Shown one piece after another: positions 1 through 64,000 of a stretch of DNA of 64,000 bases. Under the pieces are notes generated by a model. The model was not told where the DNA came from. It worked only from the letters and a program-made list of their open reading frames with translations, and did no database searches. The stretch is from a virus. Lineage: Duplodnaviria; Caudoviricetes. Position 1 is the stretch's first letter. Every line of letters starts with the position of its first letter. The position numbers and the translations under genes were made by a program. The stretch spans positions 1-64,000 of IMG/VR virus record IMGVR_UViG_3300033121_001564. One strand, 5' to 3'.

Positions 1-66
1 CATTTTGCATTCTACATTTTGCATTCTACATTTTGCATTCTACATTTTGCATTTTGCATTTTGCAT
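1..66. repeat. Tandem heptamer-based repeat (CATTTTG/CATTCTA)n
   Basis: CATTTTGCATTCTA x3 followed by CATTTTG x3; AT-rich against the GC-rich window. Confidence 0.9.
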
Positions 67-118
67 TACTGAGTTTTATTGCCTGTTGCCGCAAGGCGAA
101 AAGCGAGAGGCGAGAGGA

Positions 119-646
119 TCAGGGCAGTGCCGTACTCTGCGACACGATCAACTCCCCAAACGACAGAACCGCTTTCTTCCCCGCCGTCGTTCGTGCAATC
201 GCGTAGTAATACGTCCCGGCCGCCAGGGTCGTGTTGGAACTCGTCAGTGTCACGGTCACGGTGCTGTCGCCCGTGGTCGAGGAGTAGCTCAGAGTGACGC
301 CCGAGCCTCCCGTGCTCCGGGAGACGAGCGTCGCGGTTGCATCCGGCGTCTCCTTCAGCACGAATACGACCGTCTCGCCGGTCAGGTCCACGTCGTAGAC
401 CGTGTCGGTGATGACGATGTCCTCGCCGGAAAAGCAGTCCCAGGGCTGGTGTCGGGCCATGATGTCCCCCTCGAGCGAAACGGCGGTCCGAACATCCCCC
501 ACGAGATCGATGGCCGTGCCCACGTCCCCTTCGAGAGGGACCGCGGTTTGGACATCCCCCAGGAGATCGACGGGTCGCCTGGGGTCGCGCCCGGCCGACC
601 ACCAGCCGAGCGCCCAGCGCCAGAGGTCGCGAAACCCGGCAGCCAT
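119..646 (-). CDS. Virion/baseplate-associated protein (BppU-N-like C-terminal half, 10-aa repeats in N-terminal half)
   Basis: GEDIVITDTVYDVDLTGETVVFVLK...LTSSNTTLAAGTYYY resembles BppU-N-like beta domains; last gene of the minus-strand structural operon. Confidence 0.55.
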   Translation of the reverse strand: MAAGFRDLWRWALGWWSAGRDPRRPVDLLGDVQTAVPLEGDVGTAIDLVGDVRTAVSLEGDIMARHQPWDCFSGEDIVITDTVYDVDLTGETVVFVLKETPDATATLVSRSTGGSGVTLSYSSTTGDSTVTVTLTSSNTTLAAGTYYYAIARTTAGKKAVLSFGELIVSQSTALP

Positions 647-1788
647 CAGGCGGACCCCACGATCGGGTCAGCGGCGTCGTCCGTGGTGAGCGTCCAGGTG
701 CCCAGCACGGTCGAGCCGTCGCGCTTGTAGACCGTCTGGGTCGAGCCCACGACGACGGACTGGAACGACCTCTGGAGGAAACCGTAGAGGCTGTCCTTGG
801 TCAGGGTGTCGCCGTCGGAGGAAGACTCCACGCTGTCCTGGTCCCGGCGGAGGGTCACGTCGGCGATGCGCTGGGCGGCGGCGGTCGCGACCAGCACGCC
901 CGAGGTGCCAGTGTCGTCGAGGATGGCTGCGGAGTCGGACTTGATCGCGGCGAGCTGCGTGTCGAGGTTGGCACTCGCCAGCCCAACCGCGGTTCGCACT
1001 CCGGCCGCGTCGAGGTCGGTAAACCCGGTGACGCCTGTGCCTTTTACAAGGACGATGTTGGTCCCAGCGGTCAAGGTGCGCACCACGTGAGCCCAGACGT
1101 AGGTGGCGATGGACTCCTTGGCGTCGATCGAGAGCACTGACGCACTTATTGCACCATCGTCGATGAACTCCACGTCCACGGCACTGCCCACGGCCACGTC
1201 GAGCCCGGAGGAGTAGGATGACGGCCCGGACCTCGGGAGGATCGCGAACGTGGTCGTATTATCTGGCGTGGTCGTCCAGGGGAACTCGAGGCCGACCACC
1301 TTCGTCGAGCCCGTGTAGCCACTGATCGTGCGGCACTGCCCGGCGCCCGTGCCACCCGTGAGGCGTAGGAGCAGTCCGAGGTAGTGGTTATCGACGGACG
1401 ATGCGCCAGCATCCAGGGTGATGCCGGCGAGCGTGCCGGCCTGCGCGGTGCCGGTGCGGATGGCTGCCGTCTCGGAGAGGGTTGCCTCGGACGAGCCCTT
1501 CCAGTCGATCGTCGGCACGGCGACCGGCGGGCCATCCGATGCCGCTGGCGAGCCTCCCGCCTGGCGGTAGATCACCACATCGTAGAGTCCGGCCGCGATT
1601 GCTGGGAAGTCCCCGTAGTAGGCTCCGGTGGTGGACTTTTGGGTGAGCGCGCGAGCGTAACTGGTCCAGTTGGCGACGACGGGATCCTCGAACGTGGAGC
1701 CGTTCAACCAGTAGCCGTCTGACGCGCGGACGATCACCGCGTACCAGGTCGAGCCGTTCACGTCGTACTGTCGGATCTCGCCGGCCAC
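646..1788 (-). CDS. Phage virion/tail-associated protein
   Basis: GTAQAG...ITLDAGASSVDNHY...GGTGAGQCRTISGY motif common in phage tail proteins; Ser/Thr/Gly/Ala-rich; tightly packed with neighbours. Confidence 0.6.
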   Translation of the reverse strand: MAGEIRQYDVNGSTWYAVIVRASDGYWLNGSTFEDPVVANWTSYARALTQKSTTGAYYGDFPAIAAGLYDVVIYRQAGGSPAASDGPPVAVPTIDWKGSSEATLSETAAIRTGTAQAGTLAGITLDAGASSVDNHYLGLLLRLTGGTGAGQCRTISGYTGSTKVVGLEFPWTTTPDNTTTFAILPRSGPSSYSSGLDVAVGSAVDVEFIDDGAISASVLSIDAKESIATYVWAHVVRTLTAGTNIVLVKGTGVTGFTDLDAAGVRTAVGLASANLDTQLAAIKSDSAAILDDTGTSGVLVATAAAQRIADVTLRRDQDSVESSSDGDTLTKDSLYGFLQRSFQSVVVGSTQTVYKRDGSTVLGTWTLTTDDAADPIVGSA

Positions 1789-1796
1789 GGGTCACC

Positions 1797-2087
1797 TCAC
1801 GCTGCGCTGGTCGTTACCTGGATCGCGTCCACCTGCTGCTGGGCCAACTGCTGGGCCGTCGCCTCGGCCTCGGCTCGCTTTTGATTCGCGATAAACCCCC
1901 TTGTAACGTCCTTGATGAACTTGACGATCTGGGCTCGCGCAAACTCGCCGGGCGTGACCGGGTTCGTCATCATTTGCCCGGGATGGTCCGGGTCGGGAAC
2001 CGTGGGCTGGTAGCCGTAGGTCACACAGAGCGCGGTTGCGGCCAGGTCGAAGGCGGCGTCTTCGCAGGAAAGGGAAATCGTTTTCAT
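1797..2087 (-). CDS. Hypothetical phage protein (possible tail fibre accessory)
   Basis: ATG start; directly downstream of the fibre-like gene in the operon. Confidence 0.6.
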   Translation of the reverse strand: MKTISLSCEDAAFDLAATALCVTYGYQPTVPDPDHPGQMMTNPVTPGEFARAQIVKFIKDVTRGFIANQKRAEAEATAQQLAQQQVDAIQVTTSAA

Positions 2088-2103
2088 GGTTCACTCGCAT
2101 CGG

Positions 2104-3117
2104 TTAGACAAGGGCCACTGTGCCTGTTTTGAAGGTAGTACCGTCTGAATACAGCACTCGGAACTTGAGGTTGTGGCCACTTTCATCGAGGTAGAACGTC
2201 ACTTGCGAAGTCCCGATCTGGGCATCTGTGGGTGCCGATGCCGGGGCTGCGGCTGCAAACCTGCCTGCCCCATCCGACCAGCCTCGTGCTACCTCCCTTG
2301 CACTCGTATCCCAGGCTCGAAGAATCAAACGTGCCTTGCGTGTGGCGTCGGTACTATCTACCCATGCGGTGTCCACTTCGGCCTGGGCTCGGCCTGCGGT
2401 TGTGGACGACTCACCTTGTAGCTGAATCAGAGTAGCCGACTGGGAAGCTATACCTCTTGCTACAAAAGGAGTGGTAGATGTAGCTCCTGCGGTGAGAAGC
2501 AGAGAGCCGAACCCAGTAGAGCCATTCGTTACTGTGACGACACCTGCCGAAGATCGCTTCAGGCCGGTATCTGGCGATGATGTAGGGTCCCCGGTGGAAG
2601 AGAACAGGAATTGCGAGGTGCTTCTCACCTCGAAGCCAGAGGACTTACCACACCCCCAAAGTTCGCCCGAGTTGATATGCCCGGTTCCGCTGTTGCTGTA
2701 CTGGTAGAATCCGTTGTTGTTGCTGTTTTCAAACCCTAATGAGGGATTGCTAGCGGTCCCAGAAGCAGCTCGCACACACCCAGAAGCAGTTACCTTCGCC
2801 AGCGTCGTCCCATTCACCTTGAACTGTGCCAGGTCACCGCTCTGGCTCGTCACCCCGTTCACCACGAGAGGCACATCCGTTGTCGCCCCGTCCGTGATCG
2901 TGAGGATCGACCCCGAACTCGCATAGGTCAGCCTCGAAGCCCACGACGGGTTCGCGCCGCTTCCGCCCGTGGCGAGGAGGTTGCCAACCGTCCCCGCCGC
3001 GAGATTGTTCCACTTGCTCGAGCCCCGGAAAAATAGGTCACCCTGCGCGACACCGGACAGACTGACATCGACCGTCAAGTCCTGGAGTCGAATCGTCCTC
3101 GGTGTCGCGCCGGCCAT
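2104..3117 (-). CDS. Tail fibre-like protein
   Basis: Gly/Ser/Thr-rich; AAGTVGNLLATGGSGANPSW, GTASNPSLGF and DTGLKRSSAGVV segments typical of phage fibres. Confidence 0.65.
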   Translation of the reverse strand: MAGATPRTIRLQDLTVDVSLSGVAQGDLFFRGSSKWNNLAAGTVGNLLATGGSGANPSWASRLTYASSGSILTITDGATTDVPLVVNGVTSQSGDLAQFKVNGTTLAKVTASGCVRAASGTASNPSLGFENSNNNGFYQYSNSGTGHINSGELWGCGKSSGFEVRSTSQFLFSSTGDPTSSPDTGLKRSSAGVVTVTNGSTGFGSLLLTAGATSTTPFVARGIASQSATLIQLQGESSTTAGRAQAEVDTAWVDSTDATRKARLILRAWDTSAREVARGWSDGAGRFAAAAPASAPTDAQIGTSQVTFYLDESGHNLKFRVLYSDGTTFKTGTVALV

Positions 3118-3120
3118 CGA

Positions 3121-3357
3121 TCAGCCTCCCTGGTTCGCGGGAATGTGTCGCAGTTTCTCGGCCGCGTTCGCGTGCAGGCCGGACTCCTCGCAGGGGGTGC
3201 GGGTCACACGCTCCAAATCGAACTCGACCGCCGATCTGGCGTTCTTCGCCCGGACGTAATTGATCCACGCCACCGTCTCGGCCTCCTCGCTCTGCTGGAG
3301 GGTCTGGCGGTAGATTTCGCGGATCTGGCCTTGATTCAAATGCTTCGGGTCGAACAC
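3121..3357 (-). CDS. Hypothetical phage protein
   Basis: Fills the operon gap exactly. Confidence 0.55.
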   Translation of the reverse strand: MFDPKHLNQGQIREIYRQTLQQSEEAETVAWINYVRAKNARSAVEFDLERVTRTPCEESGLHANAAEKLRHIPANQGG

Positions 3358-3870
3358 TTACGCAACCTCCGGGAGTGTCAACAACCGCGAGTACACGAAC
3401 GCCACCTCCAGCCGGCTCGACACCCACCCGGCATCCTTGCGGTCCCGCGCTGGCGTCAGCCAGTCCAGGCACGCCACGGGCTCACTGATTGCGTTCCCCT
3501 CGCGGTCCAGCGGGAACCAGTCCTCGAGCACGTTGACCACCAGGTCCTCGAACGTGAAGTGCCCCAGGGACGCCTTCGTCAGCATCTCCGTCGAGACGTT
3601 GGTCTCGTCGAGCCACATGCGACTGTAGAGCACCACATCCATCGTCCGCCGGCGTCGGTTGACATACCGCCCGCCCCCGTCGATCCCCTCCGCTGGAGTC
3701 TCGCCCGTCGGTCGGAGCCCCACGAGTCGTTCCGCGTTCACCTTGAGATGCTCGGTGGACTCGGTCGCCGTGACGAACACCGCGTCGCGGGGCATCCGGC
3801 ATGCAGACGTCACCCGGTCGCGGATGGCGAGGATGATCTCGGACAGGGTTGCAGGACGGAGTGTGGCCAT
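3358..3870 (-). CDS. Putative tail completion/terminator-like protein
   Basis: 170 aa; LSEIILAIRDRV N-terminal helix and RLEVAFVY C-terminal strand; structural context. Confidence 0.5.
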   Translation of the reverse strand: MATLRPATLSEIILAIRDRVTSACRMPRDAVFVTATESTEHLKVNAERLVGLRPTGETPAEGIDGGGRYVNRRRRTMDVVLYSRMWLDETNVSTEMLTKASLGHFTFEDLVVNVLEDWFPLDREGNAISEPVACLDWLTPARDRKDAGWVSSRLEVAFVYSRLLTLPEVA

Positions 3871-3879
3871 GCCGCGAGT

Positions 3880-5094
3880 CTAACCGGGAGGGTGGGGAGA
3901 GGGGTAATCGTGGGCCGCGTTGACAAGTAACCGATCGGCCTCCTCGTGGTGCCGCCGGCAGAGCCAGACGACGTCGAGCCAGTGCTCGCGCTCGTAGCCC
4001 CTGTGATGGTGCCCCTCGACGGTGGGCGTGTCGCACCCGGGGTGCTGGCAGTGGGGCGGACGAACGAGTTTCCCACGTTTCAGTGCCTGATACACCATCG
4101 CATGAGCGTGAGCCTTCAATCGCACATCCGGGTCAACAGGAAGGCGAACCTTTTCGAGTTCCTCGGGAACGACACCGACCGGCGTGGTGAGGGCCAGTTC
4201 GACGGGCCACCCGTACTTCAGGCGATTGTGCAAACTACAGTGCGTCAATCCGACGTCTTCGGCCCACTCGGACATCGTCTTGGTGGCGCCGTCGAGGGTG
4301 ATCGTTCGGTTGTTGCTGCGGTTGCGGGCCTGCTGGTGGATGGTCTCCCACCGGCAGTTCTCCGGGCAGTAGTTGCCGTCGTTGTCGATGCGTCCGAGGC
4401 TGTGCCCGGGCGACGGGCGAGCGCCGAGATCGACGTAGAAGTTGACGAACCCGTCCTCGCCCAGCCACCTGTCACACACGGCGATGCCGCGTCCGCCGTA
4501 GTGCGGGTAGGACTTCTGTCCAGGGTCGGTACACCGGGCGATCATGTTCTTCCAGGCCAGCCACTCGGGCGAGTCCGTCATCCCGTGCGTCGCGTTACCG
4601 GCGCCCATGAGTGCCGCCTGCTCTGCGGCTTTCTCCCTCTGGATGCACCCGCAACTCTGGGCCTTGCCAATTATCAGGCTCCGCTGCTCGATCGTGACCG
4701 ACTTGCCGCAGTCGCAAAGGCACGACCATCGGCGATGCTTGATTCCCAGTCGCTTATCCGCCTCTGCGGACACCGTCAGTCGCCCGAACCGTCTTCCCGT
4801 CAGGTCCGTCGCAGCCTTCAGTGTGTGCCCGTGGCGGGTGGGGATGAGCCCCCTGGCGACGACGGTCCTGATGCAACCGCAACTCCTGGTGTTGCCACTC
4901 TTGACCATGTCGATGCGGACTTCCAGCTCCTTGCCGCAGTCACAACGAAAGAGCCATATCGTGCGTTTGTTCTCGAACCGCAGAAAGCGAACGGCGACGA
5001 GACTCGTGAACCGTTGCCCGGTCACGTCCTCGCGGCGACGGCCCGTTGCGGGTTGCCGGATGGGCGATGATGGAGTAGGCTGGTCGTTGACCAT
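3880..5094 (-). CDS. Free-standing HNH homing endonuclease
   Basis: Two D(V/L)TGxRFxxL...C.CDCG...SCGC repeats, WKNMIARC...YGGRGIAVCDRW, SLGRIDNDGNYCPENCRW, and a second C-terminal His/Cys module (EGHHH...WLCRRHH); GGAG RBS before ATG 5094. Confidence 0.9.
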   Translation of the reverse strand: MVNDQPTPSSPIRQPATGRRREDVTGQRFTSLVAVRFLRFENKRTIWLFRCDCGKELEVRIDMVKSGNTRSCGCIRTVVARGLIPTRHGHTLKAATDLTGRRFGRLTVSAEADKRLGIKHRRWSCLCDCGKSVTIEQRSLIIGKAQSCGCIQREKAAEQAALMGAGNATHGMTDSPEWLAWKNMIARCTDPGQKSYPHYGGRGIAVCDRWLGEDGFVNFYVDLGARPSPGHSLGRIDNDGNYCPENCRWETIHQQARNRSNNRTITLDGATKTMSEWAEDVGLTHCSLHNRLKYGWPVELALTTPVGVVPEELEKVRLPVDPDVRLKAHAHAMVYQALKRGKLVRPPHCQHPGCDTPTVEGHHHRGYEREHWLDVVWLCRRHHEEADRLLVNAAHDYPSPHPPG

Positions 5095-5224
5095 GACGTG
5101 GACTCCCAAGAAGTCTTCGTTGTGGTAAGAGCCAGGGCGGCGCGTCAACGCCTCCCTGGCTCGCTCATTATTTCACGCCATCCGTGGCGAACAAAGCCCA
5201 ACAAAATAAAAGACCATCCATGTC

Positions 5225-6615
5225 CTAAGAAACCAAACTATCGGCGCATGTGGGAGATCCGGAGTAGGGAATAACCAGATTTTTCGACGCAAGCCCGAAG
5301 AACCGTTCCATCCACGCGGCCATCACGCCCATCGTGTTCGTCGTGGTCAACGTCCAGGCGTCTCCGAGAACCGGAGTTGTGCTACCCGAGAACACGGCAA
5401 TCGACGGCCCGCCGGTGTACAGCTGGGACATGGCGGCGAACGCCAGGTCGTCGATGACGACGCTCTTGGTGTTGGTGATGGCGGTGGTGACCTTCAACTC
5501 CAGCCGTACCGTCGTCGGCAGGTTCGTCGGGGTGCGGAACGACCCGGAGAAGCTGGCGAAACTGGTGGTCTGGGCTGTCAGGTCCACCGTGAAGCTGTTC
5601 GCGGTGCCGTAGTCGTCGTTGATGACGGTGCCCGAGGAGTCCACGAGCGCGACGCGCAGCACGCCCGCGGCAGGGGCGCTGGAGATCGCCTTGATCTTGC
5701 CGTGAACGGCGTACTGGGTCGAGGCAGCCAGCCGGCCCGGAGTGCCGCCCGAGCCGGCGGTCGTCGAGGCAGTCTTGTTGAACTCCTGGTAGAGCTTGAT
5801 GAGCGTGCTGCCATCACCCGTGAGTTTGAGCGCGTTACTCTGGGTGTAGGCGTCCCCCGAGCCAGACGCGAAGATATCGGTCCCCGCCGCACCGGTCTGG
5901 TGGACCCAGTTGTCGAAATAGTTCGACGTCGTCGCCGTCTCGAAATCACCGTTGGTGAGCAGGTTGCCCCCGGTGTTGTCGATCTGGGCGTCGATGATCG
6001 AGCCGGTAAGCGTGGCACCGGAGCCGCCCGGCCAGTCGTAACCGTAGACGCTGGCGGCGGACTGCGCCCCCTGGAGCTTCCAGGACTCCCGGCGGGACGT
6101 GGCGCCGCCCGAGATCGAGTCCGCCGTGATGGACAGGCGGAGCTTCTCGGCGAGCAGGGTCTGATAGGTGCTGCCGTAGGCGTTCTTCAGGCTGACGACC
6201 GCGATGGGGTTACCCACCGGACTGCCGACGGAGGTCTGCGCGCCACACGCGACGGTGGAGGCGTTGAGCGACGCGGACGCTGCCCGCATCTGACGAATCA
6301 CCTCGGTCCAGGCCGCGGTGACGTCGGTGGAGCTGGGAAGGTTGGCGTCGAGCCGGACCTGCTCGAGGAGGATTTTTTGCGCGAGCGTTGCCAGTTGCGA
6401 CAAAAAGGACGCCTGCGACGACTGCCAGCTGGAGATGTAGGTCCAGTGCCCGTCGATGGACTTCGACACGGCCGGGGACTCGGCCGCGTAACTCTCGAGG
6501 GTCGTCCCCCGGGTCTGCATGGATGCGCCGGAGGCGACGTCGGTCGTGGCCGTGCCGCCCATCAGGGAGACGACGTTCGCGGCGGCGCCGGCGCACGCAC
6601 CGAGTCGCTTGAACA
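5225..6615 (-). CDS. Virion structural protein with CBM-like domain, exon 2 of an intron-split gene (spliced product ~473 aa)
   Basis: NLLTNGDFE...VIDDL carbohydrate-binding-like module; splicing gives MSLTFTGTGG-LFKRLG in frame. Confidence 0.8.
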
Positions 6616-6907
6616 CATTTTGTTACTCTCCGGCTTCCCGGAGGGGGCGGTCATTTCTGCCGCCCTCTGCATGTCGCCATGCAGAGCAGACTCTATCTTC
6701 ACCCTGCCATCGCTGGCGAGGGGCTCCGCGTATAGTCGTTGAGGCTCCTTACCCTGGCAAGAACCCTTGCCAGGTCGTTGCCTGCTGATTGCCTGCACCC
6801 GAAGGATTGTCACTGCCTCGCGGCGAGTACCCCGGGATACTCAGGGTTTCCAGCATACAGCGGAGTGTGATGCCAGGGATTTCGCCCTGACTGGGCCGTT
6901 CATCTGG
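6616..6907 (-). ncRNA. Group I self-splicing intron, ORF-less, 292 nt
   Basis: P ATGCTGGAAA (6856-6847), Q AATCAGCAGG (6790-6781), R TCAACGACTA (6742-6733), S AAGATAGAGTC (6699-6689); P3 CTCCGC/GCGGAG; P9 with GCGA tetraloop; U-G pair at the 5' splice site; P10; terminal G at 6616. Confidence 0.93.
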
Positions 6908-6938
6908 ACCCGCCCGTTCCCGTGAAGGTCAAACTCAT
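6908..6938 (-). CDS. Exon 1 (MSLTFTGTGG plus 1 nt) of the intron-split structural gene
   Basis: ATG at 6938 with GGAG RBS 10 nt upstream; 31 nt ending in the T that forms the P1 U-G pair. Confidence 0.85.
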
Positions 6939-7026
6939 AAATGATATCTCCAGACCATCAGGCTAGTTGTTCACCCGAAGAGTCTGGATGGTAATGTTCA
7001 CTACCGGCTTAGAGCAAAACGCAGCA

Positions 7027-7242
7027 CTACACGTTGCCGTGCGGACACTTCTTGTAGACGTGCCTGGCGCAGTTGCAGTTGTAGCAGAGGACGCGGTACT
7101 TGTCGCGGGGAAACCCCTCCTTCTTCACCCGCTTGTGCAGACCAATGGTTGCAGTCTCTCTCTCCCGGGTTCCTCCTCCATGAATGTGGTCCACAGTCAA
7201 AAATCCGGGGTTGGTTTCGCCGCAACACGCGCTCGGCGTGGG
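7027..7242 (-). pseudogene. 5'-truncated small HNH endonuclease
   Basis: ACCGETNPGFLTVDHIHGGG...FPRDKYRVLCYNCNCAR; reading frame begins right after an in-frame stop, with no start codon ahead of the Cys motif. Confidence 0.75.
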
Positions 7243-8040
7243 TCATGCGGGCACCTCGTGAGCGTGGGCAGGATGGTCCTGGCAGTAATCCTCGAGCACG
7301 CTCCGTGTCACCGGGTCTTCTCGCTCGAGGAAGAGATTCAGATAGTGGTCGTCGGGGCGGAAATGGGGAATCTCCCTCGCCGTCGCGACCGCGTTCCCCT
7401 CGGGGTTCAGGCTCGCCAGTGCCAGCCGGAAGCCGTCACCGTCGATCGTGAGTATGCGGTCGGCTGTGTACTTCCCCTCGGGCACGGGCAGGAGCCCCAG
7501 CGTCAAGGGTGTATCCTCTTCGATCAATTCGGGGGGCAGCAGCCAGCCTAAGCGGTTGCGGTCGAAACACGTCCCGAGTACCAGTCCAGGGCGGACGCAC
7601 AGGGTGCCGGGGCGGAAGTATCCCACACCCTCGCATTCGATGCAGATGCGGTCGGCCTGCGGTATGTGTGGCGGAATCATACCACTGCCGTCACAGTTCG
7701 AGCACGGCTCGTCCTCGACGAACTCGCACCACGAGAGGAGTTGCCCGCCGGTACAGGCAAGGGCGGTAGAGGGTTGCTCGTTGCACATGTAGTCGAGGCT
7801 ATCCCGGACGCTGGCGATCGCAGGGTATGTGCCATCGGCGGCACGGCTGGACGAACGGAACCCGACCTCACCCGAAACCCATCCTTGCACGCAGAGGAAT
7901 GCCCACGGGGTACAGACCAGCGTGGACCACTCCCCGCCGATGGCCGGAGGGGAGTGCCTTGTCCACCGATACCGCATCCAGTCTTTGGACGCCGTTTCGT
8001 CGATGTACCGCTCGAGCCAGACGCCAGCGAGATCGTCCAT
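7243..8040 (-). CDS. Hypothetical protein with CxxCxGxG zinc finger and TIGR02996-like C-terminal helix
   Basis: CSNCDGSG...CIECEGVG; C-terminal EREDPVTRSVLEDYCQDH. Confidence 0.65.
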   Translation of the reverse strand: MDDLAGVWLERYIDETASKDWMRYRWTRHSPPAIGGEWSTLVCTPWAFLCVQGWVSGEVGFRSSSRAADGTYPAIASVRDSLDYMCNEQPSTALACTGGQLLSWCEFVEDEPCSNCDGSGMIPPHIPQADRICIECEGVGYFRPGTLCVRPGLVLGTCFDRNRLGWLLPPELIEEDTPLTLGLLPVPEGKYTADRILTIDGDGFRLALASLNPEGNAVATAREIPHFRPDDHYLNLFLEREDPVTRSVLEDYCQDHPAHAHEVPA

Positions 8041-8043
8041 CGC

Positions 8044-9036
8044 TCACTCCTTCCCCAGGATCAGGTCAACCGCCCAGCATCCACGATAGTGTGGCCCAGG
8101 TGAGCGGAGGTGAGCCAGGGTTGGGTGAGGAATCACCTCGCCACGGAGCACATCCTCCCACGGCGGGCCGTCCGCCCGGCACTTCAGACACGACGACAGC
8201 GGAACGGGAAAGGACTTCTTCCGCACGATGGCATAGGCTCCACCGCACCTGCACCGGAGTAGTCGGCGGTTGCTCCTGCCCGTGCCTCGCGTCTGGTAGT
8301 CCGGCGCGCAGACGTAGCAGCCAATCTTTCCACCGAGCGTACCCCGCATCCCGGAGCCGTTGCACTCCGGGCAGACGCCGTCGGAATTGTCGCACCCAGC
8401 CTCTTCCAGGGCGTCAGCGAGGACGGCAAGGCGCAGAGGGTCGAGCGTGCCGTCGGGCAGCCGTTCGTGGTACGCGGCATCGGCGAGGGCGAGCGCCTGT
8501 GGAGTCAGCCAGGGTGATTGCCATATGACCTCTTCCGTTGCGCCGCTTTCAAGTGCGGCGGCGCTCATGTCTCTTGCGGCCGTCACCACCTTGCGGACGC
8601 TTGCCGGCCGGAACGGGTTGCCGATGATGTCGCGGATGGCGTTAGCAAACTGACAAGAGATTTCACCCTGGAAGTCAACCGGCTCACGGCATAAATCATA
8701 GGCCGCGCTCGCGGAGCACGAACGCAGACATGCTCTGGCAAAAACACCACTTGGACCATATATACTGTGTGCGTCTGCGAACTCTTGACGAGCAATCCCT
8801 CGGTCGGTCAATCCGTCCACTATTTGCTCTACAGACTCCACAACATCGCATACCGTTTGCCGACGAGGCACCCACCGGGAGAGCATGTGGCGTGTTGCAG
8901 CGCAGCAGAACAACCGAAATTTCCTCTCACTCGTCTGCCACAGATCACGGTAGCCCTCCAATCCTTCGCTTCCGCCGGCCAGGTAGTACACCATCCGCGC
9001 TGGCTCCCCACACGCCAGCCACTCCGCTTCCGTCAT
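8044..9036 (-). CDS. Planctomycete MTEAEWL-family protein with inserted zinc-finger module
   Basis: MTEAEWLAC, RKFRLFCCA, IRDIIGNPFRP, LAVLADALEEAGC, HLRSPGPHYRGCWAVDLILGKE; true start 9036, not 9621. Confidence 0.85.
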   Translation of the reverse strand: MTEAEWLACGEPARMVYYLAGGSEGLEGYRDLWQTSERKFRLFCCAATRHMLSRWVPRRQTVCDVVESVEQIVDGLTDRGIARQEFADAHSIYGPSGVFARACLRSCSASAAYDLCREPVDFQGEISCQFANAIRDIIGNPFRPASVRKVVTAARDMSAAALESGATEEVIWQSPWLTPQALALADAAYHERLPDGTLDPLRLAVLADALEEAGCDNSDGVCPECNGSGMRGTLGGKIGCYVCAPDYQTRGTGRSNRRLLRCRCGGAYAIVRKKSFPVPLSSCLKCRADGPPWEDVLRGEVIPHPTLAHLRSPGPHYRGCWAVDLILGKE

Positions 9037-9281
9037 CTTCCTAGCCTCCCCCTCAGCGCCTCGCCCAGTCGGAAACCCCTGGCACTGTCCCCGTCCAGGA
9101 ACGCCTCCAGCGCCTCGAGCAGTTCGGGCGCTGCCGCCACCAGGTCGCGGTTGGCGACGTACTCCCGGCGAGAGTCCCCGCCGTAGACGTCGGCGATGTC
9201 GGTCGCCCGCCCGCCGGGCTGGACGGCCACGACGATGCGGGGGTTGGAAGTGGACGGTCGCCACTTGCCTGGGGTGTGCAT
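9033..9281 (-). CDS. Conserved small phage protein (HTPGPW...ANARLIAAAPELLEAL type)
   Basis: MHTPGKW...ANRDLVAAAPELLEALE. Confidence 0.8.
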   Translation of the reverse strand: MHTPGKWRPSTSNPRIVVAVQPGGRATDIADVYGGDSRREYVANRDLVAAAPELLEALEAFLDGDSARGFRLGEALRGRLGR

Positions 9282-9314
9282 GGTAAGACTCCTCCCTCTC
9301 GTATTTTCTATCGA

Positions 9315-9509
9315 CTACTTCCGCCCTCTCCCTGTCCGTTTTTCTTCCGCCCCGACGGCGATCGGGGCCTTCGCCCCGATCGACATGAGGAACAACTTGT
9401 CCGCGACGATCTCGCGTGCGTCCCGTTCCTCGTTGCACTGGGCGATCACCCGTCCGGTGTCGGTCTCGGTGACGATCCAGAAACCAGGCAGCTCTTCGAC
9501 ATTCCACAT
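9315..9509 (-). CDS. Hypothetical phage protein
   Basis: GGGGAG RBS; operon packing. Confidence 0.55.
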   Translation of the reverse strand: MWNVEELPGFWIVTETDTGRVIAQCNEERDAREIVADKLFLMSIGAKAPIAVGAEEKRTGRGRK

Positions 9510-9512
9510 GGG

Positions 9513-9737
9513 CTACTCCCCCAACTTCCCCGCCAAATACCTGGCAAACTCTTTCCGGTACGTCCCCACCATCGCCTCTGCGGCCCCTGGCGTCCCCCGC
9601 GTAATCTCCTCCGCCAGGCACTCGCGGAGGAGTTGCAACGTCTCGCCCGCGCCCAGGTCGCGGAGGACGTCCCAGTCCCCCGCGTCGAGCATTGCGTCGA
9701 GGTAATCGATGGTAGCGTCCATGCCCGGGCCCTCCAT
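9513..9737 (-). CDS. Hypothetical phage protein
   Basis: TGATG coupling with the upstream gene. Confidence 0.55.
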   Translation of the reverse strand: MEGPGMDATIDYLDAMLDAGDWDVLRDLGAGETLQLLRECLAEEITRGTPGAAEAMVGTYRKEFARYLAGKLGE

Positions 9738-10018
9738 CAGAAGGGGGGCTCGCCGTAGGACTCCATCTTCACGATCGCGTCCGACAGGGGACCGTCCAGC
9801 CGGACCAGTGCAGCCCGCAGGATGTCGCGGGCCTTCTGGACCTGCTCGATGACGCCGGCGGACTGTTCGAGGATGCCGAGATTGTGCAGCCGGCCGATCA
9901 GGGCACCGATCTCGGCGTCGATGCCGATGAAATCGTACTCGCAGGCGACCAGCGTGCGGACTTCGTACTCGCTCAGGGGGGAGTAGATTCGGGGCGTGGT
10001 AACGGGTAGAATGCTCAT
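9737..10018 (-). CDS. Hypothetical phage protein
   Basis: GGAGG RBS before MSILPV. Confidence 0.6.
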   Translation of the reverse strand: MSILPVTTPRIYSPLSEYEVRTLVACEYDFIGIDAEIGALIGRLHNLGILEQSAGVIEQVQKARDILRAALVRLDGPLSDAIVKMESYGEPPF

Positions 10019-10049
10019 CGTTCGGACCTCCGTAATAGGTTCGGACCCA

Positions 10050-10088
10050 GTCCCGCTGGCGTCTAGCACACGCCAGCGGGACGTTTTC
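10050..10088. terminator. GC hairpin, possible terminator; right arm repeated at 11576-11592
   Basis: GTCCCGCTGGCGT/ACGCCAGCGGGAC stem followed by GTTTTC. Confidence 0.45.
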
Positions 10089-10150
10089 GTTGTCGCTGGA
10101 ATAATCACCGTGAGCGCCGGAATAATTCCCGAATTATTCCGGCGCTCGCA

Positions 10151-10519
10151 TCACTCTCGCTCGTCACTCGGAGCGGGCTCGTCGCGGCCGACGAGCCGGG
10201 TCACGGCCACGACGTGGCCTTTGTCGTTGCGGACGGCCGTCGTCCCGGTGTCGGGAGCGACCAGCCGACGGGCCTGGACGACACTGGCCGCGTCCAGCGC
10301 CATGCTGGACACGATCAGTTGATCGTTCGACTCCGCGCCCGGGACATTGGGCAGAATCAGCCGCCCGGCCGTCCTGCCGACGAGGGGGATTCCGTCCACC
10401 TCGCCAATGGTGTACTCCTCCGTCTCGACCCGGGCGACGAGCCCGGTCGGCGGAAAGGTCCGGTCTCCGCTGGGAGTCCGGACCACGATCGCGTGGGGGG
10501 TGAGGTTGTGGAACTTCAC
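10151..10519 (-). CDS. Conserved phage protein (NLTPH motif family)
   Basis: MKFHNLTPHAI...FPPTGLVARV...IVSSM...DTGTTAVRNDKGHVVAV; AAGGAG RBS. Confidence 0.75.
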   Translation of the reverse strand: MKFHNLTPHAIVVRTPSGDRTFPPTGLVARVETEEYTIGEVDGIPLVGRTAGRLILPNVPGAESNDQLIVSSMALDAASVVQARRLVAPDTGTTAVRNDKGHVVAVTRLVGRDEPAPSDERE

Positions 10520-10559
10520 GTTTCTCTCCTTCGGGCGAAGGTTTCGGTTTCGTAGGCAG

Positions 10560-10720
10560 GATTCGGCCAGGGGGGACTCGAACCCCCGAAAAACTGGCGG
10601 GTCATCTCCGCGTGACGGGATCCCCCGTCGGTCTGTCGGGAGGGGAGTCGAACCCCTCCGCACGCGGACCCGCCGTTCCCTCCTCGGGTCCGGCCGGCAA
10701 ATAGGGGGCGGGTGCCGCCC
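10560..10720 (-). ncRNA. Intergenic tRNA-like structure with two T-arm motifs
   Basis: GGAGGGG-TTCGACT-CCCCTCC (10659-10639) and GGGGG-TTCGAGT-CCCCC (10587-10571). Confidence 0.45.
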
Positions 10721-10728
10721 CCGAAAGA

Positions 10729-10998
10729 TCACTGGTGGTAGACGGCCTCGACTACCTCGTGGTCATCGAGGAACGCCAGGACGGCAAGGCGGTTGCCGGC
10801 AGCCACAGCATCGGCGAAACCCTTTGCCTCGCTCCTGACCTCGAATTCGACGTCCACGCAGCGGACGTCCACACCGCCCCAGACGTAGGTGAGGCGGGCA
10901 ACCTCACCGTGGACCTCGGCCCGGGCCGAGGTCGCCCACTCGATCGTGGTGCGGACCCGATCATCCGCACCCACCCGGTCTGCCTTCTTGTCAGCCAT
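10729..10998 (-). CDS. Hypothetical phage protein
   Basis: AAGGAG RBS before MADKK. Confidence 0.6.
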   Translation of the reverse strand: MADKKADRVGADDRVRTTIEWATSARAEVHGEVARLTYVWGGVDVRCVDVEFEVRSEAKGFADAVAAGNRLAVLAFLDDHEVVEAVYHQ

Positions 10999-11015
10999 TG
11001 TTGGCTCCTTTCTTC

Positions 11016-11513
11016 TCAGTCCCACTGGGAGCCGTGCAGGCCCCCGGCAAGGGTGTCGTGGTCTTCGTCGGCGTTGTTGGCGTTGCAGAACGCCGCCCAG
11101 TCAGCCGCCTTCTTCGCTGCTTCGTGCCCAGCGGCGAGCCGGGCCTTGGCCTCGTCGATGATCTTCACGAGGAGGGCGTATTCCTCCTCGGAGAACCCGC
11201 CCTTGGATGAGCGGCAGGACTCGCACTGGCCCCACCCCGTCAGGGACGGGAAAAGGCTGGTCGGGACGACCGTGACAACGTCCCGGCAGGACTGAATTCC
11301 GCCGGCACCCCGCCAGTCGGCGATGCCCACAGTTTCCGGTAGGGAAAACTTCCAGTTTCCCCGGTATTCGGTGATATCCACATCGGGCGTCACCACGCCC
11401 GGCACCGCGGGAGCCACCAGGGCCAGGTACGCCCCGGTGTACTCTCGGGACTCTCCCAGGGCCACGAAAAAGGCCCTGGTGGTCTTGCTCTCGGTGTAGG
11501 TTCGCTTGGCCAT
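11016..11513 (-). CDS. Hypothetical phage protein
   Basis: AAGGAG RBS; CxxC motif. Confidence 0.65.
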   Translation of the reverse strand: MAKRTYTESKTTRAFFVALGESREYTGAYLALVAPAVPGVVTPDVDITEYRGNWKFSLPETVGIADWRGAGGIQSCRDVVTVVPTSLFPSLTGWGQCESCRSSKGGFSEEEYALLVKIIDEAKARLAAGHEAAKKAADWAAFCNANNADEDHDTLAGGLHGSQWD

Positions 11514-11595
11514 TTTTGTTCTCCTTTTTCGTTCCCACCCTACTACGCTTCGCGTCGGGTGGGTTTGACACTGGCGCCAGCGGGACGTTTTCTTT

Positions 11596-11814
11596 TTACC
11601 GCTTGCACTCGACGTTCAGAGCACGGCACAGCGCCCGCTCGACATCGAGGGGAATCGTCTCGCCGTCGGGCAGCAACTGCCACTGGCCATGCTGCCGCCG
11701 CTGGACGCTGTAGAAACCGTCGCCTCGGTGGGCGAGGGCGACCACCTTGTAGTCGCCGGTCTGGGCCGTTCGCAGCCCGCTGGGCTTGCGGGCGATCGTG
11801 ATGGGACTGATCAT
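11596..11814 (-). CDS. Hypothetical phage protein, first gene of the leftward early operon
   Basis: Downstream of a strong leftward promoter. Confidence 0.5.
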   Translation of the reverse strand: MISPITIARKPSGLRTAQTGDYKVVALAHRGDGFYSVQRRQHGQWQLLPDGETIPLDVERALCRALNVECKR

Positions 11815-11851
11815 CTCATCCCCCTGGCTCGTTGTTTCATTCGACACCCTC

Positions 11852-11880
11852 ATACTACCCTTGTGGATTCCACATGTCAA
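11852..11880 (-). promoter_or_regulatory. Sigma70-type leftward promoter with palindromic operator
   Basis: TTGACA-17 bp-TAGTAT; palindrome TGTGGA-T-TCCACA (11862-11874) inside the spacer. Confidence 0.75.
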
Positions 11881-11972
11881 CAGAAAAAAGAAAAAAACTT
11901 CCACGCACCAGAAAGGGTACAGGGTAGAATGTGGAAGCAGAAGGCTTGAAAAACCTGCAGGAGGAAGTCAAA

Positions 11973-12185
11973 ATGTCGGACATGGCAAAGAAGAAGACGA
12001 GCGAGACTGGCGGCGACAGGCACGCGCCGCGTGGGATGGTGGCGATCCCGCGCGACGTCTACGAGGCGTTCGCGGTCCTGGCCGAGTGGCGGGACCGGAG
12101 CGTCAGCAGGGAAGTGAAGCGTCTGATGATCGAGGAGCTGAAGAAAGAGGGGTTGTGGCCCCAGTCCCCATCGTCGGAATCCTGA
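11973..12185 (+). CDS. Ribbon-helix-helix (Arc-like) transcriptional regulator
   Basis: MVAIPRDVYEAFAVLAEWRDRSVSREVKRLMIEEL; AGGAGG RBS; divergent from the promoter/operator. Confidence 0.75.
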   Translation: MSDMAKKKTSETGGDRHAPRGMVAIPRDVYEAFAVLAEWRDRSVSREVKRLMIEELKKEGLWPQSPSSES

Positions 12186-12248
12186 AACGAACACGCCCCG
12201 CTGGTCGTGCCTCCAGCGGGGCGTGCGATACGGGAGGGTTCGACCCCC

Positions 12249-12599
12249 TCACCGCCTCCGCTTCGTCGTCGCCCTCACAGGTTCCGGCGTCTCGTAGCAC
12301 TCGGCCGGGGACGCGCACATCTCGCCCTCGGCGAATCCGTCGATGCCCATCGCCTCGCACAACTCCTCGGCCTGGTCCTTGACCGTAATGGCCCGGTGGT
12401 TCAGCGCGCGGAGCCGCCCCAGCGTCCTGGACCGGGTGTACTCCTTGTCCGGGAGTCCCTCGGGAGAGTCCGTCTGTCCCCGCGTCTCCGTGAGTGCCCG
12501 CGACATCGCGGACTCCGTCCGTGCCAGTGTCGCCTCCAGCATTCCCAGCATCCCGGCCACGCTGTCGGCCCGCACCGGGCAATCCTCGACTCGCACCAT
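12249..12599 (-). CDS. Hypothetical phage protein
   Basis: GGAGG RBS before MVRVEDC. Confidence 0.55.
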   Translation of the reverse strand: MVRVEDCPVRADSVAGMLGMLEATLARTESAMSRALTETRGQTDSPEGLPDKEYTRSRTLGRLRALNHRAITVKDQAEELCEAMGIDGFAEGEMCASPAECYETPEPVRATTKRRR

Positions 12600-12600
12600 G

Positions 12601-12945
12601 CTACCCTCCTCCATACACGCGAGCGTGATAGACCTCGGCGGCAGCGATCGCCGCCAGGGCGCCCGACCGTCTGAGCCAGTAGTGGATCCCCGCCGCGTAG
12701 GTCGGCACCGGTGCCCGGGTCGAGGCGCCCCGGCGTACCGGGTAGCCGCGTTCGCGGAGCTGGAGTGCCAGGACGTCCACCGTCTCCGCGTCGCAGTCCA
12801 GCTCCTGGGCCGCATCGTCGGCGTGCAGCGGGACGATTCCCAGGATGCACAGGAGTTCCATCGCCAGGTCGAACGCGGGATGGTCCCGACGCAGGTCGTA
12901 TCGGTGGGCGGGTTCAGCAGGGGCTACGGGCTCGTCAGTCATCAT
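12601..12945 (-). CDS. Hypothetical protein, possible winged HTH
   Basis: LHADDAAQELDCDAETVDVLALQLRERGY. Confidence 0.5.
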   Translation of the reverse strand: MMTDEPVAPAEPAHRYDLRRDHPAFDLAMELLCILGIVPLHADDAAQELDCDAETVDVLALQLRERGYPVRRGASTRAPVPTYAAGIHYWLRRSGALAAIAAAEVYHARVYGGG

Positions 12946-13154
12946 GCCCGAAGCGTAGCCGAACATCGGGGAGAGGGCAAGGGGGTGAATGTCGAGGGAG
13001 GGGGCGTGGGGTGGGAGGGGGACTGACCAACCCTCGTATCACACAGGGGTTCACCATCCCGACGCGGCGTGAGGTGATTTGCTCGCGCCGTGTCGGGCGT
13101 GCGACCATGCGCCGGATAGGGTGTCGATCTCCAACACCGCACGGCGGGGGGCAC

Positions 13155-13742
13155 ATGGCAGCACAACTGTGGGTGACGGGTGCGGTGGCACTGTTCGTCA
13201 AGGCCCCGTTCGACTCGACGGCGCTGTTCCTGGGGCACGGGGAGCGGGCGCCGTCCATCGAGTTCTCGCCCGAGTGGGAGCCGGTCGTCTGCGACCTGTC
13301 CGGGCGTGTGCCTCTCGACTTCGTCTACGCGGGTGAGAAGGCCCGCCTGTCGGTCGATCTGATCCGGTTCGATATGGGCACGCTTGGTCGTCTCAAGACG
13401 CGGGCCCGATCCGTCACGTTCCCGACCGCCGTCGCTGGCTACGACCTGCCCGGCATGCGCGGGACGCTGGCCATCACCGAGGGATCCGCTTACACGGTCT
13501 GGGCTGTCCAGTCGTTCGCGAACAAGCCAGTCTTCTCTGGCATGCCCCTGACGTTCCGGTTCCCGGCGTGCCTGCTCGACCCCGACTCCTGGCAGGGCGG
13601 GTCCGTGAACGCGCTCAAGGTCCATCTGTCCTGGCAGGCCGCGGCGGTCATCGACACCACGGTTTCCAACTCCTACGGATACGCTTCGTTCAAACTCTGG
13701 GACTCGGATGTTACCGGTCTGGCGGGCGTGTCGGTAACGTGA
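13155..13742 (+). CDS. Putative major tail tube protein
   Basis: ~195 aa, beta-rich; immediately upstream of the G/GT-type chaperone pair. Confidence 0.6.
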   Translation: MAAQLWVTGAVALFVKAPFDSTALFLGHGERAPSIEFSPEWEPVVCDLSGRVPLDFVYAGEKARLSVDLIRFDMGTLGRLKTRARSVTFPTAVAGYDLPGMRGTLAITEGSAYTVWAVQSFANKPVFSGMPLTFRFPACLLDPDSWQGGSVNALKVHLSWQAAAVIDTTVSNSYGYASFKLWDSDVTGLAGVSVT

Positions 13743-13761
13743 GACGCGACCGGGAGGTTCC

Positions 13762-14139
13762 ATGCACTTCAGTGAAGAGGATCGGCGGATCTACGCCTAC
13801 CACAACGGCACGTCCGAAGTGCGGGCGGACCCTCTGGTGATCCGTCGTCGGTTGATCCAGAACGCCAACGGCAAACTCGACCAGTTGGTCCGCGAGGCGA
13901 GAGGCGAGGGCGCAAGCCTCGAGGTGATCGACGAGAGGTTGCCACGCCCCGAACTTTCCGACGCGATCCTGCTCCAGGAGGAGGCGCAGGAGCGACTCGT
14001 GGCCGTCATCCGTCGGGCGTTCGAGTTGCCCCCCCTGGATCCGGCGACCGGGCAGGGCTGCACCGAGGCGATGGTGTGGAAGGTGTGGGGCAGCTTCAAC
14101 GAGTTCCTCGAGGGGGAATCGAGGCCGGTCGGGAACTGA
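13762..14139 (+). CDS. Tail assembly chaperone (gpG-like)
   Basis: Follows the tube gene; GGGGGAA slippery site near its 3' end; overlapping -1 frame ORF. Confidence 0.65.
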   Translation: MHFSEEDRRIYAYHNGTSEVRADPLVIRRRLIQNANGKLDQLVREARGEGASLEVIDERLPRPELSDAILLQEEAQERLVAVIRRAFELPPLDPATGQGCTEAMVWKVWGSFNEFLEGESRPVGN

Positions 14140-14408
14140 TCGACTTCGCCAGCGCGGCTGGCGGGATCCCGACCGGCAGTGTCGATTACCGAACCTACGT
14201 CCGGGTGATCCTCAACGTCCAGAGGGCGAGGTTGCAGCGGGCCACGGAGTTCGCCCTGGGGCTGTGGGCGTTCTTCACCGACGAACCGATGGACGAGTCC
14301 TGGGGCGACGCGGTCGCAGCCACGCGGGAGGAGGGGGCGGAACTGGCGTACGATGCCAACGTGTTGCGGGCATCACTGAGGAACCGACGAAAGGACATGG
14401 GGGCGTGA
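14112..14408 (+). CDS. Frameshifted extension of tail chaperone (gpT-like), -1 frame
   Basis: Open -1 frame from GGGGGAA (14112-14118) to 14408, with no good independent start. Confidence 0.6.
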   Translation, partial: GGIEAGRELIDFASAAGGIPTGSVDYRTYVRVILNVQRARLQRATEFALGLWAFFTDEPMDESWGDAVAATREEGAELAYDANVLRASLRNRRKDMGA

Positions 14409-14409
14409 G

Positions 14410-14994
14410 GTGAGCGAACCCGACTACCAACTCGAGGAACGAACCCTTTCCACCACCAACGACCCCAACCTCGTCGGGATCACGGTTGGCGACATTCCCC
14501 CGTGGCCGAACTACAAGCTCACCACGACGCCGATGCCGACGTACCTGGCATTCGGCTGCATCACCAGCATCCGCGAGCCCCTGGGATATGGCTCGGCGCC
14601 GAAAGCTGGAGCGAAACTGGCGTTTCCTGCTGCCGTGTGGCGCATGCACACGGGCGAGGCCCTGAAGGTGATCCTCTGGGTCGCCATGACGGTGGACGAC
14701 AACCCGCAGTTCCCCCACTGGGACGTCGGCAACTACAACGAGATCCTCGTCTACCGTCAGCGGGACATCATCACCCCGTGTAACGCTCCCGATGGGCAGC
14801 GATGCACGGGGATGTGGGGTCAGTACGTCTATCGGTTCCGTCAGCCCCCCAGTGACGCCGATTCGCTGCTCGCCGGCAAGAGCCCGTTCGATATCGACGC
14901 GCCCCAGGTTATCATGCCCAGCCAGTTCTCGCAGTACATCTTCTCGCCCAGCCCGGCGACGACCGGGGCGCCGGGCAGTCCCCTGGGTTTCTGA
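14410..14994 (+). CDS. Putative tail protein
   Basis: Tight operon packing within the tail module. Confidence 0.55.
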   Translation: MSEPDYQLEERTLSTTNDPNLVGITVGDIPPWPNYKLTTTPMPTYLAFGCITSIREPLGYGSAPKAGAKLAFPAAVWRMHTGEALKVILWVAMTVDDNPQFPHWDVGNYNEILVYRQRDIITPCNAPDGQRCTGMWGQYVYRFRQPPSDADSLLAGKSPFDIDAPQVIMPSQFSQYIFSPSPATTGAPGSPLGF

Positions 14995-15002
14995 GGTGCG
15001 AC

Positions 15003-16286
15003 ATGGCCGACAGGAAGCCAGCGGACGACCGCCCCGACGACGCCATCGACTGGAATCAGGTGTTCCAGTTCGACGACAAGGGCAACCCCATCCCGCCAAC
15101 CCAGGCGCCGACGTCAGCCCCCACGCCGAAACCGAAGAAGCCTGTCATTACCGTCCCGAAGTGGGACGGCAAGGCCCTGGCGTCCCTGAGCAGACCTGCG
15201 GCCAGGGCATTGGCGGAGGCAAAGGCAGCCGCCGGCAAACCCACCGCGGCGCCCACGGCGAAGCCGGCCGCGACGAAACCCACACCCACGGACGGACCCC
15301 CCGAGGGATACGACGACTATCGCGCGCTGAAATTTCTGCGGGACATGGGGCGGAACCTGACGCAGTCCCAGGAGGCGTTCCTCTCCAGTTTCGAGTCCGC
15401 GAACAACCTGCGCCCCTCGTCGGGAGCCACGATTCCGGCGCCGATGGCCGCGTCCATGAAGACGCCGTTGCCGACGCCCGCGCAAACACCAGCGGCGCCC
15501 GTCGCGACCCCGACACCGTTGCCGCCTTCTCCCCCGCCACAGGCGCAGCCTCAACCGATGGCGCCCTTGCAGACACTGGCACCGCCTGCGCCCAGGCCGC
15601 AGGTCCAGACTGCCATGCCGATCTACCCGCCGGAGCCGATCCGGATGGGGAATGTGCCCACGCCAGCACAGAGTTTCATGGGACCGCCGCCACCCCTGAC
15701 GCCCCGCCCGGCGACAGGTCCTCCGACACCAGGGTCAGGGTGGAATACCCCACTGCCAGGCCCGTCGGTGTTCCGGGGATCGACCCAGGCGTCCGCACAG
15801 TCAGGAATCCCCGGGGCGATGACGACCATCTACTCGCCATTCGCTCCGGCGCCCGCCGTGCAGGCGATGCCGAAGACGCCGTTGCCCGCGCCACCGGCGA
15901 TGCCGCAAACGTCCGCGTTCCCGGCAGCGCCGGTGTCGCAACCCTACTCCGGGTTCGGGGTGCCGTTGCACGTCCGGCAGACGATCGGGCCAATGGGAGC
16001 ATCGATTCCCGGGATGGGGACTGCTGGTGGTCCGACGGCATTGGGGATCGATCCGTTTGGACCCGGCGGGCCGGCGGGACGACTGGTCGCCAAACTGCTG
16101 GACGGGATGCGTGAGCTGGGACGCAAGATGGACGAGGTTGCCCGACGACTGCCGGCGGCGAGGGGCGGCGCGTCCCCCGCGCAGCAAGGCTCCCAGGTCC
16201 CCGGACTCAGTCCGGAGGCCAGCGAGAGTTTCGGCAACTGGGCTGCCAGTTTTGGCGGCATCCTGCGACGCCGAGGGGGGGGGTGA
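15003..16286 (+). CDS. Proline-rich low-complexity protein in the tail module
   Basis: 427-aa ORF; GAGGTG RBS; extremely Pro/Ala-rich. Confidence 0.65.
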   Translation: MADRKPADDRPDDAIDWNQVFQFDDKGNPIPPTQAPTSAPTPKPKKPVITVPKWDGKALASLSRPAARALAEAKAAAGKPTAAPTAKPAATKPTPTDGPPEGYDDYRALKFLRDMGRNLTQSQEAFLSSFESANNLRPSSGATIPAPMAASMKTPLPTPAQTPAAPVATPTPLPPSPPPQAQPQPMAPLQTLAPPAPRPQVQTAMPIYPPEPIRMGNVPTPAQSFMGPPPPLTPRPATGPPTPGSGWNTPLPGPSVFRGSTQASAQSGIPGAMTTIYSPFAPAPAVQAMPKTPLPAPPAMPQTSAFPAAPVSQPYSGFGVPLHVRQTIGPMGASIPGMGTAGGPTALGIDPFGPGGPAGRLVAKLLDGMRELGRKMDEVARRLPAARGGASPAQQGSQVPGLSPEASESFGNWAASFGGILRRRGGG

Positions 16287-16289
16287 ACG

Positions 16290-17723
16290 ATGGCCGTCCT
16301 CGAATACAACGGCGTCCTCATGGAGATCATCAAGACCCACACCTACGAAGTGGCTCCAGTCACCGACCCTTCGGGGGTAGACTTCGAGGGGGTCAAGATC
16401 ACCCTCGAGGTGGATGGCTGGTGGTCCGATATGGGTCTGGGGCAGAAGCAGGGGGGCTACGGGCTGGGCACGGGCGGACTGTTCCCGCCGCCCCCTTCCG
16501 CGGCGTGGGGCGTGCGCGGGGAGGGTGTGGGCGTCAGCCTGTACAACCTCCGCGAGCACCTGATGATGCCCAGGAAGTTGCTGCGGTACTTCATCGGCAA
16601 CACGCTGGTGCTGATCTCGCCACAGATGAAGGCGAGCGGGTCCTTGATGACGATGGATATGCGCGGCGGGCCGTTCCCGCTGGGCAAACCGGTCGTGGAA
16701 ATCATCGGCGATCGCACGGCGCGCGTCCGGTTCCGCATCGAAACCTACGTCTCGGACTGCTCGCGGTACGTCCTGTCGAACCGCTGGGAGACGACCGAAT
16801 CGACGGACAATTCGGCATTCGTCACACGAGTCTACAACGGTCGAGCCTCCTTCCGCGCCGACATGATGACCGATGACGGGCTGGTCCCAGACGACTTCCG
16901 CCGGTGGCTCATCATCCCGGTCGAACCGAGGATGCAAAGACACCGCGTCCAGGTCCACATGAACCCCCAGGGTACGGAGTGCCTCTACACCGTCACCGAC
17001 ATCGAAACGAACTACGGCACCGGCAGGAACAGCCAGGTCGCGGACATCATTTGCCATGTAACCTCGGGCAGCGAGGGCGCTATCCAGGACGCCAAACAAG
17101 CCATCATGGAGGCCGGGAATCTGTTCGGAAACGCTGCTGGCATCGTCAAGGCAGCCGGGTCCGGGAACCTGGCAGCGGCCGGAAGTGGCGCGACGGGTAT
17201 GATCGGGAAGCTGTTCAACATCATGGTTCCACGGACCACGATGGCCGGCATGTGCCGGGTCGTCGGACAGTCGGGAGCCGACCGGCATTACCTGGCAAGG
17301 ATCGCGCACGCCTTCGTCGGCGATCGACTGAACAAGGCGGGGGCAAAGCCCGTCAGCATGTACCTCTCCGTGGACTGGAGCATGCACGCCCCGCCCAGCG
17401 TGGACCTCAACGTGCGTTACCTGGCGCCGCTGAACTTCAACGGCGGGTTGATTTCCAAGGATGACGTGTTCCGTCCGCTCAACTGGGGCGCGGTGATCTC
17501 GGGCGCGCCCGCCATGACGCTCGACTACGGCCCGGAGAAGGAGCGGACGCAGCTTCCTGGGGGCAACAACACCCGGGGGGCGAACGTCGGCCGGTTGGTC
17601 CACCAGGCGCTGTCCACCGTGCTGTGTGACGGGCCGGCGCTGACCCCGGAACCTGGCACCGGGACCGGCTCGGGCGAGCGAAGCCTCGACGCGAAGAACA
17701 CTGACAGTCTGACCGGGTCATGA
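16290..17723 (+). CDS. Putative tail/virion protein
   Basis: 477 aa, beta-rich, end of the tail operon. Confidence 0.6.
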   Translation: MAVLEYNGVLMEIIKTHTYEVAPVTDPSGVDFEGVKITLEVDGWWSDMGLGQKQGGYGLGTGGLFPPPPSAAWGVRGEGVGVSLYNLREHLMMPRKLLRYFIGNTLVLISPQMKASGSLMTMDMRGGPFPLGKPVVEIIGDRTARVRFRIETYVSDCSRYVLSNRWETTESTDNSAFVTRVYNGRASFRADMMTDDGLVPDDFRRWLIIPVEPRMQRHRVQVHMNPQGTECLYTVTDIETNYGTGRNSQVADIICHVTSGSEGAIQDAKQAIMEAGNLFGNAAGIVKAAGSGNLAAAGSGATGMIGKLFNIMVPRTTMAGMCRVVGQSGADRHYLARIAHAFVGDRLNKAGAKPVSMYLSVDWSMHAPPSVDLNVRYLAPLNFNGGLISKDDVFRPLNWGAVISGAPAMTLDYGPEKERTQLPGGNNTRGANVGRLVHQALSTVLCDGPALTPEPGTGTGSGERSLDAKNTDSLTGS

Positions 17724-18272
17724 CCGTTGGGACCGTCGAATGGCCAGATACAGAATGGGGCCGATCCCGGGAAGGAGCAGGATAACCGCCAACCAGACGG
17801 CCTTGTCCCCGCCCTGGGGCTCGTTGGCGAGACAGTCGATGAGCGCCACGAGCCAGAGGAGTGATGCCAGCCCGGCCGCGAACAGGTAGCAGGCTGACCC
17901 GCCCAGCGCCTCGCCCGAGAGGGGCGCCCCGCCCTCGGTGGCCCATGCCTGGATCACCACCAGCACACCCACGACCGCGGCGAGCAGGATGACGATGCCA
18001 ACCGCAAGAAGACCAAGGGTTGCGGGCGAGCCCGACCCGGCGCGAACATCGATGTCGATGTCGTCGTCGGGCGCTACGGACTGTTGCGGGGCAGAAGCGG
18101 TTGGCCCGGCGACGAAGGTGCCGATGTTGGAGGGCAGGGGGATCCCCGGGAGCGGCGTGTCCTCGGGGATCAGGATCCTCTGGCCGCAGGACTGGCACGT
18201 CGTCTTCTTGCCCGCGGCACGGGGGGACACGGAGTAGGCACGGTTGCAACTGGGGCACGCGAAACGGATCAT
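17718..18272 (-). CDS. Zinc-ribbon membrane protein with PLDc_N-like C-terminus (moron, possible superinfection exclusion)
   Basis: MIRFACPSC...CQSCG; three hydrophobic helices; WLVALIDC...KAVWLAVILLLPGIGPILYL. Confidence 0.8.
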   Translation of the reverse strand: MIRFACPSCNRAYSVSPRAAGKKTTCQSCGQRILIPEDTPLPGIPLPSNIGTFVAGPTASAPQQSVAPDDDIDIDVRAGSGSPATLGLLAVGIVILLAAVVGVLVVIQAWATEGGAPLSGEALGGSACYLFAAGLASLLWLVALIDCLANEPQGGDKAVWLAVILLLPGIGPILYLAIRRSQRS

Positions 18273-18405
18273 GCTGGGTGGCTCCTGGGGTTGACGGCTA
18301 TTCTGGCACGGGGCGGCCGTCCAGGCAAGCCTCGTAGTGTCTGCCGACATTGACCCCGCCACGCCCAGGAGTAGACTGCCCCTTCCCAGCCGGCAGGAGG
18401 CAGCC

Positions 18406-19809
18406 ATGTCCATCTTTCGCGTCACCACCACGAGGCACGTCCTCGACGGCAGGCGAGTGCCAGCCGAAACTCCGGGCGCACAAAAGGTCGTGTCCAGGTC
18501 GAAGAAGTGGTACGGGTACGTCGGCAAATCCAAGGTGCCCCTGCACGCCAACCGAGCGGTGGCAATGAAGATGCTCGTGGACCTGCGGCAGAGCGGGGAC
18601 CCGGATTCGCCCGCTCGGCGGCGGCGGGAGGAGGCGCGACCCCTCGAGAGTGCCGGGGACGAGGAGGGGCATCTGGAGCTGTTCCGCCAGCACATCGCCA
18701 GTTCCCGGAAGGGCAAGGGCGGCAGGCCGGTATCCACCAGGTATGTCCTGTGCGTGCTGTCCCGCGTCCGCCTGGGGCTTGCCGGATGCCGGATGCCCAG
18801 GGACATCGACCGGGGCGAGACCGAGAGACGACTGGCGGGGTTGCTGGCCGACCGGGAGCCCGTCCCCGTCCCGAACCAGCCCACGTTCCGCCTGGGGGAA
18901 ATCTGCGAACTGTTCGGCATCACCAAGGACACGGCAATGGTCGCGGTGCAGACCTACGGGCTGCCATTCACCGGCAGCCCGGGGCACCGGAAGTACGGCC
19001 GCGAGGGGGTTATCGCTCTCGCCTCGATCCGCGCCCGCGGGCTGGCCCCGTCCTACGTCGCGACGGTCGCGTGGCAGGTGCGACGGTTCTCCCGATGGCT
19101 GACGAAACGGTGTCGCTGGCCCCAGGACCCGCTCGACGGGCTCGAGGTGTCCTGCCCGGCGGGTGTCGGCAGGAGGCACGAACGCCGACCCCTGACCGGG
19201 GCGGAGATATCCCTCCTCCTCGACGTCGTGCCCAGCAGTCGGAGGTTGTTCCGGGGACTGTCGGGGCGGGACCGGTGGGCCATCTACCTGACGGCGCTGT
19301 CCACGGGATTCCGTCGGGAAGAGTTGTCCGGACTCACCCCCTCCCGGTTCGACCTCGATGCCGACCCGCCCTCCATCTACCTCTCGGACGCGGAGAGCAA
19401 GAACGGCAGGGGGGCGCCCCAGCCGGTCCCCCGGGCCAGCGCCGACGCGCTGGCCGACTACCTCCACGGGCGGGATCCCCGCTGCCTCGTCTGGCCGGGG
19501 ACGTGGTGGCACGACGCCGCCGAGATGCTGCGCCGGGACCTGCGCGAGGCGGGGATCGCGTACGCCAGGGAGGGACCGGAGGGGCTCCTGTGGGCGGACT
19601 TCCACGCCCTGCGGCACACGTTCGTCGCGCTCCTGGACCGGGCCGGTGTCACCCTGAAGCAGGCGATGCAGTTGGCACGGCACTCGACCCCGGGGTTGAC
19701 GTTGCGCGTGTACGGACGGGCGCAGGTGCGGGAACTGGGCGACGCCGTGGGCAGGGTGCGGTTGCCCACATGGTTGCCCACGGAACCTGTGAAAGACGAG
19801 GAAAAGTGA
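18406..19809 (+). CDS. int: Tyrosine recombinase/integrase
   Basis: TGFRREEL (R), SKNG (K), FHALRHT (HxxR), ARHS (H), RVYG (Y); AGGAGG RBS. Confidence 0.95.
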   Translation: MSIFRVTTTRHVLDGRRVPAETPGAQKVVSRSKKWYGYVGKSKVPLHANRAVAMKMLVDLRQSGDPDSPARRRREEARPLESAGDEEGHLELFRQHIASSRKGKGGRPVSTRYVLCVLSRVRLGLAGCRMPRDIDRGETERRLAGLLADREPVPVPNQPTFRLGEICELFGITKDTAMVAVQTYGLPFTGSPGHRKYGREGVIALASIRARGLAPSYVATVAWQVRRFSRWLTKRCRWPQDPLDGLEVSCPAGVGRRHERRPLTGAEISLLLDVVPSSRRLFRGLSGRDRWAIYLTALSTGFRREELSGLTPSRFDLDADPPSIYLSDAESKNGRGAPQPVPRASADALADYLHGRDPRCLVWPGTWWHDAAEMLRRDLREAGIAYAREGPEGLLWADFHALRHTFVALLDRAGVTLKQAMQLARHSTPGLTLRVYGRAQVRELGDAVGRVRLPTWLPTEPVKDEEK

Positions 19810-20056
19810 TGAAACCATGCCTTACTCGAGTAAAAGATGCCAGATGATAGTAAACGCTGTAAGTGCCGATTTCCCAGGAAAATGCGACGTTGTCAGGGGT
19901 CCGGAGACCCAAGGTGTTGCGGGGCAGGTAGATGTGTCGGGGTGGCGTGCCGGTGCCGGACTGCGTACATCCATGAGGAGGTACATAACCCGCAAGTCTT
20001 TTTCTGGAAGCGACTTGCGGGTTATGAAATTCGTGGTTGCCCACCGGGTTGCCCAC
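19760..20056. other. attP-like region with paired arm-type direct repeats
   Basis: GGTTGCCCAC at 19760, 19772, 20035 and 20047; 15-bp inverted repeat CATAACCCGCAAGTC at 19984-20026. Confidence 0.65.
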
Positions 20057-20093
20057 AGGGTTCCAGTCTTCGCCACTGGCACTCATTTGCCCC

Positions 20094-20121
20094 TTGACTG
20101 TGTACACAGGTTCAGTATACT
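20094..20121 (+). promoter_or_regulatory. Sigma70-type promoter with palindrome
   Basis: TTGACT-16 bp-TATACT overlapping palindrome CTGTGTACACAG. Confidence 0.55.
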
Positions 20122-20185
20122 CGTGTATCACCACGAGCGCCCGCACCCCACCATCCCAGCCAGTGCGGGCCGGGAGGTTTTTGCA

Positions 20186-20596
20186 ATGAGTCTCGCGCGA
20201 TACCCGACACTGAGGGGCCTGCTCGACGATCTGTCGAGCCTGGCAGCCGGGGAGGCGGTACGATCCCGGGTCCGGGAGGTCGCCCGCCGTGACGCGGACG
20301 CGGACGCGAACGCCGTCTGGGTTCCCTGGCTTGGCAGGCGGTACTGGTGTTCTCCGCCGCAACAGGCGGTTGTCCGGGAACTGATCGACGCGCACATCAA
20401 CAGCGCCAGTCCCGACGTGGACGAGCGAGTGCTGCTCCGCCGGTCCGGGGTCGGTGGTGGAAGACTGGCGGACATGTTCCGCGGACACCCGGCATGGGGG
20501 GAACTGATCCTGCCTGGAGAAAGAGCTGCAACGTTCCGGATCAACCCGCCGCCCGAGGAGGGGATGGAGGAGGTGCGGGTCGAGCCTGAAGGGTGA
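20186..20596 (+). CDS. Hypothetical protein, OmpR-like winged-helix C-terminus
   Basis: WLGRRYWCSPPQQAVVRELI...RLADMFRGHPAWGELI; GGAGG RBS. Confidence 0.6.
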   Translation: MSLARYPTLRGLLDDLSSLAAGEAVRSRVREVARRDADADANAVWVPWLGRRYWCSPPQQAVVRELIDAHINSASPDVDERVLLRRSGVGGGRLADMFRGHPAWGELILPGERAATFRINPPPEEGMEEVRVEPEG

Positions 20597-20620
20597 GCGG
20601 ACCAACGGGACTTGGACGGA

Positions 20621-20648
20621 AAAGAGCCGGCGATCGCCGGCTCTTTGT
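20621..20648. terminator. Bidirectional intrinsic terminator
   Basis: AAAGAGCCGGCG-AT-CGCCGGCTCTTT. Confidence 0.65.
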
Positions 20649-20795
20649 GTTCTCGGCCTCCGCAAAGGTGACTGGCGGGTCCGTTAAGAAGATAGGAAGT
20701 GTAATAAATTCCTCAATAGCCGATTGCCGAAGATGGGGAAGTGGCGATGTGTCTGTCGTGTGGCAACCGCGACCACGACCCAATTGGAGTTTGGT

Positions 20796-21105
20796 ATGCC
20801 GAACGAGGTGATCGAGAAGCTGGCGGCTCACCCCCTGGTCTACGGCAACGAGAGGTGTGTCACGTTCCAGAACATCGACGAGATGCACGAGCGGCCGACG
20901 GGGACTGCGAAGAACGCCTTCCATCGCAACCGCGACCGCATGACGGATGGGAAGCATTACTACTCCATGCCGCTCAAGGACTTCCGGGAATTGAGTACGC
21001 CAAACGTACCCAATTCGACGGGCCGCGGAAACCCGAACCAGCCCGTCTTCCTCCTCACCGAGAAGGGCTACTGCCTCATCGCCAAGGTGTTCGACGATGC
21101 CCTGG
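20796..21105 (+). pseudogene. ORF6N-domain antirepressor, N-terminal part, interrupted
   Basis: VTFQNIDEMHERPTGTAKNAFHRNRDR...LLTEKGYCLIAKVFDDAL, then sequence switches to antisense kinase DNA. Confidence 0.8.
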
Positions 21106-21521
21106 GCGTGGGCCGCCTGGAGCACCTCGCACAGCTGACCCAGGAGTCGGCCGGTCCGTTCGGCGGTGAAGCGACCTTCCCGGAGGATCATGGCGTTGAG
21201 ATCGATGCCGCGCAGGTACTCCATCACCAGCATGGGCCCGTGGGGCCCCCTGGTCGCGGAGTCGAACACCGCGACCGAGAAGGGGTGATGGAAGCGCGAC
21301 ATGATGTAGATTTCACGGCGAAAATGCTCGACGGGCTTGGCCTGGCCCCGGAGGGGCTCCTTGAGCACCTTCACGACCACATCCCGGGCGGGGTCCACCT
21401 GGCGTGCCAGGTAGATCTTGCTCATGCCGCCCTCGTCGAGCAGGCGTGTTACCCTGAACTTCCCCAGGATCTGCTCGCCCAACATGGTCGTGGCCCCAGC
21501 CTCGATCTCATCCGCCACCAC
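21093..21521 (-). pseudogene. Host-type Hanks Ser/Thr kinase, truncated just before HRDLKP
   Basis: LLDEGGMSKIYLA, VVVKVL, FRRE, LVMEYLRG, LQAAHAQGIV, then breaks off. Confidence 0.9.
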
Positions 21522-21733
21522 AACGATCGGTACTCCACTCTAGAGTGCAATTGGGCAATGTGCCAGTCGCTGCGCACGGGTTTTCCCACTACAATCGTCC
21601 CGACGCTACCGAACTGCCACCTGAAAACACGCTTTCCCGGCCCTCCCGGTATCTTCGGCTTGCGCCTCGCGTCCTGGAAAGTTAGAATGCCTGCCAGGAT
21701 TCCCCCAACCGTCCTGCCAGGTGTCCGGCGAAC

Positions 21734-22546
21734 ATGAATCAGATCCTGACTGGTGATTGCCTCGAACTCCTTGCGGATCTCGAACCCGGCTCCATCGACC
21801 TGGCCTTTGCCGATCCGCCCTTCAACATCGGCTACGAGTACGACGTCTACGACGACCGCCGGTCGAAGAAGCATTACCTGAACTGGACCGAACGTTGGCT
21901 CGAGGCCGTCCGGCGCGTCCTGTCGCCGAGAGGCTCGTTCTACGTGGCCATCGGCGACGAATACGCTGCCGAGATCAAGGTTCGCCTCGACGGCCTGGGG
22001 TTGACCATGCGGAACTGGATCATCTGGCACTACACCTTCGGCGTCCACTGCTCGCGTAAGTTCAACCGTAGCCACGCCCACATCTTCTATTACGTCGTCG
22101 ATCCGAAGCGTTTCACGTTCAACGCCGACACCGTGCGCGTGCCTTCCGCCCGGCAGACGACCTACGCTGACCGTCGCGCCAACCCCACGGGCAAGATGCC
22201 GGACGACACCTGGGTGCTTCGCCCACAGGAGGACGATCGCGTCTTCGTCCCCGACAGTGATACCTGGTATGTCCCTCGCGTCTGTGGCACCTTCAAGGAA
22301 CGCACGGGCCACCCCTGCCAGATGCCCGAGGCAGTCCTCGAGCGCATCCTCCGCGTCTCGTCGAACCCTGGCGACCTCGTCCTCGATCCCTTCGCCGGCA
22401 GCGGCACCACGCTCGCCACCGCGAAACGCCTGGGCCGAAGGTATCTGGGATTCGAACTCTCGGCCGAATACGCAGAGGGAGTGCGGCGCCGGCTGGACGA
22501 GGTGGAGCCGGAGTGTGTCGCATGTTCCCCCTGCTCCTCGACCTGA
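21734..22546 (+). CDS. Site-specific DNA methyltransferase (N4/N6, beta-class motif order)
   Basis: [28 protein letters not shown]. Confidence 0.95.
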
Positions 22547-22653
22547 CCGATCGCCTGGTGCTGGTGGTGGGGGGCGGCCCCGTCGCCCGCCGCAAGGCCC
22601 AGGCCGTCCGCGCCTCGGGGGGGAAGGTGCGCCTGGTGTGCCTGGAGGCGCCC
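22522..22653 (+). pseudogene. cysG: N-terminal fragment of precorrin-2 dehydrogenase/siroheme synthase
   Basis: [29 protein letters not shown], breaks off after ~44 codons. Confidence 0.85.
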
Positions 22654-23320
22654 GTGCGAGGTGTTGGGGCTGGCGCCCAACAGTCAGATCGAGAAGTTGA
22701 AGGGTAAGCCGTGGTCGTGCGATATGATGATCATATCGCACGACAACTCCGGACGTGAACAGGAGTTGTGGTCACTACACCTCGACTGCGTGCCCATGTG
22801 GCTCGCCACCATCAACGCGACCAAGGTCAAGAAGGAGTACCGCCCCAAGCTCGAACTGTACCAGAAGGAGGCGGCAAAGACGCTGGCTGACTGGTTCTTC
22901 GGCCGCAAGAGGGAGGAACCCGCCGCCCCCAGGAACCAGTTCCAGGCGATCCGCCTGATGCTGGACCAACTGGAGGCACAGGACGCACGCCTCGCCTCGG
23001 TGGAGGGGCAGGTGGCGACGCTGGTCGAGACGAGGGACCGGGCGACGGCCGCGCTCGGGACCGTGGAGAGGTCCGTGTCCGCCGCGCCCGAGCTGACCGT
23101 CCGCGACAAGGTCAACCAACTGCTCCGCGCCTTCTGCAACGCCACCGGGGCCGACCACCAGGAGACCTGGAGGAGGCTCTATCGCGAACTGTTCTACCGG
23201 TGCGACTTCAACGCCCAGGTCCGTGCCAGGAACAACGGCAGAAAGGCTATCGACGAGGTGGAGTCCGCGGGACTGCTCCCGGAGTTGTTCGCGATCGCCA
23301 GCGAGGTGCTGGTGTTCTGA
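22654..23320 (+). pseudogene. P22 Ant N-terminal-domain-type antirepressor, 5'-truncated
   Basis: [16 protein letters not shown]...VPMWLATINATKVKKEYRPKLELYQKEAAKTLADWF; could still be translated from GTG 22661. Confidence 0.75.
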
Positions 23321-23346
23321 CGGGAATGATAGGTGGGGACGTGAAA

Positions 23347-23366
23347 GAGCCGGCAAGTGCCGGCTC
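23347..23366. terminator. Hairpin between convergent genes
   Basis: GAGCCGGCA-AG-TGCCGGCTC. Confidence 0.55.
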
Positions 23367-23386
23367 GTTGTGTTCTTCTGCTGTGG

Positions 23387-23614
23387 CTATTTCTCGTTTG
23401 CTAACCCTAACTCTTTCAGCACGCTCGGCAGTTCCCGCTCGACTATCGGACGGAGCCGATTGTTTACCCAATCAGGAATGCTCAAGTCGAGAGCACCGGC
23501 AATAACCGCAACCTTGCGAGCAATGTCCGGATCCAGCAGCACCTGATACCGCTTTGCACGTTTAGCGTCTGGCGACACCTCCGTCCCTGGCACTGTCGTC
23601 CTTTTCTTTCCCAT
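23387..23614 (-). CDS. Ribbon-helix-helix repressor-like protein
   Basis: YQVLLDPDIARKVAVIAGALDLSIPDWVNNRLR; divergent from the early operon. Confidence 0.65.
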   Translation of the reverse strand: MGKKRTTVPGTEVSPDAKRAKRYQVLLDPDIARKVAVIAGALDLSIPDWVNNRLRPIVERELPSVLKELGLANEK

Positions 23615-23745
23615 GTCCACTCCATGCAGAAAGTTGCAAATCAACGTTGCTGCGTTCCAGCCTATCCAAGTATCAGCATGCATGCCAGCGAAAGGCGACG
23701 GCGGTAGTAACAATGCTCTGATTGTCTGTTTTTCTCAAAGCCAGC

Positions 23746-23774
23746 TTGACAGTTTTTTAAATTGGCTGTAACAT
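23746..23774 (+). promoter_or_regulatory. Rightward early promoter
   Basis: TTGACA-17 bp-TAACAT in an AT-rich intergenic region. Confidence 0.7.
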
Positions 23775-23885
23775 GCCCAACGTAATGCAAATCGACGCCA
23801 ACTGAAGGGATTCAGCGAAAGGGCACAACAACTTCCTAGACCCTACAGGCAGCGTCGCCTGCATGACACCAGAAGAGAGGCAGCG

Positions 23886-24128
23886 ATGGCACCAGAACCC
23901 AACACCACCACCCTGGTCGATGACCACCTGACCGCAGCCGAAACGGCGGCGCTCCTGAAGTGGTCACGGTCGGCTCTCGACAACCGGGTGGCACTCGGAC
24001 AGGCACCCGGTCCCGTCATCAAGTTGAACTCTCGGTTCCAGCGGTGGAGCCGATCGGAACTCCAGGCGTGGGTGGCAGCCGGAATGCCCCCCATGAAGGA
24101 ATGGCGAGCGACCCAGAAGAAGCGCTGA
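23886..24128 (+). CDS. AlpA/excisionase-like HTH protein
   Basis: LTAAETAALLKWSRSALDNRVALGQAPGPVIKL...RWSRSELQAWV. Confidence 0.85.
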   Translation: MAPEPNTTTLVDDHLTAAETAALLKWSRSALDNRVALGQAPGPVIKLNSRFQRWSRSELQAWVAAGMPPMKEWRATQKKR

Positions 24129-24138
24129 GAGACAAACC

Positions 24139-24486
24139 ATGTCCACCACCCTTGACCGAGGCTACCGCTGGGTTTCGGATCCCGACGTCACGCTGCCCTA
24201 CGGCGTGCCGGCACTGCTCCGCGTGACCGTCTGCGGCCACGCCAGCTACTTCTACGTCGCGGACGCGGGCGACGGCGCCTACCGCATGACGGAGGAGTTG
24301 CCGGGCGGGAGACTTGCCCACTCGGTCGAGGTAGATACGACGTTCGGGCCGGACGTCGAGCACTGGGAGTGTTCGTGCAGGCACTACCGGGCGCGGAACC
24401 CCAGGGGGGTCACGCACGGCTGCCTGCACACGAGGGTGCTGCACGCGGCACTCGGGAAGCGAGGGGCCTGCCCGGTGGCTTCGTAA
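24139..24486 (+). CDS. SWIM zinc-finger protein
   Basis: WECSCRHY...GCLH. Confidence 0.7.
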   Translation: MSTTLDRGYRWVSDPDVTLPYGVPALLRVTVCGHASYFYVADAGDGAYRMTEELPGGRLAHSVEVDTTFGPDVEHWECSCRHYRARNPRGVTHGCLHTRVLHAALGKRGACPVAS

Positions 24487-24550
24487 TCGGGACGGAACCG
24501 AGGGTTGGGACGCAGTCTGCCCAGCGGGCGGATGCGTAAGGAGTACGCAC

Positions 24551-24769
24551 ATGACCTGTCACGACTGCCAATCCCCAGTGCTCCCCGGCGAGCACTGGGG
24601 AAGCCGATACCCGCTCTGCGCACCGTGCGCGGAGACACTGGAGCGAGACGCGGACTACCGACAATTCGTCGCCTGGCTGGAGGACCCAGATGGATCACCG
24701 GAGATACAAGTCTCGTCACGGACAGGAGACTCAGGCCATCCAGATGCGCAAGCTCCCGGTCGCGGATGA
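24551..24769 (+). CDS. Small zinc-finger protein
   Basis: CHDC...CAPC; AAGGAG RBS. Confidence 0.5.
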   Translation: MTCHDCQSPVLPGEHWGSRYPLCAPCAETLERDADYRQFVAWLEDPDGSPEIQVSSRTGDSGHPDAQAPGRG

Positions 24770-24959
24770 GCACGATCTCCTCCCCAAGGATCATGACGAG
24801 CAGGAGCGAGCCAGGCGGGTCGAGGTTTACGCCCGACACATGGAGGTCTACGGGCAGATCCGCTACGACCTCCTGGGGCCGGGCAAGGATCAGCCCGCAC
24901 CGGACACGAGACGACTATTCCGTCTCGACGGGGACATCGTAGAGGAGGGCGAAGAATGA
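24744..24959 (+). CDS. Hypothetical phage protein
   Basis: Operon packing. Confidence 0.45.
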   Translation: MRKLPVADEHDLLPKDHDEQERARRVEVYARHMEVYGQIRYDLLGPGKDQPAPDTRRLFRLDGDIVEEGEE

Positions 24960-25084
24960 ACCTTCCCGACAATCTGGCGCCGGCAATGGGCTGGTGCCTC
25001 GTGGGGGGAATACTGACCCTCCTGTTGCTCCTGACCTGGTGGCTGGGCACGGACGACGACTTCGAGGACCTGGACGACGACTGA
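24956..25084 (+). CDS. Small single-pass membrane protein
   Basis: MNLPDNLAPAMGWCLVGGILTLLLLLTWWLGTDDDFEDLDDD; ATGA overlap. Confidence 0.55.
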   Translation: MNLPDNLAPAMGWCLVGGILTLLLLLTWWLGTDDDFEDLDDD

Positions 25085-25896
25085 GCCACACCCGCCGCCG
25101 TGCGGCGAGAGAGAGCCTCGAATCTCCCTCTCTCTCGACCCGAAGGGACACACGGCGGCGGGTTGTTCTGGAGGAGAGGCGACCCCCGGACCAGCTCACT
25201 CGTGAGCAAGTGTCGGGCCGGCGACGGTGCGGGGGATACCGGGACCGAGGACAAAGGGGACAACCATGTTACGCGAGGCCAGCGGGGGCCTGTATCCAAC
25301 CCCGAGTTGACGACTGAATTTCCCTGGACACCCCCGACACCTGGGGGCCCTGAAAAGTGGTGCGACACCCCGGAGAGTACGGGGAACGGCGGGCATGGGA
25401 GCCTCGGAGAGCGAGGCGCGGGGACTCGGGTTTTGTTTTCACAAGTCGGACGAAAACCCGCCCCCGTGCGAGGGTTCGATTCCCTCCCCCGCCAATCGCA
25501 CCCGGCGTGCGCCCTGGGGTGAGTCGCGACGGCTCGTTGTCGCTGCGGCGGTTGTGCGCACGTCGGGTGTGGAGACACGAGGAAGCACAGGACGCGAGGA
25601 GTTGACCTGGCCCAGGGACGGGCCGACCGCTCAGGACGAGCGGCACTGAGACTCGTCGGGGAACGGGGGGCAAGACGCCCAGCAACACCGTGAGCCAGGG
25701 ATGGCTCACCCCGACAGTATCGTCCGCTGTGGGCACACGACCGGCTTACCGGGACGGTCGCGAGGGCTTACCGTCGGCTTCGTGGGGCAGAAGGGAGCCT
25801 CACGGGGAGTCCCCGACGGCCGCAGTTCGACTCTGCGGCGGCGGATTGGGCACGAATCAGGGCTGGCCCCTACGGGGGTCCACGGGGAGGGTGCGC
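25085..25896 (+). ncRNA. Long structured, probably non-coding region containing a tRNA-like element
   Basis: 12-bp stem 25091-25102/25151-25162; T-arm GAGGG-TTCGATT-CCCTC followed by CCCCGCCA (25470-25494); no convincing ORF. Confidence 0.45.
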
Positions 25897-26280
25897 ATGT
25901 ACGTCCACCATGTGAGGGAGATGCGGGAGGAACTGGGCAGGCTCCACGAAAACGAGGCCCGCCGTGCCGAGCGGGACGCACGACGGCATCCCGATCGGTT
26001 GGCCTGGGTGATCGCCACGCTCGAGGCGTACCAGCGGGAGCTGCGCGAGGATCTCCTTCAGTCGGAGGGGACCTACACCCGGGCGGAGTTGGAGGCTACG
26101 GGTCGAGCGATCGCCCTGCTGACACACCAGCGGACGGTGCTGCTGGCGGCGATCGAGTTGATGATCGGCGGGGCACTGTCGTCCGCGGCCGGAGTGCTGG
26201 CTGCGGACTATCCGCACGGGCTGGCCGTCGTGGATGCGCTGGAGACGGGGAAACTCGCCGAACTTCTGGAGGTGATGTGA
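25897..26280 (+). CDS. Hypothetical phage protein
   Basis: GGAGG RBS; helical sequence. Confidence 0.6.
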   Translation: MYVHHVREMREELGRLHENEARRAERDARRHPDRLAWVIATLEAYQRELREDLLQSEGTYTRAELEATGRAIALLTHQRTVLLAAIELMIGGALSSAAGVLAADYPHGLAVVDALETGKLAELLEVM

Positions 26281-26459
26281 TGCAACACGGATTCTTCTAC
26301 GGATCGCTGGCATGGTGCGCGATCTGGGGACTGGTGATGGTCTGGCTGGCGTGGTCGAGCCCAGAGTGGCGGTGGTCGTACCTGGGATGTGCCCTGGCAC
26401 ACCTGACGTGCGCCCGGGTGATCTGGGTGTCGCGTCCGGAAGGGCAGGGCGTGGAGTAA
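26280..26459 (+). CDS. Small membrane protein
   Basis: Two hydrophobic segments; TGATG coupling. Confidence 0.5.
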   Translation: MQHGFFYGSLAWCAIWGLVMVWLAWSSPEWRWSYLGCALAHLTCARVIWVSRPEGQGVE

Positions 26460-26746
26460 TGATTGGGATGGTGCATGAATATGGTCCCGGGAGGTGTGTC
26501 GGTTGCGGCAGTTTCATCAGCGGCGGGACGAGGTGCTATTCCTGCCTGGTTCGACAGAAAGCTCCGCCCGCCCCGGACATGCCCAGCGACACCGCAAGCG
26601 AGGCCCGCACCAACATCCGCACGCTCCTGGCGGGCGGGTGCCTGATCGGCATGCTCGCGTCGGGGCGGGGCAAGGCGCCGTACACCGACCAGCTCGACGA
26701 GTGCGTCGCGCTGGCGGATCGGTTGATGGAGCGAATGGGGTTGTGA
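26459..26746 (+). CDS. Small zinc-finger protein
   Basis: CVGCG...CYSC; TAATG coupling. Confidence 0.55.
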   Translation: MIGMVHEYGPGRCVGCGSFISGGTRCYSCLVRQKAPPAPDMPSDTASEARTNIRTLLAGGCLIGMLASGRGKAPYTDQLDECVALADRLMERMGL

Positions 26747-26904
26747 GTCACCGTCACCAGTCCCAGCCGGGGCGGTGAGGTCGGCGGCGGGGTGTGAGGG
26801 CGCACACGCGGGCGGCAGCGACCTCCGCACGCGGGGAGCCGGTTCGATGCCAGTGGCCGTCGGGTGGGGCATGGTGCCCCTTGCTGGATAGTAGAGGACA
26901 TGAA

Positions 26905-27435
26905 ATGGAAGCGAACAACGAGGAACTCGACGCGATGGAGGTGCTCAACCGTGCAGCCCTGCGTGTCGTCCGCCTGCGACGACAGGCGAGCCACCCCGGT
27001 GTGACCCGCCAGGCGCGCCGCCCGTGCGAGGTCAGTAACGGCAACAGCAACGGTAACGGCAAACACCAGCCAAGCCCGGAGGCGGGCGAGCCGAGATCGC
27101 TGGAACTGTACGCCCAACTCGACCAGACGGGCGGCGTCAGCAACAGCGATCGGTTCAACCGGTTCACCGAGCGGCTGGTCGGCGACATCCTTCGCGGATC
27201 GATCGACCCCAAGGCCGCGAACGCGGTGGCCCGCCAGAACAGCAACACCATCGCCATGACGCGGTTGGCGATCTCCAAGGGAACGCCCGACGGTAGCGGG
27301 CACCGTGTGCTCGACCTGTACCGCGAACAGGTCCAGCGGTGCCAGGACCGGGCGCACGCGCTGAGCGAGCAGGAAGAGGCCGATATCCTGGTCCGCCAGA
27401 TGCTGGAGTCCGCTGCGGTACTCAGCAAACCCTAG
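26905..27435 (+). CDS. Hypothetical protein directly upstream of the tracr/CRISPR locus
   Basis: GAGG RBS; 176 aa. Confidence 0.6.
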   Translation: MEANNEELDAMEVLNRAALRVVRLRRQASHPGVTRQARRPCEVSNGNSNGNGKHQPSPEAGEPRSLELYAQLDQTGGVSNSDRFNRFTERLVGDILRGSIDPKAANAVARQNSNTIAMTRLAISKGTPDGSGHRVLDLYREQVQRCQDRAHALSEQEEADILVRQMLESAAVLSKP

Positions 27436-27446
27436 GCCGACAGCCA

Positions 27447-27640
27447 CCCGCGGGATGGTTCAGGTCCATCCCGCGGGGAATCGAAACACACGACGCGACG
27501 ATTCACCCACCGCGCAGGGTGAGCGCGAGGCGGCCCCCTCTCGACGAGGATGGCTCTCGCGGAAATCGGCAAAGAGCAGCCCCGGGCATGGGAAGACCGC
27601 CGACCGGGGAGTGCAAGATTTGATTCCTTCTGCGAAATGA
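27447..27640 (+). ncRNA. Putative tracrRNA with bipartite anti-repeat
   Basis: AGTGCAAG (27610-27617) pairs with repeat CTTGCACT; TTCCTTCTGCGA (27624-27635) pairs with repeat TCGCAGGGGGAG using 3 G-U pairs; several upstream hairpins. Confidence 0.75.
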
Positions 27641-27718
27641 CTGGATGAGAATTTCCGATGCGACTGCGGCAAGGGCAGGGAGGACGCGAGGTTGTGGCGA
27701 CGGGATGCCGGAAGTGAG

Positions 27719-28282
27719 GTCGCAGTTGGAGATCCTACGGGACTTGCACTGCGGCGTCTCTTTCGCCTGCGCGAGGAGGGCAAGGAGGAGCGTCGCAGGG
27801 GGAGTTCTTGGGGAACTTGCACTGCGGCCGCGCTGCTGCTCCAGCATGGCGAGCAAGATGTCGCGTCGCAGGGAGAGTTCTTGGGGAACTTGCACTGCGG
27901 CCACTCGTAACTGACGACGCGGTAGTGCCGCTAGTGGTCGCGTCGCAGGGGGAGTTCTCAGGGGACTTGCACTGCGGCTGATCCTAGCCAACCGAGGGCG
28001 GACCTGTCAAGCATGTCGCAGGGGGAGTTCTCAAGGGACTTGCACTGCGGCAGCAGGCACATCAGGTGTACGAGTCAGCACGACCGTCGTCGCAGGGGGG
28101 GGGAGTTCATGAGGAACTTGCATTGCGGCATCCTGACTGCTGAGGAAGTTCCCTGAGAACTTGCACTGCGGCTCCCCTACGAGCAGGGCCACCCCAGGAA
28201 GAAGGGGTGTCGCGAAGGGAGTTTCCAGGAGACTTGCACTGCGGCAATCAGATACTGTTCGAGCCCACTCTTGCACTGCGAC
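27719..28282 (+). CRISPR. CRISPR array: 8 repeats of ~37 bp plus a 3' remnant; consensus GTCGCAGGGGGAGTTCTYRGGGRACTTGCACTGCGGC
   Basis: Repeats start at 27719, 27792, 27865, 27942, 28015, 28089 (41 bp), 28136 and 28209; unique spacers of 36, 36, 40, 36, 37, 6 and 36 bp; remnant CTTGCACTGCGAC at 28270-28282. Confidence 0.93.
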
Positions 28283-28339
28283 ATAACGCGCTGTGGGGTG
28301 AAACTCCCAAAGAACGCCTCATCACAAAGGAGACACCAA

Positions 28340-29836
28340 ATGACCGCCACCTATCAATGTATCATCTGTGACACCTCGAAACCGGCAGCGAAAGGGAAAC
28401 TCAAGACGGTTGGCGGCAAGAAGGTCCACTCCGACTCCATCCCCAAGGGGTGGAGCCGCCGCAACGGCAACAACGTCATTTGCAACAAGTGCAGGGATCG
28501 CACCTCTCGCATTCGCGCCGTCACGCTCCCCGTGATGGGCGTGGTGGACTTCCTCGATGACCCTTTCGCAGAAGGGAAGAAGCGTGCCGACCCCGAGAAG
28601 GCGATAACCCCCGAGAACATGCAGAAGAGGTTCCTGGAGTGCCTGACGGGGACATACCGAGGCGAGGACGACGGGCCGCGAATGAACAACCGCGACGGCG
28701 TCTGGCACATGAGTACGGGGCTTGCCAACTGGGCGGTGCGCAAACTGCTGGAGCGCGACACCCAGATGCTTCCGAACACGGATTCCGCGTGCCCGGGACC
28801 GCCGGTGATGAACCTCGCAGCAACCTACAAGGCGGAGGGGCACCCGCTCGGCAAGTGCGCGACGAGGACCATCGGGAACATCTTCCGTGCGGTGCAAAGC
28901 AAGTACAAGGACGATCGCCTGCACGCCGTCTGGCTGGGCAAGAAGAGTCTGCCCCTGTTCCGATTCCCCTACCCCTACCCGATCGACAGTGACAGCTGGC
29001 ATACGGGGTACATGGAGGTCCCCCTCGATCACGTCGGCAAGAAGCGGGCGGCGGAGGGCAAGGGGCCGGCAACCAAACTGGTGCCCACGATCACCCTGCG
29101 GTTCCACGAGAGCGACACCGGCCCGCGATGGGTCTTGCAACTGCCGTCCGGGCAGAAACACTGGGGCCGGCATCTGGCGGACTTCCGGGCGATCCACCAG
29201 GGCAACGCCCCCAAGCGCCAGATGCAACTGCTGGCCAAACCCTGCGCGCCGGACGATCCCGGCGTCGTCGTCATCTTCCGGGAGACGTCCGGGGGGCAGA
29301 GGATCCCGTGCCGGTTGATGGTCAAACTCGTGGCGGACTTCCCCCGAAAGACGGACCACGGCGCCCGCACGGAGGTGATGTACCTCCGCACGGACCCCCA
29401 GGCGTTCTGGACCGCCGCGATCGACGGCCGCGAAATGAGGCCGTTCATCCTGAACGGGGACCACATCACCCGCTCCCTGTGGATGATGAAACGTCGGCAC
29501 GAGCAGCATCACGCCTGGCTCCAGCGTGTTTCGGAAGACATGAAGTACGAGAAACGCTGGCCGCTGCGTGTCCGCCGGCAGACGAACGACGCCTACCAGA
29601 AGGTATGCGATAAGCACAGGAGGAGGATCGACACCTGGATCAAGCAGATGGTCGCCCAGACCGTGAACTTCGCGATCCGGCGGGGGGTGGGGAGGATCGT
29701 GTACGACGACCAGAACCGGCAATGGACCGACAGTTTCCCCTGGCACAAGCTGAAGACACTGTTGAAGCAGGCATGTGACGCACGGGGGGTCCACTACACG
29801 GACGACAAAACCGGAGAGGAGGCGAAGACGACATGA
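28340..29836 (+). CDS. Cas12f/TnpB-like type V effector, probably nuclease-dead (~498 aa)
   Basis: N-terminal CxxC...CxxC; degenerate RuvC-I MYLRTDPQAFWTAAIDG; bridge-helix region KHRRRIDTWIKQMVAQTVNFA; RuvC-II IVYDD; FPWHKLKTLLKQACDARGV, then stop with no zinc ribbon or RuvC-III; AAAGGAG RBS; adjacent to the array. Confidence 0.8.
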   Translation: MTATYQCIICDTSKPAAKGKLKTVGGKKVHSDSIPKGWSRRNGNNVICNKCRDRTSRIRAVTLPVMGVVDFLDDPFAEGKKRADPEKAITPENMQKRFLECLTGTYRGEDDGPRMNNRDGVWHMSTGLANWAVRKLLERDTQMLPNTDSACPGPPVMNLAATYKAEGHPLGKCATRTIGNIFRAVQSKYKDDRLHAVWLGKKSLPLFRFPYPYPIDSDSWHTGYMEVPLDHVGKKRAAEGKGPATKLVPTITLRFHESDTGPRWVLQLPSGQKHWGRHLADFRAIHQGNAPKRQMQLLAKPCAPDDPGVVVIFRETSGGQRIPCRLMVKLVADFPRKTDHGARTEVMYLRTDPQAFWTAAIDGREMRPFILNGDHITRSLWMMKRRHEQHHAWLQRVSEDMKYEKRWPLRVRRQTNDAYQKVCDKHRRRIDTWIKQMVAQTVNFAIRRGVGRIVYDDQNRQWTDSFPWHKLKTLLKQACDARGVHYTDDKTGEEAKTT

Positions 29837-29871
29837 GGGACGATTACCTGTCGTAAGGAGACTGACCACAC

Positions 29872-30117
29872 ATGGCAAAGACGAAGACCAAACCCAAACC
29901 ACCCCAGGCCCCGCGCACCGAGGTGCGCCACGGCACGAGCTTCGGCGCTCCGTGCGTGACGATCCTGGGACGCCACGCGACGCTGGGCGAGCGGGTACTC
30001 CTGTCGGCGGTGTGCGCCGACCGGAACCACGGCGAGGAGATCGCCCGGGAGTGGCTGACGAAGAACGAGTCGTACCTGCCGAAACTCCTGGGGCTCGGTG
30101 TCCCGGGGATCGGCTGA
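29872..30117 (+). CDS. Hypothetical phage protein
   Basis: AAGGAG RBS. Confidence 0.55.
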   Translation: MAKTKTKPKPPQAPRTEVRHGTSFGAPCVTILGRHATLGERVLLSAVCADRNHGEEIAREWLTKNESYLPKLLGLGVPGIG

Positions 30118-30132
30118 CAAGGGAGGTGTCGG

Positions 30133-30522
30133 ATGGAGACGACAGCAGAAGCGGTGACGTCGGTGACGGTCGGCGACCACGTCGAGGTGCGGGTGGGCGC
30201 GCTGGTCTACACCACCAGCGACGACCACGAGCCGATCGCCATCACGGTGGACGGGTTCGAGCGGAACGCCCTGGGGCACATCCGGATCCTGTGCGATGGG
30301 AAGCCCTACTCGCCGTGGAGGTGTTTCGTGAGTGAGTCTGCCTACTGGCGGCACATGCTGGCGAATCTGGAACACCAGGCGGGGATGGGAGGGGAGGAGA
30401 TGGCCCTGCGCGGGCTGATCTCCAAGCTCGAGACCACGCTATCCACACTGAAATTTCTTCACGGCTGCGCCCGCCTCGAGCGTCAGGCCCGCGAGTTCCT
30501 GTGGAAGGAGGGCAACCGTTGA
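30133..30522 (+). CDS. Hypothetical phage protein
   Basis: GGAGGT RBS. Confidence 0.6.
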   Translation: METTAEAVTSVTVGDHVEVRVGALVYTTSDDHEPIAITVDGFERNALGHIRILCDGKPYSPWRCFVSESAYWRHMLANLEHQAGMGGEEMALRGLISKLETTLSTLKFLHGCARLERQAREFLWKEGNR

Positions 30523-30732
30523 GCCGCATCCTCGACACCCTCGCCCGCTCCTGGCCGCCCGCCTGCGGGTTCCTGGCCTACGCCAGCTGGCGCTGGGCTG
30601 CCAACCACGACCTGCGCGACCACCCGGCCGACTGGGTGCTCCTGGGACTCGCTGCCGTCTCGGGGGCTTGGCTGGGCGTCGCATTCACCTGGGAGTGCTG
30701 GCAGCACGACGTTCGGCTAAGGAGGGCCGGAG

Positions 30733-31068
30733 ATGGAGGAGACGACCGTATCGCAGATGGCGCAGGTGACACCAGCGAGCGAACCGCCGGATCTCGATGA
30801 CCTCATCGAGGCGGCGCGATGGAGGCCGAAGTTCAGCCATGTGGGCATCCCGGTGGATGTGTCCACGAAGCGGCGGCGACTGGGCCAGTTGCTTCGCCGG
30901 AGACGTGAGGAGCTGGGACTGACAGGCATGGACGTCGTTCGACGCATCCAGGTCAACCAGTCCACGGTGGGTTATGCGGAGCGCGGGGCGACGATGCCTC
31001 ACGCGGCGCTCGATCGCTACCTGGCCCTGCTGGGCTGGCGGGTGCCGGAACACCCGTCAGGGGCGTAG
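30733..31068 (+). CDS. XRE-family HTH protein
   Basis: LGQLLRRRREELGLTGMDVVRRIQVNQSTVGYAERG. Confidence 0.8.
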   Translation: MEETTVSQMAQVTPASEPPDLDDLIEAARWRPKFSHVGIPVDVSTKRRRLGQLLRRRREELGLTGMDVVRRIQVNQSTVGYAERGATMPHAALDRYLALLGWRVPEHPSGA

Positions 31069-31104
31069 GCGGGGCTGGAACGGGGAGGCACGGGAGGAAA
31101 GATC

Positions 31105-31749
31105 ATGGACGGTGACGGAAAAAACGGACAGGACGTGTTCGATCTGGGAGCGGGGGCGCCAACGTCGGCGCCAGCACCAGCGCCCGAGGCGGGCCCGGCG
31201 GCGCTCGATCAGCAGGTGTCGGCGCTGTTCAACCGGGCGTCCCTGAAGGGGGCGATCGAGGCAGCGCCGGTCATGCGGCGGGATGACCCTCTCGCTGTCG
31301 GCGAGCCCGTCAGTATGAGCCGGTACGTCGCGAACCTGGAGCGGCAGCTGGCGTCGGCACTCGAGAACCGTGACAGGTGGGAAAAACTGTCCCAGGTCCG
31401 GCTGAAGCTGATCGAGGACGGCGCGGAGGCGCTCCGCAAGGCGACCCTCGAGCGGGCCGACCTGCGAGAGGCCAACACCCGGCTCGCCAACCGGGTCGAG
31501 TACCTGGAGCAGCAGACGCGGAATTCGTCGCGGGAGGAGTTGAACCGCCTTCGCAGCGAGAACGACGGGCTGACGGCGAAGGTCCGCGAACTGGAGCACG
31601 ACCTGGACCAGGCCCGGCGGGAGGCGACGTTCGCCGCCGCCCACAAGGTCGAATCCCACCTGGCGGACATGCGGGCGATGGCCGACGTGGTGGTCAACGT
31701 CGTCGATCGTGCGATGGAAGCGGTCGAGGCGCGAGCAGCATTGGCGTGA
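31105..31749 (+). CDS. Coiled-coil protein
   Basis: Heptad-rich; GGAGG RBS. Confidence 0.65.
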   Translation: MDGDGKNGQDVFDLGAGAPTSAPAPAPEAGPAALDQQVSALFNRASLKGAIEAAPVMRRDDPLAVGEPVSMSRYVANLERQLASALENRDRWEKLSQVRLKLIEDGAEALRKATLERADLREANTRLANRVEYLEQQTRNSSREELNRLRSENDGLTAKVRELEHDLDQARREATFAAAHKVESHLADMRAMADVVVNVVDRAMEAVEARAALA

Positions 31750-31757
31750 CCAGTGGC

Positions 31758-31882
31758 ACCGGGCGTCCGTGGCGGACCGCGGGCAGGCGTCCATCCGCCG
31801 CCGCGTGAGGCGACACAGCGCGGTCAACCAGCGAGCGAGCGTATCGGGGGTGCGACTCCCCTGAGCGGACGACCGGTCTTTT
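31758..31882 (+). ncRNA. Intergenic tRNA-like fold
   Basis: Closing stem ACCGGGCGTCCG/CGGACGACCGGT; inner GACCGCG/CGCGGTC; T-loop-like GGGG-GTGCGACT-CCCC. Confidence 0.4.
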
Positions 31883-31905
31883 GCTTCACACATGGAGGAT
31901 TGTGC

Positions 31906-32196
31906 ATGGAAACCACGGAAGCCCTGGCCGGGCACCTCGCAGCGGCGCACAAAAAGATCGCCGAACTGGCGCATGCCAAGAACGAAGCCGAATCAGCTCT
32001 CCTTCAGAAGAAGGAAGAAGTGGAGAGGCTTTCCGCCCAACTGGAAAAACTGAAGGGAGATCACAGATCCCTGGACCTGGAACACTTCACGCTCCGCAAG
32101 AATTACGACGAGGCTGTGGACGCCAATATCAGGCTCGGGAAGTACCTGCGAAAGGTGTGCAGCGTCCTGAAGGGTGTCACGCAGCACAACCTGTAA
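31906..32196 (+). CDS. Coiled-coil protein
   Basis: GGAGG RBS; heptads. Confidence 0.6.
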   Translation: METTEALAGHLAAAHKKIAELAHAKNEAESALLQKKEEVERLSAQLEKLKGDHRSLDLEHFTLRKNYDEAVDANIRLGKYLRKVCSVLKGVTQHNL

Positions 32197-32219
32197 CTCT
32201 GACACGAAAGGGTCCACGG

Positions 32220-33146
32220 ATGGATTCCACGGAAGAAACGGCAGTGTCCGAGGCCCGCCGCAGCAGATGGCTCGAGAAGAGGAAGGCCCAGCGCGGGTTC
32301 GGCGCCAGCGACATCGCCCGGATCGTGAGCGGTCGCGAGTACGAGGTGTATCTGGACAAGTTGGGGCTGACCCCGCCGCTGGCGGACAACTCCCGGATGT
32401 ACTGGGGCAGGGTCCACGAGCCGAACATCCTGCGCGAGTACAAGAAGCAGACCGGGCACCAACTGGTCTTCTGGGCCGAGCCGGTCATCTACCAGCACCC
32501 CGACTACGACTGGTGCTGGTGTACGCCGGACGGGCTGGTCGAGGGCCAACCCGTGGGCGTGGAGGCGAAGACAGCCGATGCGGCAGAGGCAAAAGAATGG
32601 GGCGTGCAGGGGACGGACGAGATCCCATTGAAGTATTTCGCCCAGTGCCAGTGGCAGTTGCTGGCATGCTCCGAGTTGGGGCTCGAGCGGATCGACGTGC
32701 CCGTGCTGATCGGGGGCAACGACTTCCGCATCTACTCCGTCTTGCCGTCGCCCGAGGCGCAGCAGCAGTTGCTGGAGCGGGCGCGGTGGCTCCTGGACCG
32801 AATCGAGAGGCGGGAGCCGCCGCCCCTGGATCCGAAGTGCCCCGACGCACTCGACCTCCTGAAACTGGGGATGCCGCCCCGCGAGGGGGTCCGGGTCCGA
32901 CCCGACGAGGAGGCTGCCAGCTTCGTCGCGACCCTGGACCTGTGCCGTGAGGAGCGGGTTCGGATCGAGAAGTTGGAGGAGGAAATCAAGGCGACGCTGA
33001 CCCTGCGTTTGGGAGATGCGGGGGAGGGAGAGCTGCCGGACGGCACGGTCGTTCGGCGGAAGGTCTACCCGATCAAGGAGCAGTTCCGGGCCGCCACGAC
33101 GGGGGTCCGGCTCACGGTGGTCCGTCCACGGAAGGAGAGGGAATGA
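32220..33146 (+). CDS. YqaJ/lambda-exonuclease-like viral recombination nuclease
   Basis: WLEKRK..GFGASD, YWGRVHEP, CTPDG, VEAKT, YFAQCQWQ. Confidence 0.92.
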   Translation: MDSTEETAVSEARRSRWLEKRKAQRGFGASDIARIVSGREYEVYLDKLGLTPPLADNSRMYWGRVHEPNILREYKKQTGHQLVFWAEPVIYQHPDYDWCWCTPDGLVEGQPVGVEAKTADAAEAKEWGVQGTDEIPLKYFAQCQWQLLACSELGLERIDVPVLIGGNDFRIYSVLPSPEAQQQLLERARWLLDRIERREPPPLDPKCPDALDLLKLGMPPREGVRVRPDEEAASFVATLDLCREERVRIEKLEEEIKATLTLRLGDAGEGELPDGTVVRRKVYPIKEQFRAATTGVRLTVVRPRKERE

Positions 33147-34018
33147 GCAGGCAGGAAGCCAGGCAGGAGATCATCCAGGCGCCGACCCGGCAGGTGGCGC
33201 AACTGGAGCCGGCAATGGCCAAGGTCGCGCGTGCGATCGACTCGACGGCCCAGAGCTACGCCCTGGCCGTCCAGGGGGCACAGGGGCAGGTGGAGCGAGC
33301 CCTCCTCATGGGCTCGGCCATCGTGGCGCTGCGGGAGGCGCTGAACGAGCGGGTGATGGCCCAGATCATGCCCCTCATCGGCACGCCCAACGGGATCGGC
33401 AGCGACCGACCGCAACACCCCGGGGGCAAGCGTGAACCGTACACGGCAGCCGAGGTGCGCGAGGCGCTCATCACCTCGCTCATGTACGGGTTCTACCCGG
33501 TGAACAACGAGTGGGGCATCATCTCGGGGAGGTTCTTCGGGCAGAAGAACGGCTGGAAGCGAAAGTTGGAGGAAGTGCCAGGCATCTCCAACATCTCCGT
33601 GGCCGCGGGCAAGCCGCACGTCGTCGAGCAGTCGGTGGTGATGGTGCGGGTGGCCCTGGCGTGGAAGATCGCCGGCAAGGCGGACTGCCTGCGGGACGGC
33701 GAGGGCAAGCCGGGCAGGCCGTTCACGCTCCACTCCTACGGCAACGAGAAGCCCGATCTGTTCATCGGCAAGGCAGAGGCACGAGCCTACCGGGCCGCGT
33801 ACCTCCAGGCGACCGGCTCGACCTACGTCCCCGATGAGGCTGAGGTCGAGGCCCTGCCCGACGGCGGACAGGCTTCCGCCCAGCTGGGTCAGTCGAAGGC
33901 CCAGCAACTGGAAGACCGCCTCCGCAACCAGCAGAGGACGGCACAACAGGCGACACAGCAACCCGCCCAGCACCCCGACTTCGAGGCGGGGGCGCGGATG
34001 GCGGAAGAGGAATCCTAG
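33143..34018 (+). CDS. Putative single-strand annealing protein (partner of YqaJ)
   Basis: ATGA-coupled directly after the exonuclease; GKAEARAYRAA helix and acidic tail. Confidence 0.55.
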   Translation: MSRQEARQEIIQAPTRQVAQLEPAMAKVARAIDSTAQSYALAVQGAQGQVERALLMGSAIVALREALNERVMAQIMPLIGTPNGIGSDRPQHPGGKREPYTAAEVREALITSLMYGFYPVNNEWGIISGRFFGQKNGWKRKLEEVPGISNISVAAGKPHVVEQSVVMVRVALAWKIAGKADCLRDGEGKPGRPFTLHSYGNEKPDLFIGKAEARAYRAAYLQATGSTYVPDEAEVEALPDGGQASAQLGQSKAQQLEDRLRNQQRTAQQATQQPAQHPDFEAGARMAEEES

Positions 34019-34097
34019 GGGCCACTCCCCCGTGGGACCGGGGACGGGGGGAGCGGTTCCCCCCGCCCCGGCTTGTTCAGCAACGAGGACTGTCCAG

Positions 34098-34355
34098 ATG
34101 AAGACTGCGAAGACGAAGGCCGCGACGAAGACGCCCGAGGCGAAGGCGAAACACACCGTGGTGACGCTCGTGGTGGGTGACACCGTGTGGCACACGGCGC
34201 GGACGCCGGACGGGATCCAGTTCCGTATGAGGGTGGTCGAGTCCGGCGACGACGGGGCGAAGATCGAGTTCGACCTGCCCGATGGGGTGGGGGTGATGCT
34301 CGCCGGGACGAAGGAGCCGAAGAGGAGTACTGGGCGGAAGAGTGTGGCGAGGTAG
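34098..34355 (+). CDS. Hypothetical protein (CsrA-like beta pattern, weak)
   Basis: IQFRMRVVE...AKIEFDLPDGVGV. Confidence 0.45.
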   Translation: MKTAKTKAATKTPEAKAKHTVVTLVVGDTVWHTARTPDGIQFRMRVVESGDDGAKIEFDLPDGVGVMLAGTKEPKRSTGRKSVAR

Positions 34356-34543
34356 CGGGGCGGGGACAAGGGAGTTCGCCCCTCCCTTTGGTCGATAAGA
34401 GATACATGCAATCGCGGATCTCACGCCGGCACTGACGGATCGCCCCACAATTCGACCGGGCGGTCTGGCAACCGGGAAGGTTCCTTCGGGTAGCATTGTC
34501 CATCCACCCCAGCGGGCGGGTGCAAGGCACCGGAGGGATCGTC

Positions 34544-36559
34544 GTGGCTCGACTGTTGCAGTCCAGGCGGATGCGTCGGCGGCTCTGGATGGCCGCCGGG
34601 GGAAGGTGCCAGTCGTGTGGATGCGAACTGCTCGACGGTTGGCATGCGGACCATGTGGTTCCCTACCGCATCTTGCAGAGGACGTCCGTGTTCGACATGC
34701 AGGCGCTGTGCCCGCAGTGCAATCTCAGGAAGGGGGCGTTCGTGGCGGACAATTACAGCGTACTGGATCAGTATTTCAGGTTTTCCAGGGAGTTTCGTAA
34801 ACAGGACGGGCAACTTCGCGCCTGGATGCACGCCCACAATGTCAACCCTATTCGGGGCAACACCGTCACCTGGCTGTTCGAGTTGGTCACGGGCTACGGC
34901 AAGACGCTGACAGCCTACGGATGCTTCTGGATCCTCAGACAGCGTGGACTCGTCGAGAATATGCTCATTCTCGTGCCGACGGACGACCAGCGGAGGCAGT
35001 TCGCGGCCGACGCCGAGATCGCCAATCAGCTGCTGGGAGCCAGGATACAAACCTGGATCATCACCGGAGACGAGAAGGACATCCGGGCGCGAAAATCAGG
35101 TAGGTACAACGCCTTCGTCGGGACGTACCAGCACCTGTCCCAGGACACGTCGTGGTATCGGAGTCTGATGGACGACGGCAACCGCTGGCTCATCGTGCTG
35201 GACGAGGTGCATCACCTGGCGGAGGCTGGACGCTGGGCCGAGTGCGAGGGCTCGCTGCCGAACCGAAACTTCCGGATTGGCCTGACCGCGACGCCCCTCC
35301 GATCCGACCGCGCCCGCCTCTTCGGCATGCCAGAGAAGGCGACCGAGAGTGTGACGTACCAGGAGGCTTTCCGTGAGGAAGTCGTCAAGAAGGTGGTCGC
35401 ATACATCGACCACTACAACCTGAAGGTGGACGTGAACGGCGAGACCGTCGAGTTGACGACCGAGACCCTGAAGAAGGAGGGTGTCGTCGATTTCGAGAAG
35501 TACGAGGCCAAGAGGCAGTTGAGGTACAACCGCGACTACCTCAATCAGATGCTGCTCGAGCCCATCAACGACCTTGCCCAGAGACTTACACGGCACCCGG
35601 GCCAGCATCAGATGGTGGTCTTCTGCATGTCGTGCAAGCACGCGGACTACGTCTGCGGCCAGGTGAACTCCATCTGCCAACAACTCGAACTGCCGTACCG
35701 TGCCGAGTGGGTGGGCGTGGGTGAGGGCATGGACGGAACCATCAAGTCGGCGAAGGAGAACGCACAGATCCTCGACGACTTCCGCGACAACAAGTTTCAC
35801 GTTCTCGTCCAGGTGGGGAAGGCGGAGGAGGGCTTCAACGTCAAGCGAATCAGCGTGCTGGTCTTCCTGCACCTCATCGGTGCCATCGGCAAGATCATCC
35901 AGCAGATCGGGCGCGGACTCAGGAGGAACAACGCCTTGCCGTTCAGCCAGGACACCGTCAGCGTGTACGCGAGCGCCGACACGCCGATCGCCAGCACCGT
36001 CCTGAAGATGCAGGCCGAGTCCAAAGGCCCGGAAGAGGTGGATCCGGAGAAGAAGGAGTGCGACCGGGAGTGCGACATCCGCATGCAGGGCATCCCCAAC
36101 CTCATCCTCGTCGAGTCCACCTACGACAGGACAGACGTCGTCTCTCCCAACGGCATACCCTGCCTGAGCCCGGAGGGTGAGAGTTTCTGCCAGAAATTCA
36201 ACATCCCGCCGGGAGAGTACCTGAAACACATCGGGTCTGCCGCGACCACGACGCCAGCCCGCCCGGAGTTGCTCACGGGAAAGATCGACAGGGACGCCAA
36301 CTTCGAGCAGCAGGTCAAGAAAGCTGCGGGGACCTTCGCCAGCAACATCGTCAAGCTCATGGGGCGGAACGGCGTGCCGACCGACGGCAACTCCATCGGC
36401 ATGGCCATTCGCGCCATCCACGCCGAGTGGAAGCGCACCAGCGGCCTGAACCACGGCGCCATGCTGCCGGAAGACTTCCGCCGCAAGCACGCCTGGCTCA
36501 AGGCCGAGAACGACAAGATGGCCAGCAAGAGGGAGGTTCCGGCATGGGTGAAGTGGTGA
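34544..36559 (+). CDS. HNH nuclease-SF2 (DExH) helicase fusion
   Basis: CQSCG...HADHVVP...LCPQCNLRKG; TGYGKT, DEVHH, LTATP, EGFNV, QQIGRGLR. Confidence 0.88.
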   Translation: MARLLQSRRMRRRLWMAAGGRCQSCGCELLDGWHADHVVPYRILQRTSVFDMQALCPQCNLRKGAFVADNYSVLDQYFRFSREFRKQDGQLRAWMHAHNVNPIRGNTVTWLFELVTGYGKTLTAYGCFWILRQRGLVENMLILVPTDDQRRQFAADAEIANQLLGARIQTWIITGDEKDIRARKSGRYNAFVGTYQHLSQDTSWYRSLMDDGNRWLIVLDEVHHLAEAGRWAECEGSLPNRNFRIGLTATPLRSDRARLFGMPEKATESVTYQEAFREEVVKKVVAYIDHYNLKVDVNGETVELTTETLKKEGVVDFEKYEAKRQLRYNRDYLNQMLLEPINDLAQRLTRHPGQHQMVVFCMSCKHADYVCGQVNSICQQLELPYRAEWVGVGEGMDGTIKSAKENAQILDDFRDNKFHVLVQVGKAEEGFNVKRISVLVFLHLIGAIGKIIQQIGRGLRRNNALPFSQDTVSVYASADTPIASTVLKMQAESKGPEEVDPEKKECDRECDIRMQGIPNLILVESTYDRTDVVSPNGIPCLSPEGESFCQKFNIPPGEYLKHIGSAATTTPARPELLTGKIDRDANFEQQVKKAAGTFASNIVKLMGRNGVPTDGNSIGMAIRAIHAEWKRTSGLNHGAMLPEDFRRKHAWLKAENDKMASKREVPAWVKW

Positions 36560-37236
36560 TCCCGATCGCGTGCGACCCGACGACGGACGAGGCGCTGGAT
36601 ACCCTTATCCGACTGGCCCAGAACAGTGCCGTTAGTGAGGAATCGTCGGCACGCTACCTGATCAACAAACTCGACCAACTGATCGAGGCAAACACATGGC
36701 CGAAGAGGCTGGAGGGGCAGCCCAAGACCTGGGCCAGGTTTTGCAAGGAGGTAATCGGCTACGACCTCGACTACATCACAACCATTGAGAGTGGGATCAA
36801 ACTTCTCGACTCGAAGGGTGTCGAGAACCCCACGATCCAGGAAGCCCACGCGGCGGGCTCGAGGCAGGAGCAGGCGGTCAAGGTGGCGAGGGAGAATCAG
36901 GAGCCGCTGAGAGAGAAGGCGGGAAGGCCATCCAAACCAGAAATGGTGCTGAATTCAAAAAACAGCACCATTTCCAAACCGAGTGGTAAACCCAAGAAAG
37001 GTAGCACTTCCGCCAAAACCCGCGTGAAGCAGCTTCGCCGCGACCACCCCGAGATCGCCGAACGCCTGGAGAAGGGCGAGTTCAAGTCCGTGGCTGCGGC
37101 GTGCAGGGCGGCAAAGGGCAAGGAGCCGGACCCGCCACGCAAGACACCCTCCCCCCTCGACCTCCTCCGCAAGGCGTGGTCCAGGGCCACACCCGAGGAA
37201 CGCCGTGCCTTCCTCGCCGAAGTCGCCCCCCAGTGA
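36553..37236 (+). CDS. Hypothetical DNA-binding phage protein
   Basis: QLRRDHPEIAERLEKGEFKSVAAA motif; GGAGG RBS. Confidence 0.65.
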   Translation: MVIPIACDPTTDEALDTLIRLAQNSAVSEESSARYLINKLDQLIEANTWPKRLEGQPKTWARFCKEVIGYDLDYITTIESGIKLLDSKGVENPTIQEAHAAGSRQEQAVKVARENQEPLREKAGRPSKPEMVLNSKNSTISKPSGKPKKGSTSAKTRVKQLRRDHPEIAERLEKGEFKSVAAACRAAKGKEPDPPRKTPSPLDLLRKAWSRATPEERRAFLAEVAPQ

Positions 37237-37262
37237 CCCCTCACCGGAAAGGACTCCACCCC

Positions 37263-37694
37263 ATGACCCAACCCACCGCACTCCCTGACACCGACCCGCT
37301 CTACCGCCTGTTCGAGGCCGTATACCGCCTCGACGACGGTTTCCGTGTCGGGCACTCGTATTGTCCCCGCGCGGAGGGCGAGGTTGAGGACCACTGGCTC
37401 TGGCTCATCGGTCGGGCCGTGGACTTCATCAGCGACCTCTTGGCTGCCAAGAGCCGTTGCGACATCGCCACGGCAATGAGGCTGCGTCCGTTCTATGATC
37501 ACGCTGTGAACCTGGCGGTCGCGGGATTCCAGCTGATGAACGTCCCCGACCTGATGTATCACTTCATCGACACCAACTACCCCGACACCGAATTTCACAC
37601 CCCGCCCGAACTCATCGACCCGGGAAAGGACTCCCCACCATGCACGCCACCGACACCGCCCTCCGGTCCATCGACAGCGGCATCCAGCGACTGA
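37263..37694 (+). CDS. Hypothetical phage protein
   Basis: AAGGA RBS. Confidence 0.55.
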   Translation: MTQPTALPDTDPLYRLFEAVYRLDDGFRVGHSYCPRAEGEVEDHWLWLIGRAVDFISDLLAAKSRCDIATAMRLRPFYDHAVNLAVAGFQLMNVPDLMYHFIDTNYPDTEFHTPPELIDPGKDSPPCTPPTPPSGPSTAASSD

Positions 37695-37928
37695 TCCTCC
37701 TGCTCGACGACGACCCGTCGCTCCTCAGCCCAACCGTACTCAACCGCCTCTGGCGTCTGCGTGCCGACCTGGACACCCTGGTCGAGCAGGCAGAGCGGTC
37801 GCCGGGGGCGATGGCGGGGACCGGCGGACCGCCGAGACTGCCGCGGTGATTTGTTGACGTCGTTTTGCTCTCTGCATTCCGTTTCGTGCAGAATGCGTAT
37901 CCGTTATCCATCCGAACGCGAGGGGCTC

Positions 37929-38135
37929 ATGTCCACCACTGACGGTATGCCGCTGGCCGTTCTCGAGGAAGCCGCACTCCGGCACCGGGTGAGCGTCCGC
38001 TACCTCTACCTGCTCCGCGAGCGGGGGGCACTGACGTTCCACAAACGGCCTGGCGACCGCCGCAGCTACGTCAACCTGGACGAACTGGACAGGCACTTCG
38101 TCACCACCACGCCGATCGCCCGCCCACACCCCTGA
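37929..38135 (+). CDS. Small HTH DNA-binding protein (excisionase/MerR-like)
   Basis: LEEAALRHRVSVRYLYLLRERGALTFHKRPGDRRSYV. Confidence 0.7.
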   Translation: MSTTDGMPLAVLEEAALRHRVSVRYLYLLRERGALTFHKRPGDRRSYVNLDELDRHFVTTTPIARPHP

Positions 38136-38361
38136 CGGAATCGGGGCACGGATGCACGTCAACGAAAAGAGCCGGCCGGGGTGGCACACCCGGCCGGCGA
38201 AGGTCGCTGCTTCCGGCGACGATCAAGAGTTACCACTATGGTATCACGCGCACGCCGCACGCCACGGCCACGGAGGGCAGGACTTCTCGACAGGCAACCG
38301 GCACGAGACCGCACCAACGCTACCGCTAGCAGACTCGACGGAGACGATGGGAGGGTGTGGC

Positions 38362-39414
38362 ATGGCCGGTGAGTGGATCCCATTCCTGAAGACGCTCCCG
38401 AAATCCCAGGAGGTGCTCTACATCTCCGAGGCTACCGGGATGAGCCGGCGGGAGGTCGTTTGTCTGCTCATGGAGTTCTGGTCATGGTGCGACGACCAGA
38501 TCGTCAGCCCCGAGGAGAAGGATGCTGATGGCTTCCTTCCCGGACTGACTGTCCGCAGTTTGTCCGCATTCGATGCGGACATGAACGAGACATTTGTCCG
38601 CAGTCTGTCCGCTGTAAAATGGATACTTGTCCGGGACGACGGCATCGTCATTCCGCACTTCTCCCGGTGGATGGGTCAGTCCGCACGCCGCAGACTCCAG
38701 GAGAGTTTGCGCAAACGGAAGAGTCGAGCCAGGAGTGGGACAAAATGCGGACAAGTGTCCGCATCCGACCAGGGACAAGTGTCCGCATCCGATGCGGACA
38801 AAAAGCGCCCTACAAAACAAAACAAAACAGTAATAGAAACACCCCCCTCCCCCTCTTCCGAGGGGGAAAAGAGTGTGAAAGAAATCACGACACCGGAATC
38901 GCAAATCCAGCGTCCGGTCGTCATCAGCGATTACCCGCACCTCGCCCCGATCGCGAAGAAGCTTTCCGACCAGTACCTCCGCGAGGTCAGCGCCCACCAC
39001 GGACCTGGCAAGGGCGCCCAGGCTATCCTGACCCTCCTGGTCCAGGGACACTCCGAGGCGGACCTGCGTCAGGCACTGACCAACTTCGCGACGTGGTTCA
39101 AGCGCACGGGCAAGGAACGGCAGTACGCCCCGTCCGTCCCGAACTTCTTCGCCCCGGGCTACTGGTCCGAGTTCCTCGCGGGAGTTCCCCCGACCGGGGC
39201 CGAGCAGCAGAATCAGTACCTCCCGGACAACCCGCCCGCAGCCCGGGACCCCAACAAGAAACTTGCCACCAAGCCGTGGCGAGAACGTGCCGCCGAATTG
39301 CGTGGGAAGCCCCAGGACGCCACGGAAGGCGTCCAGACGGCTACCGGGTCGCCTCGAGACCTCGGAAGCCTTCCTGGGGCAAAATTCGAGGGTAGGAATG
39401 GAGTCCACGAATGA
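38362..39414 (+). CDS. Phage replication initiator
   Basis: MAGEWI...LMEFWSWCD; internal iterons; directly upstream of DnaB. Confidence 0.8.
   Translation: MAGEWIPFLKTLPKSQEVLYISEATGMSRREVVCLLMEFWSWCDDQIVSPEEKDADGFLPGLTVRSLSAFDADMNETFVRSLSAVKWILVRDDGIVIPHFSRWMGQSARRRLQESLRKRKSRARSGTKCGQVSASDQGQVSASDADKKRPTKQNKTVIETPPSPSSEGEKSVKEITTPESQIQRPVVISDYPHLAPIAKKLSDQYLREVSAHHGPGKGAQAILTLLVQGHSEADLRQALTNFATWFKRTGKERQYAPSVPNFFAPGYWSEFLAGVPPTGAEQQNQYLPDNPPAARDPNKKLATKPWRERAAELRGKPQDATEGVQTATGSPRDLGSLPGAKFEGRNGVHE
38548..38830. repeat. Putative replication origin iterons
   Basis: Multiple TGTCCGCA/TGCGGACA copies; 20-bp direct repeat GGACAAGTGTCCGCATCCGA at 38749 and 38773; A-rich tract after them. Confidence 0.7.
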
Positions 39415-40772
39415 GCGAAACCCCCCGCGACCCGGCCGAGAGCTGGCGGGTCGGCTGTGAACGAATCGACCGTACCGATCGTGCCGAGCGTGCGCTCCTG
39501 GGAGCCATCCTCCGCGAGCCGGCCGTGATGGACGACGTGGCGCCGGTCATCGCCGTCGATCGGTTCCGGGTGGATGCGCACCGGCTGGTTTATGAATCCA
39601 TCCTGGAACTCTACGAGTCGGGCAGCCAGATCGACCTCGTCACCGTGGGCGATCGGTTGCGCGTGACCGGACGCATGGGCGATGTGACCTGGGGTTACCT
39701 GGGAGAACTGCACGCCAGCGAATTCTCGGGCGCGGCCGCGGCTCAGTACGCCCAGATCGTCCGCGATGGCGCCATGCTCCGCGACCTCACCCGTCTGGGA
39801 CAGCAGATCGTCCACCTCGGAGAGCATCCGCACGGACCCGCGGACGAGATGGTCAACGCTGCCGAGCGCGGGATCTTCGCCCTGGCCGAGCGTGGCATCG
39901 CCGGGACCATCATGCCGTTCTCCCAGGTCGTCGGTCAGGCGCTCGACCACATCGACCGGCGCATCGCTGTCGCCGTCAGCACCGGCGAGCCCGTTACCGG
40001 CGAGCCTTCCGGGGTCGGTCAGCTCGACAACCTGACCGCCGGTTTCCACCCCGGCGAACTGGTCATCGTTGCCGCCCGGCCCTCGGTCGGCAAGACATCC
40101 GTCGCTGTCGCCATCGCCCGGACCATCGCCACGGCCAGGCCAGTTCTGTTCGCCTCGCTCGAGCAGTCGCGCCACGAGTTGGCCCAGCGCATGCTCTGCG
40201 CCGAGTCCGGGGTGCTCGGGGACAACGTCCGGCGCGGCGAACTCTCCGATCGGGACCAGGGCGCCCTGATCGAGGCTGGCGCTCGCCTCTCGCCCCTGCA
40301 CCTGCACATCGACGATGCGGGAGAGCAGAGCGTCCTTCGCCTCGCAGCAAACGCTCGCAGACTCAAACGCAGGCAGGGTCTGGGCGCGGTGATCGTGGAC
40401 TACCTGCAGCTCGTTTCACCCGACGACCGCAGGGCGCCCCGCCACGAACAGGTCGGCGCCACCTCTCGCCGCCTCAAGGCTCTCGCGAGGGAACTCGAGG
40501 TGCCCCTGATCGCCCTGGCTCAGCTCAACCGTGAGGTCGAGGGTCGCGCCGGACAGAAGCCCCGCCTGTCCGATCTGCGCGAGTCCGGGTCGATCGAGGC
40601 GGATGCCGACACGGTTATCCTCCTGCACCCGCTGACCGAGTCTCCCGGTTGCCTCTGCCTCATCGTCGCCAAACAACGAAACGGTCCCACTGGCGAGGTC
40701 GTCGTGCGCTTCGACCGGGCGCGAATGCGCTTCTCGGGACAGCAGCAGGAGTCTGTATCGAGCCCGTTTTGA
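39411..40772 (+). CDS. dnaB: Replicative DNA helicase
   Basis: AERALLG, AARPSVGKT, SLEQ, IVDYLQL, LAQLNR, SDLRESGSIEADAD, KQRNGPTG. Confidence 0.97.
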   Translation: MSETPRDPAESWRVGCERIDRTDRAERALLGAILREPAVMDDVAPVIAVDRFRVDAHRLVYESILELYESGSQIDLVTVGDRLRVTGRMGDVTWGYLGELHASEFSGAAAAQYAQIVRDGAMLRDLTRLGQQIVHLGEHPHGPADEMVNAAERGIFALAERGIAGTIMPFSQVVGQALDHIDRRIAVAVSTGEPVTGEPSGVGQLDNLTAGFHPGELVIVAARPSVGKTSVAVAIARTIATARPVLFASLEQSRHELAQRMLCAESGVLGDNVRRGELSDRDQGALIEAGARLSPLHLHIDDAGEQSVLRLAANARRLKRRQGLGAVIVDYLQLVSPDDRRAPRHEQVGATSRRLKALARELEVPLIALAQLNREVEGRAGQKPRLSDLRESGSIEADADTVILLHPLTESPGCLCLIVAKQRNGPTGEVVVRFDRARMRFSGQQQESVSSPF

Positions 40773-40967
40773 AGTGTCAGACCTAATAATACTTATGAAT
40801 ACCTCAATTGTCCACTATTAAGACCGTAAAACTGGGAGCCCTGGGAGTGTTGGGAGGCTCACACTGTGCCCCACACAGCGTGAGCACCCGGAACGGTGTG
40901 GCATCCACTGTGTGTATGAGACGAAGATGTTACTGGGCTGACACTCGACACTCACACAGGGACTCAC

Positions 40968-41303
40968 ATGGGGCACGAACTCAGGTACTACAATTCCTCG
41001 GGGGAGGAGATCACGGAAAGGGCCTGGCGGGAACTCATCCGGGTCCCTGGTTACGGCAGACCGAAGGTCCACCTGTCGCAGGACAGGTCCTGGATGGTTC
41101 GGCTGAGCTGGATCGGGGTTGCGAGCACGCGGGAGTGGGAGCCGCGGGTCTGGCTGGTCGAGACCGTGCGGTTCGGCAAGGCGGGGTCCAAGTCGAACAC
41201 CGCTCGCTCGACGACGGAGGACGTGGCGGCGCCAGTGTGGTGCCGCACATACGCGGAGGCTGTCGGGGCATTCAACCTGGCAGTGTTGGCGATGGAGGAG
41301 TGA
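40968..41303 (+). CDS. Hypothetical phage protein
   Basis: Operon packing. Confidence 0.5.
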   Translation: MGHELRYYNSSGEEITERAWRELIRVPGYGRPKVHLSQDRSWMVRLSWIGVASTREWEPRVWLVETVRFGKAGSKSNTARSTTEDVAAPVWCRTYAEAVGAFNLAVLAMEE

Positions 41304-41519
41304 GACGTTTTATGAGTACACAGAAGCCACTGGTCCACGGCAGGCCGCACGATCGGCTGACCCAGTTTCGGGTGCAGGTCGCGCCGATCGAATACCACCA
41401 GCACCTCGGACAGTGCGTGCTGGCACACACCAAGAGCGAGGCGCGGTCGGTGATGGCTCGACACTTGAAGTTGCCCCGGTTGCCGCAGGGGCTGGTACTG
41501 GTGAAAGCGAGGTAGAACG

Positions 41520-42038
41520 ATGCCCAGGACGATGATTCAGGCACCGGACGATGTGCTCGAACTCCTCCGCCAGACGGTGGAGTTGTACCGGAACGAACTG
41601 CTCGAGGCGGGTGTCACCTGGAACGTCGTCATGGTCCATGCGGCGACCGACCAGAACGGCGAGCCGCGCGGGCCGGCTTTGAAGCACCACGGGCACGACG
41701 CCCTGGCGGTGGTCAAGATCAACAGTCTCGAGGACCGGGTCAAGGGACTCGCTGATGTGACGCTGAGGCTCGACGGCGACCGATGGCCCGAGCACTCCCG
41801 GGAGACTCAGGTCGCGATCCTGCACCATGAGGCTGAGCATCTCATCCTCGTGCGGGGTGACGATGGCGCGGTGCGCACCGACGACGCCAACCGGCCGAAG
41901 TTGCGGATCAGGCAACACGATCTGGAGATCGGCGGATTCGAGTGTGTGGTCGAGTGTCACAAGATGGCGGCAATCGAGGCGCAGCAGTACCGCGATCTGA
42001 ACCGACGATTGAGTCAGAAGACCTTGCCCTGGGGGTGA
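41520..42038 (+). CDS. Putative phage metallopeptidase-family protein
   Basis: AILHHEAEH and HDLE motifs. Confidence 0.75.
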   Translation: MPRTMIQAPDDVLELLRQTVELYRNELLEAGVTWNVVMVHAATDQNGEPRGPALKHHGHDALAVVKINSLEDRVKGLADVTLRLDGDRWPEHSRETQVAILHHEAEHLILVRGDDGAVRTDDANRPKLRIRQHDLEIGGFECVVECHKMAAIEAQQYRDLNRRLSQKTLPWG

Positions 42039-42041
42039 TCC

Positions 42042-42239
42042 ATGACACTGAAGGACCTGGCTGACATGGTCTGGCGGATGCGCCAGGCGCAGAAGCGATA
42101 CTTCGCCACGCGCGAGCGCCTGGACCTCGAGGAGTCGAAGCGCCTCGAGCAGGAGCTGGACCTGACCGTCACGCGCATCCGCAACGGTGCGGATGGTGAG
42201 GGGGACGCGCAGGGCAGGCAGGGGAGTTTGTTTCAGTAA
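42042..42239 (+). CDS. Hypothetical phage protein
   Basis: MRQAQKRYF...SKRLEQELD small phage-type protein. Confidence 0.65.
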   Translation: MTLKDLADMVWRMRQAQKRYFATRERLDLEESKRLEQELDLTVTRIRNGADGEGDAQGRQGSLFQ

Positions 42240-42483
42240 CAGGGAGGAGTGCGCGAGATGCTGAACTCATGGATCCAGGGTGTGCTCATCATCATCCGCT
42301 GGTGCGAGCAGAACGGCGGCACGTTTCGCCTTGTTCGCCTCGCAACCGTCGAGGGTAATCCCTGGCGCGCGGAGGTGTATTCGGAAGTCGTGGTCGTCCA
42401 GAGTGAGAACATGCCCACCATCCGCAAGGCGCTCGTGAGTCTGGGGCAGAAGTTGGAAACCGCCACGACGAGGTGTAACTGAC

Positions 42484-42828
42484 ATGGCCATCCCGGCGCC
42501 CCTCGAGAAGGACATCCTGAAAGCCTGCCTGGACCTGCTGGCTCTGCGGCGGATCCCGGCCTGGCGGAGCAACTCCGGCCGGCTCCGGGTGGAGCGAGGC
42601 GGCAAGACGCACCTGTACGCCTTCAGCGGGGCGAAGGGACTGTCCGACATCCTGGGGCTCCTGCCGCCTTCTGGGAGGTTTCTGGCGGTCGAGACGAAGC
42701 GCCCGGGCAACAAGCCCACTGCGGATCAGGAGCACTTTCTGGGGATGGTCCGGGATGCGGGCGGGCTGGCGCTCGTGGTGACGGGCGTGGCAGAGCTGGA
42801 GGAAGCGTTGCGCGAGGCAGGGTACTGA
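42484..42828 (+). CDS. VRR-NUC domain nuclease
   Basis: EKDI, GLSDILG, FLAVETKRPGNKPTADQ. Confidence 0.9.
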   Translation: MAIPAPLEKDILKACLDLLALRRIPAWRSNSGRLRVERGGKTHLYAFSGAKGLSDILGLLPPSGRFLAVETKRPGNKPTADQEHFLGMVRDAGGLALVVTGVAELEEALREAGY

Positions 42829-43106
42829 GGGGAGGGTGGTGTGGCACGAGATCACGGCAAGCCGAGCCCGCCTGGACCGACTGGATCGACGAGTGGGATG
42901 AGGTGTGGATCGGCGGGAGAGCCATCGAACCGGAGCGGGAGTTTCCGCCGTTTCATGTCTGCGTTGCCACGGTGGACCGTGAGAGTGGCCACCTGAAGGT
43001 GTGGCCAATGGATGAGGGCGCCGTGGGTGCGGGTAAGGTGTGGTTTCGCTTCGACGGCGTGGTGACGTGTTTGTCGCTGTACTACCCAGAGAATTGAGGA
43101 GCCTTC

Positions 43107-43580
43107 ATGAACGCGACTACAAAGCCGCTGGTATCCGAATGTGGGAAATATCGCGCCACACGCCTGGGGCATTTGGAGTACCGCATTACGGATGCCTCCG
43201 GAGTTGTTGTTTGCGACAGGACCACTTTCTGGTCCAACAGGTCCACGAAGAGGAGAATTCGCTTCGTGACGGGGAGTGGGCCATTCGAGGCGACGTTCAG
43301 TTATCCGCGATACCCGAAAGGCTTCTACCGCAGATGGATCGAGTGCTGGGAGGTGAATGATAGCAGCAAACTGCTGCGTGCAATCGAGCGGGTTGGCGTG
43401 CGTGTGACGACGTTCGGGAAGCTCGGGATGACCTGTCACTACCTCCTGGGGTTCGTCGGCACGCCGGCACAACGGCAGGAAGTTGATGGTTTACTGGCGA
43501 AAAAGGGTCTGAGGTTCTCGACCAGGCAGAAGCCGGGGATGTGGGACATCGAGTATTGCACGGAAGGTATGAGGCAATGA
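43107..43580 (+). CDS. Hypothetical phage protein
   Basis: GAGGAG RBS. Confidence 0.5.
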   Translation: MNATTKPLVSECGKYRATRLGHLEYRITDASGVVVCDRTTFWSNRSTKRRIRFVTGSGPFEATFSYPRYPKGFYRRWIECWEVNDSSKLLRAIERVGVRVTTFGKLGMTCHYLLGFVGTPAQRQEVDGLLAKKGLRFSTRQKPGMWDIEYCTEGMRQ

Positions 43581-44227
43581 ACGCGACCGAGTTATTCCTG
43601 CCTGACGGCAAATCGGCAAAGGTCTGGATGTGCGGCAAGTGCGGGCGGCTATTCACCCGCCAATACCAGCCGGTTGGTGATGGCAAGGGGAAGACCTACA
43701 CCCCCGACGAACGCGACCAGTTTGCCGCGCGACAAGCCGAGAGGTGCTGCAACCACGTCTGCAAGGTCTGCAGCGACAAGGCGTTCTCGGACTGGCAGGT
43801 CTACTGCCGGAAGTGTTTCGACGCGAAACAGGGAGAGGAGTCCCGCAAGCGCGAGCAGGAGAGGTTCGAGAAGGCGACGAAGGTCCCGTTCGACCAGTGG
43901 GACGGCGACGGTTGGCTGTGCTGTCCGGACTCGGATCGATGGTTCCGCGACTACGGCCAGTTCGAGGAGTGGCTGCACGAAGACAAGGAGAACGAGGCGC
44001 CGGAATACCTGTGGCTGTCGAAGAAGATCGCGGCGCGCCCGGATATCGCCAGTTACGTCGGCGAATGGATCGGCGAGCGCTGGTACGAGGATGCCTGCGA
44101 CCACATCTCCGACGAGGACTGGAAGCGACTGGAGGCGACGCTCGAGGAGTGGTGGGCATGCGTGCCGGAGAGTTGGGAACCAGACGGGCGGGTGTTGTTG
44201 CTGCCGAAGGAGGTGAAGGGTGAATGA
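43577..44227 (+). CDS. Cys-rich hypothetical phage protein
   Basis: CGKCG, CCNHVCKVC, CRKC; acidic C-terminus. Confidence 0.65.
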   Translation: MNATELFLPDGKSAKVWMCGKCGRLFTRQYQPVGDGKGKTYTPDERDQFAARQAERCCNHVCKVCSDKAFSDWQVYCRKCFDAKQGEESRKREQERFEKATKVPFDQWDGDGWLCCPDSDRWFRDYGQFEEWLHEDKENEAPEYLWLSKKIAARPDIASYVGEWIGERWYEDACDHISDEDWKRLEATLEEWWACVPESWEPDGRVLLLPKEVKGE

Positions 44228-44350
44228 CCTGCTGTGTCACCTGTGCGGCCTGCCGGCCGATGGAGCGTTCGAGGAACGCGACGGTGAGTGGTGGGTCTAC
44301 TGCCCGTCGTGCGACACCTGGACCTGCCACCCGATTCCGAAGGAGAAGTG

Positions 44351-44659
44351 ATGGCTGACGTGATATCCGGGACCTGGACCGTCCAGGAGTACACCTGTGA
44401 CTGGGAGCCCATCGGCGAACCGTTCGAGATGAGATTCCTGCACCTCGAGATGAGATTCCTGCACCCTGTTGTTGTCGAGGACGCCGCCGAATCGGCCGCC
44501 GCGAGGATGGCCGGTCGGGAGGGTATCGCCACCGACTGGGGCGCTGTGGACGGCGACGTGCGGTACATGGAGCTGTGGCCCAGGGCTGGTGCGCCCGTTC
44601 GGGTTATGACGCGAGCCCAGGTGCGGGTGGCGTATGCGGTGACCGTGATGGGGGCGTGA
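44351..44659 (+). CDS. Hypothetical phage protein with 21-bp tandem duplication
   Basis: AGGAG RBS; duplication at 44424-44465. Confidence 0.55.
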   Translation: MADVISGTWTVQEYTCDWEPIGEPFEMRFLHLEMRFLHPVVVEDAAESAAARMAGREGIATDWGAVDGDVRYMELWPRAGAPVRVMTRAQVRVAYAVTVMGA

Positions 44660-44702
44660 TGTCGAACATCCAGTACTACCTCGAACCCTTAGAGGACATC
44701 TG

Positions 44703-44939
44703 ATGGAGTCTCAACACAACCTTGCCCGCGTGGCCATGGCGCTGGCAGTCCTCGCCGGAGACGGGCTGCCAGACCTGACATCCAGGGGCACCGGCAATTG
44801 CAACCGCCGCAACCACTACTGCGGCGCGGACGACAACGGGGGCAGGCCGATCGAGGCGCCGGCTCGCCCGGGGCGGAACGCGCCGTGCCCGTGCGGGAGT
44901 AGGAGGAAGTTCAAGGCGTGTTGCCTGGGGAGGGATTGA
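44703..44939 (+). CDS. SEC-C motif protein
   Basis: PGRNAPCPCGSRRKFKACC. Confidence 0.85.
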   Translation: MESQHNLARVAMALAVLAGDGLPDLTSRGTGNCNRRNHYCGADDNGGRPIEAPARPGRNAPCPCGSRRKFKACCLGRD

Positions 44940-45410
44940 TGAGCAAGTCGAGGTTTCACGTTCCGATTCCCGGCGAGATGGGCAACCCCAGCATGGCGCG
45001 TGGTGCCGACATGGTGCGGGAGTTGGAGCAGTTCCTGGGGCAAGGGAAGCTGTTCTTCGTGGTGAGCAGGCAAGAGGTGGGCGACATTGTCTCCTACGTC
45101 GATTACCTGCTGGAGCAGATGTCGGGGGCTGTTCGGAGTGCTGGACACGAAGGGGGCTGACTGATGCTCGATCTGGACGCGACATTGAGGATACTGCAGG
45201 AGGTTGCCGCCGACACCTCGCAAGGTGCGATGGCGGTACTCGACTCCGAGGAGTGCCGGGTGATCCTCGACGAGATCGAGAGGCTGAAAATCGTCTCGGG
45301 GCGTGGCGTGGCGCTCCCGAAAAGTCTCCCGTTCCGGGGCGACTGCTGCGAGTTCGGATGAGAAATGGAGGTGCGTGGTGGGTGAAGTAAAAGGCGGAGA
45401 GCGAAAGACT

Positions 45411-45629
45411 ATGCACAAGACGGTGGAAGAACTTCGGGAACTGCTCTCCCGCGAGCCCCTGGGCGGAACCTGGAGACACAAGAAGACCGGGAGGATCTAC
45501 TCGATCCTCCAGAAGGTTATCATCGAGGCGACACTGGAACCCGGCGTGGTCTACTGGTGTCGTGGAGAGTGGATACCGTTCGTTCGGCCGGTGACTGAGT
45601 TCCTGGTCAAGTTCGAGAGGGTGGACTGA
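45411..45629 (+). CDS. DUF1653-like protein
   Basis: GTWRHKKTGRIY...VVY...FVRPVTEFLVKFERV. Confidence 0.7.
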   Translation: MHKTVEELRELLSREPLGGTWRHKKTGRIYSILQKVIIEATLEPGVVYWCRGEWIPFVRPVTEFLVKFERVD

Positions 45630-46182
45630 TGCTCGAGGATCTACCTGTCACCTACGTCCAGGAATGCGGTGATGCCTGGCTGCCCCTGGACGGTGCGCCG
45701 GTTCACGAGGTTCTGGGCCAGTCCGGGCACGAAGAGGCGGCGCGGACGGTGGCAGCTCAACTGGATGACGGTGTCCACGACATGGAGATGGTCGAGAAGG
45801 TGCGGCGATTCCGCGTCTGGAATGTGGGTGGAAAGCCAATGCTTGTCACTGTTGTGCGTGTCAATTACTGTGGCTATCCAATGGCAATCGAGTAACAGTT
45901 ATGAGCGAGAAACTCTACGCGCGGTGTCCGATGTGTAAGGGCTCCCTGCGCTTCCCAGACCCTGCAGGCGGCGATTGCTTCTGCACCCGGGGCAAGACGC
46001 CGGGGTGGGCGCTGATCGGCGTCACGATGGCCCAGCTCGAGCGAATGACCGATCTGGAGCGAGCCCTGGCCGGCGACCCCGGACTGCCGACCGACCGGCG
46101 GGAGGCGGCACTCAGGCGGGTGAGGGCGGAATTGAAACTGCTCGATTACGGCGCCACTTCCTCCTGACGTTACACTTGCCCT

Positions 46183-46572
46183 ATGGCACTCGCCGATATC
46201 CTCCGCTCCCTGTTCCCGCGTGGCCCGCGCAAGCCCCGACGCCTCTCCGAGGTCCCCCGGGAGTTCCGCGCCCGCTGTGTCGCCTACTTCGACGACCCGT
46301 CGCACTGGCAGGGGTGCGTTTCCAGTAACGTCCACTCGTTCGCCCTGTTCATCGACCTGACGCGGGCGAAGGACACCAACACGCTGGGCGTCAGGTTCAG
46401 CCCGGGGCACGAGATCACGGAATACTGGTACTTCGGGGTGCCGCTGAGGATCTACAGCGACATGATTTCGGCCGCGAGCAAAGGTCGATTTGTGTGGGAA
46501 CAACTCCGTCTGGCCAACTATTTTGACTATTACAAGAGAGGTGTAGTCGGGTATGACGGCGTCGTGAGTTGA
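46183..46572 (+). CDS. KTSC-domain-like protein
   Basis: VSSNVHS...LGVRF...YWYFGVP..IYSDMISAASKGRFV. Confidence 0.75.
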   Translation: MALADILRSLFPRGPRKPRRLSEVPREFRARCVAYFDDPSHWQGCVSSNVHSFALFIDLTRAKDTNTLGVRFSPGHEITEYWYFGVPLRIYSDMISAASKGRFVWEQLRLANYFDYYKRGVVGYDGVVS

Positions 46573-46597
46573 CTGTCAACTCACTGTCGGGTACAGT
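46564..46597 (+). promoter_or_regulatory. Promoter overlapped by a perfect 10-bp palindrome
   Basis: TTGACT-17 bp-TACAGT; GTGAGTTGAC-T-GTCAACTCAC. Confidence 0.6.
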
Positions 46598-46603
46598 GTG
46601 GGT

Positions 46604-46866
46604 GTCATAAGACTTCACGCGGGGCGGTCCAGGACCAGTCGGTGCTCGACACCGAACAGCCAGGTGCGACACCGGGGCCCTGCTCTCCCGATTCTCATAC
46701 TCAACCCGTAGCAGCAGGGGCCGAGCGCTGGCAGAGTGTGCAGGGGGCGACAGACCACGGTGTCAGTCCCCATCCCAGTCGGGCCGGGTAGCTCCCCGTG
46801 GCAGCCAGAACGCCCCACACCCCACTTTATCCGCTCTCCTGCCCGACAGGGGAGCGGTTTCTCTTT
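46604..46866 (+). ncRNA. Candidate stand-alone ~260-nt structured RNA
   Basis: Bounded by a promoter and an intrinsic terminator; GGGGCG near the 5' end can pair with CGCCCC near the 3' end; no credible ORF. Confidence 0.5.
46831..46866 (+). terminator. Intrinsic terminator
   Basis: CCGCTCTCCTG-CCCGA-CAGGGGAGCGG followed by TTTCTCTTT. Confidence 0.75.
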
Positions 46867-47313
46867 CCGGAGCAGCACAAGGATGAAGCACAAGAATCCG
46901 GTTACACAACGGGCGATCGTCTCCTGCTGTGCGATCGTGTCCCAGTCGGCAACGCCTACCGAGATCAACAACGCCATCGGCGATGCGGTCAAGACCGCGA
47001 CAGATCAGGTGACGAGCCAGATGCCGGTGTTCATCGTCGAGACCACGAACGTCACGCCGGTGCCCAGCGGCAGCTGGATCGTGTTCAACGTCACACTGAT
47101 CGCCCGGGCGGCGAAGGGCGGGCAACCGCACTGCCCGAAGCACGGCTACTCGGCGAACTGATTTGCCCCGTTGGGGTGCGATGGTGTAAGGGGCTATGTT
47201 GATGCCAAAGGGCTGGGATCTCTTCTGTGCCGTCAGCCTGGTGGTGGTGGTGCTCTGGCGGATCCTCGACTGGGTGTGGGATGACGACTGGCACGACTTT
47301 CGGGTGTGATGGA

Positions 47314-48009
47314 ATGAGTGAAGACAGGTTGCCTTCCGAGTCCTCTGAACCCCTGCCGTCCGCTCCGAAGAAGCGTCGGGCGATGAAGGCGCTCAAGCCG
47401 AAGGAGCAGGCGTTCGTCCGTTACTTCGTGGGCGGTTGCTCGGGCGCGGAGGCGGTAAGGCGGGCTGGCTGGAAGCACAAGAACCCCAAGTTCTACGCTT
47501 ACTACCTGCTGAAGAAGCCCGCAGTCGCCCTGGCGGTCGAGGAGGAAAAGGAAGCTGCAGCTGCCACGATCCAGGTGGAGACGTTCCAGATCCTCGAGGA
47601 AATCAAGCGGATCGCTCACGCTGACGAGACGGACTTCGACATCGACGCGAAGGGCAGACTCTACTGCGTGAGCGGCGACCCGCTGGCCACGCGCGCCGTG
47701 CAGACCTTCAAGCGCACGGAGCGGCACCTTCCCGGCGGCGTCGTCAAGGTCGAGTACAGCATCACCATGCACTCGAAGATCAAGGCGCTGGACATGCTGG
47801 GCAGGCTCAAGGGCATGTTCAAGGAGGACGGCGAGGGCTCGGACGCTCCCAGTGTGCTCGTGATCTCGGGTATCGACCCCCAGGTCGCACTGGGGCTGGC
47901 CCAGCCGTCCGCCCAGCCCTCGGAGAAGGCGCATGCGAGCCCAGACCCGGCGAGTCTCCCGCAACCTGGAGTTCCGGGGGGCGGCCCGGGACCTGTGGGG
48001 CACTCGTGA
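47314..48009 (+). CDS. terS: Terminase small subunit
   Basis: LKPKEQAFVRYF...AEAVRRAGW, ILEEIKRIA, SKIKALDMLGR; overlaps terL. Confidence 0.9.
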   Translation: MSEDRLPSESSEPLPSAPKKRRAMKALKPKEQAFVRYFVGGCSGAEAVRRAGWKHKNPKFYAYYLLKKPAVALAVEEEKEAAAATIQVETFQILEEIKRIAHADETDFDIDAKGRLYCVSGDPLATRAVQTFKRTERHLPGGVVKVEYSITMHSKIKALDMLGRLKGMFKEDGEGSDAPSVLVISGIDPQVALGLAQPSAQPSEKAHASPDPASLPQPGVPGGGPGPVGHS

Positions 48010-49753
48010 CACCGAGGTCGTCATCTCGGGCCCGGCGGGAACCGGCAAGAGCGTGTCCTGCCTGGCCCGGCTGCACTACCTCGCCGACGCCGTGCCCGGG
48101 TTCCGCGGGCTGATCTGTCGCAAGACGCGCGAATCCCTGACGGAGTCCGCGCTGGCCACATTCGAGGCGCACATCGTCCAGCCTGACCACGCCATCCTGA
48201 AGGCCGGCGGACAGAGGCGGATGCGTCAGGCATACAACTACCCCAACGGTTCGAGTATCGTCGTCGGCGGGCTGGACAAGCCGGGGAAGATATTCTCCAC
48301 CGAGTGGGACATGGTCTATGTCCAGGAAGCCATCGAATTCCGTGAGGATGCCTGGGAGGCCATCATCACACGGTTGCGCAACAACAAGTTGCCCTACCAG
48401 CAGATCATGGCGGACACCAACCCCGACGCCCCGACGCACTGGATCAAACGTCGGCAGGCGTCGGGTTCACTCGTGATGCTCGAGAGCCGACATGAGGACA
48501 ACCCGGCATACTATGACCCCCGGACAGGCTGGACACCCAAGGGGTCTGACTACTTAGCCAGGCTGGAAAAGATCACGGGAGTGCGGTATCTTCGCCTGCG
48601 CAGGGGGTTGTGGGTTCAGGCCGAGGGTGTGGTCTACAGTGAGTATGACCCTCACAAACACCTGATCCACAGATTCGAGATTCCTTTCGACTGGGACAGG
48701 TACTGGACGGTGGACTTCGGGTTCACCAATGCGTTCGTCTGTCAGTTCTGGGCAAGGGATCACGACGGCAGGCTCTACCGATACCGTGAGGTCTATCACA
48801 CGAAGCGCATCGTTGCCGATCACGCAAAGAGAATGTTGCACTTGCTCGATGAAGAATGTGGATATTGGGCGAGGAAGCTGGGGCTGCCGGTCGATAATGT
48901 GAAGGCAAGGCTGCGACCGAAGGCCGTCATCTGTGACCATGACCGCGAGGACCGCGAGACGTTGACGCGGGAGTTGGGGATGCCCACGACGAGCGCGAAG
49001 AAGGTGGTCAAGCGGGGCATCGACGCGGTGCAGGCACGGTTCCGGGACGCGCCCGATGGCAAGCCCAGGCTGTTCCTGCTCGAGGACTCGCTGGACGAGC
49101 GGGACCCGGACCTGGTGGAGGCGAAACTGCCGATCGGGTTCGAGGAGGAGGTGGGCGCGTACGTCTGGGACGGGGAGAAGGACGAGCCGGTGAAGGAGGG
49201 AGATCATGCCTGTCTCGTTGCCGGGACGATGGTCACGACGCTGGAGGGTCTGGTCCCGATCGAACAGGTGAAGGTGGGGTGCAGGGTTCTCACGCGGAAG
49301 GGGTATCGCAGGGTGCTGGCGTCGGGGATGACGAGCGATTCTGCTGAGGTCATCACGGTCTACTTCGACAACAACAGGACTTTGACGGGAACCGCGAACC
49401 ACCCTGTTTATGTTCCCGGTTATGGCTTCAGGCCGATCGAGAGTTTGAGGCACGCCGACCGCGTCTCGTGCGACAACTCGTACGCCCGGGGGGGCCGGCT
49501 CGTCGTGATGACCCAGTACAGGGACAAGCCCGTTCCCGTCTACAACCTCACGGTGGAGGACGAGCCGGAGTTCTACGCGAACGGCGTGCTGGTTCACAAT
49601 TGCGACGCGCTGCGCTACATGGTCGCCCATCTGGATCTGGACGGCCCGCCCGAGGTGGCGAGCGTGGCAGGCCCGGGACCGAAGGCGGAGCGGACGCCCT
49701 CGATACGGTTTGGGGACGCGGGGGGTAGGAAATCGAGGTTGCTGGGGAGGTAA
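47933..49753 (+). CDS. terL: Terminase large subunit containing a mini-intein
   Basis: SGPAGTGKS Walker A, YVQEA Walker B, DTNP, VDFGF, DHA[intein]CDALRY. Confidence 0.96.
   Translation: MRAQTRRVSRNLEFRGAARDLWGTRDTEVVISGPAGTGKSVSCLARLHYLADAVPGFRGLICRKTRESLTESALATFEAHIVQPDHAILKAGGQRRMRQAYNYPNGSSIVVGGLDKPGKIFSTEWDMVYVQEAIEFREDAWEAIITRLRNNKLPYQQIMADTNPDAPTHWIKRRQASGSLVMLESRHEDNPAYYDPRTGWTPKGSDYLARLEKITGVRYLRLRRGLWVQAEGVVYSEYDPHKHLIHRFEIPFDWDRYWTVDFGFTNAFVCQFWARDHDGRLYRYREVYHTKRIVADHAKRMLHLLDEECGYWARKLGLPVDNVKARLRPKAVICDHDREDRETLTRELGMPTTSAKKVVKRGIDAVQARFRDAPDGKPRLFLLEDSLDERDPDLVEAKLPIGFEEEVGAYVWDGEKDEPVKEGDHACLVAGTMVTTLEGLVPIEQVKVGCRVLTRKGYRRVLASGMTSDSAEVITVYFDNNRTLTGTANHPVYVPGYGFRPIESLRHADRVSCDNSYARGGRLVVMTQYRDKPVPVYNLTVEDEPEFYANGVLVHNCDALRYMVAHLDLDGPPEVASVAGPGPKAERTPSIRFGDAGGRKSRLLGR
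49211..49600 (+). mobile_element. Mini-intein (130 aa, no endonuclease)
   Basis: CLVAGTMV..., block B LTGTANHPV, VYNLTVEDEPEFYANGVLVHN, +1 Cys. Confidence 0.95.
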
Positions 49754-49756
49754 GGT

Positions 49757-50842
49757 ATGCGGAACTTCTACGACCCCAAACCTAACGATCTAGAAAAACT
49801 CTCCAGCGGGTCATGGTGTGCCGCGTACTCCGGCGGGAAGGATTCGACGTCGCTCGTTACCTGGGTCGAGTGGCTGAGGCGTTCCGGCTGGATCACGGCC
49901 GACAATCCCATGCTGGTTCGATCCGATACCGGGGTGGAAGATCCCGCGCTGATCGCCCTGGCTGAGGGTATGACACGACTGCTCGAGGACTGTGGCTGGC
50001 ACTGCTACACGGTACGCCCGGAGGTTCACGAGAGACTCTACCCGCAGATCCTGGGGCGTGGGCTGCCACCCGTCCACCCCGGCGTGCGTCACCTCAGATG
50101 GTGTACACGGTCCACGAAGATCGATCCAATGGGACGCGAGAAGGACCGATTCGGGATCGGACTCACACTCACCGGGCTGAGACTGGGCGAGTCGGCGATG
50201 CGTGACGGGAAACTCTTGAAGTCTTCCTGCGCGGCCGGCGGGGAATGCGGGATACCGGACCCCGGCGAGGGAAGGTACTCGCCGCTCCTCCAGTGGAAGA
50301 CCTGTCAGGTGATCGACTGGCTGAACGGGCATGTTGGATCCAAGGTCCGGGACGTCATGGAGAACGTGTTCGCGCTGACCCGGCAACTGGTGGACCTGTA
50401 CGGGATCCGGACGGCAACAAACCTGTTCGAGGAGACGGAGGTACTGAGCCAGGCCAGGTTCGGCTGCGTGGGCTGCCCAGCGATCGGCAAAGAGTCCCAT
50501 GCGCCGGCATCCGTGATGCGGCGGAACGGCGCCGGGAGCCCACTCAATGAACTCTACGACGTTTGGTTCGAGGCGCGGAAGGCTGAGAATCGACTCATCG
50601 GGTGGAGAAAGGGAAAGGCGATCAAGGGACCAATCCGCATGGAGGCGCGGAAGCGACTGTTCGATCGCGTGATCGGCATACAGGAGAGGTCCGGGGTGAC
50701 GCTGGTTACGCCCGAGGACGAGGCGTTCATTCGGGGATGCTGGGAGAGGAACGTCTATCCGCGTGGGTGGAGCGAATCGGATGAGGTTTACGAGTGGCCA
50801 GAGGGTCCGCTGCTTGGTGACGGGAACCAGGGTGGGAGGTGA
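49757..50842 (+). CDS. PAPS reductase-family (DndC-like) protein
   Basis: YSGGKDS, SDTGVE, RWCT..TKIDP, GLRLGES..R, ARFGCVGCP, GPIRMEARK. Confidence 0.85.
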   Translation: MRNFYDPKPNDLEKLSSGSWCAAYSGGKDSTSLVTWVEWLRRSGWITADNPMLVRSDTGVEDPALIALAEGMTRLLEDCGWHCYTVRPEVHERLYPQILGRGLPPVHPGVRHLRWCTRSTKIDPMGREKDRFGIGLTLTGLRLGESAMRDGKLLKSSCAAGGECGIPDPGEGRYSPLLQWKTCQVIDWLNGHVGSKVRDVMENVFALTRQLVDLYGIRTATNLFEETEVLSQARFGCVGCPAIGKESHAPASVMRRNGAGSPLNELYDVWFEARKAENRLIGWRKGKAIKGPIRMEARKRLFDRVIGIQERSGVTLVTPEDEAFIRGCWERNVYPRGWSESDEVYEWPEGPLLGDGNQGGR

Positions 50843-51062
50843 CAGAGGGCATGGACACGGAAGCCGAGATCGGACGAATGCTCGACGAGGGTTGTCCGCA
50901 CCACGACCCTGACGAGGTCCGCCGCGAGGTGGACTGCCAGGGGTGGGTGGAGCTGGACGACGGCTCGTGCGTGGAACTGCCTGTGGTCGAGACGATCGAC
51001 CTGGCGGACGCACGGCGGGACCCGAAACTGGCGGCGTTCGTCGATGCGCTGTGGGGGAACTG

Positions 51063-51386
51063 ATGCTCACCGATGCCGAAATCGCTCACGTTCGCTCGCA
51101 GATCGAGCCCGTCGTTGGCCCGACGTATGCGGGCTGGTACGAGGAGGCGTGCAAGATCCAGCCCGGGGAGACAGACGCCCCGCACGATGTGGTTCTGTGG
51201 GCCTGTCGTGCCCGCGAGGCCATCTTCACGAAGGCTCGCGACATGGGCGAGGTTGCCAGCGCCCTGCGGGAACTGATCGACACCTGCAAGAAGGGGATTA
51301 AATTCGGCGTCCTCACGTCAGCCTGTATGAGTCCTCTGGATAAGGCTCTGGAAAACGCGGAGAAAGCTTTATGGTGGCAGAAGTAG
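51063..51386 (+). CDS. Hypothetical phage protein
   Basis: Operon packing. Confidence 0.5.
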   Translation: MLTDAEIAHVRSQIEPVVGPTYAGWYEEACKIQPGETDAPHDVVLWACRAREAIFTKARDMGEVASALRELIDTCKKGIKFGVLTSACMSPLDKALENAEKALWWQK

Positions 51387-51400
51387 CGACTGGCGCTGTC

Positions 51401-51940
51401 ATGCACGAAACCCAGGCGACCATCACGGCGTGGGCCAACGAGACGTTCGGCGAGATCCCGACCAGCGCCACCCTCGTCGCACGCGCGAACGAGGAGATGG
51501 CGGAGTTGCTCCGGGCCGTCACGCAGGACGACCACCACCCGAAGTTGTCCGAGGAGTTGGCGGACGTGGTCATCGTCCTGTGCCGACTGGGCGACCGGTT
51601 TGGCGTGGATGTGTTGGGGCAGGAAAAGCCGTTCACGCGGGAGAACTGGGGGCCGTACTGGCTCGTGTTCAATGCGACCCAATCGTACTACAAGTCCAAC
51701 GCTGGCCGGGTTGCCGATGTCGGTGTCCGACTGATGGAACTCCTGGGCGACGTGGCTCTTGGATGGAGCCACTACACCCAGAGCTACAGTCTGGTCCGCG
51801 TCTGCATTCTCCTGCACTGGTTGGCGCGGGAGTTCGGGTGCGACCTGCAAGCCGAGGTCGAGAAGAAGATGGCAGTCAACCGCACTCGGGTGTGGGCGAA
51901 GACTGGCGACGGGCATGGGTATCACGTTCGGCAGAAGTGA
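51401..51940 (+). CDS. MazG-like dNTP pyrophosphohydrolase
   Basis: ITAWANETFG, EEMAEL, EELADVVI, VEKKMAVNRTRVW. Confidence 0.8.
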   Translation: MHETQATITAWANETFGEIPTSATLVARANEEMAELLRAVTQDDHHPKLSEELADVVIVLCRLGDRFGVDVLGQEKPFTRENWGPYWLVFNATQSYYKSNAGRVADVGVRLMELLGDVALGWSHYTQSYSLVRVCILLHWLAREFGCDLQAEVEKKMAVNRTRVWAKTGDGHGYHVRQK

Positions 51941-51949
51941 GGGTCTGCG

Positions 51950-52324
51950 ATGGCATGCAGTGAGTGCCAGAAGCGGTTGGATGCTGCGAATGAGCTGATC
52001 CGGTTCATTGCCTCGTGCGGGCGGCGGTTCTTCGAGCACAAGGGCACGGTCGCCCACATGGAGATGGACGCCAGGGGCCGGTTGTGGTGGCACGACGAGT
52101 ACACGAAGAAGCGGGTGTACATGCACCAGCGATGGCTCAGAAAGAATTTCAGCCACGGCGGCACGCTGAACGGGTTTGCTCGTGCGTTGCGGGACTTCGT
52201 GAAGGGCGGGGGCAGGCTGAACTCCTACCACCGCGACCACTGGGGCTATGGCGAGGACATGCCCAGGGTTATCGCCAGGGCGGTCGAGTTGGGAATCATG
52301 GAGGCCGGATGTCCGGAGACGTGA
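51950..52324 (+). CDS. Conserved hypothetical phage protein
   Basis: ANELIRFIASCGRRFF...FSHGGTL...HWGY. Confidence 0.7.
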   Translation: MACSECQKRLDAANELIRFIASCGRRFFEHKGTVAHMEMDARGRLWWHDEYTKKRVYMHQRWLRKNFSHGGTLNGFARALRDFVKGGGRLNSYHRDHWGYGEDMPRVIARAVELGIMEAGCPET

Positions 52325-52511
52325 TGTCGGACGCAAAGGCTGAGCACGACCTGGCAACCCTGATGCGTCTCGCGGACCCGCCTCCGAGGCGCATCATCGG
52401 GCTCGCCAACGATGGCTCCTGGCTGTGGGCCGTCCGCTGCTCGTGCGGGCGGTACGTCCCGGAGACGGATGGGTTCTGTGCCAGCTGTGGCAAACCGACG
52501 GAGGTTCGACC

Positions 52512-53090
52512 ATGAAAACGAGTACGCTGTTCTACGTCTTCGCGATGCTGCTGTTCCTGGCGTGCGACGGGCTCTTTTTCTTCGTGCTGGCGCCCTACCG
52601 TGCCGAGATGGGTGACCCCTTGGCGTTCTCCGTCGGGGCGATCATCATGTTCGGCTATGGGGTGACCACGGCGCTGTACGTCGGTGGGCAGGCGGTGCGG
52701 AAGTTGGAAGGCGACGTGAGTATCTGGCGGCAAGGCTACCGTGACGCGAATGAGGTAGCTGCCACGAACCGCGACCACGCGGAAGCCGAGGCGAGAGTCG
52801 CGGAACGGTACATGGACGCCATCCGCCGGCATCGCGACGAGCCAGGCCCCGAACGCTGCTGGCTCGACGACGAACGCCTGTACGCTGTCCTCCCCGAGGG
52901 GTACACCCCGCCCGAACGTGCCGTGGGACTCTGCCTGTCCGACTGCGAGCGATTCCTGGCGTGCAGACTCAACCCGGACACGGAGTACGTCTCACCCCAG
53001 CGGCGCATCGAGGAGCTGGAGGGTGAGGTCGCCCGACTGCGGAAGATGGTGCGGGCGGAAGAGATTTACGTTCGGAAGGGGCAGGCATGA
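52512..53090 (+). CDS. Membrane-anchored hypothetical protein
   Basis: Two N-terminal TM helices; RCWLDDERLYAVLPEG. Confidence 0.6.
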   Translation: MKTSTLFYVFAMLLFLACDGLFFFVLAPYRAEMGDPLAFSVGAIIMFGYGVTTALYVGGQAVRKLEGDVSIWRQGYRDANEVAATNRDHAEAEARVAERYMDAIRRHRDEPGPERCWLDDERLYAVLPEGYTPPERAVGLCLSDCERFLACRLNPDTEYVSPQRRIEELEGEVARLRKMVRAEEIYVRKGQA

Positions 53091-53170
53091 CTCGCAGTTA
53101 CCCTGCCACCTCCACGCCGTGTCGTCATGTCAACCTGGCACCCTTCACCCCGCCACTAAAGGGGGCAAGC

Positions 53171-53620
53171 ATGATCGACAAGTGGGACCTGCGGTTCCTG
53201 GGGCTGGCCAAGCACGTCGCCTCGTGGTCCAAGGACCCGAGCACGAAGGTCGGCGCCGTGATCGTGGACCAGGACCGTCGCGTCGTCTCGCTGGGCTTCA
53301 ACGGTTTTCCGCGTGGAGTGGAGGATGACCACGAACGCTATGCGGACCGCGAGACGAAACTGCGGATGGTCGTCCATGCGGAGAAGAACGCCATCCTGTT
53401 TGCCCTGCAGCCACTCGCTGGTTGCGTGCTCTACACCTGGCCGTTCGCCCCGTGCGCCCAGTGTGCCGCGATGGTGATCCAGGTCGGGATTATCGGGGTG
53501 GTGGCGCCCGAGGCGAGTGGCGAGTTGCTACGTCGGTGGGGCGCGGACCTGACGACCGCCACGATGATGTACCGCGAGGCTGGCGTGAGGTTGGAGTTGG
53601 CACCAGGATCGGAGGAGTGA
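53171..53620 (+). CDS. dCMP deaminase
   Basis: SKDPSTKVGA, GFNGFPRG, VHAEKNA, PCAQC. Confidence 0.93.
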   Translation: MIDKWDLRFLGLAKHVASWSKDPSTKVGAVIVDQDRRVVSLGFNGFPRGVEDDHERYADRETKLRMVVHAEKNAILFALQPLAGCVLYTWPFAPCAQCAAMVIQVGIIGVVAPEASGELLRRWGADLTTATMMYREAGVRLELAPGSEE

Positions 53621-53624
53621 GGCG

Positions 53625-54428
53625 ATGGCGAGGAACAGAAAGAAGCCGACAGGCGAGCCCGCGGCCGAGAAGACGACCGTGACCTACCACGACGTCGAGA
53701 TCACGGGCACGGCGACCGTGGAGGGGTCGAGCGTGACCCTGACCGATGTCGAGGTGAAGGCTCGTGCGGACCGTGAGGCTGCCGACATGATCGAGGCGCT
53801 CCGGATCCGGACCGAGACGGACCCTGGCGCGCCGCCTGTGATGCTCGACGTGGCGACGGCCGAAAGGCTTGCCAGGTGTGACTCTCCGGTCCCGGACGCC
53901 TACCCGCCCGTCGTGGCGGAGCGTCTGGAAGTGCCCCCGGACGCGGCCAGGACCGAGCGGCGGGAGGAGGGCACGGTGACGGTGGCGATTGGCAGCCACC
54001 GTCACGTTCTGTGGGTTGGAAGATGGGAGGAGTATTTCTTCGTCGGCAACGGCGGCATCTATTGCCCCGAACTGGCGGGGATGCACGCCGGTCAGCGGTT
54101 CGAGGCAACCGTGGTGAGGTCCGTACCGTCAGGCAGGGCGATTCGCCTTTTCGAGGTGAAGCCGCTGCCGCCGGCAGACAGCGAGTTTGGAGCGTCACAC
54201 CCGCCCATCCCCAACCACATCGTTCGCGCTGTACCCCCCGCCCCTCTCCGCTGGGAGTATGCCGACGAATCCATCCTGCGATGCGACTTTGCCGCCCGGC
54301 AGGAAGCCCGCACCTCCGACGGCTGGGAGTTGTTCTCTGTCTCCGTCGAACGTCGGCACCAGGGGCTGGAATTCATCACGATCTGGAAACGGCCCCGGCC
54401 CGTTACCGTGGAACCCACGAAGGAGTGA
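53625..54428 (+). CDS. Hypothetical phage protein
   Basis: RBS and operon packing. Confidence 0.55.
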   Translation: MARNRKKPTGEPAAEKTTVTYHDVEITGTATVEGSSVTLTDVEVKARADREAADMIEALRIRTETDPGAPPVMLDVATAERLARCDSPVPDAYPPVVAERLEVPPDAARTERREEGTVTVAIGSHRHVLWVGRWEEYFFVGNGGIYCPELAGMHAGQRFEATVVRSVPSGRAIRLFEVKPLPPADSEFGASHPPIPNHIVRAVPPAPLRWEYADESILRCDFAARQEARTSDGWELFSVSVERRHQGLEFITIWKRPRPVTVEPTKE

Positions 54429-54430
54429 CC

Positions 54431-54664
54431 ATGCCTGAGACCTGCAAGACCTGCAAGCACTGGCACCAGGCGCCGATCGACCCGATGAACCTGGGGGCGC
54501 CACGGTCGGGGACCTGCCGCGAGCAACCGCATCTGATGGCACTGCCCGTGCAGGGCCCCAGCGGGCAGATGGCGGTGCAGATGCAGGTGATCTACATTCA
54601 GACGCCGGAAGGGTTCCTGGCGTGCGGGCGGCACGCGCCGCGTGAGGAAGGGGTGGTGGAATGA
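54431..54664 (+). CDS. Small Cys-rich protein
   Basis: CKTCKHW...GTCR...CGRH. Confidence 0.65.
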   Translation: MPETCKTCKHWHQAPIDPMNLGAPRSGTCREQPHLMALPVQGPSGQMAVQMQVIYIQTPEGFLACGRHAPREEGVVE

Positions 54665-55449
54665 GTCAGGTAAGGGATCTTGCCGACGTTCTGCCCGGAA
54701 TGGGGAGGCGTCGCAAAACCTTTCGAGTGTCCCCGGCGGTGATCCTGACCCTCATGGGGTGCTGGCGCAAACACGACATCATCCAACTGCCGGTCCTGGA
54801 GCTTCCAGCGGACGCCGTCCTGTCGGATGTGATCTACGAACCGCTCCTTCACGCGTTCACTTTTTTGGTCTACAGCGAGACCTTCCCGGAAGTTCCCGAG
54901 GGTGAATATGCTCCCGCCATAGAGGCTGACTGGCAGACCGTGGAGTTGCACGGCAGGTTCCTCGACTTGCTGTCGCGGTACGTCATGGAGAGGCATGCCG
55001 GGTTGGAGGTTACTCCCGACGAGGAGCTATTGCTGGAGGCGCGACGCATCGTCGAGGCCGGGGTGACACGCCCGCCACTGTCCAGGATCGGGCAGTTGGA
55101 GCGGGACCTGGACGGCGGCAGGTTTGCGACGCTGCACGCGATCGGCGACGTCCTCGAGGAGCAGGGCGATGGGGTGCTGGCGTCGGGGTATCATTGGCTG
55201 GCAGTCAACAAGAGGTGGCCGGCCCACCACAGCGGGCTCTACGAATGGTATTGTGATGGGACCTACGCAGCGTCGGACTTTCCCACATGGGGAGACCGCA
55301 GTCGGCTCCCCGCAGAAGTCTACGACGGACTGCCGGACGCTGCAGAGGACCAGGCCAGGATCAAGGTCGCGACCGTCACGGAATCCGGATCGCTGCGGTT
55401 GGCCGCACAGGCGGCTGGCGCGTGGTTGCTGGAACAGGAGACCGCATGA
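54661..55449 (+). CDS. Hypothetical protein with TIGR02996-like motif
   Basis: TLHAIGDVLEEQGD. Confidence 0.6.
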   Translation: MSQVRDLADVLPGMGRRRKTFRVSPAVILTLMGCWRKHDIIQLPVLELPADAVLSDVIYEPLLHAFTFLVYSETFPEVPEGEYAPAIEADWQTVELHGRFLDLLSRYVMERHAGLEVTPDEELLLEARRIVEAGVTRPPLSRIGQLERDLDGGRFATLHAIGDVLEEQGDGVLASGYHWLAVNKRWPAHHSGLYEWYCDGTYAASDFPTWGDRSRLPAEVYDGLPDAAEDQARIKVATVTESGSLRLAAQAAGAWLLEQETA

Positions 55450-55907
55450 GCAGCGGCATCATCATCGGCTTCACCGGCACGCGGACTGGTCTGACATCAT
55501 CCCAGGATGCGGCCCTTCGCAACGTCCTTTTTGCCCTGCACGACGAGCACCTGTCGCCACTGGAGTTGCACCACGGGGACTGTGTGGGGGCGGATGCGCG
55601 TGTTCGCGCGATGTTCCTGGAGCTGTTCCCCGGCGAGCGTGTGGTCATTCACCCGCCCGTGGATGCAAGGTTCCGGGCGAACTGCGGCGGGGAGGGCAGC
55701 AGCATCACCTGGCGCAAACCCAGGACCTACCAGGCCCGCAACCGGGACATCGTCCTCGAGTGCGACCTCCTCCTCGGTTGCCCCCGGGAGATGGTGCGCC
55801 AGACGTTCGGCGGAACGTGGTACACGCTCGACTACGCGAAGAAAATGTTTCGCAAGACGAAGATCCTCTGGCCCGACGGGAGTGTTAGCGATGGAGTCTC
55901 GAACTAA
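55446..55907 (+). CDS. SLOG-superfamily protein
   Basis: IGFTGTR, LHHGDCVGAD, ARNRDIV, GGTWYT. Confidence 0.8.
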   Translation: MSSGIIIGFTGTRTGLTSSQDAALRNVLFALHDEHLSPLELHHGDCVGADARVRAMFLELFPGERVVIHPPVDARFRANCGGEGSSITWRKPRTYQARNRDIVLECDLLLGCPREMVRQTFGGTWYTLDYAKKMFRKTKILWPDGSVSDGVSN

Positions 55908-55935
55908 TACTCCGTGCTAACATGGAGTTCACGCC

Positions 55936-56628
55936 ATGATACGACGACAGCCCACCGACGCCATGCCACCACCCTGGCACGACCCCACGGGCTGGGCGTG
56001 GATGGTCTACTGTCGGGACGTCCTGGGCGAGCAACTGGCGCGCCGCAAGCGGGAGTACCTGCAGGCCGTTCGGCGTGCCCTGGGGCTTCTGCGACAACCG
56101 AAGAAGGTGTTGATCGAGGACGTGGGCAGCACCCATCAGATCCCCTATGTGGAAGCCGAGCGGTGGCGATCGGGCGGTGCGACGGTCAGCATGTCCGGCG
56201 CCGTGATGACGGCGACGGTAGCGAAACCCTGGTATGTGTGGCCGGGCGACAAGAGTTTCGGCGTCAGGAAGAACCTCCGCTGGTGGACTCTTACCGCTGC
56301 CGCGTCCCAGTTCCATGACAGTCGGCTGGACCGTCGTTCGGAGTGGCCGCTAGCCGACAAGGTACTCTCGTCGCCTCTCGACTTCGTCGGTATGACGGAC
56401 CCCCAGAGCAACTTCTTCTGTCTCTGTGCGTCGTTCATCACCAGCGTTTCCGGTGCCGTCGGGACGTTGCGATTGCCACACGCTGCCGGGGAAATCTCCG
56501 AGTGGGTAAAAGCGGGGCGCGGCACGGAGGTTCTCGTCCCCGTGGACTGGGACGAGGAGGTTGCGCATTCGGGCAAGGAACTGTGGGGCGGATGGCGTCA
56601 CAGGCTGATCCGGAGGGGCGTGCAATGA
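55936..56628 (+). CDS. Hypothetical phage protein
   Basis: GGAG RBS; packing. Confidence 0.55.
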   Translation: MIRRQPTDAMPPPWHDPTGWAWMVYCRDVLGEQLARRKREYLQAVRRALGLLRQPKKVLIEDVGSTHQIPYVEAERWRSGGATVSMSGAVMTATVAKPWYVWPGDKSFGVRKNLRWWTLTAAASQFHDSRLDRRSEWPLADKVLSSPLDFVGMTDPQSNFFCLCASFITSVSGAVGTLRLPHAAGEISEWVKAGRGTEVLVPVDWDEEVAHSGKELWGGWRHRLIRRGVQ

Positions 56629-57335
56629 CCGCCGACGAGGAAAAGGCCGCACTGCTGCGTGCCGTGTGTGAGAGTCCGGGGGATGACCTGCCCCGGTTGG
56701 CGTACGCGGATCACTGCGAGGAGGCGGGGGAGTCCGTCGTCTCGAACTACATTCGTGCGTCGATCGAGGTGCACCACTTTCCCGACGCGCCCGACTCCCT
56801 ATCGCGATACGAACACGCATGGGAGTCGCTGCGTGCGTCCATCGACGTCAGACTTACCGATCACGTTCCGCACTGGATCAACGACGCGACTCGCACGAAC
56901 GGGGTTGCCTGGGTTATGCGTCGCGGGTTTCTGGACACGATACTCTGTCCCCTCAGTTGGTTCTGGGGTCAGGGCGACGATCAGTTTTCGCGACTGTTTC
57001 GGACGTGCCCAGTCGTAGCGGTGAGAGTCCGCGACAAGGAGCCAGCCAGAAGGATGATCGCCACGACTCGCGGGGTTAGCGTCACCACCTTCCACCATTT
57101 CTGGAATGCGGAGGTGCCAGCGATAGTCCAGTTTTTCCAGGAGAGAGGGATAGGTCGCGAGGACTCGTCGCGTGCAAGATATATTCCTGAGGAACTCTTC
57201 CTCGATCCAGGCTGCGGGTTGAGTGACGGATCGGGGTCGCCGACCCTGTTCGACTCCAGAGAGGATGCCTTTGCCGGGCTCTCCCTCTGCCTCGTGAACC
57301 GTGGCCGCATGCTCGCCGGTCTGCCTCCGCTTTGA
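56625..57335 (+). CDS. TIGR02996-domain protein
   Basis: ALLRAVCESPGDDLPRLAYADHCEEAG...RRGFL. Confidence 0.88.
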   Translation: MTADEEKAALLRAVCESPGDDLPRLAYADHCEEAGESVVSNYIRASIEVHHFPDAPDSLSRYEHAWESLRASIDVRLTDHVPHWINDATRTNGVAWVMRRGFLDTILCPLSWFWGQGDDQFSRLFRTCPVVAVRVRDKEPARRMIATTRGVSVTTFHHFWNAEVPAIVQFFQERGIGREDSSRARYIPEELFLDPGCGLSDGSGSPTLFDSREDAFAGLSLCLVNRGRMLAGLPPL

Positions 57336-57381
57336 TCTCCCCCCTCCCCGCATGCGAAGATCCCCCGCTGGGGAGAGACGC

Positions 57382-59175
57382 ATGCATGCCCGAAACGGCC
57401 AACCTGTCCTGCTCGACCAGTACGGCAACCCCTACCGGAGGGACGGGAGTGCCCGCCCGGGGGGGATCGCCCTGCCGCACGGGCTGATGTTCGTCTCGAA
57501 GTACCAGGGGGGAGGGAACACCTATCTCCACCAGCTCTGGGACGAGGCGCTGAAGGCGGGCCGCGAGGAGGCCATCGCCATGCGCCGCGACCTGCACCTG
57601 CGCGGGCTGCTGCAGGAGCGCATGCTGGCGGTTGCCTCGCTCCCCTGGCACCTCGAGGTCCCCGACGAGAAGGACCCCTACCAGACGCGAGTCCGAGACG
57701 GCATGACCCGCCTGATGAAAGGCGTGCGGTCGTTCCGCCGGATGGTCTGGTGGTGGCTCGAGGCGATCTGGTACGGACGCTATGGCGTCCAGGTGGAATG
57801 GGAGTGGTGCGACTTCCACGACCACCCCAACGAGGCGCCAAAGGCCGAGACCAGCCTGCCGACCGGCCCCGCGTCGGCCGGGTCGTCCGCGGGCAAATTG
57901 CGGCGGGGCATCACGATCGCCCAGAGCTGGGGCATCAACGGCGACAAGATCGGGCACCAGTACGACCACACGCCCTATGTGCTGATGAACTCAGCCGATG
58001 TGAAGAACATCCCCGGTGCCGAGACGATCGTCACCTCCGTCGGCGGGCACGGGCTTTTACTCACGGGGGACTGGCTCGAGCGGATCCTGATCCACAAACA
58101 CTGGCAGGAGGACGCGGACTTCTTCGACTCTTCGTCCGCGGAGGCGATCCACGGCGTCGGGTTGCGGTCGATTGCCTACTGGTTCTACTGGCTGAAGATG
58201 CAGTGGCTGGGGGACGTGACCGACTTCTTCGACCGCGTGGGCTTGGGTGTGACCATCTGGAAGTACCCCCGGGGATCGGCGGAGGGGCTCGCGCAGGTCA
58301 AGGCCGCCGCGAACGCACAGAGCGAGCGGGCGCACATCTTCGTGCCCGTGGACCCCGACGATGTGAACAAGGCGGGCACGGGGATCGACCGCATGGAGGT
58401 CCCCACGAGTGGTGCGGATGCGCTGGTCCGACTGATCGAGTACGCGGACAAGATCATCGAGCGCTACTTCGTGGGCCAGGAAGCCAGTTCGTCGGGGAGC
58501 AGCTCGGGGCTCGGCAACGAGGCCAACGCCGCCTTCCAGATGGACACGAAGGCCAAGATCACGATGAGCGATGCCGCGCTGCTGGCGGAGACACTGACGG
58601 GCAGCGCGCGGGAGCCGGGGTTGCTCTCGATCGCCCAGAAGTATTCCTTCCCCGAGGCAGACTTCCCCGTCAGGTGGGTATTCGACGTCGAGCGCGCGGA
58701 GAGCGAGAAGAAGGTCCAGTCCGGCAAGACGATGGTGGAACTGGGCGTGGACATCAAGGCCGACGAGTTGCGCGCTGCTGCCGGGTTCAGCAAACCCGCG
58801 CAGGGCGACGAGCTGGTCAAGCCGCCGCAGCAACCAGGGGCGCCGGGCGCGCCGGGCGGGATGCCGGGAGCGCCGGGTGCCGACGGTGCGGATGTGGGAC
58901 AGGACCCGCTGGCGGCACTCATGGGTGGAGGCGCGGGTCCCGGTGCCGAGGATGCCGGGCAACCCGGGGAGGAGCAGGCTCAGCCCGGTGCGGAGGAAGG
59001 GGCACCCGGGGAATCTGCGGAGCCCGTGCAGGCGGGGAACTTCCTGGAGGCGCTGCGACACTCTCGGGATCGGCTGGCTCGTGCTGTTCGGCACCTGCGG
59101 CAGCGTGGGCGCAGCGACCTTGCCGCGCAACTGGTGGCCGCGCACGGCCGGAAAGTCGGGAGGAAGGCACCGTGA
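57382..59175 (+). CDS. Portal protein (DUF935/Mu gp29-like)
   Basis: VLLDQYGNP, LQERMLAVASLPW, EAIWYG, GVGL..IAYW.YWLK, LIEYADKII...VGQ. Confidence 0.85.
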   Translation: MHARNGQPVLLDQYGNPYRRDGSARPGGIALPHGLMFVSKYQGGGNTYLHQLWDEALKAGREEAIAMRRDLHLRGLLQERMLAVASLPWHLEVPDEKDPYQTRVRDGMTRLMKGVRSFRRMVWWWLEAIWYGRYGVQVEWEWCDFHDHPNEAPKAETSLPTGPASAGSSAGKLRRGITIAQSWGINGDKIGHQYDHTPYVLMNSADVKNIPGAETIVTSVGGHGLLLTGDWLERILIHKHWQEDADFFDSSSAEAIHGVGLRSIAYWFYWLKMQWLGDVTDFFDRVGLGVTIWKYPRGSAEGLAQVKAAANAQSERAHIFVPVDPDDVNKAGTGIDRMEVPTSGADALVRLIEYADKIIERYFVGQEASSSGSSSGLGNEANAAFQMDTKAKITMSDAALLAETLTGSAREPGLLSIAQKYSFPEADFPVRWVFDVERAESEKKVQSGKTMVELGVDIKADELRAAAGFSKPAQGDELVKPPQQPGAPGAPGGMPGAPGADGADVGQDPLAALMGGGAGPGAEDAGQPGEEQAQPGAEEGAPGESAEPVQAGNFLEALRHSRDRLARAVRHLRQRGRSDLAAQLVAAHGRKVGRKAP

Positions 59176-61976
59176 ACGATCACCTCGCCGACGCCGTCCT
59201 GGACATGATCCTGGGCGCCGACCACGACGACCAGGCACTGTCCGCTCTCGACGACTTCGAGGCGATGGTTCCCCTGACGCCCGCGCCGGCACCGGCACCC
59301 GTGGCTCCGCCGCCGGTCGCCTCCCCGCCGCATCTGGAGACCGTCGAGCGTTTCGCCCGACGACTCGAACGCACCTCCCGCCGGCTCGACCGTGCCCTCC
59401 GTTATGCCTGGGAGAACAAGGGTAACGCTGGCACCTCCAAGCGGGGATTGCCCCTCTACAAGTGGCACTGGGACGGCTCGGACGGCAAACGTCAGCGGGA
59501 CCGGATCCAGAGTGTCGAGCCCGGCAAGGGTCGGCAGCCCGCCGCAGAGGGGCAGAAGCCCGCACCAGCAAAGCCCGCGAAGCCCCCGAAGCAGACCATC
59601 GACGCGGTTCACGATGAGCTGTCCCAACTGAACCGCGAGGACGTCACCGAGGAGCACGTCGCCAGGCTCACGGCGGGGATGCTCACCCTGACGAAGCAGC
59701 AGTTGCACGAACTGCGTGGGCGCCTCGGGCTTCCCGAGCGTGGGACGAAGTCTCTGGCCAAGAGCCCGCTGGCGCAGCGGATCCTCGAGCATGTGCGGGG
59801 CGGGGGCAAACAGGAGCCAGCCGGGAAGCCCGAGGCGAAGCCGGCGACTGGGCGTACGCCGAAGGGCCCCGACGTGGACACTCTGGGCAAGATCGACCGT
59901 GTTCTGGAAGGATACGCCAAAGGCGAGGGCGACCCGGAGTATTTCGGGAAGTTGCTCGAACGGTTAGGCGTCGCCGATCTTCGCACGGTGGCGAAGAAGG
60001 TCGAGGCGCTGGCGTCGCGGACGAAGGAGGGTCTGCGGAAGGGGATCACGGAGAAGGTGGCGGCACTGGCGCCAGCGGGACAGGCGGAGGCAACCACTCC
60101 GGTAACCACCCCGGCAACCGAAACGGGGACGCCGACCAGTGGGGCAGGCACGCGACCCGCGACGGCGCAGGGCGGCACCCCCAGGACTTCCGGGAAACCC
60201 ACGACGCACTACGACGAGCAGTCTGCACTGTCTCGCATGTTTGCCGCCGAGCCCAGGCTCGAGCGGATGCCGACGACCCCCGTGACCATCATGGACATGA
60301 TGCACGGGCTGCCACCGCAGCAGAAGGAGAGCCTGTCGAAGGCGCTCTTCGACCTGGCGGATCGCGGAATCGTCGCCCTGCATCGGCAGGATAACCTCAA
60401 CCTCCTGCGCCCCGAAGAACGGGCGAACCTGCTCCACGACCCAGAGTCGGGGATGTACTTCACCGCCGTCGCCTTTCGCGACCCGGACTCGGCCCCGAAG
60501 CCCGATGCCAGGGCGGTGGCACGCGAAAAGGGGACGATCGTCGAAAGGCCCGCGCCGCCCGCGCCGCCAGCGCCGACGACGGCTGAAATGACCCCCAGGG
60601 AGCCGCCCGCACCGCCCAGGATGCTCCAGCGCAGCGAGGCTGCGGCGATCGAAAAGCAGTTCGGGATGGGGGCAAGGGATTCCGGGGTGGATCACGCGCT
60701 AGCGGCAAGGATCGGCTTCGTGGCCGACGCCGTCGCCGCAGGGAAGCAACCGGACGCCGGGCTCGTCAATCAGTTGCAGGCGTGGGTCAAGGGTGCCGAC
60801 ACCGACCCCTACGGCTACGGACAGTTTGGCTCGAAGGAAGCCTACGAGGCCGCGACGAGTCTCCTCCATACGGCAAGGAACCTGGCGCAATCGCAGCCAT
60901 CCCCAGGGGCCGGCGCATTGTCCGGAAGCGAAGCGACTGCGTCCGCAAGTCCTCCACCTACTCCAGCCCCCGCCGGCCGCAAGGGCACCATCTACGGTCT
61001 GCCCAACGCCGTCTACGACCAGCTCTACGAGCAACTCCAGAAGGGCGACCGTGCGGGCGCTGAGAATGCGCTGCGCGAGGCTGCATCACGGTACGGGATA
61101 CACGACGCCAACACCAAGCAGGTTGCACGGGCGTTGATGCAGCAACTGAAGGAGGAGCAGGCAGGCCCCGCGAAACCGACGGTTCCCGCCTCCACCCCGA
61201 AGTCCGCCCCATCCGTCTCCGGGCTGGCCACGGCCTTTCGCGACCTGGACAGCAAGGGATTCAACCAGGTCTCTCTGGACAAACTCGCCGAGAAGACTGG
61301 CTACACCCCGGAGCAACTCCACGGCGTGGTCCGGGACCTGATCAAGAAGGGTGTACTCTCCGGGCAGGGTCCGGAGGGACGCCACGGGCTCTCTGATCGC
61401 GAGCGGCGGGCGATGATCCCGTCCCAGGGACCGCACGATCCGGGTGTGCTGTACGTCAGCGTGCGGCCGGGGATGGAGCGGGAGTTCGAGAGGCTGACAG
61501 GTCAGGGGGCAGGTACTGTTGCGACCCCAACTCCAGTCACGCCAGCACCTTCGAGCCCGCAACGTAAGCCAACTGCGCAGCCCAGGAAGCCCGAGTCGCC
61601 CACAACTGGTGCCACGCCGCCCACATTCGGCATCCCGGATCTGGACAACGGGTTACGGTCCGCTCGCGGACCAGCAGAGGTGATCCCTCTGTTGTACCGC
61701 TCTGCTGGAACGATTGGTCTGGTCCAGAGCGCCACGGACCGGAAGACGTCGCGGGAGGTGCTCGAATACGTCGATCGGGTGTTGCCGACGTTGCGAGCGC
61801 CCGAGGTCGCTGCCGTGGGCAAGGCGATGGGGTTCCCGAAGGCCAATGCGGCATTCGTCCGCGAGGCGATCGAGGCCCGCATCGGAGGCACGATTCGATC
61901 ACGCATGACCGAGGGTGGCGCTGCCGAGAAGGCTGCCGCCCGCAGGGATCTCGAAAAGCTCGGATGGAAGGGGTAA
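59172..61976 (+). CDS. Large low-complexity head-associated/injected protein (~934 aa)
   Basis: GTG start overlapping the portal stop; Pro/Ala/Lys-rich linkers between small helical domains. Confidence 0.7.
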   Translation: MNDHLADAVLDMILGADHDDQALSALDDFEAMVPLTPAPAPAPVAPPPVASPPHLETVERFARRLERTSRRLDRALRYAWENKGNAGTSKRGLPLYKWHWDGSDGKRQRDRIQSVEPGKGRQPAAEGQKPAPAKPAKPPKQTIDAVHDELSQLNREDVTEEHVARLTAGMLTLTKQQLHELRGRLGLPERGTKSLAKSPLAQRILEHVRGGGKQEPAGKPEAKPATGRTPKGPDVDTLGKIDRVLEGYAKGEGDPEYFGKLLERLGVADLRTVAKKVEALASRTKEGLRKGITEKVAALAPAGQAEATTPVTTPATETGTPTSGAGTRPATAQGGTPRTSGKPTTHYDEQSALSRMFAAEPRLERMPTTPVTIMDMMHGLPPQQKESLSKALFDLADRGIVALHRQDNLNLLRPEERANLLHDPESGMYFTAVAFRDPDSAPKPDARAVAREKGTIVERPAPPAPPAPTTAEMTPREPPAPPRMLQRSEAAAIEKQFGMGARDSGVDHALAARIGFVADAVAAGKQPDAGLVNQLQAWVKGADTDPYGYGQFGSKEAYEAATSLLHTARNLAQSQPSPGAGALSGSEATASASPPPTPAPAGRKGTIYGLPNAVYDQLYEQLQKGDRAGAENALREAASRYGIHDANTKQVARALMQQLKEEQAGPAKPTVPASTPKSAPSVSGLATAFRDLDSKGFNQVSLDKLAEKTGYTPEQLHGVVRDLIKKGVLSGQGPEGRHGLSDRERRAMIPSQGPHDPGVLYVSVRPGMEREFERLTGQGAGTVATPTPVTPAPSSPQRKPTAQPRKPESPTTGATPPTFGIPDLDNGLRSARGPAEVIPLLYRSAGTIGLVQSATDRKTSREVLEYVDRVLPTLRAPEVAAVGKAMGFPKANAAFVREAIEARIGGTIRSRMTEGGAAEKAAARRDLEKLGWKG

Positions 61977-61978
61977 CG

Positions 61979-64000
61979 ATGCCTGCACATGCAACCGACA
62001 ACTTCGCCGCCGCCAAGCTCGAGGCGATGCTCGCCACGATCATGGACGCCGCCGGCGGCACCGACGAGGAACTGGACGCGGCACGGCACCAGGCCGTGTC
62101 GATCGCCAGGCTCCGCGAGGACGACCTGGCTGGCGAGCCCGACAGCGAGCCCGACAGCGGTCCCGCCGGGTCCGTCGTCCGGCACCTCCGCACCGGCTGG
62201 GCGGACAGGTACGAGGCGCCACGGGTGCCCGCCGGGCAGAAGGTTTCGGGACAATCCGGTGGGCAGTGGATCCAGGTCCAGGCGCTGGCGGAGTTCTATG
62301 CTGGGCTGTTCAACGACATGGTCGAGGCTGGGTCCCCGCCCGAGGAACAGCAGGTGGACGACGCCTGCGCCGACCTCGAGCCCTACGGCTGGACGCTGGA
62401 GGAAGAAGACGACGAGTGGTCCGCCGTGGAACTGGAGGGAGACGAGGACGACGAGGAGGTCGGTGACGAGACTGGCGAGGAAGGGAACTCCTGGCACTGG
62501 CACTACAAGCGGGTCAAGCGGGGCACGCCGGGCGCGATCGAGCGCACCGACAAGCGTGGGCGGTCGTACTGGGTGGACAAGCTGCCCGACCCGAAGGCGA
62601 CCAGCGAGGAGGCTCGCAAGCGGCGGGAGGATCGCGGCCCGGTCGATCGGGAGAAACTCCAGGAGCGGTTGAACGCCTACCGGGACAAGCACAAGGTGCT
62701 CCGCTCCAACGAGCGCGCGGCCCGTGCCTCGGTGGGGCTCCTGCACCGTCACCACGGCGAGCAGGCGCTGCACCGGGTAGAGGAGCTTGCCGACGCGGCG
62801 GAGCGGGCGTACAACGCCATCCCGGAGGGCAGGGCACACGAGGGGTTGCGAAACCGGTTGGGCAAGAAACTGGCGATCCTGCACCGGATGGCGGAGCTGG
62901 CGGGGACCAAGTTCGGCTCGATGCGGAAGGGGGCTGGCGATGGACTGGAAGGCAAGGGCAAACGCGGCAAAAGCGGACGGGTACTACCCGAACAACCCCT
63001 GGGAGAGGGCGCTCCGTCGGCACCTGACGGCGGAACAACCGGCGATGGTGCGGGAACTGGAGCAGACGAAGGACCTGGAAGCGTACCTGGCGGTGCGGGT
63101 CTGGGGGGCGATGGAACTGGCGGACCGGCTGGAGGAGCAGGGGACGCCGCCGGACGTGGCGAGGGCGCTGGCGATGGACGACCTGTACCGGACGGAGCCG
63201 CCGGCGCCGGAGCCCTGGGAGAAGGAGGAGGCGAGGGAAGCGGCGATGGGAGCGGCGGAGCAACTCCTCACGAGCGGTCTCTTGCGGAACCGCCGAGCGT
63301 AGAAAACCCGACGGATTGCGCCGCCGGGAACTGGCGGTATGACGACGCGGCCTTCGCCTTTGGCGGTGCGAAGACCAAGTTCAAGAACAACATCGAGGCG
63401 ATCAAGACGCTCCGGAACATCGAGGCGGAGGGGCGGACCGCCGCCACGCCCGAGGAGCAGGCCATCCTGTCGAAGTTCGTCGGCTGGGGGCAGTTCAAGA
63501 ATCTGTTCGAGTACCGCTACGGCGACGACTGGCAGAAGGAGCGAGAGCTGCTGCGGAGCGTACTGTCGGGAGACGAGTACGCGCAGGCGGAGAGCAGCAC
63601 CCGGTCGAAGCCTGGCAGTCAGGACTACGCTTCCGCGGCCGGGTCGATCCTCAACGCTCACTACACCCACCCCGACGTGGTCAAGGCGCACTGGGAAATG
63701 GCCCAGCGCCTGGGCTTCAAGGGTGGGCGGTTCCTGGAGACGTCGGCCGGAATCGGCTACTATCTGGGCATGATGCCTGCGGACGTCGCCGGGCACACCC
63801 GCGCCACCGCGGTGGAACTGGACAGCCTCACGGGCAAGATGCTCAAACTCCTCTACCCGTCGGCGAACGTCAACGTCACCGGGTTCGAGAAGTTCCAGGT
63901 GCCGGACAACTTCTACGACCTCGTGGCGTCCAATGTGCCGTTCGGCGACTACCGCGTACATGACTCGACGTCGGACGGCGCCAGGTACAACAAGCACAAG
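61979..64000 (+). CDS. DarB-like giant protein with N6-adenine methyltransferase domain (runs off the window)
   Basis: Open frame from ATG 61979; NIEAIKTL...ATPEEQAILSKFVGWG, NAHYT, FLETSAGIG, VELD, SNVPFG. Confidence 0.9.
   Translation, partial: MPAHATDNFAAAKLEAMLATIMDAAGGTDEELDAARHQAVSIARLREDDLAGEPDSEPDSGPAGSVVRHLRTGWADRYEAPRVPAGQKVSGQSGGQWIQVQALAEFYAGLFNDMVEAGSPPEEQQVDDACADLEPYGWTLEEEDDEWSAVELEGDEDDEEVGDETGEEGNSWHWHYKRVKRGTPGAIERTDKRGRSYWVDKLPDPKATSEEARKRREDRGPVDREKLQERLNAYRDKHKVLRSNERAARASVGLLHRHHGEQALHRVEELADAAERAYNAIPEGRAHEGLRNRLGKKLAILHRMAELAGTKFGSMRKGAGDGLEGKGKRGKSGRVLPEQPLGEGAPSAPDGGTTGDGAGTGADEGPGSVPGGAGLGGDGTGGPAGGAGDAAGRGEGAGDGRPVPDGAAGAGALGEGGGEGSGDGSGGATPHERSLAEPPSVENPTDCAAGNWRYDDAAFAFGGAKTKFKNNIEAIKTLRNIEAEGRTAATPEEQAILSKFVGWGQFKNLFEYRYGDDWQKERELLRSVLSGDEYAQAESSTRSKPGSQDYASAAGSILNAHYTHPDVVKAHWEMAQRLGFKGGRFLETSAGIGYYLGMMPADVAGHTRATAVELDSLTGKMLKLLYPSANVNVTGFEKFQVPDNFYDLVASNVPFGDYRVHDSTSDGARYNKHK
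62940..63302 (+). CDS. Nested +1-frame gene (TnpV-like small helical protein) inside the DarB-like ORF
   Basis: WERALRRHLTAEQPAMVRELEQTKDLEAYL; purine-rich RBS; the host frame here is Gly-rich linker. Confidence 0.65.
   Translation: MDWKARANAAKADGYYPNNPWERALRRHLTAEQPAMVRELEQTKDLEAYLAVRVWGAMELADRLEEQGTPPDVARALAMDDLYRTEPPAPEPWEKEEAREAAMGAAEQLLTSGLLRNRRA

Follow-up and report, generated by a model that had tools for sequence, protein, structure and literature searches.

The locus lies on the minus strand of the window, which is the whole 64,000-nt stretch of viral DNA that was analysed. A phage gene is interrupted there close to its start, and nuclease genes stand on both sides of it. The features are collected below.

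Features of the interrupted gene and its surroundings (window positions, except where intron nucleotides are given)
Feature	Position	Strand	Remarks
Shine-Dalgarno-like GGAG	6948..6951	-	9 nt before ATG 6938-6936; read from sequence
Exon 1	6908..6938	-	31 nt; MSLTFTGTGG plus first base of Leu codon; ends GGGU
Group I intron	6616..6907	-	292 nt, ORF-less; RF00028, canonical helices, covariation
Internal guide sequence	6893..6902	-	UGAACG for P10, GGCCC for P1
P2	intron nt 17-36
P3	intron nt 43-48/179-184		CUCCGC/GCGGAG
P4	intron nt 54-58/120-124
P5	intron nt 63-66/113-116
P5a/b	intron nt 72-110
P6/6a	intron nt 125-166
P7	intron nt 171-174/216-219		GACU/AGUC
P8	intron nt 186-206
P9	intron nt 222-243
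P9.1	intron nt 244-262
P9.2	intron nt 265-280
Terminal G (omega-G)	intron nt 292 = window 6616	-
Exon 2	5225..6615	-	stop codon 5227-5225
Truncated Endo VII-motif/HNH homing endonuclease remnant	7027..7242	-	phrog_2255; 88 nt upstream of exon 1
Free-standing HNH endonuclease gene	3880..5148	-	422 aa, intact-looking; phrog_374, E 1.2e-86; 77 nt downstream of host gene

The earlier note had placed a group I core on the minus strand of an apparent intergenic gap, and all the elements that it named were found there. The search that it proposed, with the Rfam covariance model RF00028, gave a match on the minus strand at 6940..6667 that was complete over model positions 1-253 and scored 62.6 bits (E 1.6e-13), against a gathering score of 50 bits. 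This span is not the extent of the intron, since P1 is poorly aligned by the model and the alignment ends after P9. The posterior probability was high at every conserved Rfam core position in the intron alignment. When the 64-kb window and the entire 98.5-kb virus record were scanned, RF00028 was the sole family above threshold; a match to Guanidine-II at 6497-6536 (16.7 bits; gathering score 32) was discarded. The intron fold was more stable than those of shuffled sequences (z = -3.1). All 292 nt could be assigned to helices and short joiners. An endonuclease ORF in a peripheral loop is absent, the largest loop being 6 nt, and protein family matches inside the intron were likewise absent. A promoter and terminator scan of 5000-8200 gave nothing beyond the shuffle expectation.

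A base-by-base check bore out each of the pairings described earlier, namely P1 with its U-G pair, P10, P3, P7, and P9 with a GNRA loop. In P1, which is short (four exon base pairs plus one), exon GGGU and intron C1 pair with GGCCC (intron nt 11-15), and the wobble U6908.G12 marks the 5' splice site. P10 is contiguous with P1 and consists of 6 bp between UGAACG (intron nt 6-11) and UGUUCA of the 3' exon (6615-6610). P5b, P8, and P9 are closed by GCGA tetraloops, and P9.1 by GAAA. The T4-type phage introns td, nrdB, and nrdD belong to subgroup IA2. This subgroup was rejected for the window intron, in which P7.1/P7.2 are missing and just AUAC (intron nt 175-178) lies between P7 and P3'. The intron is not of subgroup IA, and it has a P5a/b extension, P6a, P9.1, and P9.2; it may be noted that Rfam offers one single group I model.

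Removal of 6907-6616 leaves an in-frame ORF of 473 codons, as had been claimed. The predicted joined message reads GGCGGGU, followed at the junction by UGUUCAAG, and encodes MSLTFTGTGG-L-FKRLG...; the predicted product has 473 aa and the N-terminus MSLTFTGTGGLFKRLG. About 100 of 120 homologs (length 469-473 aa) begin with this predicted spliced N-terminus, an example being P0009, MSVTLTGTGGLFKRLG. Their N-terminal consensus is M-x-x-x-L-T-G-x-G-G-L-F-K/T-R-L-G, so that the homologs start like TGxxGLFxRLG, as the earlier note had expected, and not at FKRLG. Few parts of the family are as well conserved as this motif, and this is true even of homologs that are ~35% identical overall. Gene callers do mis-start the protein: the database entry P0001 is the 463-aa form from GTG 6616. 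Both P0001 and P0027 begin at the 3' splice junction, and P0164 (a cluster of 30 sequences) begins within a sister intron. As a result of such mis-annotated starts, ten conserved N-terminal residues are missing from public entries.

It could be argued that the ribozyme is a dead relic, that the gene is expressed from GTG 6616 as 463 aa, and that 'exon 1' is meaningless. GTG 6616 is an acceptable start, which gene callers chose here and in P0027, and the partner nuclease has decayed (see below). However, this GTG has no Shine-Dalgarno sequence before it and falls in the single-stranded intron tail AGUAACAAAAUG, whereas exon 1, in frame behind GGAG, still encodes the family N-terminus, whose conservation in distant homologs also speaks against a relic. 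Moreover, the core helices are all intact, and a ~93%-identical relative in an independent aquatic metagenome covers the intron with no gaps or indels. We consider a dead relic very improbable. Identical pieces also occurred in riverine and wastewater runs. Among the public runs listed for window 6300-7100 there was none of RNA, and none of the DNA contigs compared contained a joint across the intron.

The allele of a related phage (L003) is free of the intron and reads GGCGGCC, followed directly by TGTTCAAG; it also lacks the nuclease-bearing 2.6 kb. In L001, from another metagenome, the same intron occupies the same site in a homolog that is 51% identical. The intron of L125 appears to lie at the window site or within a base of it, judging from the shared guide sequence, as the contig ends inside the intron. 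Other relatives also matched RF00028 (L122, 57.3 bits; L127, 58.0 and 54.8 bits; L133, 64.3 bits), and the splice sites of L133 and L127, hand-called likewise, agree with homolog N-termini. The intron lineage is inserted in four unrelated host genes, including a capsid gene of the HK97 fold and what is probably a tail-tube gene. The interrupted genes are 0.5-1.4 kb long and the five to six insertion sites are all 5'-proximal, lying 12-43 nt into the gene (perhaps ~80 nt in L122, for which the exon 1 call is unverified). The guide sequence is different in each copy, and each fits the local exon.

A metagenome pattern search returned nine matches, the only introns being L125 and L127. Of the other seven, L123, L124, L126, L129, and L130 proved to be copies of one repeated element unrelated to the intron, and L128 and L131 were chance matches. 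L132, in an integrase-like gene, was also a chance match. A search with the 15-mer CAGCAGGCAACGACC was unspecific; among the matches listed, L004-L083 gave no intron by nhmmer.

Covariation was assessed over five copies of the intron. For 82 hand-assigned pairs, the P3/P7 pseudoknot included, 88.4% of the cells were paired, compared with 33-46% in controls in which the partners were slid. Compensatory double changes were seen in 36 of the 82 pairs (5-11 with partners slid), and none of 500 shuffles matched the observed covariation values. Independently, RNAalifold found 30 of 61 pairs to be compensatory. P7 is uninformative in this respect because it is invariant.

Hence, 6907-6616 on the minus strand is very probably a compact, ORF-less, self-splicing group I intron, lying one base into codon 11 of a 473-codon phage gene. 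It belongs to the group I family, its helices covary, its exact junction is given by homology, and a related phage carries an intron-less allele; we infer that it splices in vivo, and likewise how it moves.

The structure of the 473-aa protein encoded by the host gene was modelled (pLDDT 90.4). It has an N-terminal helical bundle followed by beta domains, including a jelly roll of the CBM4/16/22 type. Its structure matches included CBM16 (Z 15.7) as well as phage baseplate, tail-fibre, and turret proteins. The host gene had been called a virion gene, and the CBM-type jelly-roll fold, common to tail fibres and baseplates, indirectly supports a virion-type gene. Neither the protein nor its family had a match in Pfam, PHROGs, or NCBIfam, and an atlas search for the protein gave weak leads at most. 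The phage had also been assigned to a planctomycete. Support for this is again indirect: the relatives of a neighbouring cargo ORF are almost all in Gemmataceae/Planctomycetota genomes, and the host is probably a planctomycete.

The remnant upstream of exon 1 has 71 codons and retains CC..VDHIH..R..CYNCN without the N-terminal domain. Serine replaces the first Zn-ligand cysteine, giving S-A-C-C-G-E where 12 intact relatives have C-x-C-C-G-E. There is no start codon before the CCGE motif; the sole in-frame start, TTG 7200, comes after it, and an in-frame TGA (7245-7243) lies upstream. Thus, 7027-7242 does not contain a complete CX2-4C...DHxH...R...CX2C-N motif in an expressible ORF. Compared with the intact nuclease of L125, the remnant shows 47-48% identity to each of its modules. 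The idea that it forms the C-terminal domain of the upstream 265-aa ORF by TGA readthrough was rejected, as a stand-alone 266-aa homolog but no fused homolog was found; the 265-aa ORF is unrelated to the L125 nuclease. In comparison with L001 and L003, the HNH gene that follows the host gene is an insertion. Neither this gene nor the remnant was mentioned in the earlier note.

Different nucleases occupy the upstream position in the other copies, namely Endo VII/HNH in L125, NUMOD4+HNH_3 in L122, LAGLIDADG_3 in L127, and GIY-YIG in L133. Counting the window remnant, a nuclease gene lies ~40-140 nt upstream of the start of the interrupted gene in all five loci with a visible flank, and the association of intron and nuclease rests on these five.

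In the proposed splicing reaction, P1 would form as the pre-mRNA folds, between the guide, which lies just within the intron, and the four bases that end exon 1, and an external guanosine would attack at the 5' splice site. Through P10, the same guide would then position the six bases with which exon 2 begins, and the 3'-OH of exon 1, once freed, would attack after the terminal G 6616 and so join the exons. As for mobility, the free-standing homing endonuclease upstream would cut the intron-less allele near the 5' end of the gene. During repair, the nuclease gene would be copied in along with exon 1 and the intron; the latter would split the nuclease target and so render the carrier genome immune. 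To our knowledge, such collaborative homing has so far been demonstrated in two phage systems. It is most likely how the lineage moves, and cutting near the 5' end of the gene would account for introns being found no more than about a dozen codons into the gene. The window copy, whose upstream nuclease has decayed to a remnant, is probably not self-mobilising any more. We go further only tentatively, in a proposal that we hold to be a good possibility short of likely: the ORF-less lineage may have specialised in inserting ~4-15 codons into late or structural genes of phages (capsid, tail-tube-like, CBM-bearing virion protein), as the interchangeable 'immunity half' of two-part mobile cassettes with whichever nuclease lies upstream. 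If this is true, collaborative homing would be general and modular, and the extreme 5' position would be explained by linkage.

The same observations can be read differently, in that the intron splices but owes its spread to reverse splicing or simple recombination, the nucleases being independent selfish elements that accumulate in the same intergenic spots. Guides that vary from copy to copy and fit the local exon are what ectopic integration would give, and the four unrelated nuclease families imply no single co-evolved pair. These phages often carry nuclease genes, and in the window a second one lies downstream of the interrupted gene, so that adjacency could partly be coincidence. On the other hand, random reverse splicing does not predict sites 12-43 nt (~80 nt in L122) into genes. 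Spread of this kind is also at odds with an upstream nuclease at every locus with a visible flank, with an Endo VII-type module that is found beside the intron not only in the window but also at the diverged L125 locus, and with an intron-less relative that lacks both intron and nuclease. We regard it as possible but less likely than not.

An in-frame UGA (6902-6900) lies inside the guide sequence, and ribosomes on unspliced RNA would therefore halt after 12 codons, that is, after MSLTFTGTGGSR. Each copy has such an in-frame stop, at the intron start or at most 14 nt from it. Two points count against splicing, namely that P1 is short and that, with the start codon just 31 nt from the splice site, its formation could face competition from ribosome traffic. 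The in-frame stops might suggest that the 5'-proximal intron is a regulatory device, in which splicing gates the synthesis of late proteins, with the ribosome-binding site, start codon, and P1 within 45 nt. Exon 1 has a mere 12-43 nt in the verified copies, and among the host genes are those for a major capsid protein and for a protein that is probably the tail tube, both late genes in high demand. However, a ligand-binding or switch element was not observed, the other nearby Rfam match being far below threshold, and the intron-less relatives manage without the intron. In-frame stops are, moreover, common to bacterial and phage introns in general (PMC3984707). A regulatory role appears unlikely to us. 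It would be compatible with the mobility explanation.

The earlier note had described an intron in a structural gene as unusual, which is overstated. Spliced group I introns are published for the Cluster J mycobacteriophages, in the capsid gene of LittleE and a minor tail gene of BAKA/Optimus, where splicing was established by RT-PCR and N-terminal sequencing; the minor tail intron is ORF-less and has 265 bp, and a capsid-gene intron of Tuc2009 is cited in the same work (PMC3706429). The window intron thus joins a known kind. Like those of Cluster J, it lies in what appears to be a virion structural gene of a large temperate-type siphophage with a high-GC host, and it was recognised via intron-less homologs; with 292 nt and no ORF it resembles the minor tail intron in particular; the Cluster J genomes are likewise rich in free-standing HNH genes. 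The Cluster J introns are, however, not described at the extreme 5' end of a gene, the window phage probably has a planctomycete host, and splicing was shown there but is predicted here. What appears to set the lineage apart is that it recurs in the opening codons of capsid and tail genes, beside stand-alone nuclease genes.

A possible parallel in arrangement is cyanophage S-PM2, in which an ORF-less psbA intron lies next to the gene for free-standing F-CphI, a nuclease of the Endo VII-motif 'DHHRN' family (PMC6083498; reviewed in PMC3984707). F-CphI cleaves the intron-less allele, and the intron protects against it (PMC6083498). The window remnant and the intact L125 module share the CX2-4C..DHxH..R..CX2C-N layout with F-CphI and fall in PHROG 'endonuclease VII' families, and alleles with neither intron nor nuclease exist in relatives of the window locus. 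Unlike in S-PM2, the window nuclease is truncated, the partner in this lineage comes from any of four nuclease families, and the first codons of the downstream gene are always where the intron lies; cleavage was demonstrated there and is proposed here. In T4, mobE provides trans-homing of the I-TevIII intron, a free-standing HNH endonuclease mobilising a neighbouring intron that is unable to move alone (PMC2790892). That intron holds a defunct endonuclease ORF, and the window intron has none. The present lineage would offer a natural series on the generality of collaborative homing, since a single ribozyme is combined with host genes of four kinds and nucleases of four families, and intron-less target alleles are available. 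With it, the group I introns known from structural genes would also include those of phages probably infecting Planctomycetota.

Similarity to deposited phage introns beyond the universal core was not found. For a segment of ~42 nt (J8/7-P7'-P9), introns with 88-93% identity occur in 171 deposited phage records, most of them from T4-like phages of Escherichia and phiKZ-like phages of Pseudomonas; in none of these did coverage reach 80%. The T4-type and phiKZ-like introns share the splicing chemistry of the window intron, which, unlike the T4-type, has neither P7.1/P7.2 nor an endonuclease ORF and interrupts a structural rather than a nucleotide-metabolism gene. Gene callers do not see compact ORF-less introns that interrupt a gene after a few codons, and such introns are therefore probably under-counted in uncultured phages.

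The group I intron model of Rfam, RF00028, matched the minus strand at 6940-6667 with 62.6 bits (gathering score 50; E 1.6e-13). No other Rfam family passed the threshold in the window, which makes up the first 64 kb of the virus record, and the intron is the sole one of group I in the virus genome (98,475 bp; complete by CheckV). The matched span is not that of the intron itself, since the alignment to the model is poor at P1 and does not extend past P9. The limits of the exons and the intron were therefore read from the sequence and checked by script, as listed in the table.

Features of the window and of loci carrying sister introns
Feature	Coordinates	Strand	Remarks
GGAG	6951-6948	minus	read from sequence, script check
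Start codon ATG	6938	minus	read from sequence, script check
Exon 1, 31 nt	6938-6908	minus	read from sequence, script check
Intron, 292 nt	6907-6616	minus	read from sequence, script check
Exon 2	6615-5225	minus	read from sequence, script check
422-aa free-standing HNH endonuclease gene	3880-5148	minus	phrog_374, E 1e-86
Endo VII-motif/HNH module, 216 nt, at end of ~2.6-kb block (upstream nuclease of window; apparent remnant)	7242-7027	minus	similarity to L125 nuclease
265-aa ORF	8040-7246	minus	same frame as Endo VII-type module, one TGA between
Cargo ORF starting MTEAEWLACGEP	8047-9036	minus	multi-copy family
L133 sister intron	4684-4957		capsid gene split after 20 nt
L127 sister introns	1038-1311 and 1343-1609		31 nt apart, in gene at 1026-2061
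L125 upstream nuclease			intact double Endo VII/HNH
L122 upstream nuclease			NUMOD4+HNH_3+HTH
L127 upstream nuclease		opposite	LAGLIDADG_3+HTH, 63 nt upstream
L133 upstream nuclease			GIY-YIG, just upstream; locus 3966-6227

In P1, exon GGGU and intron C1 pair with GGCCC (nt 11-15), and a U.G wobble marks the splice site. P10, formed by UGAACG (nt 6-11) and the six bases that open exon 2, is contiguous with P1. The last intron base is G. The rest of the intron is fully accounted for by P2, P3, P4, P5, P5a/P5b, P6/P6a, P7, P8, P9, P9.1, and P9.2, with GCGA loops on P5b (along with an A-rich bulge), P8, and P9, GAAA on P9.1, and GAAG on P9.2. With loops of at most 6 nt, the intron cannot accommodate an ORF. 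Between P7 and P3' lies only AUAC, hence the P7.1/P7.2 helices that define IA introns are absent. Splicing is predicted to follow the standard group I pathway. Because of an in-frame UGA within the guide sequence, the unspliced RNA would read MSLTFTGTGGSR-stop.

Related copies of the intron were found by core-pattern scans. The copy in L001, a related locus, lies at the same site in the same gene family, its 5' part being lost at the contig end. Copies were also found at the loci L122 and L133, while L127 carried two introns and L125 a partial one. For a five-sequence alignment, RNAalifold predicted 61 pairs, 30 of them compensatory. When the structure was built by hand, including the P3/P7 pseudoknot, 88.4% of the cells were paired, compared to 33-46% in controls whose 3' partners had been slid by 1-3 columns; double-change pairs numbered 36 against 5-11. 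The observed covariation values were matched by none of 500 shuffles. P3 occurred as four different sequences, each perfectly paired.

As called from GTG 6616, the downstream ORF has 463 aa. Its 120 listed homologs are mostly of 469-473 aa and usually start M-[AST]-[IVL]-x-L-T-G-[ST]-G-G-L-F-[KT]-R-L-G, as in P0009 (MSVTLTGTGGLFKRLG). The predicted spliced protein has 473 aa and starts MSLTFTGTGGLFKRLG; the intron-less allele of L003, a related 93.7-kb phage, reads GGC GGC C|TG TTC AAG and agrees. The database proteins for the window (P0001) and L001 (P0027) begin exactly at the 3' junction; gene callers therefore mis-start the host protein. Thus the ORF-less minus-strand intron of the earlier note was confirmed, its P1, P10, P3/P7, and P9 elements were found as claimed, and the spliced N-terminus and the mis-called start that it foresaw were borne out; its reading as a gene split by a group I intron is supported at the sequence level. 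The nearest homologs, P0002 and P0003 (62-63% identity), have N-termini short by 13-17 residues, and their genes may bear introns with mis-called starts as well.

No family match for the host protein was obtained in Pfam, PHROG, or NCBIfam, and no homolog in 50,697 deposited phage genomes. A confident model of its family (pLDDT 90.4) combines a helical bundle at the N-terminus with beta domains; the central domain is a CBM4/16/22-type jelly roll (2zew, Z 15.7). Other structural matches were the phage phi812 baseplate, CBA120 tailspike, Kp7 tail fibre, and HFTV1 turret proteins; the whole fold is common to one unnamed viral protein (TM 0.88). Given the jelly-roll model and the matches to phage structural proteins, it is reasonable to infer a virion surface or glycan-binding protein.

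Reference genomes contain 188 relatives of the cargo ORF, and the best 80 of these 188 are nearly all from Gemmataceae or other Planctomycetota; the genera listed are Gemmata, Limnoglobus, Fimbriiglobus, and Zavarzinella. Indirectly, these relatives point to the Gemmataceae as the probable family of the phage host. One MAG labelled Alcaligenaceae, a label that may be wrong, holds many copies.

Structural genes of phages are already known to carry group I introns. The LittleE capsid intron and the ORF-less 265-bp intron of the BAKA/Optimus minor tail gene have both been shown to splice, and a capsid-gene intron of Tuc2009 is cited in the same Cluster J paper (PMC3706429). The present intron is a further case, from an uncultured phage; deposited phage genomes have only a ~42-nt J8/7-P7-P9 core in common with it. 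The earlier note, in calling its place in a structural gene unusual, was thus overstated, and its 'virion gene' and 'planctomycete phage' have indirect support, from the structural matches and the cargo-ORF relatives, respectively.

The new element is a pattern across the intron lineage. In the other loci, P1 and P10 served in the same way to place the splice sites, which were then checked against intron-less homologs. At L133 the interrupted gene encodes an HK97-fold major capsid protein, beginning with GTG and running for six codons and two bases before the intron; its predicted spliced N-terminus, MSDVTFF|TNFLNISYV, is that of P0165, P0167, and P0173. The database protein P0164 (95% identical; cluster of 30 sequences) has its start within an intron of this kind and is therefore another mis-called copy. 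The introns of L127 lie after codon 4 and inside codon 15 (first exon 12 nt, second 31 nt), and the predicted N-terminus MALD|TFVAGRYSGT|YNAVDVG matches P0226 and P0230; this small gene probably encodes a tail-tube protein (atlas lead Phage_TTP_17). The L122 intron interrupts a fourth host gene, with a tentative exon 1 call. Independent insertions number five or six, and in genes of 0.5-1.4 kb they fall 12-43 nt (in L122 perhaps ~80 nt) past the gene start. The search patterns covered the intron core only, so there was no selection for position in the gene.

A free-standing gene of homing-endonuclease type was present upstream at all five loci with a visible upstream flank, its nearer end some 40-140 nt away from the split gene. 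In G003, an intron-less relative, there is no recognisable nuclease at that place, nor an intron. Synteny with L003 and L001 marked two blocks of the window as insertions. One is the 422-aa HNH gene, which separates the host gene from the next conserved one and is not there in L001 or L003; the other lies upstream of exon 1 and ends in the Endo VII/HNH module. This module shares 47-48% identity with either of the two modules that make up the intact 478-aa L125 nuclease, which has the same position. It has Ser in place of the first Cys of C-x-C-C-G-E (Cys in 12 intact relatives), lacks the N-terminal domain and any start codon before the CCGE motif (the sole in-frame start, TTG 7200, is downstream of it), and is preceded by an in-frame TGA (7243-7245). 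Hence, it looks like the remnant of a decayed nuclease gene. Read-through of that TGA, the stop of the 265-aa ORF, was rejected, as this ORF is unrelated and one of its homologs stands alone, none being found in fused form. An ATG (7246-7244) overlapping the TGA opens a different, probably spurious, 81-aa frame.

The closest documented model of mobility, which the arrangement at these loci fits, is collaborative homing in cyanophage S-PM2. There F-CphI, a free-standing nuclease with the Endo VII motif, cleaves psbA alleles that lack the intron at the site where it inserts, and the psbA intron, which has no ORF, shields the genome that carries it (PMC6083498). According to a review, phages have two systems of this sort (PMC3984707). 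Under the model, the 5' bias would follow from the nuclease gene, exon 1, and the intron being tightly linked. Against it, these phages commonly have nuclease genes, and the nuclease partner in the window itself has decayed; the alternatives are that selfish elements accumulated independently, or reverse splicing. We consider the chances of collaborative homing and of these alternatives to be roughly equal. With this lineage pattern, whether collaborative homing is general can be tested directly.

In an independent aquatic metagenome, one contig was ~93% identical, without gaps, over 5689-7763, a span that includes exon 1 and the intron as well as the nuclease remnant. Identical pieces of the stretch occurred in riverine and wastewater DNA runs; no contig joined across the intron was found in the matched DNA runs. 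A search of public runs for the stretch found it in no RNA run. The metagenome contigs L123, L124, L126, L129, and L130 share a near-identical ~130-bp element ending ...GGATCCAGGCTAA and then diverge; this element, which is unrelated to the intron, resembles the terminus of a repeated mobile element. In the matched public runs X2-X4 (aquatic, riverine, and wastewater), many short contigs matched only the P7-P9 core (6667-6701) before diverging; further members of the intron lineage are therefore present, and common, in those samples.

Follow-up and report, generated by a model that had tools for sequence, protein, structure and literature searches.

Type V-F (Cas12f) systems combine a small effector of the Cas12f fold with a long, structured tracrRNA that forms a pseudoknot. 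The scaffold lies in the 5' part of this RNA and the anti-repeat in its 3' part, and in the crRNA the spacer comes after the 3' part of the repeat. The guide RNA of Un1Cas12f1 contains a bipartite repeat:anti-repeat duplex and its repeat presents inverted ends. The phage locus that we analyzed, as interpreted below, resembles type V-F systems in these properties, including the two seen in Un1Cas12f1. It differs from them in that its effector lacks the zinc-finger/RuvC-III end and the conserved catalytic Glu and is borne by a phage, and in that the locus is devoid of cas1, cas2 and cas4. The scaffolds of its sibling loci also lead directly into the first repeat, and docking there relies on two short helices that covary, in place of a long anti-repeat.

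C-terminally truncated dCas12f proteins were described by Hoffmann et al. 2026 (PMC13472631), together with a CRISPR-adjacent cluster that presents covarying structured RNAs upstream and no sigma-E link; the systems characterized in that study use single chimeric guides and no tracrRNA-like species were found. The effector of our locus shares with dCas12f the Cas12f fold, a C-terminal truncation at the same point and the predicted binding of DNA without cleavage, and the covarying structured RNAs upstream of CRISPR loci are likewise common to the CRISPR-adjacent cluster and our family. However, the sequence similarity is marginal (E 0.037) and the phage carries no sigma-E. Moreover, the CRISPR-linked example of dCas12f comes from a Chitinophagaceae genome, whereas our family is high-GC and mostly found in phage recombination/replication modules.

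TnpB omega-RNAs and the guides of TldR proteins carry a scaffold, a guide-adjacent hairpin and a 3' guide on one RNA, as do our sibling loci and the window's own locus if it is read in cis only (see below). TldR proteins are nuclease-dead derivatives that act as repressors, some of them on prophages, which is a further likeness. Unlike TnpB and TldR, the family possesses multi-spacer arrays and a scaffold located outside the 3' end of the gene, and no transposon ends were seen. Finally, Altae-Tran et al. 2023 (PMC10691335) propose that a half repeat fused with the tracrRNA after Cas12f lost RuvC-III. The scenario agrees with our family in the loss of RuvC-III, the half repeats beside the scaffold and the arrays of scaffold-plus-guide units (such as the two of locus L001), but it starts with a separate tracrRNA and crRNA and ends with their fusion, and our locus looks opposite or intermediate. 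The family is not named in the accessible part of that text, and our literature search returned no paper describing this phage family or such a split hairpin.

The Cas12f-like effector and its phage neighborhood

The window, i.e., the whole stretch of 64,000 nucleotides that was analyzed, belongs to a 98,475-bp virus record rated complete. The neighborhood of the locus is a phage recombination/replication module (YqaJ, HNH-helicase, DnaB). Around the scaffold RNA described in the next section, the locus presents the following features:

26794..27435, + strand: small ORF 'X' (ORF list), with an all-helical AF2 model
27447..27477, + strand: strong 12-bp hairpin, CCCGCGGGATGG / CCATCCCGCGGG, read from the letters, after ORF X and just before the scaffold
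27719..28245, + strand: CRISPR array, 8 repeats of 37 nt, consensus GTCGCAGGGGGAGTTCTCAGGGGACTTGCACTGCGGC
28246..28282, + strand: truncated last spacer (28246-28267), then terminal half repeat CTTGCACTGCGAC (28270-28282)
28340..29836, + strand: Cas12f-like effector, 498 aa, N-terminal CxxC..CxxC (Foldseek, profile alignment)

The AlphaFold model of the effector (pLDDT 75) adopts the Cas12f/TnpB fold in its predicted structure. Foldseek matched this model to 64 PDB chains at E <= 0.001: AsCas12f was the best match (8j12_B; E 3.7e-12), followed by dCas12f, Cas12k and TnpB, and the top matches listed include Fanzor and other Cas12 proteins. The Atlas neighbors of the effector are Cas12f1-like. 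No match was found among the Pfam (PF07282 included), PADLOC, NCBIfam and PHROG models. Five relatives were recovered by a word-index search and about 1013 clusters by an exhaustive profile search (553 of them at E <= 1e-30), and a protein-pattern search of the viral and genome contig collections recovered none. One homologue (locus L220, 1-6003) is located among ArsR-type regulators and a low-molecular-weight phosphatase, not phage genes, and is accompanied by a two-repeat mini-array; its surroundings are reminiscent of the dCas12f loci that PMC13472631 describes as chromosomal and efflux-linked.

The profile of the effector family aligned weakly to Cas12f1 and to dCas12f (PDB 9n9c), and both alignments end at the same point, which is where the zinc-finger/RuvC-III part of Cas12f1 would start and where the last residues of dCas12f are found. 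The alignment extends to residue 363 of the 365 of chain 9n9c_A, with the marginal similarity given above (E 0.037). The effector is C-terminally truncated, as is the Cas12f of the dCas12f-sigma-E system, and the effector and all its homologues end about 40 residues past the RuvC-II region, with no zinc-finger and no RuvC-III. The position of the RuvC-II Glu is occupied by D, C, Q or L in the alignments of homologues, and neither a complete RuvC triad nor a zinc-finger (TNB) insert was found in the effector. Because the protein is truncated before the zinc-finger/RuvC-III part, it is probably nuclease-dead, and we infer that it binds DNA without cutting.

The dCas12f-sigma-E system includes an adjacent ECF sigma factor, and the phage has none: the neighboring ORFs carry no sigma domain, Sigma70_r2 has no match in the whole phage, and the one r4-like sigma match is sub-threshold and located about 52 kb away. 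Cas1, an adaptation gene that a Cas12f locus may carry, is absent from the 98-kb phage. ORF X has weakly conserved counterparts (16-26% identity in the alignment) that adjoin the scaffold or array in most related loci. Besides the window, they were located as follows:

L005, 9056-9463
L006, 430-738
L001, 2208-2612
L211, 2465-2692
L212, 4468-4764
L214, 4782-5144

Searches of Pfam, PHROG and PDB folds gave no match for ORF X; the helical protein of this type may constitute a third component of the system. The hairpin that follows ORF X (27447..27477) is a possible terminator or boundary. An Rfam scan of positions 24000-32000 returned nothing.

The scaffold RNA and the docking of family repeats

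The DNA around the homologues contains a conserved non-coding block that adjoins each gene and, in most loci, leads directly into a CRISPR array. We built a covariance model (R1) from ten copies of this scaffold. In the phage the model had a single hit, at 27498-27642 on the + strand (94 bits, E 4e-25), and each of the roughly 14 related loci has a scaffold adjacent to its homologous gene. Copies were found in L001 (twice), L004, L005, L006, L008, L011, L211, L212, L214, L216 (twice), L217, L218 (twice) and L220, those of L214, L216, L217, L218 and L220 lying outside the set used to build the model. The elements of the window's copy are:

27498..27603, + strand: scaffold core (covariance model, covariation)
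27504-08 with 27517-21, + strand: stem P1
27509-16, + strand: P1 loop, ACCGCGCA
27524-29 with 27556-61, + strand: stem P2, with a variable inner hairpin
27566-70 with 27599-603, + strand: stem P4
27580-85, + strand: P5a, CCCCGG

The model alignment presents 90.5% of paired cells (76.2% in shuffled alignments), 13 pairs that change on both sides (6.9 in shuffles) and a covariation score of 0.331 (0.103 shuffled), which none of 500 shuffles reached. As a control, sliding the partners brought pairing to 44% or less. In three of the ten loci, the automatic helix search settled on alternatives for P4/P5 that were tied, and we therefore used tests of matched versus mismatched loci instead. Arms swapped between loci paired as well as the true arms in 0 of 20,000 permutations for P1, 3 of 20,000 for P4 and 1 of 20,000 for P5, kinship among loci being ignored in these counts. 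This covariation shows that 27498-27642 on the + strand is one copy of a structured scaffold RNA conserved in the family. An earlier note on this DNA had proposed that the hairpins in this region form a scaffold, and these hairpins indeed correspond to stems P1, P2 and P5 of the covarying RNA. Folding of the single sequence did not single out the region (z = 0.25). As expected of a tracrRNA, the structured part is conserved with the effector family and is encoded beside the array and the effector, with scaffold, array and gene all on the + strand.

Searches for further copies were also conducted at the DNA level. A pattern of stem P2 matched 80 and 119 times in two contig collections, but no matching contig encodes a homologue (tblastn) and these matches were rejected as random. 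Short contigs matching the region all differ from the window at two positions or fewer, with one exception, which leaves no variants to compare. A 151-nt contig from a riverine metagenome matches only the P1-P2 part (27505-27538), with three differences and unrelated flanks; it is probably another locus of the family.

All loci share the same layout from the end of P4: P5b (6 nt), P7 (27 nt), a tail (4 nt) and one further base, after which the spacer begins. P5b pairs with the P5a segment inside the P4 loop, and the resulting pseudoknot joins the scaffold CCCCGG to the first 5-6 nucleotides of the repeat. P7 is a hairpin opened by A and closed by U (G and C in L005), with 5-7 contiguous closing pairs in most of the family. 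A further helix, PK2, pairs the 4-nt tail of the repeat with positions 2-5 of the P1 loop and occurs in four Watson-Crick types (CCGC:GCGG, UCGC:GCGA, CCAC:GUGG and CUCC:GGAG). PK2 is perfect (4/4 pairs) in eight of eight loci; this score was reached by 36 of 40,320 permutations, which are only the swaps among loci of the same type and constitute the minimum possible number (kinship ignored). The scaffold of every sibling locus is fused to the first repeat with no leader between them, and a closed guide-adjacent hairpin, the tail and the guide are continuous with the scaffold.

Several loci depart from the arrangement of one scaffold and one array. L001 carries two scaffold-plus-array units (1584-2080 and 2684-2990), the first array of which changes between two repeat types with the same P5b and tail but different hairpins. 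Scaffold units with one or two repeats are found on both flanks of the gene in L216 (1921-2071 and 3484-3624) and L218 (2241-2383 and 4200-4280), and L218 has a 17-nt spacer. These flanking units look like single-guide forms of the same system.

Repeat zero and its proposed pairing with the array

The array of the window consists of eight direct repeats with a period of 73-78, where at least three are expected of a CRISPR array, and of unique spacers of regular length (36-41 nt), except for one reduced to 6 nt. Positions 25-37 of the repeat (CTTGCACTGCGGC) present one substitution in 104 cells and positions 1-24 present 40 in 192. Degenerate repeats 6-8 form the gene-proximal end of the array and, with the 6-nt spacer, make the array look partly decayed. 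At 28130-28135 just 6 nt separate repeats 6 and 7, and repeat 7 is devoid of its usual 5' end; a deletion seems to have removed one spacer and a portion of a repeat here.

The array repeat is colinear with the family layout (5 + 27 + 4 + 1) and its tail GCGG fits the P1 loop CCGC of its own scaffold at 4/4 positions. P5b is missing from the array repeats: GTCGC stands there instead of CCGGG, does not pair with the scaffold CCCCGG, and pairs with the tail of its own repeat instead. P7 of the array repeat closes in cis with two pairs only, and all eight repeats keep the inner hairpin in cis. The octamer GACGCGAC at 27492-27499, just 5' of P1, is the complement of GTCGCGTC, which arises where spacers 2 and 3, both ending in GTCGC, join the next repeat. 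This complementarity could represent a further docking contact, or chance.

The segment between the scaffold core and repeat 1, whose 27604-27636 part we term repeat zero, contains the following features:

27604..27609, + strand: P5b, CCGGGG, pairs with P5a and sits where sibling first repeats begin
27610..27617, + strand: anti-repeat part 1, AGTGCAAG, the P7 5' arm; 8 contiguous pairs with repeat positions 25-32
27622..27635, + strand: anti-repeat part 2, containing the tail-like CTGCGA; 12-14 bp (3-4 G-U) with repeat positions 2-15
27659..27670, + strand: partial repeat TGC(G)ACTGCGGC, comprising the P7 3' arm with an inserted G, the tail GCGG and a C
27671..27718, + strand: 48-nt 'spacer 0', separating the partial repeat from repeat 1

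We propose, with a probability of roughly 0.5, that 27498 to about 27640-27670 on the + strand is a tracrRNA-like scaffold for the phage's nuclease-dead Cas12f-like protein, with the P7 hairpin split in trans. The array repeats would have lost P5b, and the scaffold-linked repeat zero would retain P5b and the P7 5' arm, AGUGCAAG. In trans, this arm would pair with CUUGCACU, which is invariant in the repeats, and would thereby rebuild the P5 - P7 - tail - guide junction, with the hairpin divided between two RNAs as in a tracrRNA:crRNA duplex. Pairing of UUCCUUCUGCGA with the 5' end of the repeat might then open the terminal stem of the repeat, which might free the tail GCGG for the P1 loop CCGC. 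The crRNA would begin inside the repeat and carry CUUGCACUGCGGC followed by the spacer, and the complex of scaffold, crRNA and effector would bind DNA with no cutting.

The letters that the earlier note had reported (AGTGCAAG at 27610-27617, TTCCTTCTGCGA at 27624-27635 and ACTGCGGC at 27663-27670) were all found in place. AGTGCAAG is, as claimed there, the exact complement of repeat positions 25-32 (CTTGCACT), which are present in seven of the eight repeats and in the terminal half repeat. Its register is exactly that of a P7 5' arm, with an A right after P5b and a U right before the tail, and repeat zero forms no contiguous P7-closing pair in cis and eight in trans with the array. The claimed 12/12 pairing of TTCCTTCTGCGA with three G-U holds for positions 2-13 of the consensus and extends to 14 bp with four G-U; it is perfect with only three of the eight repeats, as the exact partner sequence occurs at the 5' end of repeats 2, 4 and 5 only. 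Because its partner varies among repeats, the TTCCTTCTGCGA half is weaker evidence than the AGTGCAAG half. The idea of a bipartite anti-repeat needs to be amended: its first half is perfect in register, but by position the segment is homologous to the first repeat of the family and not an independent insertion. In repeat zero P5b is kept, and its own GCGA stands 5 nt too early and fits the P1 loop at 3/4 positions.

Cofolding of the repeat with this region, a check proposed earlier, favored the heterodimer by -9.8 kcal/mol over the folded monomers and used both segments. The gain ranges from -4.2 to -11.0 kcal/mol across individual repeats, and a repeat:repeat dimer presents the same gain of -9.8 kcal/mol. 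The complementarity is extended, as in an anti-repeat (8 bp perfect plus 12-14 bp with G-U), but the duplex energy against the repeat ranks 475th of 39,112 windows (top 1.2% genome-wide), which is not exceptional. These values bear on whether the complementarity could be a meaningless coincidence: the genome is GC-rich and the repeat G-rich, and many windows pair well. On both strands of the phage, 197 kb outside the array contain 62 perfect complements of the repeat of at least 8 nt and 16 helices of at least 12 bp with at most three G-U. By our rough estimate, collinear pairs of such matches within 20 nt are expected about 0.05-0.1 times per genome, and far less beside the array. This joint expectation is far below one per genome, and the position and register agree with the layout conserved in the family, so that a coincidence is barely credible.

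In our view, the + strand is the supported direction for the region. This rests on the G-U pairs, on the energies of the repeat hairpins (-8 to -20 kcal/mol on the + strand versus -3 to -13 on the - strand, i.e., 5-11 kcal/mol more stable on the +), on the co-orientation of scaffold and gene in every locus and on the gene-proximal position of the degenerate repeats. The earlier argument that the G-U pairs fix the direction is logically right but redundant, given the hairpin stability and the shared orientation of scaffold and gene.

The same segment can also be read in cis only, a possibility that we take seriously while judging it to fall short of likely. In this alternative, 27604-27670 is the first repeat of the family with a P7 loop enlarged by about 30-43 AT-rich bases, and the locus encodes a natural single-guide RNA: AGUGCA forms a stem with UGC(G)ACU, the P1 loop binds the tail GCGG, and the 48 nt that start at 27671 serve as a fixed guide. 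The complementarity to the array would be inherited from a hairpin ancestor and have no function in trans, and the array would either be a relic or give rise to RNAs that rely on PK2 and a hairpin of their own. Since the repeat is self-complementary, partial complementarity to it is to be expected of any direct copy that has diverged.

A scaffold-fused first repeat is the norm of the family, being found in every sibling locus, and L216 and L218 have one or two units and no long array. The earlier note had suspected that the lone ACTGCGGC is a decayed first repeat fused to the scaffold; the fusion agrees with this norm, and what was found is a partial repeat (27659-27670), i.e., the last 11 nt of the repeat plus one inserted G, which can pair with AGTGCA across a bulge and so close P7 in cis. 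When 27610-27670 is folded, AGUGCA pairs with UGC.GACU and GCGGC stays unpaired, the tail of the partial repeat fits the P1 loop 4/4, and the array repeats retain their inner cis hairpin. However, the closing stem of this 56-nt P7 consists of three contiguous pairs, a bulge and more pairs, versus eight contiguous pairs in trans. Array repeats without P5b, which covaries in all other loci, would be orphaned, yet their 3' 13 nt are almost invariant, and the second helix of 12-14 bp would be left unexplained. Spacer 0, which has no match elsewhere in the phage, would be the fixed guide of the first unit were this unit a natural single guide.

Comparison of homologous loci, also suggested in the earlier note, showed that the scaffold, P5 and PK2 covary and that the split anti-repeat is seen in one locus only. 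No other locus presents the split arrangement, including four further loci fetched to find a second, and the anti-repeat itself thus lies outside the covariation support. GC-content dips to 48% at 27617-27659, against about 65% around it. An array leader or promoter could occupy this AT-rich stretch, the complementarity being incidental; the stretch immediately precedes the array, at the end opposite to the degenerate repeats. Nevertheless, no sigma-70-like site was found there on the + strand, no leader separates the scaffold from the first repeat in sibling loci, and the register match of AGTGCAAG to the family layout would be unexplained. We regard this explanation as improbable; it is compatible with the other readings and excludes none of them. 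No terminator-like site was found between the scaffold and the array on the + strand.

Spacer targets and possible implications for phage competition

We identified one protospacer-like site in the phage:

35543..35564, + strand: site in the phage HNH-helicase gene, 20/22 match to the last spacer (28246-28267)

The match starts from the repeat-proximal end and is in sense orientation; the flanking C also matches, and 300 shuffles reached at most 18. The 5' flank of the protospacer reads ..ACCTC. Both mismatches change an amino acid, and the last spacer was therefore probably acquired from a related phage, an origin in keeping with phage rivalry. For the other spacers no match was found in the phage itself or in the phage collection, and none across the related loci. 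The first 18 nt of spacer 7 (28173-28190) match the antisense of the L001 effector gene (782-799) at 17 of 18 positions, which is not significant (E 0.12).

A phage dCas9 with its own tracrRNA has been proposed to act as an anti-CRISPR by biomimicry (PMC10910872). With this precedent, and with an effector that is phage-borne and probably nuclease-dead, the scaffold and anti-repeat could be a decoy that captures the crRNAs of a type V system of the host. But the phage has its own matching array, with tails that fit its own P1 loop, and the one spacer with a resemblance points to a phage gene and not to a defense gene. A decoy is therefore very unlikely in our estimation. Under the tracrRNA-like reading that we prefer, the complex would probably silence related, competing phages.

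Tentatively, and with a good deal of doubt, we suggest that the family is a large, undescribed and mostly phage-borne branch of nuclease-dead Cas12f relatives whose guides dock on a shared scaffold through two short, covarying pseudoknot helices, that the locus of the window is a living intermediate between a single omega-like guide and a tracrRNA:crRNA pair, with the guide-adjacent hairpin split between scaffold and array, and that the phage silences rival phages with the system and a conserved small helical partner protein. If the pairing in trans is real, the locus shows a tracrRNA anti-repeat arising from the first repeat of a scaffold-fused array, an origin that has so far been inferred from trees only. 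The family offers a testable RNA model, with two docking helices, clear covariation and a Cas12f relative of about 400-500 aa that is predicted to bind DNA. Practical use could be made of a repressor that is compact, programmable and defined in its guide layout, and the family would add a case of phages predicted to carry RNA-guided silencers.
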